From the NCBI GenBank assembly GCA_041498975.1, contig JBGQJI010000009.1, forward strand, positions 1 to 32,825: a stretch of 32,825 bases of DNA, in the 5' to 3' direction. The notes beneath the pieces were generated by a model. That model ran no database searches. It was not told the origin of the DNA and saw nothing but the letters and a program-made list of their open reading frames with translations. The DNA comes from Candidatus Methylomirabilis sp. GTDB lineage: Bacteria > Methylomirabilota > Methylomirabilia > Methylomirabilales > Methylomirabilaceae. Position 1 is the stretch's first letter; the number at the start of each line of letters is the position of its first letter. This document shows, piece by piece, positions 1 to 32,825 of the stretch. The position numbers and the translations under genes were made by a program.

Positions 1-372
1 CTCACGCTGGCATTATGGTTAGTCTGGGCACGGCGATTGAGGCAACCAGATTACGCGCTCGCGCTGCTCGGCTTGTCGGCCGCCTATCTGATGCTGTTTA
101 ACTCGATGACGGAGTCGAACAGCTACGTCGTCCTTTCCCCAGCGATTGCGGTCATGGCGACACGCCTATTGCTTGTGGAAGGCCGCCGGGTGGGATGGTT
201 GCTGGTGGGCCTGGCAGTCGCTTTAGGGAACGCTTCCTATGGCGATCCGATCTGGCCGCTGACCAAGCTGTGGCTAAAGCCGACGGTCGCGCTGAGCTTT
301 GTGGGGTTTTTGATTTACGATGGTGCTCGCCGGAGGCGAGTGAGCGAAGTGGCACGCCCTGCCTCCAGTTGA
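1..372 (+). CDS. 3' end of a GT87/DUF2029-like (GT-C fold) membrane glycosyltransferase, truncated by the window edge
   Basis: Frame 1 is open from base 1. Hydrophobic helices and LFNSMTESNSYVVLSP resemble the C-terminal motif of the two GT87 genes downstream (SPISSKSHYVVLLLP). Confidence 0.6.
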   Translation, partial: LTLALWLVWARRLRQPDYALALLGLSAAYLMLFNSMTESNSYVVLSPAIAVMATRLLLVEGRRVGWLLVGLAVALGNASYGDPIWPLTKLWLKPTVALSFVGFLIYDGARRRRVSEVARPASS

Positions 373-456
373 CCTATTGGATTAGAAGCGGCGGACCCGG
401 ATGACGCATTCAGAGATTCAACTTCTTGAACTTCGATCCCCGCGATCTCGAACACA

Positions 457-1308
457 ATGGGAATAACCAGGCAGATACGAATAAGCGAGTTGGCTCTTGG
501 TGGAGGCGCGCCGCTTCTCCTGATTGCGGGTCCCTGTGTGATCGAGAGCGAGGATCACCTGCTCAGAACCGGCGACGCGATTAAGGCGGCCTGTGAGGCA
601 TATGGGGTTCCTTTCGTCCTGAAGTCCTCATTCGATAAGGCCAATCGGTCCTCAGGCCGTTCATTTCGCGGTCCGGGTCTAGAGGAGGGGCTTCGGATAT
701 TGGGGCGCGTGAGAACGAAGCTAGGCGTGCCCGTGCTCTCCGACGTGCACGAGGTGAACCAGGTGTCGGCAGCGGCAGAGGTGCTGGACGTCATCCAGAT
801 CCCGGCCTTCTTGTGTCGCCAGACCGATCTCCTCTTTGCCGCTGGCCGGACCGGCAAGCCGGTCAATGTCAAGAAGGGGCAATTCCTTTCGCCGTGGGAT
901 GCCGGCAATATCGTCGAGAAGCTCAGGTCCGTTGGCTGCGAGCAGGTCATCCTGACTGAGCGTGGAACGAGCTTTGGCTATAACAACCTGGTAGTGGACA
1001 TCCGCTCACTTCCGGTCTTGCGCAGCTTTGGCTGTCCGGTGCTGTTCGATGCTACCCACAGTTTACAACTGCCGGGCGGCGCAGGGCACGCCTCTTCAGG
1101 GCAGGCCGAGTTCATCCCGTTCCTTGCGCGCGCCGCCGTGGCAGCAGGGGTCGATGGTCTCTTCATGGAGGTTCATCCTGACCCCGCCTACGCGCCCAGC
1201 GACGGGCCAAACATGCTCCGGCTCGATGCGCTGCCGGGACTCCTGGAGCAACTGACGGCAGTTCAGCGCGCGGTGGCGCCCTTTATCAACACGAAGGAAA
1301 GGGTATAG
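457..1308 (+). CDS. kdsA: 3-deoxy-8-phosphooctulonate (KDO8P) synthase
   Basis: Motifs [63 protein letters not shown]. Confidence 0.97.
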
Positions 1309-1394
1309 GGTATAGGGTTTAGGGTCAGCGCTGTTAGGGAGTCGTGAATCCTCTGTTTTCCCTAGACCCTGTACCCTCCCCCCTATACCCTGAT
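1300..1394. repeat. Inverted pair of 7-nt tandem arrays (AGGGTAT-type / CCCTATA-type)
   Basis: AGGGTAT AGGGTAT AGGGTTT AGGGTC (1300-1326) and CCCTAGA CCCTGTA CCCTCCC CCCTATA CCCTGAT (1360-1394). Confidence 0.85.
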
Positions 1395-1404
1395 CTTTGC
1401 TGAT

Positions 1405-3228
1405 ATGCAAACGCCCCTGCAGCAGTTCCCCCGCTTTCTCCGCTACGCCGCCCCCTATCGGGGGAGGATCATTCTCGCCATTGCCTTCCTGTTTCTCATC
1501 GCCCTCCTCAACGCCGTTTCCATCGGGTCGCTCCAGCCGGTCTTCGACGGCCTCTTTATTCCGCAGGGAGGCAGCTCTGGTATAAGCCTTCCCGGCCCGG
1601 TCAAGGCCATGTTGGGCCACCGCCTGGTTCAGCTACAGGGTTTCCTGCAGGCACATCAGATCAGCGTCCTCACCTTCATCGGGGTTGCCCTCTTCTTCAT
1701 CTTCCTGGCGAAGGCGGCACTGACCTATCTACAGCAGGTCCAGATGCGTTATGTCTCAGAAGGGATTCAGAGGGACGTCCGGAACGGTTTGTATACGCAC
1801 CTCCAGACCCTCCCTCTGAGCTTCTTCACCCGCCGTTCGACGGGGGAGATCATGTCCCGTCTCGGCTCCGACGTGGAAACGCTCGGTGATGCCTCGACCG
1901 AGTTGTACCGTAATGCTCTTCGAGAGCCACTGAACATCGTCGGCCTGATCCTTCTGCTCTTCCTGATCAAGTGGCAGCTCGCGTTCTTCTCGCTCATCGT
2001 CCTGCCGGGAGCTATCCTCCCGATCGTGAAGTTCGGGGCGAAGATCCGCCGCAGAGGGACCAGGGTCCAGGAGACACGCGCCGAGTTGAACACGATCCTG
2101 CAAGAAACCATCTCAGGCGTCAGGATCGTCAAGGCCTTCGGTATGGAGGAGTACGAGAAGCGACGATATTGGGACGCGAGCGACCAGGTCTTCCGGTCCT
2201 TTATGCGGATCTGGCGCGTCGATGCCCTTACCTCGCCCGTCCTGGAGGTCCTCGGTTCCGTTGGGATCGTGATCGCGTTCTGGGCTGGCGGCTACCTGGT
2301 CCTCAACAGGAGCCTCACACCGGGGGCTTTCATGGCATTCCTCGGGGCCCTGGGTTCCCTCTACCAGCCCGTGAAGCGGATCGGCCAGATCAACAACGTC
2401 ATCCAACGGGGAATGGCCGGCGCCTCTCGGGTGTTCGAATTGATGGACCTTCGGTCCGAAGTCTCGGAGCGGCCGGACGCCGTGACGCTCGGGCGGATGC
2501 AGGAAGGGATCCTTTTCCACGACGTCTCGTTCGGATACGAGCCGGACCGGGTCGTTCTTCAGGGGATCACCTTGAGCGCCAAGCTGGGCGAGATCGTGGC
2601 TATCGTTGGCAGCAGCGGGGCAGGGAAAACCACCCTGGTCAACCTTCTGCCCCGCTTTTACGATCCCACATCCGGGGTCATCACCATCGATGGAGTTGAT
2701 ATCAGACGGGTCACCATCCGGTCGTTGCGGGAGCAGATGGGAATCGTCACGCAAGATACGATACTGTTCGACGACACCGTCTTCAACAACATCGCGTACG
2801 GCCAGCGCACTGTCGCTCCGGACAAGGTCGTGGAGGCGGCCAGGATCGCCAACGCCGAGGAGTTCATCGAAGCCTTGCCCAAGCAATACGAGACCAGGAT
2901 CGGCGAGCGGGGCGTCCGCCTGTCCGGGGGTCAGAAACAGCGGATTGCCATCGCCAGAGCTATTTTCAAGAACCCTCCCCTCTTGATCCTGGACGAGGCG
3001 ACTTCGGCCCTTGACGCAGAGTCGGAGCGATTGGTCCAGGAGGCTCTGGACCGGCTGATGGAGAACCGGACCACGTTTGTGATCGCTCACAGGCTCTCCA
3101 CCATCATCAGGGCCGACAAGATCCTGGTCTTGGACGGCGGAAGGCTGGTCGAGCAGGGGACCCATGCGGCGCTGATGGCGCGAGGTGGGATCTACTACCG
3201 GCTCTACCAGAGCCAGTCGCCAAGTTGA
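1405..3228 (+). CDS. msbA: MsbA-like lipid A/LPS ABC exporter (fused TMD-NBD)
   Basis: N-terminal TM domain, Walker A GSSGAGKT, signature LSGGQ, Walker B LILDEATSALD, IAHRLST. Located in a Kdo locus. Confidence 0.85.
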   Translation: MQTPLQQFPRFLRYAAPYRGRIILAIAFLFLIALLNAVSIGSLQPVFDGLFIPQGGSSGISLPGPVKAMLGHRLVQLQGFLQAHQISVLTFIGVALFFIFLAKAALTYLQQVQMRYVSEGIQRDVRNGLYTHLQTLPLSFFTRRSTGEIMSRLGSDVETLGDASTELYRNALREPLNIVGLILLLFLIKWQLAFFSLIVLPGAILPIVKFGAKIRRRGTRVQETRAELNTILQETISGVRIVKAFGMEEYEKRRYWDASDQVFRSFMRIWRVDALTSPVLEVLGSVGIVIAFWAGGYLVLNRSLTPGAFMAFLGALGSLYQPVKRIGQINNVIQRGMAGASRVFELMDLRSEVSERPDAVTLGRMQEGILFHDVSFGYEPDRVVLQGITLSAKLGEIVAIVGSSGAGKTTLVNLLPRFYDPTSGVITIDGVDIRRVTIRSLREQMGIVTQDTILFDDTVFNNIAYGQRTVAPDKVVEAARIANAEEFIEALPKQYETRIGERGVRLSGGQKQRIAIARAIFKNPPLLILDEATSALDAESERLVQEALDRLMENRTTFVIAHRLSTIIRADKILVLDGGRLVEQGTHAALMARGGIYYRLYQSQSPS

Positions 3229-3243
3229 CGGCTCAGGCGCAAA

Positions 3244-3271
3244 GGCTCCGGGTTCCGAGTTTCAGGTTCAA
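3244..3271. repeat. Single-arm 7-nt tandem array
   Basis: GGCTCCG GGTTCCG AGTTTCA GGTTCAA shortly after the msbA stop. Confidence 0.6.
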
Positions 3272-3299
3272 CGATGGGCATTGAAGTGGGTGCTGCGCC

Positions 3300-4382
3300 A
3301 TGAGAACTGTGGCGTGTGACCTCTGCGGTGTGACCGAGGGTTCGGTTCTCTTCGTCGAGCGGGACCCGCGTGCCCCCGACGGCGAGCGGTCCTTCGGGGT
3401 GGTTGAGTGTCAAGGCTGTGGGCTCATCTACCTCAGCCCAAGGCCCGAGGGATCGGAGATGGCCGCGTATTACCGGGAGGAGTACTACGATGACCTCGGG
3501 CCTGTCAGGGGGTCCGAGCGGCGGCCGTCTGGATCGCTGAGGAGGCGGCTACTGCGCTCGCTGCTGGAGCGCTTCTATCATTACCCGATCAAGCCAGGCG
3601 ATGCCCCATCCCGAGCGACCGGCGTGAGCGGGCTCATGAAGACGGCATGCCTCTACCTGGAGCGCTTGCGGCTCCGGGTACGGGGCCGTGAAGCGGCCAT
3701 CATTCCATTCACTGGCGATGGCCGGCTGCTGGACGTGGGGTGCGGGACCGGCAACGGGCTCGAATTCTTCAGCGACTTGGGGTGGCACGTGACGGGAGTT
3801 GAGATGAGCCCCTATGCAGCGTCGATGGCGCGGCGACACTTGGGCTGCGACGTCCTGGTGGGCGAATTCGAGGAGGTGCCACTTGGCGACGAAAGCTTCG
3901 ACGTGGTCCGGTTCTCTCACAACCTCGAGCACCTCGCCAGCCCCAGAAAGGCGCTGGAGAAGGCTCGCCGGGTTCTCCGGCCGGCAGGCCTCCTCTGGAT
4001 CGAGGTTCCGAATGTGGCGAGTATCGAGCGACGGCTCTTCGGAAGACACTGGTTTTGCTGGGACCTGCCCAGGCACCTCTATCACTTCACCCCAGAGACA
4101 CTAGAACGGTTATTGGCATCGACGGGGTTCCGACCTGTAAAGATAAAGTGTGATGGCAGGGTGAACTTCTTCGTTGAGAGTCTGTCCAACGTGCTGGCGC
4201 GCTGGCTTGGTATCCGTCCGCGGGGGACGAAGCTCATTTCGGCCATGGCGAGGCCTCTGGTCTATGCGATGGGAGCGATGAATTATGGCGGAATTCTAAC
4301 TGTGCACGCTGAGAAAGACGAGGCGTGGAGGCCGGTTTCTCACGGGAAGCTGGATCGCGTGCCTGGCGGATCTGGAGGATGA
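3300..4382 (+). CDS. Class I SAM-dependent methyltransferase with N-terminal Zn-ribbon (glycan-cluster type)
   Basis: CDLC and CQGC pairs, LLDVGCGTG motif I, FDVV..SHNLEH, EVPN, PRHLYHF. Confidence 0.9.
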   Translation: MRTVACDLCGVTEGSVLFVERDPRAPDGERSFGVVECQGCGLIYLSPRPEGSEMAAYYREEYYDDLGPVRGSERRPSGSLRRRLLRSLLERFYHYPIKPGDAPSRATGVSGLMKTACLYLERLRLRVRGREAAIIPFTGDGRLLDVGCGTGNGLEFFSDLGWHVTGVEMSPYAASMARRHLGCDVLVGEFEEVPLGDESFDVVRFSHNLEHLASPRKALEKARRVLRPAGLLWIEVPNVASIERRLFGRHWFCWDLPRHLYHFTPETLERLLASTGFRPVKIKCDGRVNFFVESLSNVLARWLGIRPRGTKLISAMARPLVYAMGAMNYGGILTVHAEKDEAWRPVSHGKLDRVPGGSGG

Positions 4383-5377
4383 GCGCAGTCGATCTGAGCG
4401 TTGTCACAGCGGTCAGGAACCAACTGCCGCACAATCAACTATTCCTGGAGACGCTGAGGGCCTGCCGCACCGTCCGTACCGAACTGATCATTGTGGACAA
4501 TGACTCCACCGACGGGTCGGCAGAGTTATTCCGGAGTGCCGGCGCCCGCGTGATTCCCACTGGGGGAAACCTCTGCTATCCCGAAGCGATGAATCTGGGG
4601 TTGGCTGAGGCAAAGGGCGAGTTCGTGGGGTTCCTCAACAACGATCTCGTGCTCAGCGCCGGATGGGACGAAGAACTGATAAAGGCGCTGGACCGGCACG
4701 GCCTCCCGGTGGTTTCCCCTATCGGGATCGAGCGAATGCCCACCAGGGGGTTGACGCGCGCCGTCCAGGAGCGCTGGCGTGTCGTGAAGCGGCGGATCGG
4801 ACCGATCCGGACGGCGGAGGAGTTGCGCGCTGCGGTTCGGGCGATGTACGGTGACTGGGAGGTTTTCTGCAAAGAGATCGGGGCCGTCTTCGGGGATCGG
4901 CTGGTCTCCGGGATCGTCGGAAGCTGCGTGGTGAGCCGCAGGTCGTTCATGCGGGCGATCGAGGGCTGGGACACCCGCGTCCGGGCCGCGGATTGGGATC
5001 TCTATCTGCGCCTTTGTGAGCGAGCCGAGGCGGTCGGCGACATTGCGCCCCCCATGGTCGTCGGCTACGTGTATGTCCACCACTACGTGCAGGCAACGCG
5101 ACGGGGCGAACGTGCTCCGTTTACCTGCACGCATCCTACCCTGACCGTCCAGGAGAAGTGGGGGCAGCCCGCCATTCATCGGTGGTTCTTCGATCCGGCC
5201 ATCCTGGCGGCGCGACCCCGGCTTTTTCTCGCTCCCGCGGACTACCTCGCCGCTCGGGCGAGGAGGCTCGGCACCGACGCCCGAAGGGGGATCTCCCTCA
5301 TCAGCATGCTATTCCGCGGGCTCCCTGACGCCAGGGAACTCCTGGCTCAGGTGGGAAGGGAGGGAGTACGGACCTGA
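4379..5377 (+). CDS. Glycosyltransferase family 2
   Basis: ATG overlaps the upstream stop (ATGA). Motifs LSVVTAVRN, IVDNDSTDGS, N.G..EAKGEFVGFLNND, DWDL. Confidence 0.88.
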   Translation: MSAVDLSVVTAVRNQLPHNQLFLETLRACRTVRTELIIVDNDSTDGSAELFRSAGARVIPTGGNLCYPEAMNLGLAEAKGEFVGFLNNDLVLSAGWDEELIKALDRHGLPVVSPIGIERMPTRGLTRAVQERWRVVKRRIGPIRTAEELRAAVRAMYGDWEVFCKEIGAVFGDRLVSGIVGSCVVSRRSFMRAIEGWDTRVRAADWDLYLRLCERAEAVGDIAPPMVVGYVYVHHYVQATRRGERAPFTCTHPTLTVQEKWGQPAIHRWFFDPAILAARPRLFLAPADYLAARARRLGTDARRGISLISMLFRGLPDARELLAQVGREGVRT

Positions 5378-6564
5378 GGGATCCTGTCGATGCAGGGCGG
5401 GGATCGACGCCGATCCGGGTCCTCTATCTTCACGGCTTCACGCGGGTAGGAGGAGCTGAGCGGGCGCTCCTTTGGCTGGTAGACGCCATCCGCCAGATGG
5501 CGGTCGAACCCCTTGTGCTCTGGCCACAGAAGGATGAAGCCTCCGCGTGGCTGGAGGAGCGAGGCGTCCGCGTCTCCCCTCTCAAGGTCCCCCCCTGGAG
5601 GCATGGATTCTCCTGGCCCCTTCTCCCGCTCTTTTTGTCCTCCCTGCGACGCGTCGCGGAACCTGCGGATATTGACTTGGTCCATGTGAACAATTACCGC
5701 TCGGCGCACTTCGGGAAGTACGTCTCGCAGTGGGCCGGGGTCCCGTGCGTGTGTCATGTCCGTGAATTGGTCACCCCGGAGAAGATACGGCAGTACCGCC
5801 TCAGGTCGCTCGATGCCTTGATCGCAGTCTCAGAGGCCGTTGGCCATACCCTGGTCGAGGGTGGAATACCGTCTGATCGCGTGACGATCATCCGCTCTGG
5901 AATCGCCCTTCAGACGGCGCCCCCTGAGGGACAGACCGTCGCCCTGCGGGAGAGGCTGGGCATCTCCCCGGACGATCCGGTTCTGGGCATCGTCGCTCAC
6001 ATTCTGCCCCATAAGGGGTACGATGACCTGATCCAGGCGCTCGCGATGATCAAGGAAAAGGTTCCTCATGTGAGGTGCGTGATCGTAGGAGAGGCGCCCC
6101 GGAGGCGATATCTCCGACATCTGCTGGATCTCGCGGAGCGAGTCTCCGTCAGGGATCGTGTGATCTTGGTCGGCCCCCAGGGGGATGTCGCACCGTTCCT
6201 GCATGCGATGGATCTGCTCGTCCTTCCATCCCACACCGAGGGATTGTCCATCACAATTCTGGAGGCGATGGCAGCCGGCAGGCCGGTGGTCGCGACGTCG
6301 GTGGGAGGAACTCCGGAGGTGGTCCGCGATGGGGAGACAGGCATCCTGGTCCCCCCTCGAAACTCCGGGCGACTTGCCGAGGCGGTGATCAAGCTCCTGG
6401 AGGCCCCAAGGCTGGCCAGGGCGATGGGGCAGGAGGGGCGAAAGCGAGTGGAGGCCCTGTTTACCATGGAGGCCGAGGCCGGACGCACCTCCATGGTCTA
6501 CCGTCAGGTCCTGGCAGCCTCCTCGGCGGATTCGGCAATGGTTCGACCCGCAGGGGGGCGGTGA
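5374..6564 (+). CDS. Glycosyltransferase family 4, with a probable non-canonical CTG start
   Basis: The frame continues upstream of ATG 5497 through the GT4 N-terminal motif IRVLYLHGFTRVGGAERAL. C-terminal HKG and PSHTEGLSITILEAMAAG. CTG at 5374 overlaps the GT2 stop (CTGA), 7 nt after GGAG. Confidence 0.85.
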   Translation: MRDPVDAGRGSTPIRVLYLHGFTRVGGAERALLWLVDAIRQMAVEPLVLWPQKDEASAWLEERGVRVSPLKVPPWRHGFSWPLLPLFLSSLRRVAEPADIDLVHVNNYRSAHFGKYVSQWAGVPCVCHVRELVTPEKIRQYRLRSLDALIAVSEAVGHTLVEGGIPSDRVTIIRSGIALQTAPPEGQTVALRERLGISPDDPVLGIVAHILPHKGYDDLIQALAMIKEKVPHVRCVIVGEAPRRRYLRHLLDLAERVSVRDRVILVGPQGDVAPFLHAMDLLVLPSHTEGLSITILEAMAAGRPVVATSVGGTPEVVRDGETGILVPPRNSGRLAEAVIKLLEAPRLARAMGQEGRKRVEALFTMEAEAGRTSMVYRQVLAASSADSAMVRPAGGR

Positions 6565-6762
6565 CGCATACGCCGTCTTTCCCCCCGCTTTGGCGCCCCC
6601 ATCGAGCGTGGTTCACTATCGAGCTGAAACCGTGGGTTCCGTCCGCCGGATTTGCCTTCTTTCCGGCCCACTAGGCGCGATCAGCCGGGTGCGTCCTAGC
6701 CTACTGCCCCAGCGCTGCTATGACTGCTCGGCGGATGGTGGGCACTGATCAGGAGAGCTCGG

Positions 6763-7751
6763 GTGTCCTGGACTCATAAGGGGGTCTTGGTGACAGGCGC
6801 GGGCGGCTTTATCGGGAGCCATTTATGTGAGGCGCTGCTGGACGCCGGCGCTGAGCTGACGGCGATGATTCGGTATAGCTCCCAAGCTGATTGGGGGAAT
6901 CTTGAGTTCCTATCACGGGAACACGAGGCGGGGTTGCGCGTCGTCGCCGGGACCATTGAAGACAGCGCCTGCGTGACGCGTCAGGTGAAAGGGAAGGACG
7001 GTCTGTTTCATTTGGCGGCGCTCATAGGCATCCCCTACTCATACACCGCTCCAGTGAGCTATCTGCGAACCGACGTAGAAGGGACTCTTCATGTCATGGA
7101 AGCGGCGCGGCAGCGTGGTGTCGGGAGGGTTGTTCACACCTCTACATCCGAAGTCTACGGCACTGCCCTCTATACCCCTATCGACGAAGGCCATCCGCCG
7201 CAGGCCCAGTCGCCGTCTTCCGCCTCGAAAATTGGGGCGGACAAAATCGTTGAGAGTTACTTTGCATTCTTTGATCTCCCGGTGGTCATCATGCGCCCGT
7301 TTAACGCGTACGGGCCACGCCAGTCGGCCCGTGCCGTCGTCCCAACCATCATGAGCCAGGCCCTGACACGGCGGGAGTCCGCCTCGGAGGCCCGAGTCCA
7401 GTCCGCGATCTGACCTTCGTGAAGGATACGGTGATGGGCCTGATCAAGGGCGCAGAAGCTGAGCAGGCCAATGGCGAGACCATCAACATCGGCTCTGGTC
7501 ACGGCATCACCATCGGCGATCTTGCCGCGACTATCCTTGCTCTTATGGGGTGTCATGCGCCTATCGTGCTGGACCCGCATCGCATTCGTCCCGCGAAGTG
7601 CGAACTTGCCGAGCTTGTGTGTGATAACGCCAAAGCTCTCAAACTGACCCGATGGAGACCCAGATGTCCCCTGGAGGGAGGGCTGAAGGAGTCCATTGCA
7701 TTTGTCTCTCGACACCAGGATCAGTATAAGCCGGAAACATACGCCGCATGA
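6763..7751 (+). pseudogene. NAD-dependent nucleotide-sugar epimerase/dehydratase, frameshifted
   Basis: TGAGGFIGSH, HLAALIGIPYSY, STSEVYG. A 1-nt loss near 7377 is followed by RLGGPSPVRDLTFVKDTV in another frame. The catalytic YxxxK reads SSASK. Confidence 0.85.
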
Positions 7752-7761
7752 GAAGTGATCT

Positions 7762-7980
7762 ATGCAACCGTTGATTCTTGCCGGTGGGAAAGGAACCCGT
7801 CTGCGACCGTATACGACTGTGCTGCCGAAGCCGCTGATGCCGGTCGGTGATTATCCGATCCTCGAGATTATCCTGGGGCAACTCAGGAGCGCTGGCGTCA
7901 CGGAGGTGATTCTGGCTGTTGGGCGCATGGGCCAACTCTTCCAGGCGTTTTTCCAGGGATGTTCTGGCGCATTACGGTAG
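7762..7980 (+). pseudogene. Truncated sugar-phosphate nucleotidyltransferase (N-terminal ~65 codons only)
   Basis: ILAGGKGTRLRPYT..LPKPLMPVGD.PIL. Similarity is lost after FQAFFQ, followed by an early stop. Confidence 0.88.
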
Positions 7981-8095
7981 CGTAGAGAAACTTCATCGCA
8001 TCGTAGGGCAAGTGCCGCGAACAAGTCTCGAGACAACGCTCAAGTGCATACTGGATGAAGCGATCCATCGACACGGGCGTCAAAAGGTCTGCTGA
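7958..8095 (+). pseudogene. Orphan C-terminal fragment of a second NAD-dependent epimerase
   Basis: Manual translation DVLAHYGSVEKLHRIVGQVPRTSLETTLKCILDEAIHRHGRQKVC* matches the extended-SDR tail pattern. It has no start codon. Confidence 0.6.
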
Positions 8096-8296
8096 GCAGG
8101 GACAAAGGCATCTTCCTCAAAAGGCCGGCCGGAACACGATGCAAGGAATGGACATGGGTGGAGGCCTCGGTGGTGGGCAACTCCTTTCTGGCTTCGAAGG
8201 GAAAGGACTTAGATGCCTGAAGGCTTCCCCTGACGGAGGCCTGCCGCCGGTCTTCATCCCGGGGCCGATAGCTCCTTTGGCGGGCGGCTGGCTGTC

Positions 8297-9601
8297 GTGT
8301 TGAGCGAGGTGTGCTCCCGTTCTTGGACGCGGCGGATTTTTATTGCGGCGTGTGTCGTCGCAGTGGCGGTGCAGTGGGTCGCGATCGTGCAGCGTCGCGC
8401 CAACCATCTGGGCGATTTCGATGTGTCGCGCGAGTTCGGCAGGAGGTTTCTGGCGCAACAATATTTGTATGCGGGGGGTGTGCACTACCCCTACATGCCG
8501 AGCGCCGCCATGTACTTTGCCCCGCTTGCGGTGATCAATCCGGGCCTCGGCATTGCGTTGCGCTACTCCGTGGCCGTGGGCTGCCTGTGGCTGACGCTGC
8601 GCATGCTCAAGAAGATGGTGTTGGGGCGTTCCCAAGAGATCTCCTCGAAAGGTTTCGCCGTTGTGAGCCTAACGCTTGTGCTCGGGTCGCACTATATCAT
8701 CCGTGACCTGGACGACGGCGGCCCGCACCTCATCCTATTGGCCGTCCTGGTCGGCGGGATCTACTGCGCCTGGAAAGGGCAGGAATCCATCGGCGCTCTC
8801 TGGTTCGGCCTTGCAACCGCCCTGAAAGCGCCGGCCGGGCTGTTTTTGCTGTTCTTCGTCTGGAAACGACAGTGGCGCATGGCCGCCGGCACTGTGGCCG
8901 CCACGGCCTTCTGGGTCGCCCTCCCGATGGTGTGGATGGGGCCCGCAGGCTGGTGGAGGCACCAGGTAGAGTGGACGCGGGTCGCGTTCAGGTCTGTGGT
9001 TGGCGATCGAACGGCGGTCGCCGAGATGAGCGAGCAGCGGGTGCAGAATCAGGCGCTGAGGCCGGCGGTGATGCGGTACTTGGTGACGTACCCCGAGGGG
9101 CATGCCCTGCGGCTTCCGCATCCCGGCTATGTTCCGGTCATGAACCTGCACCCCATGACGGCGAACCGGCTGGCAACTGGGGTGATGCTCGGCCTGCTGG
9201 CCATCTTTGGCTGGCGCACGCGGCGCCGCCATCAAGAGAAGCCTGACCCGGAGTGGCTGCTGGAGGCCAGCGCGGTCCTGATCCTGGCGCTCCTCCTCTC
9301 GCCGGTGACCTGGTTGCAGCATCTCGTGCTGATGGTGCCAGCCTTCTACCTGATCGTGGCCGAGGCCTGGGGCTTCAGGAAGCTTGGGAAGGCTGCCTCT
9401 GCGGCGATGGCGGCGTATGTCGTGTTCGCGTTGGTACTGAACCGTGAAGTGCTGGGCAAGGACCTCTACCTCTTGTTGCTCAGCTATCACACGCACACCT
9501 TGGGGATGCTCCTGGTGTTGGGAGTGCTCCTCCTGCGACGCTCAGGACCGCCGGTCCCGCTCATTCCGCAAGCTGCCGCGCACAGTCATGAGCGGTTCTG
9601 A
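8297..9601 (+). CDS. GT87/DUF2029 family (GT-C) membrane glycosyltransferase
   Basis: About 10 TM helices. GDFDV after TM1, YPYMP, ALKAP, QNQAL, LSPVTWLQHLV. Confidence 0.82.
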   Translation: MLSEVCSRSWTRRIFIAACVVAVAVQWVAIVQRRANHLGDFDVSREFGRRFLAQQYLYAGGVHYPYMPSAAMYFAPLAVINPGLGIALRYSVAVGCLWLTLRMLKKMVLGRSQEISSKGFAVVSLTLVLGSHYIIRDLDDGGPHLILLAVLVGGIYCAWKGQESIGALWFGLATALKAPAGLFLLFFVWKRQWRMAAGTVAATAFWVALPMVWMGPAGWWRHQVEWTRVAFRSVVGDRTAVAEMSEQRVQNQALRPAVMRYLVTYPEGHALRLPHPGYVPVMNLHPMTANRLATGVMLGLLAIFGWRTRRRHQEKPDPEWLLEASAVLILALLLSPVTWLQHLVLMVPAFYLIVAEAWGFRKLGKAASAAMAAYVVFALVLNREVLGKDLYLLLLSYHTHTLGMLLVLGVLLLRRSGPPVPLIPQAAAHSHERF

Positions 9602-9748
9602 CAAGCGGGTTCTCGCCCGCTTTCGAGGATCTTCCGAAGCGGATCACCGCCGAATTTCCACTACCTCTTGTCGAGATGGACCATGACAATCCGCTGATAC
9701 TGTGCGGAGCATGAATGAGGCGACACTTGAGCCCAGGCCGCACAGTCC

Positions 9749-9769
9749 GGGGGAGAGTCCAATGAGGGG
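9749..9769 (-). repeat. Degenerate half copy of the CCCTC...CTCTCCC hairpin family
   Basis: The minus strand reads CCCCTCA TTGGA CTCTCCCCC. Confidence 0.4.
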
Positions 9770-9852
9770 CGGGCGGCGGTGTCATCTATTTCCCGTCCCG
9801 CTTAGTAATTCCTCGAGCGCGTCCTGTTTTTGGGCCAACTCAGGAGCTTCGA

Positions 9853-11181
9853 ATGGACGAACAGCTTCGCAGCAAGAACGACTTGGCGTGGCGCCTGTGG
9901 CCTCTGCGCTATAGCCTGATACTCTTGGCGGTCCTGTTTTTCGTCGTCTGCGGTTTCGTCTTTCTTCGTAGCGACCAGGTAAGTGATTGGCAGAACGTGT
10001 TCGTCCGCGCAGCCAAGCGGCTGCAGGCTCGCGAGCCGATCCACCGCACGGGGGATAACTACACATACCCACCCGCCATGGCTATGCTTTCGGCGCCGCT
10101 GGCGAGCTTGCCGCCGTTCCCGTCACTCTTTGCTTGGTACCTCGTCAACGTGGCGGCCGCGACGGTGGCGCTGATCTGCGCCTGGCGACTGGCAGGTGGT
10201 CCATCGTTGATCGGGCTTGCAGGACGCTGGCAGGCAAGCTTTTGGATAGGAATGGCGCTTGCCGGACGGTTCTTCATCGCACCCCTGGAAAACCGACAAT
10301 TCGACATGGTGATCGCGGCCCTCCTGTTCGCCGGCTGCTACCAACTGTGGCGAGGCCGCGACCTGACAGGAGCGGCTTGGCTTGGCGCGTCGGCGGCCAT
10401 GAAGTGCACTCCCCTGTTATTCGCGCCTTACCTGCTTTGGCGCGGGAAGCTCAAGGCCGTCTTCGTGCTCGTCGCGGTCGCTGCGAGCCTGAACGTACTG
10501 CCCGATCTGCTCTGGCCCCAGACGAGTGGCCGACTCTATCTGGCCGACTGGTACGTTAGCTATCTAGCGACGGTCGGCCGTTCCGCGCCCGGGAACTGGT
10601 TCAGCGATGTCCTGCTCAACCAGTCGCTGGCCGGGCTATTCAACCGCTTCATCAGACTTGGCCTGCCGCTGTGGGGCGAGCAACTGCGAATAGCGCGAGC
10701 TTCCATGCCGGACGGAGCACTGGGAGTCCTGAGACTCTTCGTCTATGGCAGCGGTCTTCTGCTTCTGGCCATCACAGCCTGGCGATTTGGTAAGCCCTGG
10801 ACCGCCGCCCCCACCCTGGACGCAGGCGAGTCCGGAACAGTCCCATGGGAAAAGCTGCAGACAGGAATAGAGTCGGCTGCCGTCGTCTGTCTCATGCTCT
10901 TGCTGAGCCCGATAAGCAGCAAGTCACACTACGTTGTCCTGCTGCTACCTTCGTTCATCCTCGCGCGGCTCGCCGTCGATTGCCGCCCGCCCTGGCTCAT
11001 GGGACTTCTTGTCGCGCTATTGATCACCGGCCCGCTGACCGCCAAAGGCCTCATCGGCAAAGAAGCCGGTGGTCTGGCCCTGGCCTGGGGATTTCCCACC
11101 TGGTTCGTTTTCTCTTCCCTTCTGGGCATTTGGGGGACGCTCGGAGCTGTCCGTATTCGGCAAGGTTCTTGCGCGAGATGA
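9853..11181 (+). CDS. GT87/DUF2029 family (GT-C) membrane glycosyltransferase
   Basis: RBS AGGAG. Motifs SDW..VF, YTYPP, ENRQFD, KCTP, LNQSLAG, LSPISSKSHY. Multi-pass membrane protein. Confidence 0.85.
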   Translation: MDEQLRSKNDLAWRLWPLRYSLILLAVLFFVVCGFVFLRSDQVSDWQNVFVRAAKRLQAREPIHRTGDNYTYPPAMAMLSAPLASLPPFPSLFAWYLVNVAAATVALICAWRLAGGPSLIGLAGRWQASFWIGMALAGRFFIAPLENRQFDMVIAALLFAGCYQLWRGRDLTGAAWLGASAAMKCTPLLFAPYLLWRGKLKAVFVLVAVAASLNVLPDLLWPQTSGRLYLADWYVSYLATVGRSAPGNWFSDVLLNQSLAGLFNRFIRLGLPLWGEQLRIARASMPDGALGVLRLFVYGSGLLLLAITAWRFGKPWTAAPTLDAGESGTVPWEKLQTGIESAAVVCLMLLLSPISSKSHYVVLLLPSFILARLAVDCRPPWLMGLLVALLITGPLTAKGLIGKEAGGLALAWGFPTWFVFSSLLGIWGTLGAVRIRQGSCAR

Positions 11182-11268
11182 CCTTCTCCGGGCTCTTCGC
11201 GAGTCGTCTGAGGAGACGGCGCGAGTCTCACCTGCGAGGAAAGGGGGTTCTCGCTACCGACCGATCTG

Positions 11269-12105
11269 TCACCGTCGGCCACCCCGCTTGCCGCCGCTAA
11301 ATCGGAGGCGCCAGACGAGATAGGCCGCCTCAAGCATCATCCGTCTAGACATCTTCGACATGCCTTTCTTGCGGCCATAAAAGATTATCGGGACCTCGGC
11401 GAGGCGTCCTCCGGATTTCCAGATACGATAGGCCATTTCAATAAGGAAACCATACCCACTGGCCTTCAGTTGGGAGAGGTCAGGGGCCTGGAGCGCCGAC
11501 CGCCGATAGCAGCGAAAGCCGGTCGTGATGTCTCGGATAGGCAGGCCGGTGACGGTTCGTGCGTAGCCGTTGGCCATCCAGCTCAGCAGGACCCGACCGA
11601 TCCCCCAATCGATGATCCTGACCCCGCCGATGTAGCGGGCCCCCAGGACAAGCTCGTAGTCTGATGCAGCCTGGAGGATAGCGGGGATGGCAGCGGGATC
11701 GTGGGAGAGATCGGCATCCATCTGCAGCACCCACGAGTAGTCCCCCTGGAGCGCCACGCGAAATCCTTCGGTGACGGCGCTGCCGTACCCGAGTTTCTTC
11801 TCCCGGTGGATTACCGAGACCTGCGGGAACGATTGCGCCAGCGCGTCGGCCACCTTGCCCGTGCCGTCGGGCGAAGCGTCGTCAACGAAAACGACGTCGA
11901 GGGGCAGCCCGAGACCCAGAAGCCGTTCTGTCAGCTCGGTGAGATTGTCGCGTTCGTTATAGGTGGGGATGATGACGATAGCCGATATGACGTTGTCTGC
12001 GTCGCAGGTCGTTCGGTGTCGAGAATTGACCCCCCCATCTCGTGGAGGGGAAGTGGGCACACAGGCCCGGCAGAGGAGCCACGCCCCCGTGATCAGCGTC
12101 TCCAA
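11269..12105 (-). CDS. Polyprenol monophosphomannose synthase-like GT2 (Ppm1/DPM1 type), start codon uncertain
   Basis: IIPTYNERDNL, VDDASPDGTG, QMDADLSHDP, GARY..G, RDITTGFRCY, GYGFLIEMAY, SKMS. The conserved domain begins near 11985. Confidence 0.88.
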   Translation of the reverse strand: METLITGAWLLCRACVPTSPPRDGGVNSRHRTTCDADNVISAIVIIPTYNERDNLTELTERLLGLGLPLDVVFVDDASPDGTGKVADALAQSFPQVSVIHREKKLGYGSAVTEGFRVALQGDYSWVLQMDADLSHDPAAIPAILQAASDYELVLGARYIGGVRIIDWGIGRVLLSWMANGYARTVTGLPIRDITTGFRCYRRSALQAPDLSQLKASGYGFLIEMAYRIWKSGGRLAEVPIIFYGRKKGMSKMSRRMMLEAAYLVWRLRFSGGKRGGRR

Positions 12106-12493
12106 TCGCGGAACATGGGTTCGGGCTGTCGGGCGGGCCGCACAGGATCTCGGGAATGTCCTCAGTTGAAAAAGGGAGGCAACTCTGGTAGCCTGACTGC
12201 GGTAGCCTCCAGGGAGGGCTTGAGGATAGCAATTCCAGCATCAGCAGAGCATACCGGAATATGGTCAATAGGGCAAACGGAAAGGCAGCGAAAACGTGCC
12301 ATGGGCTCGGGTTGAACGTCAAGCCTGTTGACCGCCCAGAGGGTGCCCAGAACGTGGGACGAGTCAGCGCGGATCTGTCGGCTGGCCGTAGGCAAGAGGC
12401 GCTGGAAGGCAGAATCGCCGACCAGGCTTGATGAGTAGGAAGCCCTCCGGTAGCGCAAAGGCTTGTGCAGCCGTTAAAGCGAGTTGAAACGAC

Positions 12494-12820
12494 ATGATAT
12501 TGCTGACCGCGGGCGACGCGAGCTCAGGATCGAGGCTGACGCTATCCTCGGGCTGATCACAAGATTGGACGACCTGGCGCAGAGCGCGGGATTCGTGAGA
12601 GCAGTTGAGATCCTCCGCGATTGCCGGTGCCGTGTGGCACTGACCGGCATGGGCAAGTCGGGGTCGATCGCCTTAAAGATCGCCTCAACCCTGGCCAGCA
12701 CCGGGACCCCCGCCTTCTTCCTCCACCCGGCGGAGGTAGGGCACGGCGACCTGGGGATGCTGGCCCAGCGCGACATGGTGGTCGCTCCGATGGCCGGGAC
12801 TACCGCCGCGCTGGCCATGG
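12494..12820 (+). pseudogene. kdsD: Partial, internally deleted duplicate of kdsD
   Basis: 63/66 nt identical to kdsD (12607-12672 vs 14072-14137). The ATG is 2 nt out of frame, 171 nt are deleted internally and the CBS domains are absent. Confidence 0.9.
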
Positions 12821-12920
12821 CCATCACGATCAGGGGGGCCCTGGGAGCAACGAACCAGAGGAAGAGATCATGTCAAGAAGCCCCGAGAAAGGGCAGAACG
12901 GCCTCTGGATGGAGACGGCG

Positions 12921-13979
12921 ATGAGCGCCTCAGGAATCGGCGAACCGCGAAAGATCCTTGTGATCAAGCTTCGTAACCTCGGGGGCGTGCTGATGAGCAC
13001 GCCCGTGTTGCCCTCGCTACGGGCGGCGTTTCCAGGCGCCTTTCTGTCTATGCTGGTCAATGCCGGCATGGAGGCGGTGCTCGCGGAGAACCCTCACCTC
13101 GACGAAGTGTGTGTCGTCAGGCGGAACGTCTCGCGACTGCGCCAGCTTCGATTCGCTCTGGCGCTGCGTCGCCGTCGCTTCGACCTCGTGATCGATCTGA
13201 CCGACGCGGACCTTGCGGCGGTCCTGGCCAGGGTCACCGGGGCAGCGATCAGGGTCGGCTTCAAGCGGGATGCCCGATGGCGCGGGTGCCTGTTCACCCA
13301 TGCGGTGCCGGTTCCACAGCAACCGATCCCGATGATCCGCCAGAACCTGATGGCCCTCGATGCGGTGGGTGTCCCGATTGTCGAATCGATGCCGCTGCTG
13401 GGAGTCCGGCCTGATGATGAGGAGGCGGCCGAGGCCGCGTTGGCCGAGATGGGGATTGAGGCGGGTGAGCCGTTTGTCGCCGTCCATCCAGGGGTGCGGT
13501 GCTGGTTTAAGAGGTGGCCGGCGAGGCGTTTCGCGGGCCTGATCGAGTCTATCCAGGGAGAGCCCGGGGTGAAGGCTGTGCTGCTCGGGGGAAATCGGGA
13601 GCGGCGGATCGCTGAGGTGATCCTCGGCCAGCTCGGGAATGGCCGCCGGTCCCTCGTCGGGCGCCTGTCGCTGCTGGAGCTCGTTGCGTTGCTGCGGCGG
13701 GCCACCCTCTTCGTCGGACACGACGGCGGCCCGATGCAGATGGCCGCCGCGATGGGCACGCCCGTGGTCGGCCTCTTCGGTCCCTCCGACCCGAGAGTCT
13801 GGGGTCCCCCCGGTCAGGGGCACGCGGTGGTCTACAAAGGGATCGACTGCCGGCCCTGTTACTCTGGCGGGTGCCGGCGAGGGAAGGAGAACTGCATGCG
13901 GCAGATCGAGTTGGACGAGGTGATCCCGCTGGTGGAGGAGAGGCTTGTGCAGGCGCTGAAGGAGGCCGGAAGGCCATGA
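12921..13979 (+). CDS. Glycosyltransferase family 9 (LPS heptosyltransferase-like), possibly catalytically degenerate
   Basis: GGAG RBS. Motifs RKILVIKLRNLGGVLMSTP, FDLVIDL, HPG..WFKRWP, LFVGHDGGPMQMAAA.GTPVVGLFGP, CRPC. Confidence 0.88.
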   Translation: MSASGIGEPRKILVIKLRNLGGVLMSTPVLPSLRAAFPGAFLSMLVNAGMEAVLAENPHLDEVCVVRRNVSRLRQLRFALALRRRRFDLVIDLTDADLAAVLARVTGAAIRVGFKRDARWRGCLFTHAVPVPQQPIPMIRQNLMALDAVGVPIVESMPLLGVRPDDEEAAEAALAEMGIEAGEPFVAVHPGVRCWFKRWPARRFAGLIESIQGEPGVKAVLLGGNRERRIAEVILGQLGNGRRSLVGRLSLLELVALLRRATLFVGHDGGPMQMAAAMGTPVVGLFGPSDPRVWGPPGQGHAVVYKGIDCRPCYSGGCRRGKENCMRQIELDEVIPLVEERLVQALKEAGRP

Positions 13980-14935
13980 TCGCCGATCGGGCAAGGCGTG
14001 TCCTCAGGATCGAAGCTGACGCGATCCTCGCGCTGATCCCGAGGCTGGATGAGCGTTTCGATCGGGCGGTCGAGATCCTCCGCGATTGCCGGGGCCGTGT
14101 GGCACTGACCGGCATGGGCAAGTCCGGCTCGATCGCCCAAAAGATCGCCTCCACTATGGCTAGCACCGGGACTCCCGCGTTCTTCCTCCACCCGGCCGAG
14201 GGGGGACACGGCGACCTGGGGATGCTCGTCAGGGGCGACGTCGTGGTCGCCGTCTCCAACAGCGGGGAGACGAATGAACTGATCGAGTTGCTCCCTGCGA
14301 TCAAGCGGCTCGGGCTGAAGCTGATCTCGTTGGTCGGCGACCCTTCTTCTACGCTCGCCAGGCAGAGCGACGTGGCGATCGACGTCAGCGTGGCGGCGGA
14401 GGCCTGTGAGATGGTGGTTGCCCCCACCGCCAGCACCACCGCTGCGCTCGCCATGGGCGATGCCTTGGCCGTCGCGCTGCTCGAGGAGCGCGGCTTCACG
14501 GAGCAGGACTTCGCCATGCTCCATCCGGCCGGAAGCCTGGGCCGGCGGCTCCTGTGGCGCGTGCTGGACCTTATGCATGTCGGGGAGCACATTCCCACGG
14601 TCTCCCAGGAAGCCCTGATGAGCGACGCCGTCGAGGAGATCTCCCGAAAGAAGCTGGGGATGACCGCGGTCGTGGACGGGACCGGCAAACTGACCGGGAT
14701 CATCACCGACGGCGACCTGAGGCGAGCCCTCCAGAAAAGAGGCGATCTGCTACAGCGCCGGGTCAAGGAGTGCATGACCCCCCACCCCAAGACCATAGAC
14801 AGGGAGGCGCTGGCGGCGAAGGCCCTCGAGATCATGGAACGAGTCTCGATCACCTCTCTGCTGGTCGTTGATCCCCAGGGGCGGCCGGAGGGCGTCCTCC
14901 ATCTGCACGACCTGCTGAAAGCCGGGGTGGTGTAA
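13976..14935 (+). CDS. kdsD: Arabinose-5-phosphate isomerase (KpsF/GutQ family, SIS plus 2 CBS)
   Basis: ATGA coupling. Motifs TGMGKSG, HPAEGGHGDLG, SNSGET, APTASTT, HPAGSLG, ITDGDLRR, LHLHDLL. Confidence 0.96.
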   Translation: MIADRARRVLRIEADAILALIPRLDERFDRAVEILRDCRGRVALTGMGKSGSIAQKIASTMASTGTPAFFLHPAEGGHGDLGMLVRGDVVVAVSNSGETNELIELLPAIKRLGLKLISLVGDPSSTLARQSDVAIDVSVAAEACEMVVAPTASTTAALAMGDALAVALLEERGFTEQDFAMLHPAGSLGRRLLWRVLDLMHVGEHIPTVSQEALMSDAVEEISRKKLGMTAVVDGTGKLTGIITDGDLRRALQKRGDLLQRRVKECMTPHPKTIDREALAAKALEIMERVSITSLLVVDPQGRPEGVLHLHDLLKAGVV

Positions 14936-14939
14936 TGCC

Positions 14940-15008
14940 GTGCGGGGTCCGGGGTGCGAAGTGCGCAGACCCGGGTTGTCCGCCCATCCTCGCACCTCGC
15001 ACCTCGCA
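14940..15008. repeat. Inverted pair of 7-nt tandem arrays (GTGCGRR / CCTCGCA)
   Basis: GTGCGGG GTCCGGG GTGCGAA GTGCGCA (14940-14967) and CCTCGCA x3 (14988-15008). Confidence 0.85.
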
Positions 15009-15031
15009 CATGATGAAGCCAGGAACTCCTG

Positions 15032-15589
15032 ATGTCGATTGACCCGAAGGTTCAAGAGAGGGCAAAGTCGGTCCGCATGATTATGATGGACGTCGATGGC
15101 GTCCTCACCGACGGGCGGATCCTGTACAGCACTGACGGGGCGGAGATCGAGTCGTTCTTCGTCAGGGATGGCCTGGGTCTCCGCGCGGCCCAGCGAGCAG
15201 GGCTGGTGACTGCCATCCTGACCGGGCGGGCCTCGGGGGCGGTTGCGCGTCGCGCCAAGGAGTTGGGGATACCCGAGATCCACATGGGGATCGAGAACAA
15301 GATGGAGGCATACGAGACGGTCCTGCGCCGCCACGGATTGACCGATGAGGCGGTCGCCTATCTCGGCGACGACGTGAACGACCTTCCCTTGCTCGCCCGC
15401 GTTGGCTTGTCGGTGGCGCCAGCCGATGCCGCCGACGAGGTGAAGGCAAGGGTCGCCTATGTGACGGCACGGGCAGGCGGCCGCGGCGCGGTGCGAGAGG
15501 CGATCGAGCTGATCCTGAAGGCCCAGGGAAGGTGGGAACGGGCGATGGAAGCCCCCGGGCCGCTTCCGGAAGGGGAGGCTTTTTCTTGA
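15032..15589 (+). CDS. kdsC: KDO8P phosphatase (HAD family)
   Basis: [36 protein letters not shown]. Confidence 0.95.
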
Positions 15590-15613
15590 CAAACGGGGAG
15601 AGTGTGTTAGAGT
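15586..15613 (+). promoter_or_regulatory. Putative sigma70 promoter for metK-ahcY
   Basis: TTGACA-16 nt-TAGAGT with an extended -10 TG. Confidence 0.6.
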
Positions 15614-15632
15614 CCCCGACCTAGACACCTGT

Positions 15633-15713
15633 GTTTCGAGTTTCGAGTTTGAAGTTTCGAGTTCTCCGTCGAATTTGACCCGCTACCCGAAACCCGAAAC
15701 CCGAAACCCGAAA
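15633..15713. repeat. Inverted pair of 7-nt tandem arrays (GTTTCGA / ACCCGAA) in the metK leader
   Basis: GTTTCGA GTTTCGA GTTTGAA GTTTCGA (15633-15660) and ACCCGCT ACCCGAA x4 (15678-15712), abutting the RBS GAGGAGG. Confidence 0.9.
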
Positions 15714-15728
15714 GAGGAGGACCGATTC

Positions 15729-16889
15729 ATGGCTTCAAAGCGCTACCTGTTCACCTCGGAATCGGTGACGGAAGGTCACCCGGACAAGATCGCCGACCAG
15801 ATCTCCGATGCCATACTTGACGCCATCTTCGCGCAGGACCCGTATGGCCGGGTGGCCTGTGAATCACTGGTAACGACGGGGCTGGCCTTCGTGGCCGGGG
15901 AGATCACGACCAAGTGCTATGTGGACATCCAGAAGGTGGTCCGCGAAACGATCCGGGACGTCGGCTATACGAGGGCCAAATACGGCTTCGACTACGAGAC
16001 CTGCGCCGTCATCAACGCGATTCAGGAGCAGTCGCCCGACATCGCGCTAGGGGTCGATATCCAGGGGGCGGGGGACCAGGGCCTGATGTTCGGCTATGGG
16101 ACGGACGAAACGTCCGAGCTGATGCCGATGCCGATCATGCTTGCCCACAAGCTGACGAGGCGCCTGGCCGAGGTCCGGCGCAAGGAGATTGTGGATTACC
16201 TCCGGCCTGATGGCAAATCGCAGGTGACGGTCGAATACGTCGATGGGAAGCCTAACCGCGTCGATACCGTGGTCATTGCCGCACAGCACAGCCCCGATGT
16301 CGCGTTGAAGCAGCTCCGGGAGGACATCATCGAAAAGGTGATCCTGCCGGTCCTCCCCAAGGATCTGGTCGACCTGGACCTGATCCACTACCACATCAAC
16401 CCGACCGGCCGCTTCGTCATCGGTGGGCCCCACGGGGACACCGGGCTGACCGGCCGCAAGATTATCGCGGACACCTACGGCGGAGTGGGAAGCCACGGCG
16501 GCGGCGCTTTCTCCGGAAAGGACCCGACAAAGGTGGACCGGTCCGCCTCGTACACCGCGAGGTATATCGCCAAGAATTTCGTGGCGGCCGGCCTGGCCAA
16601 GAAGTGCGAGGTCCAACTGGCCTACGCCATCGGCATCGCCGACCCGGTTTCGGTGCTGGTAGATACCAAGGGGACAGGGACAATCCCGGACGAGGAGTTG
16701 ATGAAGATGGTCCGCAAGCATTTCGAGTTGACCCCGGCCGGGATGATCAAGGCCCTCGATCTTCGTCGGCCGATCTACAAGCAGACGGCGGCCTACGGGC
16801 ACTTCGGGCGGAACGAACCCGGTTTCACCTGGGAGCAGACGGATAAGGCCGACGGGCTCAGACACGATGCCGGCCGGCTCGGCGCGTGA
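15729..16889 (+). CDS. metK: S-adenosylmethionine synthetase
   Basis: [52 protein letters not shown] at 15714-15720. Confidence 0.98.
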
Positions 16890-16893
16890 AATA

Positions 16894-18266
<1,373 letters not shown>

Positions 18267-18267
18267 T

Positions 18268-18354
18268 GCGTTCGCAGTTCAGAGTTCGTAGTTCATAGAC
18301 AACAACTGCGCCATGGTTCGGACAGACCTGATCCCTGAATGCTGAATCCTGAAC
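18268..18354. repeat. Inverted pair of 7-nt tandem arrays between convergent ahcY and lptG
   Basis: GCGTTCG CAGTTCA GAGTTCG TAGTTCA (18268-18295) and CCTGATC CCTGAAT GCTGAAT CCTGAAC (18327-18354). Confidence 0.8.
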
Positions 18355-18362
18355 CGTTCTCG

Positions 18363-19436
18363 TCAGTTCTTGACCGTCAGGATCGAGCCGAGGCCGGCAG
18401 CGGCGAAGAGGGCATTGGGAAGCCAGGCCGCGACAAGCGGTGGCAGCACGCCTCCCCGGCCTAAAGCGATGCTGAGGGAGTGGAGGATCCAGTAACAGAC
18501 GCCTACCAGCACGCAAGTTCCCGTCCAGGCCATCGCACCTCCTTTCCCGGTTCGCAGGGCGAACGCGATCCCGATGAGCGCCATCACCAGGCTGACAAAT
18601 GCCGTGGAGCCCTTGGCGGCCAGGTCCACCTGGTACCGGAGGGAGTTCACGCCGCTTCTGATGAGCCTGCCGATATACTCCCGAAGTTCCGCTGAGTTCA
18701 TCTCCTCTGAATCCCTCACGACCTGGGCAAGGTCCGCCGGTTTTTCTTCCAGGTCGAGCGCCAGGCGCGTGAACGATTTCACCTGATACGTGCCGTCCGG
18801 CCGCGTCAGCGAGACGAAGCCGTCCTTGAGCCACCATCGACCGTCCTTCCATCGGGCCTCTTTTGCATCCACCCTGCGGATCAACTGAAAATCCGGCGAG
18901 AGTTCAAAGAGGGTGAAGCCCCTGACGAACCCCGAGGCGACCTCGATGAGCGAGATGTTCAGGAATCGATTGCCCTTGGCCCGGTACCAGATATCGTTTT
19001 CTCTCGTCCGCCGGAAGGCGGGGAGCTTCTTTACCTTGACCCGGTAGATGTTCAGCGCGCGCTCGTTCAGTCTGGGGATGATCGACTCGCTCAGGGCCAG
19101 GGCCACAAGGCTCGACAGGAGACTGAGGATCATGAGCGGCGTCACGATCCGCAAGGAGCTCAGTTGACCCATCTTCATGGCGAGCAGTTCGTTGTGGCGG
19201 GCCAGGTTCCCGAGGCTGATCAGCGCGGCCAGGAGAACGGCCACAGGCATGACCTGAAACCCGATCCAAGGCAGCCTGTAGAGGTAGTACCGGATGACCA
19301 CGTGGGCGGGAGCGTCGAGGAAGCCGGACAGGTGGTCGAACAGGTCGACGATCAGATAGACCGCAAAGAAGACGACCAGCGAGCAGCCGAAGACCCTGAG
19401 GAATTGTGTTGCGAGGTACCGGTCCAGGATTCGCAT
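18363..19436 (-). CDS. lptG: LPS export ABC transporter permease LptG
   Basis: MRILDRYL, NELLAMK.G, periplasmic beta-jellyroll region, PPLVAAWLPN. Confidence 0.9.
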   Translation of the reverse strand: MRILDRYLATQFLRVFGCSLVVFFAVYLIVDLFDHLSGFLDAPAHVVIRYYLYRLPWIGFQVMPVAVLLAALISLGNLARHNELLAMKMGQLSSLRIVTPLMILSLLSSLVALALSESIIPRLNERALNIYRVKVKKLPAFRRTRENDIWYRAKGNRFLNISLIEVASGFVRGFTLFELSPDFQLIRRVDAKEARWKDGRWWLKDGFVSLTRPDGTYQVKSFTRLALDLEEKPADLAQVVRDSEEMNSAELREYIGRLIRSGVNSLRYQVDLAAKGSTAFVSLVMALIGIAFALRTGKGGAMAWTGTCVLVGVCYWILHSLSIALGRGGVLPPLVAAWLPNALFAAAGLGSILTVKN

Positions 19437-19450
19437 ACGAGCGAGATGCT

Positions 19451-19591
19451 AGCTATCATCCTTCAGCCATCGGCGGTCGGCAAGAAATCAACAATGTGAT
19501 GTGCCCTACCTGCCCTTATCCTGGAGGCCACAGAAGTTTTCTCATATCGCTTTGTCTTTGGCTGTGAGCTGGCCGCCATTCGCTGAGCGCT
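19451..19591. repeat. Degenerate inverted pair of 7-nt arrays, with the second arm inside the lptF 3' end
   Basis: AGCTATC ATCCTTC AGCCATC GGCGGTC (19451-19478) and GCTGTGA GCTGGCC GCCATTC GCTGAGC (19561-19588). Confidence 0.55.
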
Positions 19592-20897
19592 TGGTTTCCC
19601 GCAATGTCTTCTGCTGAGAGGCTCCGCGCCAGAGGTGTGCCGCCAGATCGCTCGCCGCTGAGCGAAGCCTGGCAGGCAGGAGCGCCTCGCGGCCTTCGGC
19701 CAGCACCACGCATACCCCGATGATGCCCAGGATCAGGTTCGGGGCCCAGACCCCCAGCGCGGGGTCGATGCGCCCTCTGGACCCGAGGTTTTCGCCGGCT
19801 GCGAGCAGGACATAGTAGAGGACGGCAAACCCGACACTGAGGGCAAGGCTGGTCCCACGGCTCGCTTTCTTGATCCGCATTCCCAGGGGGGCGCCGATGA
19901 GGCTCAAGATGAAGCAGGCGATCGGGAGCGCGAATTTCTTGTGCAACTCCACCTGAAGGGGCAACGCCTTGCCTCTGTCATTCTTGAACTCCTGGATCTG
20001 CGCCCGAAGCTCCCCCAGCCTCATCTCCTTGCCTTGCTTCGGCCGCTCAAGCGTCTCGGCGAGGCGGCTGGCAGACGCGATCTGAAGATCGTAGGTCTCG
20101 AACCTGAGGTTTCGATGCCGGCCGGGGTTGTCGCGCGAGGTGTTATGGATATTCCCTTGCGACAGTTGGATGCCGGTTCGTGAACCATCCCCGTCTTTCA
20201 CGTCGAGCATCCTGCCTTCCTTGGCGATCACGACACGCTGATCGGCCGGGTTCCTGCGATCGATGATCAGGATGCCGGCCAGCGATCCGCTTCGCTCTTC
20301 AAGGTGATCGAAATAGACGATAAGGCCGGGGTAGGTGGTATTGAACACCCCTTCCTGAAGCGCCAGGATGGCATTGGTGTGGTACAGCCGCTGGATCAGC
20401 CCGGTGAAGGCCCTGGTGCTACTCGGCTGTATCGAGAGGGTGATCCAGAGTGTGACGGCCGTCGCTACGATGCCCACGAGGAGGCCGGGCGCCATGAGGC
20501 GATACAGACTGAGCCCGCCGGTCTTCAGGGCAATCGCCTCCCCTTCGGACGAGATGCGGCCGTATGTGGCCAGGACGGCGAGCAGCACCGACATCGGAAT
20601 CGTGACCGTGAGGGAAAAGGGGAGGATATAGAGGAACATGCGGAGAACGACCCCGACCCCGACGCCCTTGTTGATGATGAGATCCATCAGGCGAAGCATC
20701 TTGTTCATCAGCAGGACGAATGTGAAGGTGCCGATCCCGATGGCAAACGCGGCCATCATCTCCTGAAGCAGGTGGCGGTCGATCAGGCAGAAGGGGTGAA
20801 GCCGCCTGGCAAATGCGATAGGCGGCGAGGACGGGGCGACAGGTTGCCCCGATCTCGAAGTATCGCTGATGACCGAGGATCGAAGAAGCCCCTTCAT
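19542..20897 (-). CDS. lptF: LPS export ABC transporter permease LptF (start uncertain, extended termini)
   Basis: LIDRHL, LPFSL..TIPMS, GRISSEGE..ALK.GG, EGVFN, ELHKKFALP, GAPLG, WAPN. Confidence 0.9.
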   Translation of the reverse strand: MKGLLRSSVISDTSRSGQPVAPSSPPIAFARRLHPFCLIDRHLLQEMMAAFAIGIGTFTFVLLMNKMLRLMDLIINKGVGVGVVLRMFLYILPFSLTVTIPMSVLLAVLATYGRISSEGEAIALKTGGLSLYRLMAPGLLVGIVATAVTLWITLSIQPSSTRAFTGLIQRLYHTNAILALQEGVFNTTYPGLIVYFDHLEERSGSLAGILIIDRRNPADQRVVIAKEGRMLDVKDGDGSRTGIQLSQGNIHNTSRDNPGRHRNLRFETYDLQIASASRLAETLERPKQGKEMRLGELRAQIQEFKNDRGKALPLQVELHKKFALPIACFILSLIGAPLGMRIKKASRGTSLALSVGFAVLYYVLLAAGENLGSRGRIDPALGVWAPNLILGIIGVCVVLAEGREALLPARLRSAASDLAAHLWRGASQQKTLRETKRSANGGQLTAKDKAI

Positions 20898-21035
20898 CTC
20901 CTCACCGATCCTTTCCCGCAACGATTGGGGGGTAAAGTCCTGGCTCTGCGAGGAACGTGACGCGATCTCTCGCTGCTCCCCATGGGGTTCGACTGCGTCG
21001 TCTCAACATTCCCGCGATGAGATCTGATGGCGTTG

Positions 21036-21086
21036 TTATCTCAGAAATCGCCACATTGATGCGGCCGTTGTAGGGCAGGAAGTCAT
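21036..21086 (-). CDS. Putative leaderless 16-aa uORF upstream of lptF (MTSCPTTAASMWRFLR)
   Basis: ATG lies 6 nt after the TACAAT -10 box. No homology evidence. Confidence 0.25.
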   Translation of the reverse strand: MTSCPTTAASMWRFLR

Positions 21087-21092
21087 GAAAGG

Positions 21093-21121
21093 ATTGTAGT
21101 TGAGGGACCATGCGAAGTAAA
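21093..21121 (-). promoter_or_regulatory. Putative sigma70 promoter for lptF-lptG
   Basis: TTTACT-17 nt-TACAAT on the minus strand. Confidence 0.55.
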
Positions 21122-21131
21122 CACAATTCGC

Positions 21132-21161
21132 TTGAAATCCCCCTCAAGTGCCTGCTATAAC
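21132..21161 (+). promoter_or_regulatory. Putative sigma70 promoter for the DUF502 gene (leaderless)
   Basis: TTGAAA-18 nt-TATAAC with an extended -10 TG. ATG follows 7 nt later. Confidence 0.65.
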
Positions 21162-21168
21162 AGCGTCT

Positions 21169-21840
21169 ATGGCAGCCTCAAGAGTGCAGCGGCGCTTCCG
21201 CGAACTGTTCGTGGTGGGACTGGCGGTGGTCCTGCCACTCCTTCTGACCTACCTCCTCTTGCGGTTCCTCTTCGAGACGTTGGACGGCCTCCTCGATCCG
21301 ATCATTCATGCCCTTCTGGGGAGGAAGATCCCCGGGCTGGGGTTCCTCGCGACCATCGCCATCATTTTCCTGATCGGAGCACTCACTTCGAACTTCGTTG
21401 GGCGCAAATTAGTGGCGATGACAGAGGGCCTCCTCCTTCGCATCCCCCTGGTGAAGAACGTCTATGGCGCCTCCAAGCAGCTCTTCGATGCGTTAACATT
21501 GCCCGGAAAAGGGGCGTTTCGACAGGTCGTGATGCTGGAGTATCCCCGCCCGGGTTTGTATGCCCTCGGCTTCATCACGGCCGCACAGGCCGAGGGGTTC
21601 GAGGACCTCGTCGGCGAAAGGACCGTGAATGTCTTTATTCCCACCGCCCCCAACCCCACCTCCGGCTTCTTCCTCATAGTCCCCGAGAAGTCGGTCATAC
21701 CCGTCCCCATCTCGATGGAAGAAGCGCTCAAACTGATTGTTTCCGGCGGGCTGATCGTCCCCACCGCGCTGCAGGCTCGTCGAGAGGGCGGAGATCAACC
21801 TCCTCATTTGCTCAAACCACACGGCCCGATTCACGATTGA
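21169..21840 (+). CDS. DUF502 family membrane protein
   Basis: GL.VVLP, IPGLG, RIPLVKNVY...KQ, F..VV..EYPR.G, VFIPTAPNPTSGF, EEALKLIVSGG. Confidence 0.92.
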   Translation: MAASRVQRRFRELFVVGLAVVLPLLLTYLLLRFLFETLDGLLDPIIHALLGRKIPGLGFLATIAIIFLIGALTSNFVGRKLVAMTEGLLLRIPLVKNVYGASKQLFDALTLPGKGAFRQVVMLEYPRPGLYALGFITAAQAEGFEDLVGERTVNVFIPTAPNPTSGFFLIVPEKSVIPVPISMEEALKLIVSGGLIVPTALQARREGGDQPPHLLKPHGPIHD

Positions 21841-21871
21841 TCAGGTATCTGTGTCAGGCGACCTCCTCGTT

Positions 21872-21907
21872 CCCTTCATCCTCGTCTTCTCCTCAGCGAG
21901 GAGAAGG
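21872..21907 (+). repeat. REP-like hairpin, CCCTC...CCTTCTCCC family
   Basis: CCCTTCATCCTCG followed by the stem TCTTCTCCTC-AGC-GAGGAGAAGG. Confidence 0.7.
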
Positions 21908-21942
21908 TGAGGCTGAGGCGGGAAGGCGGAGAGAGGGGTCTT

Positions 21943-23490
21943 ATGACGGAGCGGCGCCGGGGTAAGCGGGTGAGTGTCCGGTGGACGGTTCTCGGCTTGG
22001 TCGGGCTCATCGCGGTGGGGAGCGGCCCCCCGACGGCGTGGGGTCAGGAGGAGCTCTTCGTGGCGAACGACGACGTGGTGACCTTGATCAACAGCTCCGT
22101 CACGGTCTATACCCGCACGGCGAGCGGCAACACCGCCCCGCTCCGGACCCTCTCCGGCGCGGCCGCGGGGTTAAGAGGCCCCGTCGGCCTGGTCGTGGAC
22201 ACGGTCAACAACGAGCTCGTGGTGGCAAACAGCCGCAACAACTCCATTACCATCTACCCCCGGACAGCGAGCGGCAACATTGCCCCGCTCCGGACTCTCT
22301 CCGGTTTCCTCACGGAATTGAGCGGTCCAAGCGGCCTTGTCGTGGATACGATGAACGATGAGCTCATCGTGGCGAATCGATTCGGGGTATCCGTGACGGT
22401 ATACCCTCGCACGGCGAGCGGCAACACCGCCCCTCTCCGGAGCCTCCAAGGGTCCACCACAGGGCTCAGTAGCCCGGTTGGGCTCATTGTGGACCCGGTA
22501 AGCAACGAACTGGTGGTCGGGAACCCCGGCAACGCTTCTCTCACCATCTACCCCAGGACAGCGAGCGGCAACACCGCCCCCCTCCGGAGCCTCCAAGGCC
22601 TAGCCACGGGGCTCAGCAGCCCCAGGGGCCTGGCTGTGGACCTGGCGAGCAACGAACTGCTGGCGACGAACGTCAGCGGCTCCGTCACCGTCTACACCCG
22701 CACGGCGAGCGGCAACACCGCCCCCCTCCGGAGCCTCTCCGGGGTGGCCACGGGCCTCAATGGCCCCGAGTTCCTTGCGGTCACCACAAGCGTTGCGACC
22801 GACGCCTTCGTCACCCGCCTCTACCAGCACGTGCTCTCCCGCGCACCTGAGCCCGGTGGCGTCGCGGCTTGGGTTCAGAAGGTCCAGCAGGATGGCGCCG
22901 TTGTGCCGACCGTGCTCGCCTTCTTCCACTCTGCAGAGTTCCTGAGCCAGGGCACCTCCGACGCTCAGTTCCTCACGATTCTCTTCCGAACGTTCTTGAA
23001 CCGTGAACCCGATCAGGCGGGCCTCAACGCCTTTCTGGGCCAGCTCCAGGCGGGGCAACTCACCCGCGACAATCTCCTCGACATCTTCATCGACTCGCAG
23101 GAATTCGCTGACCAGGCGAGTTTCCTGCCGCCCCTCTCCCGCCCTGCGGAGTTCGTGACGACGCTGTACGTGCGGATACTGGGCCGTGGCCCGGATACCG
23201 CAGGCCTGCAGAGCTTCGTCGCCCCGCTCCAGCAGGTGTGTACCAGCGCGACCGTCCTCGGCACGGCCCGCAGCTTCCTCGCCTCCCCGGAGTATTTGGC
23301 TCGCCAGACCACCAACACCGAGTTCGTGACGCTCCTGTTCAGGGTTTTCTTCGACCGAGTGCCCGACCCGGCGGGGCTTGCCTCCTTCGTCGTTCTCCTC
23401 AACCAGGGGACGGTGACGCGTGACCAACTCGTGACCCAGTTCGCCGCCTCTGCAGAGTTCCAGGCGACCGTACAGAATCTCTGCTCGTAG
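21943..23490 (+). CDS. Secreted protein with five ~49-aa beta-propeller-like repeats and C-terminal DUF4214-like repeats
   Basis: Signal peptide (..TAWG|QEE), repeated ELxVAN...YxRTASGNTAPLRxLxG units, then FV..LY..L.R.PD..G..F / F..S.EF helical repeats. Confidence 0.85.
   Translation: MTERRRGKRVSVRWTVLGLVGLIAVGSGPPTAWGQEELFVANDDVVTLINSSVTVYTRTASGNTAPLRTLSGAAAGLRGPVGLVVDTVNNELVVANSRNNSITIYPRTASGNIAPLRTLSGFLTELSGPSGLVVDTMNDELIVANRFGVSVTVYPRTASGNTAPLRSLQGSTTGLSSPVGLIVDPVSNELVVGNPGNASLTIYPRTASGNTAPLRSLQGLATGLSSPRGLAVDLASNELLATNVSGSVTVYTRTASGNTAPLRSLSGVATGLNGPEFLAVTTSVATDAFVTRLYQHVLSRAPEPGGVAAWVQKVQQDGAVVPTVLAFFHSAEFLSQGTSDAQFLTILFRTFLNREPDQAGLNAFLGQLQAGQLTRDNLLDIFIDSQEFADQASFLPPLSRPAEFVTTLYVRILGRGPDTAGLQSFVAPLQQVCTSATVLGTARSFLASPEYLARQTTNTEFVTLLFRVFFDRVPDPAGLASFVVLLNQGTVTRDQLVTQFAASAEFQATVQNLCS
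22117..22760 (+). repeat. Intragenic tandem repeats with 147/147/147/144-nt spacing
   Basis: The core encoding TASGN(T/I)APLR starts at 22117, 22264, 22411, 22558 and 22702. Confidence 0.92.
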
Positions 23491-23590
23491 GGGCATCGCA
23501 GAGGTCAAGGGGGACCGCTGAGCGCCGGTCACGCGCGACCGCTTCACGCTGAGCGTGTATCTTAGCCTTACGGCTCGGCTTGAAGAAATT

Positions 23591-23627
23591 CCCCCTCAAC
23601 CTGTCCTTCTCCCCGGGGAGAGAAGGA
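23591..23627 (+). repeat. REP-like hairpin, CCCTC...CCTTCTCCC family
   Basis: CCCCCTCAACCTG followed by the stem TCCTTCTC...GAGAAGGA. Confidence 0.7.
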
Positions 23628-23746
23628 AGGGATGGGGAGCCAGGAGGTCGCCTGACACGTACGTCATGGTGAGTGTGCAATCGGCCACGTTGCCTGTTGC
23701 GTCGATTGAATTGTGCGCACATGACGGAGGGGGTCTCATAATTCGC

Positions 23747-23775
23747 TTGAATGAGCCCTGCATGGCTGCTATAAA
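23747..23775 (+). promoter_or_regulatory. Putative sigma70 promoter upstream of comEC
   Basis: TTGAAT-17 nt-TATAAA with an extended -10 TG. Confidence 0.6.
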
Positions 23776-23782
23776 GGCCCAC

Positions 23783-23926
23783 ATGACACACTCCGCAGCA
23801 CACGACCGGTCGTTCGGCGAGCCGTCCTCGGTAGTGCTGGCGGGGTCCCTGCTGCCTCCGGTGAACCCGCTCTTCTCGCGCGTCCGCTTCGAAACTCCCC
23901 TCGGGCTCGACATCTCATCGGGCTGA
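23783..23926 (+). CDS. Putative leaderless 47-aa uORF upstream of comEC
   Basis: ATG lies 7 nt after the -10 box and the ORF ends 22 nt before comEC. No recognisable homology. Confidence 0.3.
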   Translation: MTHSAAHDRSFGEPSSVVLAGSLLPPVNPLFSRVRFETPLGLDISSG

Positions 23927-23948
23927 GGGCCGCGGGAAGGCCGAGGCG

Positions 23949-26381
23949 ATGCGCCGCCCACTCGTGCCCCCGGTCGTCATGGTCCTCTCCGGAATCGCGG
24001 CGGCGCGGTTTGTCGTTCTCCCTGCGCCTGCCTGGCTCCTCGGGGGACTCCTCGCGGCCGGCTTGGCTCTGCTGTGCGCAGCGTATCGCCGGCAGTTCGC
24101 CGCCACCATCTTCCTCCTGCTCCTGTTCTTCTCAATCGGTGCGGGGCGTCTTGAGGTCGAACTCCGCCTCCTCCCCCCACATCACGTCGATCGGCTCCCC
24201 GAACATGTCCTCGAGAGCCCGCTTATGATCGAGGGGGTGATCGCGTCGCCAAGCGACCCACTGGCTGGGGAGCCGAGCGGCACCGAGGGCGAAGCCGGCC
24301 TGGTGCGGGTCATCCTCGACCTCCGAACGATCTGGCTGGAGGGCCGGGAGCTGGACGTCACCGGGCGGGCCCGCTTGACCCTTCTCCGTCCAGAGATCGT
24401 TCCCGCGTACGGGGACCGAATTCGCGGCCTGTTCAGGCTTCGTCGGCCGCGGGGGTACCTCAACCCCGGCGGCTTCGACTATCCCCTCTACCTCAGAACC
24501 ACGGGAGTGACCCTCGAAGGCTGGGCGGGCGACGCGGACGCTCTTGAGCGGCGTGGAACAGCCGAGGGCAGCTTTCTGTTCACCTGGGCATATGCGCTGA
24601 GGGAGAGGATGATCCTCGGGGTGAGCCGACTCCTGCCTCCGGATCAGGCCTCCCTGCTGGTGGCCGTGACCCTCGGCGAGCGTTCCGGCATCCCTCGCCG
24701 GATCAACGAGGCGTTCCTGGGCTCCGGGACCTATCATATCGTGGCGATCTCCGGCCTCAACGTGAGCCTCCTCGCCGGGGCGCTGTTCTTCCTTTTGAGG
24801 GGAATTTCCGTGCCGTTGCGCCTGAGCGCCCTGCTCTCGATGGGTCTCATCACGTTTTATGCGGCCCTGGCAGGCGGGAGCGCATCGGTGGTTCGAGCGG
24901 CGGTCATGGCTGATGTGTACCTACTGGCGCTCGTACTCGACCGGGAGGGCGATTCGTTGAACACGCTTGCCCTCTCCGCCCTTTTCCTCCTTCTGTGGCA
25001 ACCGCTGTTCCTCTTCGATGTCGGTTTCCAGCTCACGTTCGTCGCCACCTGGGCCATCCTGGCGGCGGTCGGTCGAGTGTCGCTAGAACGGCTGCCGGCC
25101 CCCTTAAGATGGGGCGCGGCCTCCCTGGTGTTGTCTGTTGCGGCCTTCCTCGGGACCGCGCCGATTCTTGCTTCGACGTTCCATCGGATCTCTCCGGTCG
25201 GCATCCTGGCCAACCTCGTTGTTGTGCCCTTGAGCGGGCTCCTCACGGGTCTGGGGATGCTCTTTGCCCTCCTGGCCGTGGCGATTCCCCGGTCGCTCAG
25301 CCTCTTCAGCACGCTCATCGGGCTCCTGATCGATCTGCTCGTGGGCGTCGCGGGCTGGTTCGCGCAGTGGCCGCTCGCGTCGGTCCGTCTCTTCTCCCCA
25401 TCCGTGTCGATGGTCGTCTGCTACTACCTTGCGGTGGGGGCCGGGGCCGCGGCGGCGGGACGGCGCTGGCTGCAGTGGATCGCGGTCTCGGCCGCGCTGG
25501 CCCTGGTCATCCTGGTCGGCGCACGGCTGGCTCCCATCCACCAGTTTAACGGGGTAAGGATGACCGTCCTCGACGTGGGTCAGGGCGACGCGATCCTCCT
25601 GGAACTTCCCGGGAGGCGGACCATCCTGATCGACGGGGGCGGTGTCTTCTACGACCGATTCGACATCGGAGAGCAGGTGGTGGTCCCCTTCCTCTTGTCC
25701 CAATGGATCGGCCGCCTGGACCTGGTGGTTCTTTCCCACCCCCATCCGGATCACTTGAACGGGTTGATGGCGGTTCTCCGTCACTTTCCGGTCGGCCAGG
25801 TCTGGGATGGCGGGCAGCGGGTCGAGAGCACGACCTACCTCTGGTTCCAGGAGGTCCTGCGCGACAAACGGATCCCGCACAAGATCTACGAGGCCGGGCA
25901 TCACACGTCGGAGTTCGATCCGGTCCAGATCGCCGTATTCCACCCTCCCAAGCCTCTGCTGCGCGGCTCGCCGAGGGGGCGCTTCTCCGACGTCAACAGC
26001 AACTCGCTGGTGCTGGCCGTCCGGTACGACAACGTCACCCTCTTGCTGCCAGGCGACATCGAGGACGAGGCTGAGCGCCTCCTGCTCGAGCGGGGGGCCG
26101 ATCTGTCGGCCCAGGTGCTGAAGGTGCCCCACCATGGAGGCAGGACCAGCAGCGGCCTGCCGTTCCTGCAGCGGGTCCGGCCGGCGGTCGCGGTCGTCTC
26201 CGCCGGCTACCACAACCGGTTCCGACATCCGCACCAGGAGACGATCGAGCGGTACCGCGCGAACGGCGTGGATCTGTTCAGGACCGACCTGGACGGCGCA
26301 GTGACCATCACGACCGACGGGAAAACCATCGACGTGGTGACGATGAGCGGATCCAGCCGCAGGCGCACGGATGAGAAATAA
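23949..26381 (+). CDS. comEC: DNA internalization competence protein ComEC/Rec2
   Basis: NPGGFDY, G.YHIVAISGLNV, SVVRAAVM, GFQLTF, then a metallo-beta-lactamase domain LDVGQGD, SHPHPDH, KVPHHG, RTDLDGA. Confidence 0.95.
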   Translation: MRRPLVPPVVMVLSGIAAARFVVLPAPAWLLGGLLAAGLALLCAAYRRQFAATIFLLLLFFSIGAGRLEVELRLLPPHHVDRLPEHVLESPLMIEGVIASPSDPLAGEPSGTEGEAGLVRVILDLRTIWLEGRELDVTGRARLTLLRPEIVPAYGDRIRGLFRLRRPRGYLNPGGFDYPLYLRTTGVTLEGWAGDADALERRGTAEGSFLFTWAYALRERMILGVSRLLPPDQASLLVAVTLGERSGIPRRINEAFLGSGTYHIVAISGLNVSLLAGALFFLLRGISVPLRLSALLSMGLITFYAALAGGSASVVRAAVMADVYLLALVLDREGDSLNTLALSALFLLLWQPLFLFDVGFQLTFVATWAILAAVGRVSLERLPAPLRWGAASLVLSVAAFLGTAPILASTFHRISPVGILANLVVVPLSGLLTGLGMLFALLAVAIPRSLSLFSTLIGLLIDLLVGVAGWFAQWPLASVRLFSPSVSMVVCYYLAVGAGAAAAGRRWLQWIAVSAALALVILVGARLAPIHQFNGVRMTVLDVGQGDAILLELPGRRTILIDGGGVFYDRFDIGEQVVVPFLLSQWIGRLDLVVLSHPHPDHLNGLMAVLRHFPVGQVWDGGQRVESTTYLWFQEVLRDKRIPHKIYEAGHHTSEFDPVQIAVFHPPKPLLRGSPRGRFSDVNSNSLVLAVRYDNVTLLLPGDIEDEAERLLLERGADLSAQVLKVPHHGGRTSSGLPFLQRVRPAVAVVSAGYHNRFRHPHQETIERYRANGVDLFRTDLDGAVTITTDGKTIDVVTMSGSSRRRTDEK

Positions 26382-26386
26382 CCCTG

Positions 26387-26414
26387 TTCTCGAACTTGGA
26401 GCCTGGGACCTGGA
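26387..26414. repeat. Single-arm degenerate 7-nt array
   Basis: TTCTCGA ACTTGGA GCCTGGG ACCTGGA. Confidence 0.5.
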
Positions 26415-26427
26415 AGGCCGCTCCTGG

Positions 26428-26451
26428 CGCCGGGGAAACGCCGGGGAAACG
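26428..26451. repeat. Perfect 11-nt tandem duplication immediately upstream of the xseA -35 box
   Basis: CGCCGGGGAAA CGCCGGGGAAA CG. Confidence 0.8.
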
Positions 26452-26453
26452 GT

Positions 26454-26482
26454 TTGACAAAGCAGGGGGCGTGTGTTAAGAA
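26454..26482 (+). promoter_or_regulatory. Putative sigma70 promoter for the xseA operon (leaderless)
   Basis: TTGACA-17 nt-TAAGAA with an extended TG. ATG follows 6 nt later and there is no SD. Confidence 0.6.
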
Positions 26483-26488
26483 ACCTCC

Positions 26489-27706
26489 ATGGCAGCCATC
26501 CAGCCGCCGAAAATCTATACAGTCAGCGACCTCACCGCCGAGATACGAGCCCTTCTCGAGGACTCTTTTTCCGGAATCTGGGTGGAGGGGGAGATCTCCA
26601 ATTTCCACCATCACAATACCTCGGGTCACATCTACTTCACCCTGAAGGATCAGGAGAGCCAGATCCGCGTGGTGATGTTCAAGGCGCAAAACCGGCATCT
26701 CAGGTTCCGACCCCAGGATGGGCTGGCCGTCCTGGTGTACGGCGAGGTCGGCGTCTATGAGCGCCGCGGTGAGTATCAGCTTGTGGTGGAGTACTTGGAG
26801 CCGAAGGGCCTCGGCGCCCTGCAGCTCGCCTTCGAGCAGCTCAAGCAGAAGTTGCAGGCAGACGGGTTGTTCGATGAGGCCCGGAAGCGACCGATCCCGA
26901 TGTTGCCCAGGCGGATCGGGGTGATCACCTCCCCTGTTGGCGCAGCCATCCATGACATCCTGCACGTCCTCCGCCGGCGCTTCGCCGGCGTCGATGTGCT
27001 GATCTACCCCGTGGCGGTTCAAGGTGACCAGGCGGCGCCGGAGATCGTCGATGCCCTTCGGGAGCTGAACCGGCGCGGCGGGCTGGACGTCTTGATCCTG
27101 GCGAGAGGTGGCGGTTCGATCGAGGACCTCTGGGCCTTCAATGAGGAGATGGTGGCCAGGGCGATCGCCGACTCCAAGATCCCGGTCATCTCGGCCGTCG
27201 GCCATGAGGTCGATTACACCATCGCCGATTTCGTGGCCGACCTTCGGGCTCCCACGCCGTCGGCGGCAGCGGAGCTGGTGATCGCAAAGAAAGATGAGCT
27301 GGCACAGCGACTGGACGACCTGGAGGCGCGGATGACCGGTGTCGTTCGGTCCAGGCTGCACGCGCTGATGGTGCGGATGGCCGCGTTGGATCGCCATCTG
27401 CGGCTGCTCAATCCGATCGAGCGGATCCGCCAGCAGCGCCGTCGCCTGATGGAGCTCTGGAAGGACCTCACCGGCTGGGCGGATCGGCGCCTTGTCGTGT
27501 CGTCCGGACAGCTTGGGGCCCTCGCCGGTAAGCTGGACTCTCTGAGCCCCTTGGCCATTCTGAGTCGAGGCTACAGCATCTGTTTGAGGTTGCCCGGCCA
27601 CGAGATCGTGAAGGAGAGCGCCGGGCTGGTTGCCGGCGCCGAGGTCGAGGTGCGCCTGCACCGTGGAAGTCTGTGGTGCGACGTCCGCGAGGTCAGAGCC
27701 GAGTAG
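26489..27706 (+). CDS. xseA: Exodeoxyribonuclease VII large subunit
   Basis: WVEGEISNF, SGHIYFTLKD, IGVITSP.GAA, ARGGGSIEDLWAFNEE, SAVGHE.D, RAPTPSAAAE, LSP..IL.RGY. Confidence 0.97.
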   Translation: MAAIQPPKIYTVSDLTAEIRALLEDSFSGIWVEGEISNFHHHNTSGHIYFTLKDQESQIRVVMFKAQNRHLRFRPQDGLAVLVYGEVGVYERRGEYQLVVEYLEPKGLGALQLAFEQLKQKLQADGLFDEARKRPIPMLPRRIGVITSPVGAAIHDILHVLRRRFAGVDVLIYPVAVQGDQAAPEIVDALRELNRRGGLDVLILARGGGSIEDLWAFNEEMVARAIADSKIPVISAVGHEVDYTIADFVADLRAPTPSAAAELVIAKKDELAQRLDDLEARMTGVVRSRLHALMVRMAALDRHLRLLNPIERIRQQRRRLMELWKDLTGWADRRLVVSSGQLGALAGKLDSLSPLAILSRGYSICLRLPGHEIVKESAGLVAGAEVEVRLHRGSLWCDVREVRAE

Positions 27707-27717
27707 AGGTCGTGGGA

Positions 27718-27981
27718 GTGCAAGAGCTCCGATTCGAGGAGGCGCTCAAGCAACTCGAGGCGATCGTCTTACGCCTCGAGATCGGAGACCTTCCCCTTGA
27801 GGAGGCCCTCTCGATCTTCGAGGAGGGGATTCGATTGACGAAACTCTGCTCGCAGCGGCTGAGCGAAGCGGAAAGCCGGGTGAACATCCTGGTGCGGAGC
27901 GCCGAGCCCTCCTCCGGCGGACTTGAAGAGCGCCCCTTCGAAGAGGAGGAGGGCGAGGAGGAGATGAGGGGACGTCGTTGA
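27718..27981 (+). CDS. xseB: Exodeoxyribonuclease VII small subunit
   Basis: FEEAL..LE.IV..LE.GDLPLEEAL..FEEG..L...C...L..AE. GTG start after GAGGT. Confidence 0.95.
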   Translation: MQELRFEEALKQLEAIVLRLEIGDLPLEEALSIFEEGIRLTKLCSQRLSEAESRVNILVRSAEPSSGGLEERPFEEEEGEEEMRGRR

Positions 27982-28877
27982 CGCCTGAGGCGCTGGGGCA
28001 CTACCTCGAAGAGCGGCGGCGGCTGGTCGACGAGGCTCTGGGGCGATTTCTGCCCGAGGCAGGCGACCACCCCAAGGAGATCCACGAGGCGGTCCGCTAT
28101 TCTGTCTTCGCCGGCGGAAAGAGGCTGCGACCGATCCTGGTCCTTGCGGCGATGGAGAGCGCAGGCGGTCACCTGGAGCGGGCGCTTCCGGCGGCAGCCG
28201 CCATCGAGTTGATCCATACCTATTCCCTGATCCACGACGACCTGCCGGCCATGGATGACGACGATTTTCGGCGCGGCCGGCCGACCTGCCACAAGGTCTA
28301 TGGCGAGGCGATGGCCATCCTCGCGGGTGACGCCCTGTTGACCCAGGCCTTCATCCTCCTGTCGGGCGAGAACCCGTCGGTTCCGGTGGATGCCGGGGCC
28401 CGACTCAGGGTCATCCACGAGATCGCCCAGGCGGCGGGCAGCAAAGGCATGGTCGGCGGCCAGGTGGTGGATATCCTCCATGAGGCTCGAGAGATCGACC
28501 TGCCGACCCTGCAATACGTGCACACCCACAAGACCGGCGCGCTGATCAGGGCATGCCTGCGTGTGGGCGGCATTCTCGCATCGGCCGGGCCCGAGCAGAT
28601 GGAGGCGCTCACCAGGTATGGCGAACGGATCGGACTCGCCTTCCAGATCGTGGACGACATCCTCGATCTGGAGGGGAGCCTGGAAGCGCTTGGGAAGCGG
28701 GCGGGGAGCGACCTGCGCAAGAAGAAGGCCACCTTTCCCGCCCTTCTCGGGATCGAAGAGTCGCGGCAACACGCCCGTCATCTGGTGGAAGAGGCGACGC
28801 ACGCCCTGATGGTGTTTGGCGACCGGCGGGCGGCGCTTGAGGCGATCGCCGATTTCGTCGTGACACGGCGGAGGTGA
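27978..28877 (+). CDS. ispA: Polyprenyl (farnesyl/geranylgeranyl) diphosphate synthase
   Basis: GGKRLRP, FARM HDDLPAMDDDDFRRG, KTGAL, SARM FQIVDDILD. Confidence 0.93.
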   Translation: MTPEALGHYLEERRRLVDEALGRFLPEAGDHPKEIHEAVRYSVFAGGKRLRPILVLAAMESAGGHLERALPAAAAIELIHTYSLIHDDLPAMDDDDFRRGRPTCHKVYGEAMAILAGDALLTQAFILLSGENPSVPVDAGARLRVIHEIAQAAGSKGMVGGQVVDILHEAREIDLPTLQYVHTHKTGALIRACLRVGGILASAGPEQMEALTRYGERIGLAFQIVDDILDLEGSLEALGKRAGSDLRKKKATFPALLGIEESRQHARHLVEEATHALMVFGDRRAALEAIADFVVTRRR

Positions 28878-28940
28878 TGCGCCATCTTCACCGCGCAATT
28901 CATCATGCCAGTGACGCGATGGCATCGCGGGAGTCCCGTT

Positions 28941-28976
28941 CCCTTCCGCCTGACCTTCTCCCCCCAGGGGAAAAGG
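28941..28976 (+). repeat. REP-like hairpin, CCCTC...CCTTCTCCC family
   Basis: CCCTTCCGCCTGA followed by CCTTCTCCCC-CCA-GGGGAAAAGG. Confidence 0.65.
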
Positions 28977-28981
28977 CGGGG

Positions 28982-29947
28982 ATGAAGGAGAAGGCCAAGC
29001 GGGTTCGCCTGGACCTGGCCATGCTGGATCGGGGGCTGGTGGCAAGCCGGGAACGAGCCAGGGCGTTGATCCTTGCGGGACGTGTCCTGGTTGACGGCCG
29101 AGTGGTGGATAAAGCAGGGACGTTGGTCGCTCCGGATGCGACGATTGCGCTCAAGGCCGCCGAGCACCCCTATGTGGGGCGAGGCGGGGTAAAGCTTCAG
29201 GGCGCGCTCGAGACCTTTGGCGTGAGCGTTGCCGGGCGCGTCTGCCTTGACCTAGGCGCTTCAACCGGCGGGTTCACCGATTGCCTGCTCCGGCACGGCG
29301 CCGCCTTGGTCTACGCCGTTGACGTCGGCCGCGGACAACTTGACGCAAGGCTCAGGACTGATCCCCGGGTGGTGGTCATGGAACGGACCCATGCGGCAAC
29401 GCTCGAGCCGGCCGACTTCCGGGACCGGCCAGACCTCGCAACGATCGATCTCTCGTTTATCTCCCTCGCCTCGATTCTCCCGGTCGTGCCTCCGCTTCTG
29501 GGCGACCCCGGCGAGATCCTGGCCCTGATCAAGCCTCAGTTCGAGGTTGGGAAGGGTCAGGTTGGGAAAGGCGGCGTGGTCCGTGATCCTGAGCAGCATC
29601 GACAGGTCATCACGAACATCGGTCGGGTGGCTATCGAGTTGGGACTGAAGATCCTTGGTGCAACCCCCTCTTGCCTGCTCGGGCCGAAGGGAAACCGCGA
29701 ATTCTTCATCTACCTGAGCCGGGACCGCCACTTCGACAGGCCTGTCCTGAGCCTAGTCGAAGGGCCTGTCCTGAACGAGGTCGAAGGGCTCAGTGCGCAG
29801 CCTGAGGTCAGTCGAAGGACCTGCCCTGAGCCGAGTCGAAGGGGCTCTCCTGAGCCTAGTCGAAGGATCGGCACTGGCCTTGACCCGGCGGAAGCGGCCG
29901 AGCAAGCCCTTGGAACATGCCCTGAGCCTAGTCGAAGCCCGTCGTGA
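28982..29947 (+). CDS. tlyA: TlyA family rRNA 2'-O-methyltransferase with a repeat-derived C-terminal insertion
   Basis: S4 domain RLD...SRERA, RGG.KL, LDLGASTGGFTD, DLSFISL, LIKPQFE, GPKGNREF. Confidence 0.95.
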   Translation: MKEKAKRVRLDLAMLDRGLVASRERARALILAGRVLVDGRVVDKAGTLVAPDATIALKAAEHPYVGRGGVKLQGALETFGVSVAGRVCLDLGASTGGFTDCLLRHGAALVYAVDVGRGQLDARLRTDPRVVVMERTHAATLEPADFRDRPDLATIDLSFISLASILPVVPPLLGDPGEILALIKPQFEVGKGQVGKGGVVRDPEQHRQVITNIGRVAIELGLKILGATPSCLLGPKGNREFFIYLSRDRHFDRPVLSLVEGPVLNEVEGLSAQPEVSRRTCPEPSRRGSPEPSRRIGTGLDPAEAAEQALGTCPEPSRSPS

Positions 29948-30058
29948 GCTCAGTCGAAGGGCCTGTCCTGAGCCAGAGTCGAAGGGCCTGTCACTTCGAC
30001 AGGCCTGTCCTGAGCGAGGTCGAAGGGCTCAGTGCGCAGCCTGAGCTCAGCGGAAGGG
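29729..30058. repeat. Cluster of nested REP-like palindromic elements (24-nt unit CCTGTCCTGAGCNNAGTCGAAGGG)
   Basis: Ten forward cores start at 29741, 29765, 29801, 29820, 29844, 29916, 29938, 29962, 30004 and 30040. Two inverse halves CACTTCGACAGG lie at 29729 and 29992. Confidence 0.92.
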
Positions 30059-30065
30059 AGGGAAG

Positions 30066-30920
30066 GTGAAACGGGTCGGCATCATCGCCAAGCCGCATAG
30101 GGCGGAAGCCCGGGTTGTCCTTGAAGAGCTGCTTCCTTGGCTCGAGGCCAGGGGTGTCGAACCGATCCTGGATATCGACACTGCGAGCTTGGCCGGGAGG
30201 CCTGCTGGTCGGCCTAAGGCCGATGTGCCCGGGCTGGTGGATCTCCTCCTGGTGCTGGGGGGGGACGGGACGCTCCTTTCAGTGGCGCGGCTGGTCGGAG
30301 CGCGTGATGTGCCGATCCTCGGGGTCAACCTCGGGGGCCTCGGGTTTTTGACCGAGGTGACCCTGGAGGAGCTCTATCAGGCTCTGGACGCGGTCTTCCA
30401 GGGCACCTACGAGGTCACGCAGCGGATCCTGCTGAGCGCCACGGTACACCGGCAGGGAGAGCGGATCGCCGAGTATGTGGCGCTGAATGACGCGGTCATC
30501 AACAAGGGCGCCCTGGCCCGGATGATCGAGCTGGAGACCCATATCGATGGACAGTATGTCACCACCTTCCAGGCCGACGGCCTGATCCTCTCCACCCCGA
30601 CCGGCTCCACTGCCTATAGTCTCGCTGCCGGGGGCCCGATCGTCTACCCCACACTCCGCGCCCTTGTCGTAACCCCGATCTGCCCCCACACATTGAACTT
30701 CCGTCCCCTCGTCATCCCGGATGCCGCCACGGTCGAGATCGTGCAGGGCTCGGCAAACGAAAACGCCTATTTGACCTTGGACGGCCAGGTCGGCTTCACC
30801 CTCCGTCATCGTGACGTGATAAAAGTCGTCCGCTCAGAGCATACTATCACCCTGCTCAAGGCCCCCGGGAAAAACTACTTCCAAATCCTTCGAGCCAAAC
30901 TGAAATGGGGCGAGCGGTGA
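30066..30920 (+). CDS. nadK: NAD(+) kinase
   Basis: LGGDGT, GVNLGGLGFL, ALND, DGLILSTPTGSTAYSL.AGGP, PICPH, DGQ, KLKWG. Confidence 0.96.
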   Translation: MKRVGIIAKPHRAEARVVLEELLPWLEARGVEPILDIDTASLAGRPAGRPKADVPGLVDLLLVLGGDGTLLSVARLVGARDVPILGVNLGGLGFLTEVTLEELYQALDAVFQGTYEVTQRILLSATVHRQGERIAEYVALNDAVINKGALARMIELETHIDGQYVTTFQADGLILSTPTGSTAYSLAAGGPIVYPTLRALVVTPICPHTLNFRPLVIPDAATVEIVQGSANENAYLTLDGQVGFTLRHRDVIKVVRSEHTITLLKAPGKNYFQILRAKLKWGER

Positions 30921-30924
30921 CGCC

Positions 30925-32631
30925 GTGCTCCGCGAGCTGAGCATCACAAACTTCGCCCTGATCGATGAGCTACGTGTGGAGTTCGGCCCGGGGCTCAATG
31001 TCCTGACGGGTGAGACCGGCGCCGGAAAATCGATCATCATCGATGCGTTGGGACTGGCGCTCGGGACGAGGGGCGAGGCGGAGCAGATCCGTACCGGGGC
31101 CGAGGGGGCGATGGTAGAAGCCGCCTTCGATCTCGGGAACGAGGAAGCCCGCCGTCTGCTGGGCGAGTGCGGGATCGAGTGCCCGCCTGAGGAGTTCCTC
31201 GTGGTGCGGCGGCTCCTGCTACGAGAGGGAAAGAGCAAGGCCTATCTGAATAATCGCCTCTCATCCGCGGCGTTGCTTCGCGACCTTGCCGAGCTCCTGA
31301 TCGAAGTCCATGGCCAGCACCAAGGATCCCTTCTGATCCAGCCAAGTCGCCAGCGCCTCCTCCTCGACGCGTACGCCGGCCTGGCAGGCGACGTCGCGGC
31401 CTTCCGCACGCTATACAGCAGGCGGCAGGCCCTCAGGGAAGAGCTGGACTCATTGCGGGCAGGGGAGCGAGAGAAAGCCCAACGGCTCGATCTGCTCCAG
31501 CATCAGCGAGGAGAGATCGCTGCCGCGCGCCTGGCCGATGGGGAGGAAGAGGAGCTGATTCAGGAGCGGACGATCCTGAACCACGCGGAGCGGCTGCACG
31601 CTGCGGCACACCTGGGGTACGAGGGCCTGTACGGAGAGGAGGGTTCGGTGGTCGGTCGTCTTGCCGCGATCCTGTCGAAGCTCAGAGAGGCGCAGGCGAT
31701 CGATCCGAGGATGAAGGAGGCGGCGGATGCCTGCGAGGCGGCCATCGCCTCGGTCGAAGATTCGGCGGCCCAGCTCAGGGACTATCGGGAGAGCGTCGCG
31801 TTTGACCCGGAGCGACTGGAACAGGTGGAGGCCCGTCTGCACGAGATCGGGAAGTTAAAGCGGAAGTACGGCGGCTCGATCGGCGAGATCCTGAAGTTTG
31901 CGGCGTCGGCTGAAGGGGAATTGCGTCGCCTCCTCGGCTCTGAAGAGCGTAGCCAGGAGCTCGAGCGCGAGCTGGGGACTTTGGAAGCCACTCTCACGCA
32001 GCAGGCGGCTGCCCTCTCGGCGCGCCGCACGGCGGCAGCCAGTCGATTGGCCGAGGCGGTGCGCCAGGAGCTGCAGGCCCTGAAAATGGAGAAAGCGGTT
32101 TTTGCTGTTCAGGTTACGCCCCGCCATGGATCGGGCGGTCTTCGTCTCGAGGCCAGCGGGGCAGACGAGGTGGAGTTCCTGATCGCGCCGAATCCCGGCG
32201 AGGAGCTGAAGCCTCTCGCCCGTATCGCCTCCGGCGGTGAGCTGTCCAGGGTCATGCTGGCCATCAAGGCCATCCTCGCGGCCTCGGACCAGATCCCCAC
32301 GCTGATTTTTGACGAGGTGGACGTGGGGATCGGGGGCGGGATGGCCGAGGTGGTAGGCCAGAAGCTCTGGGCCATCGCCAAGCAACGGCAGGTCCTCACC
32401 ATCACCCACCTCCCCCAGATCGCCTCTCTGGCCGACCGGCATCTTTCGATCTCCAAGCGGGTCAAGGGGACTCGGACTGAAACCTCAGTCCGCGCGCTGG
32501 AGGGCGAAGAAAGGGTCCATGAGATCGTGCGGATGCTGGGGTCAAAAGGGCAAGCCGGCATCCCCCTCCAACATGCCCAGGAGATCTTGGAGGCCGCCCG
32601 GCGGTGGAAGGCGGCAAGGCCACGCCGTTGA
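30925..32631 (+). CDS. recN: DNA repair protein RecN
   Basis: TGETGAGKS, HGQH, coiled coil, ASGGELSR, IFDEVD.GIGG, ITHLPQIA. Confidence 0.97.
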   Translation: MLRELSITNFALIDELRVEFGPGLNVLTGETGAGKSIIIDALGLALGTRGEAEQIRTGAEGAMVEAAFDLGNEEARRLLGECGIECPPEEFLVVRRLLLREGKSKAYLNNRLSSAALLRDLAELLIEVHGQHQGSLLIQPSRQRLLLDAYAGLAGDVAAFRTLYSRRQALREELDSLRAGEREKAQRLDLLQHQRGEIAAARLADGEEEELIQERTILNHAERLHAAAHLGYEGLYGEEGSVVGRLAAILSKLREAQAIDPRMKEAADACEAAIASVEDSAAQLRDYRESVAFDPERLEQVEARLHEIGKLKRKYGGSIGEILKFAASAEGELRRLLGSEERSQELERELGTLEATLTQQAAALSARRTAAASRLAEAVRQELQALKMEKAVFAVQVTPRHGSGGLRLEASGADEVEFLIAPNPGEELKPLARIASGGELSRVMLAIKAILAASDQIPTLIFDEVDVGIGGGMAEVVGQKLWAIAKQRQVLTITHLPQIASLADRHLSISKRVKGTRTETSVRALEGEERVHEIVRMLGSKGQAGIPLQHAQEILEAARRWKAARPRR

Positions 32632-32673
32632 CCGCTCCACCCAGCTCCGTACGTCGGGCTGCACCAAAAGGGG

Positions 32674-32749
32674 TAGCCTCTCCCCAAACCGGTTGGACCA
32701 CAGCCTCTACATTTTCGCCTGGACGCATGGCTGGTTTGGGGATGGGTTG
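32674..32749. other. Long imperfect inverted repeat downstream of recN
   Basis: TCCCCAAACCGG (32681-32692) pairs with CTGGTTTGGGGA (32731-32742) and can be extended with G-U pairs. Confidence 0.55.
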
Positions 32750-32799
32750 TAACTAGTTGGATTTATTGAGACCAGTCATTTTTCCTGAGAAATGAATTC

Positions 32800-32815
32800 T
32801 GGCACTCCTCGTGCA
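32800..32815 (+). promoter_or_regulatory. Putative sigma54 (-24/-12) promoter for a gene beyond the window
   Basis: TGGCAC-N5-GTGCA with exact GG-N10-GC spacing. An AT-rich IHF-like TAACTAGTTG lies at 32750-32759. Confidence 0.6.
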
Positions 32816-32825
32816 TAATTCGAGC

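Follow-up and report, generated by a model that had tools for sequence, protein, structure and literature searches.

How does a housekeeping gene come to end in a pile of very short hairpins, and what carries them there? The question is raised by the 3' end of tlyA in the window, the whole 32,825-nucleotide stretch of Candidatus Methylomirabilis sp. that was analysed (contig JBGQJI010000009.1, assembly GCA_041498975.1). The gene (28982..29947, plus strand, start ATG at 28982, 321 aa) encodes an S4 plus FtsJ-type rRNA methyltransferase (TIGR00478, E 3.8e-71; PF01728, PF01479) and is followed on the same strand by nadK for NAD kinase (30066..30920; NCBIfam NAD kinase models, E 6e-82). On an exact parse, 12 units, 10 on the plus and 2 on the minus strand, occupy two sites at the end of tlyA and ahead of nadK, and it is very probable that this cluster was built by stepwise insertion of a mobile unit. 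On the upstream side, ispA runs directly into tlyA without the dxs gene that often sits at this junction, and a degenerate C-rich/G-rich palindrome lies directly before the tlyA start (28950-28985).

Architecture of the cluster

Site 1 (29724..29867, register plus or minus one base, plus strand) is an insert of six 24-nt units, 144 nt net rather than the 138 nt given in an earlier note on this DNA, which adds 48 residues and reads in frame, as that note had proposed, between the conserved GNREFFIYL and the native tail. What had been described as a single parent hairpin is in fact a minus-strand 24-nt sister unit within a plus-strand unit, giving three levels of nesting: a degenerate plus-strand host unit (29724..29819; halves 29724-29728 and 29801-29819) is split by the minus-strand sister unit (29729..29800; halves 29729-29740 and 29789-29800), which has a 5-nt foot and a 2-nt loop and which in turn holds two tandem plus-strand units (29741..29788), namely 29741-29764 (PVLSLVEG) and 29765-29788 (PVLNEVEG). 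Judged from the sequences, the 5' unit of this pair is likely the newer, because the 3' unit is common to the relative G015. Two stacked plus-strand units in a second open frame, with a CPEPSRR-type peptide, complete the insert (29820..29867); a similar stack is present in G014.

The native TlyA tail (IGTG...EQALG; 29868..29915, plus strand), which is conserved in orthologs with empty sites, separates this insert from site 2 (29916..30058, plus strand). There, six units make up 143 nt: three are stacked (22, 24 and 25 nt), and after them comes a 72-nt composite, again of three levels, that matches the site 1 arrangement but has one inner unit; its sister unit, the second of the cluster (29992..30039, minus strand), is split by the unit 30004-30027 and is found unsplit at the same place in G014. 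The composites 29729-29819 and 29992-30058 with their two and one inner units, as well as the five stacked units (starts 29820, 29844, 29916, 29938 and 29962), were thereby recovered as first described, and the tlyA stop (29945-29947) does fall inside a unit of site 2. Here site 2 sets the tlyA stop about 120 nt upstream of the nadK start; relatives have the two overlapping. Genome-wide, the level-1 junction exists in 81 unsplit and 11 split copies, and each of the 10 copies of the sister unit sits 3' of CAGG or CAGA on its own strand.

In an AlphaFold2 model built with 27 orthologs, the site 1 insert is disordered (pLDDT < 50 at model residues 255-287) while the native tail stays a confident helix (residues 298-307, pLDDT 81-85), such that the added 48-residue segment is predicted to be a floppy loop.

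An assembly artefact is hardly credible as the source of the cluster. Short repeats in a 241-contig metagenome assembly would be prone to it, and none of the contig pieces reaches across the whole region; yet overlapping contigs of the independent runs X1 and X2 tile 29300-30500 without differences, run X3 tiles it in the pieces listed except for 30009-30016, the units differ among themselves and relatives carry intermediate states. The cluster as read from the assembly is thus borne out by X1 and X2 and nearly so by X3. The comparison across sequencing runs consisted of assembled contigs from the four runs X1 to X4, and in one contig of X4 site 1 is shorter by 50 nt, including a 24-nt piece, with a single difference in the flanks. 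Unit number, the variation of which the earlier note had asked to check, thus varies within the species.

Anatomy and coding capacity of the unit

The unit follows the pattern CCTG-NNCT-GA-GC-NNN-GT-C-GA-AGNN over 24 nt, that is a CCTG foot, a 4-bp stem, GA facing GA, a 2-bp stem and a 3-nt loop, with no tail. The earlier description as a palindrome has to be amended to an imperfect hairpin (-0.5 kcal/mol by standard folding) of which the 4-bp stem covaries. With the stem left free, 41, 51, 54 and 55 of 56 distinct units have Watson-Crick pairs at the four stem positions and 15 more of the 56 have G-T at the first; at most 1 in 5000 shuffles reached this pairing, a figure which is not to be read as a probability as the copies are related. 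The pattern itself fixes GA opposite GA, so that its invariance is built in; these bases may form sheared tandem pairs, in which case the hairpin would be strand-specific. There are 25 different loops among 64 full copies. Sister units with compensated stems keep the CCTG foot (genome-wide, CC/GG in 14 copies and GT/AC in 4), and units with a 2-nt loop are 23 nt long with the same structural ends, which rules out a fixed 24-nt ruler.

In five of the six reading frames, at least 60 of the 64 loops leave the unit open; the sixth contains a fixed TGA, and tlyA now terminates in it. The proposal that the unit is open in at least two frames and writes new in-frame peptide into genes thus holds with frames to spare, and in-frame units were found in the conserved genes tlyA, pcrA, sufD, xseB and a peptidase-C26-like gene, the last so labelled by its motifs. 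In a crude open-frame test there was no sign of selection for a length of 3n (33/81 vs 23/61, P 0.73).

Empty and partly filled sites in relatives

The comparison of tlyA-nadK with its relatives, suggested at the outset as the way to find the empty site, revealed empty as well as partly filled states at both sites. Of 15 genus orthologs, 11 lack any insert at site 1 and one has an unrelated repeat there; G014, G015 and G002 carry different unit stacks. Site 2 is empty in 4 of the 15 and holds one old unit in 6; G014 carries a unit with a nested sister, intermediate to the state of the window, and the remainder comprises heptamer repeats in two genomes, one cut-off locus and a fusion in G002, where a deletion between site-1 and site-2 units has removed the native C-terminal tail of TlyA. 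Of these unrelated repeats, the one at site 1 is a palindrome of CCCCTC type and those at site 2 are heptamer arrays.

Beyond tlyA, 44 unit clusters from G015, G002 and G009 were compared, for 21 of which this genome offers a two-sided ortholog; 8 of the 21 differ by clean indels (24, 48 or 72 nt), and the rest are filled in both or too diverged. The peptidase-C26-like gene (contig C112) presents a ladder: the segment between the anchors counts 28 residues in 11 genomes and 36 in three, and single genomes have 41, 49 and 60. In pcrA an old decayed unit is present in 14/14 loci, with further insertions in some. The xseB gene of G015 has one in-frame unit near its start and the xseB of the window (27225-28150) is empty. 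The stepwise addition at the same junction of older copies, as the earlier note had read the cluster, is what these fill states and the peptidase-like ladder display.

Retention of the units by the host, as RNA or DNA signals in mRNA stability or nadK translation or for the added peptide, is a very improbable explanation. It would agree with the position of site 2, which abuts the nadK ribosome-binding site, and with the old unit kept at site 2 in the six relatives and in pcrA at every locus. Against it, both tlyA sites are empty in other genus members, fill states and frames differ freely, and the insert is predicted to be disordered; Rfam on 29500-30300 with E up to 10 gave six matches, all far under the gathering scores, and no family reaches threshold.

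Mode of insertion and choice of target

Removal of a unit restores the host sequence exactly and target duplication is absent; the single 24-nt indels between orthologs identify the monomer as the moving unit. It lands 3' of G, mostly RRG. As the target pattern for bacteria had fixed this G, the bias was taken from viral sites, where the base at -1 is G in 56/82 against a background of 0.29; greedy excision gives G 5' of the unit in about 90/109, an approximate value as units interrupted near the 3' end are mis-parsed.

That units insert site-specifically into older copies of their own family describes a hot spot and not a rule. In other bacteria, 33/114 targets are family-like (control 29/1140), the commonest being the junction of the window itself (17 of the 33), and in viral contigs 8/82 (control 15/820); 81/114 bacterial targets are unlike the family. 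Outside the family, units also sit in genes, in short tandem repeats and in REP-like hairpins of unrelated sequence. Hairpins in general are only weakly preferred (27 vs 14 of 112, P 0.014), and in viral contigs not significantly so.

The loops bear on how copies arise. One host repeat carries six different loops in eight filled copies, alongside 25 empty copies, and tandem neighbour units have differing loops, while in another host loops are identical in 4/4 filled copies. Some composites have clearly multiplied as wholes, and since the two window composites share their inner loop, local copying may contribute to them. A circular 24-nt template primed by homology was ruled out, as nested junctions keep fixed ends, and no autonomous version carrying a gene within the unit loop came to light, the open left arms containing only other repeats. 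Nesting can be reciprocal: the unit loop may hold a CCGTTC-type hairpin between short inverted repeats (contig C118 of this genome; L046, L590, L611, L615), in composites of 66 nt and longer, some in frame in pcrA.

These data weigh on the idea that no dedicated enzyme is involved and that template switching, slippage or gene conversion between hairpin repeats, aided by short target homology, made the cluster. Several empty sites resemble a part of the unit (the peptidase site its first 9 bases, tlyA site 1 the core), the G002 tail was lost by deletion between two units and the X4 allele could be such a deletion. However, with 81/114 bacterial and 74/82 viral targets unlike the family the ends are still the same, the 23-nt variants with a 2-nt loop keep their structural ends, the unit is near-invariant across phyla and tandem neighbours differ in their loops, and we hold this explanation to be improbable.

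Distribution across genomes and phages

The scan of the genome that had been recommended gave a dispersed motif far beyond chance, with 107 copies of the 16-nt core against none in each of three order-4 Markov genomes. A CCTG foot is present in 70 of the 107 cores, and these 70 strict copies make the genome the richest in units among 20 genus genomes, the 19 others having 0 to 39, with 18 positive. Other families of the order have few copies. Among genomic contigs at least 121 stretches hold a unit, with about 15 phylum-level groups (mostly MAG labels) among the 80 listed, and 92 stretches of viral contigs place the unit on phages as well; across phyla the unit is near-invariant in sequence. 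Single-contig genomes have 22 (G041), 39 (G042) and 33 (G044) units. A plasmid search with the composite returned short weak matches only, in 16 records. As initially conceived, the element is non-autonomous and dispersed, which the genome copies and the orthologs bear out.

Which enzyme might move the unit?

The unit has fixed ends, enters 3' of a short motif without duplicating its target and carries a 4-nt foot on the 5' side of an imperfect hairpin, all of them hallmarks of IS200/IS605 and RAYT chemistry according to the available text of PMC8266576. These traits favour the view that the mobile unit is moved by an HUH/Y1-like single-strand transferase or by a different clade of small nucleases that reads the CCTG foot. 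Such a view also agrees with unit abundance being uncoupled from the UPF0213-type cassette described below. On the other side, RAYT/IS200 TnpA (PF01797) was not found in this 85%-complete genome, and PF01797 had no match in 5/7 genus genomes with at least 20 units nor in the single-contig G042 and G045. Two-sided flanking by repeats occurs in 0 of 18 listed Y1 loci of the genus (25 in total), CCTG-footed arms near Y1 genes in 0/29, and no recurrent enzyme family was found beside units at 306 loci or between close unit pairs in 20 regions of G041-G045. A Y1/RAYT protein was rejected as the mobiliser, as no such gene was found here and none among the loci covered elsewhere was found flanked by the unit, and the wider reading with another enzyme is possible but doubtful.

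A candidate closer at hand is provided by two small GIY-YIG genes of this genome (C23:11078-11293 and C16:15537-15752), each bracketed by inverted hairpins of the same build as the unit. Their clade is UPF0213-like (PDB 1zg2 and 1ywl, E 3e-20), with an enzyme 29% identical to an Ssn-type protein. Among 80 metagenome loci of this type, hairpins with the unit core lie upstream in forward orientation in 60, downstream in reverse orientation in 57 and on both sides in 43, and cassette ends match the unit core upstream in 51/80 and downstream in 41/80. CCTG-footed arms occur near 12/80 of these genes, complete 24-nt units in 2/80 loci and the SRM pattern in the flanks of 0/80. The foot of the cassette hairpin is CCGTTCG in 42/60 (CCGTTCR-type) and not CCTG. 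By these sequence features, the UPF0213-type GIY-YIG gene and its hairpin are a candidate pair that the published SRM set does not cover, with a nuclease that would be new and site-specific for ssDNA.

Several observations stand against this nuclease as the mobiliser: the foot differs, unit number and cognate hairpin number are uncorrelated over 20 genus genomes (Spearman 0.11, P 0.65), the single-contig G041, G042 and G044 yielded no gene of the clade, with G044 lacking any small GIY-YIG, and host functions are needed to complete an insertion. Within the genus the gene occurs only in this genome and G007; past loss of the gene could explain unit-bearing genomes without the clade. GIY-YIG enzymes are known as hydrolases and are not known to act as strand transferases. 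The clade is nonetheless preferred, by analogy with SsnA, and we give it, tentatively, not quite an even chance of being the mobiliser. Of the enzyme acting in trans that the earlier note had supposed, the GIY-YIG guess thus fits the shared hairpin core but fails the copy-number data, the RAYT/IS200 TnpA was not found, and the enzyme itself is still a supposition.

Other GIY-YIG genes have neighbours of their own. Genes of a second, Ssn-like clade, in the genus as well as in G041-G045, have hairpins of other kinds at their flanks. In genus relatives (L077, L080-L083, L093) GTCATTGCGAG...GCAATC hairpins flank such genes, and the downstream copy begins at the stop codon; in this genome the 24-nt unit often sits inside GTCATTGCGAG...GCAATC repeats. 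A third small type (C203, C153; L100) has terminal inverted repeats of about 15 bp, and both copies here look degenerate or frameshifted. In G007 (C5:32654-32857) a GIY-YIG domain lies in frame within an 1181-aa reading frame, after a 20-nt palindrome starting with CCTG. A gene on contig C117 of this genome that matches a DUF559 motif adjoins palindromic repeats.

Given the preferred UPF0213-type nuclease, the following sequence of events may be envisaged. The gene-less 24-nt hairpin unit and its reverse-strand sister would pile up stepwise and free of duplication, copied as a single-stranded DNA intermediate of which the shared hairpin core would be recognised in trans by the small nuclease, with its hydrolytic nick being turned into an insertion by host polymerase and ligase. 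With CC at its start and usually RRG at its end, an inserted unit creates a target-like sequence at either new junction, which would explain stacking, and the resemblance of the native tlyA codons for L-S-R-V/I to the unit core at its own hot junction would explain the stacks in three genus genomes. At 24 nt and with five of six frames open, copies survive in protein loops and tails.

Relation to known repeat families

For Ssn GIY-YIG enzymes, the cognate hairpin is bound only when single-stranded (ssDNA), and the cut falls a few bases to its 5' side; in the available text of Chenal et al. 2025, cleavage but not mobility is shown and NTS in genes are rare, at 2% (PMC11893778). The unit shares with the NTS/SRM described there an oriented hairpin with a short unpaired 5' foot, dispersal, and a related hairpin that flanks a small single-domain GIY-YIG gene in inverted copies. 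It differs in its CCTG foot and in that the SRM pattern, in its published form, matches 0/65 units and nothing in the region of the finding, although the pattern is narrow and appears to miss the GTCATTGCGAG repeats of this genome too. Furthermore, no gene of the genus or of G041-G045 labelled cd10448 (Ssn-like), a label given by resemblance only, is flanked by the unit. The UPF0213-type cassette hairpin itself has the same core as the unit but a different foot, CCGTTCR, and its counts are uncorrelated with those of the unit.

With GTAG and CGTC REPs, as portrayed in the available text, the unit has in common a hairpin of 20-40 nt with a 4-nt tag, genome-wide occurrence, sometimes in frame as in uvrD-type helicases, and the lack of target duplication (PMC3733652). 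Unlike GTAG REPs, REPINs and RAYTs as characterised in the available parts of Di Nocera (2013) and of Bertels and Rainey (2011), its tag is CCTG, a monomer and not an inverted doublet moves, no RAYT is flanked and self-nesting is recursive (PMC3733652; PMC3116915). CGTC-1 to -4, with a CGTC/TGTC tag, an 8-9-bp stem, a 4-5-nt loop, a CCA tail and head-head dimers, differ as well, in a comparison by text only, and four supplements of Di Nocera 2013 gave no match to the unit (PMC3733652). Rickettsia palindromic elements (Ogata et al. 2000) likewise insert in frame in housekeeping genes and add peptide, according to the available text (PMC10969869; PMC3184786; PMC3733652); in contrast to RPE-1-type elements, of about 105-150 bp and restricted to a genus in these accounts, the unit has 24 nt, crosses phyla and makes long inserts by stacking.

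A classical MITE would have terminal inverted repeats and a target-site duplication, both absent here, and the ends of the unit are asymmetric. The Nostoc SDRs of Elhai and co-workers (2008) reportedly include a 24-nt in-frame nesting family without a known enzyme. SDRs of about 20 nt are apparently mobile and insert precisely into a short motif, as presented in the available text (PMC2884548; PMC4390886). Likened by description and not by sequence, these elements, described for cyanobacteria only, are probably the closest behavioural precedent. Cumulatively, the unit behaves as a micro-element of the REP/RPE/SDR type but, as judged from sequence, fails the tested defining features of SRM, GTAG/CGTC REPs, REPINs, RPEs and MITEs. 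The literature searched, its scope ending before subscription papers, figures, bioRxiv supplements and SRM tables, contained no description of the 24-nt family as DNA or peptide.

Significance

The family is distinguished by its very short monomeric unit and the constancy of that unit across phyla, by nesting to three levels for which dated ladders exist, and by a hairpin-nuclease pair that the published SRM set does not include. The full proposal, a 24-nt ssDNA hairpin that is a pan-bacterial, cross-phylum transposable unit carried by phages too and a hyperparasite of REP-like repeats, moved by a GIY-YIG nuclease of about 100 residues without a transposase and regenerating its target at both junctions while protein loops grow by 8 residues each time, is rather unlikely to hold in all its parts; if true, the unit would be among the smallest transposable units known. 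For annotation, the unit accounts for the 8-residue peptides PVLSxVEG, ACPExxRR, PFDxAQDR, PSTxLRTG and LRxxSGQA that recur in unrelated proteins. How tiny gene-less repeats are copied has yet to be settled for CGTC REPs, RPEs and SDRs alike. This family makes the question directly testable, since its ends are exact, its target follows a rule, its nesting ladders are dated and the same genome encodes a candidate enzyme that can be named.
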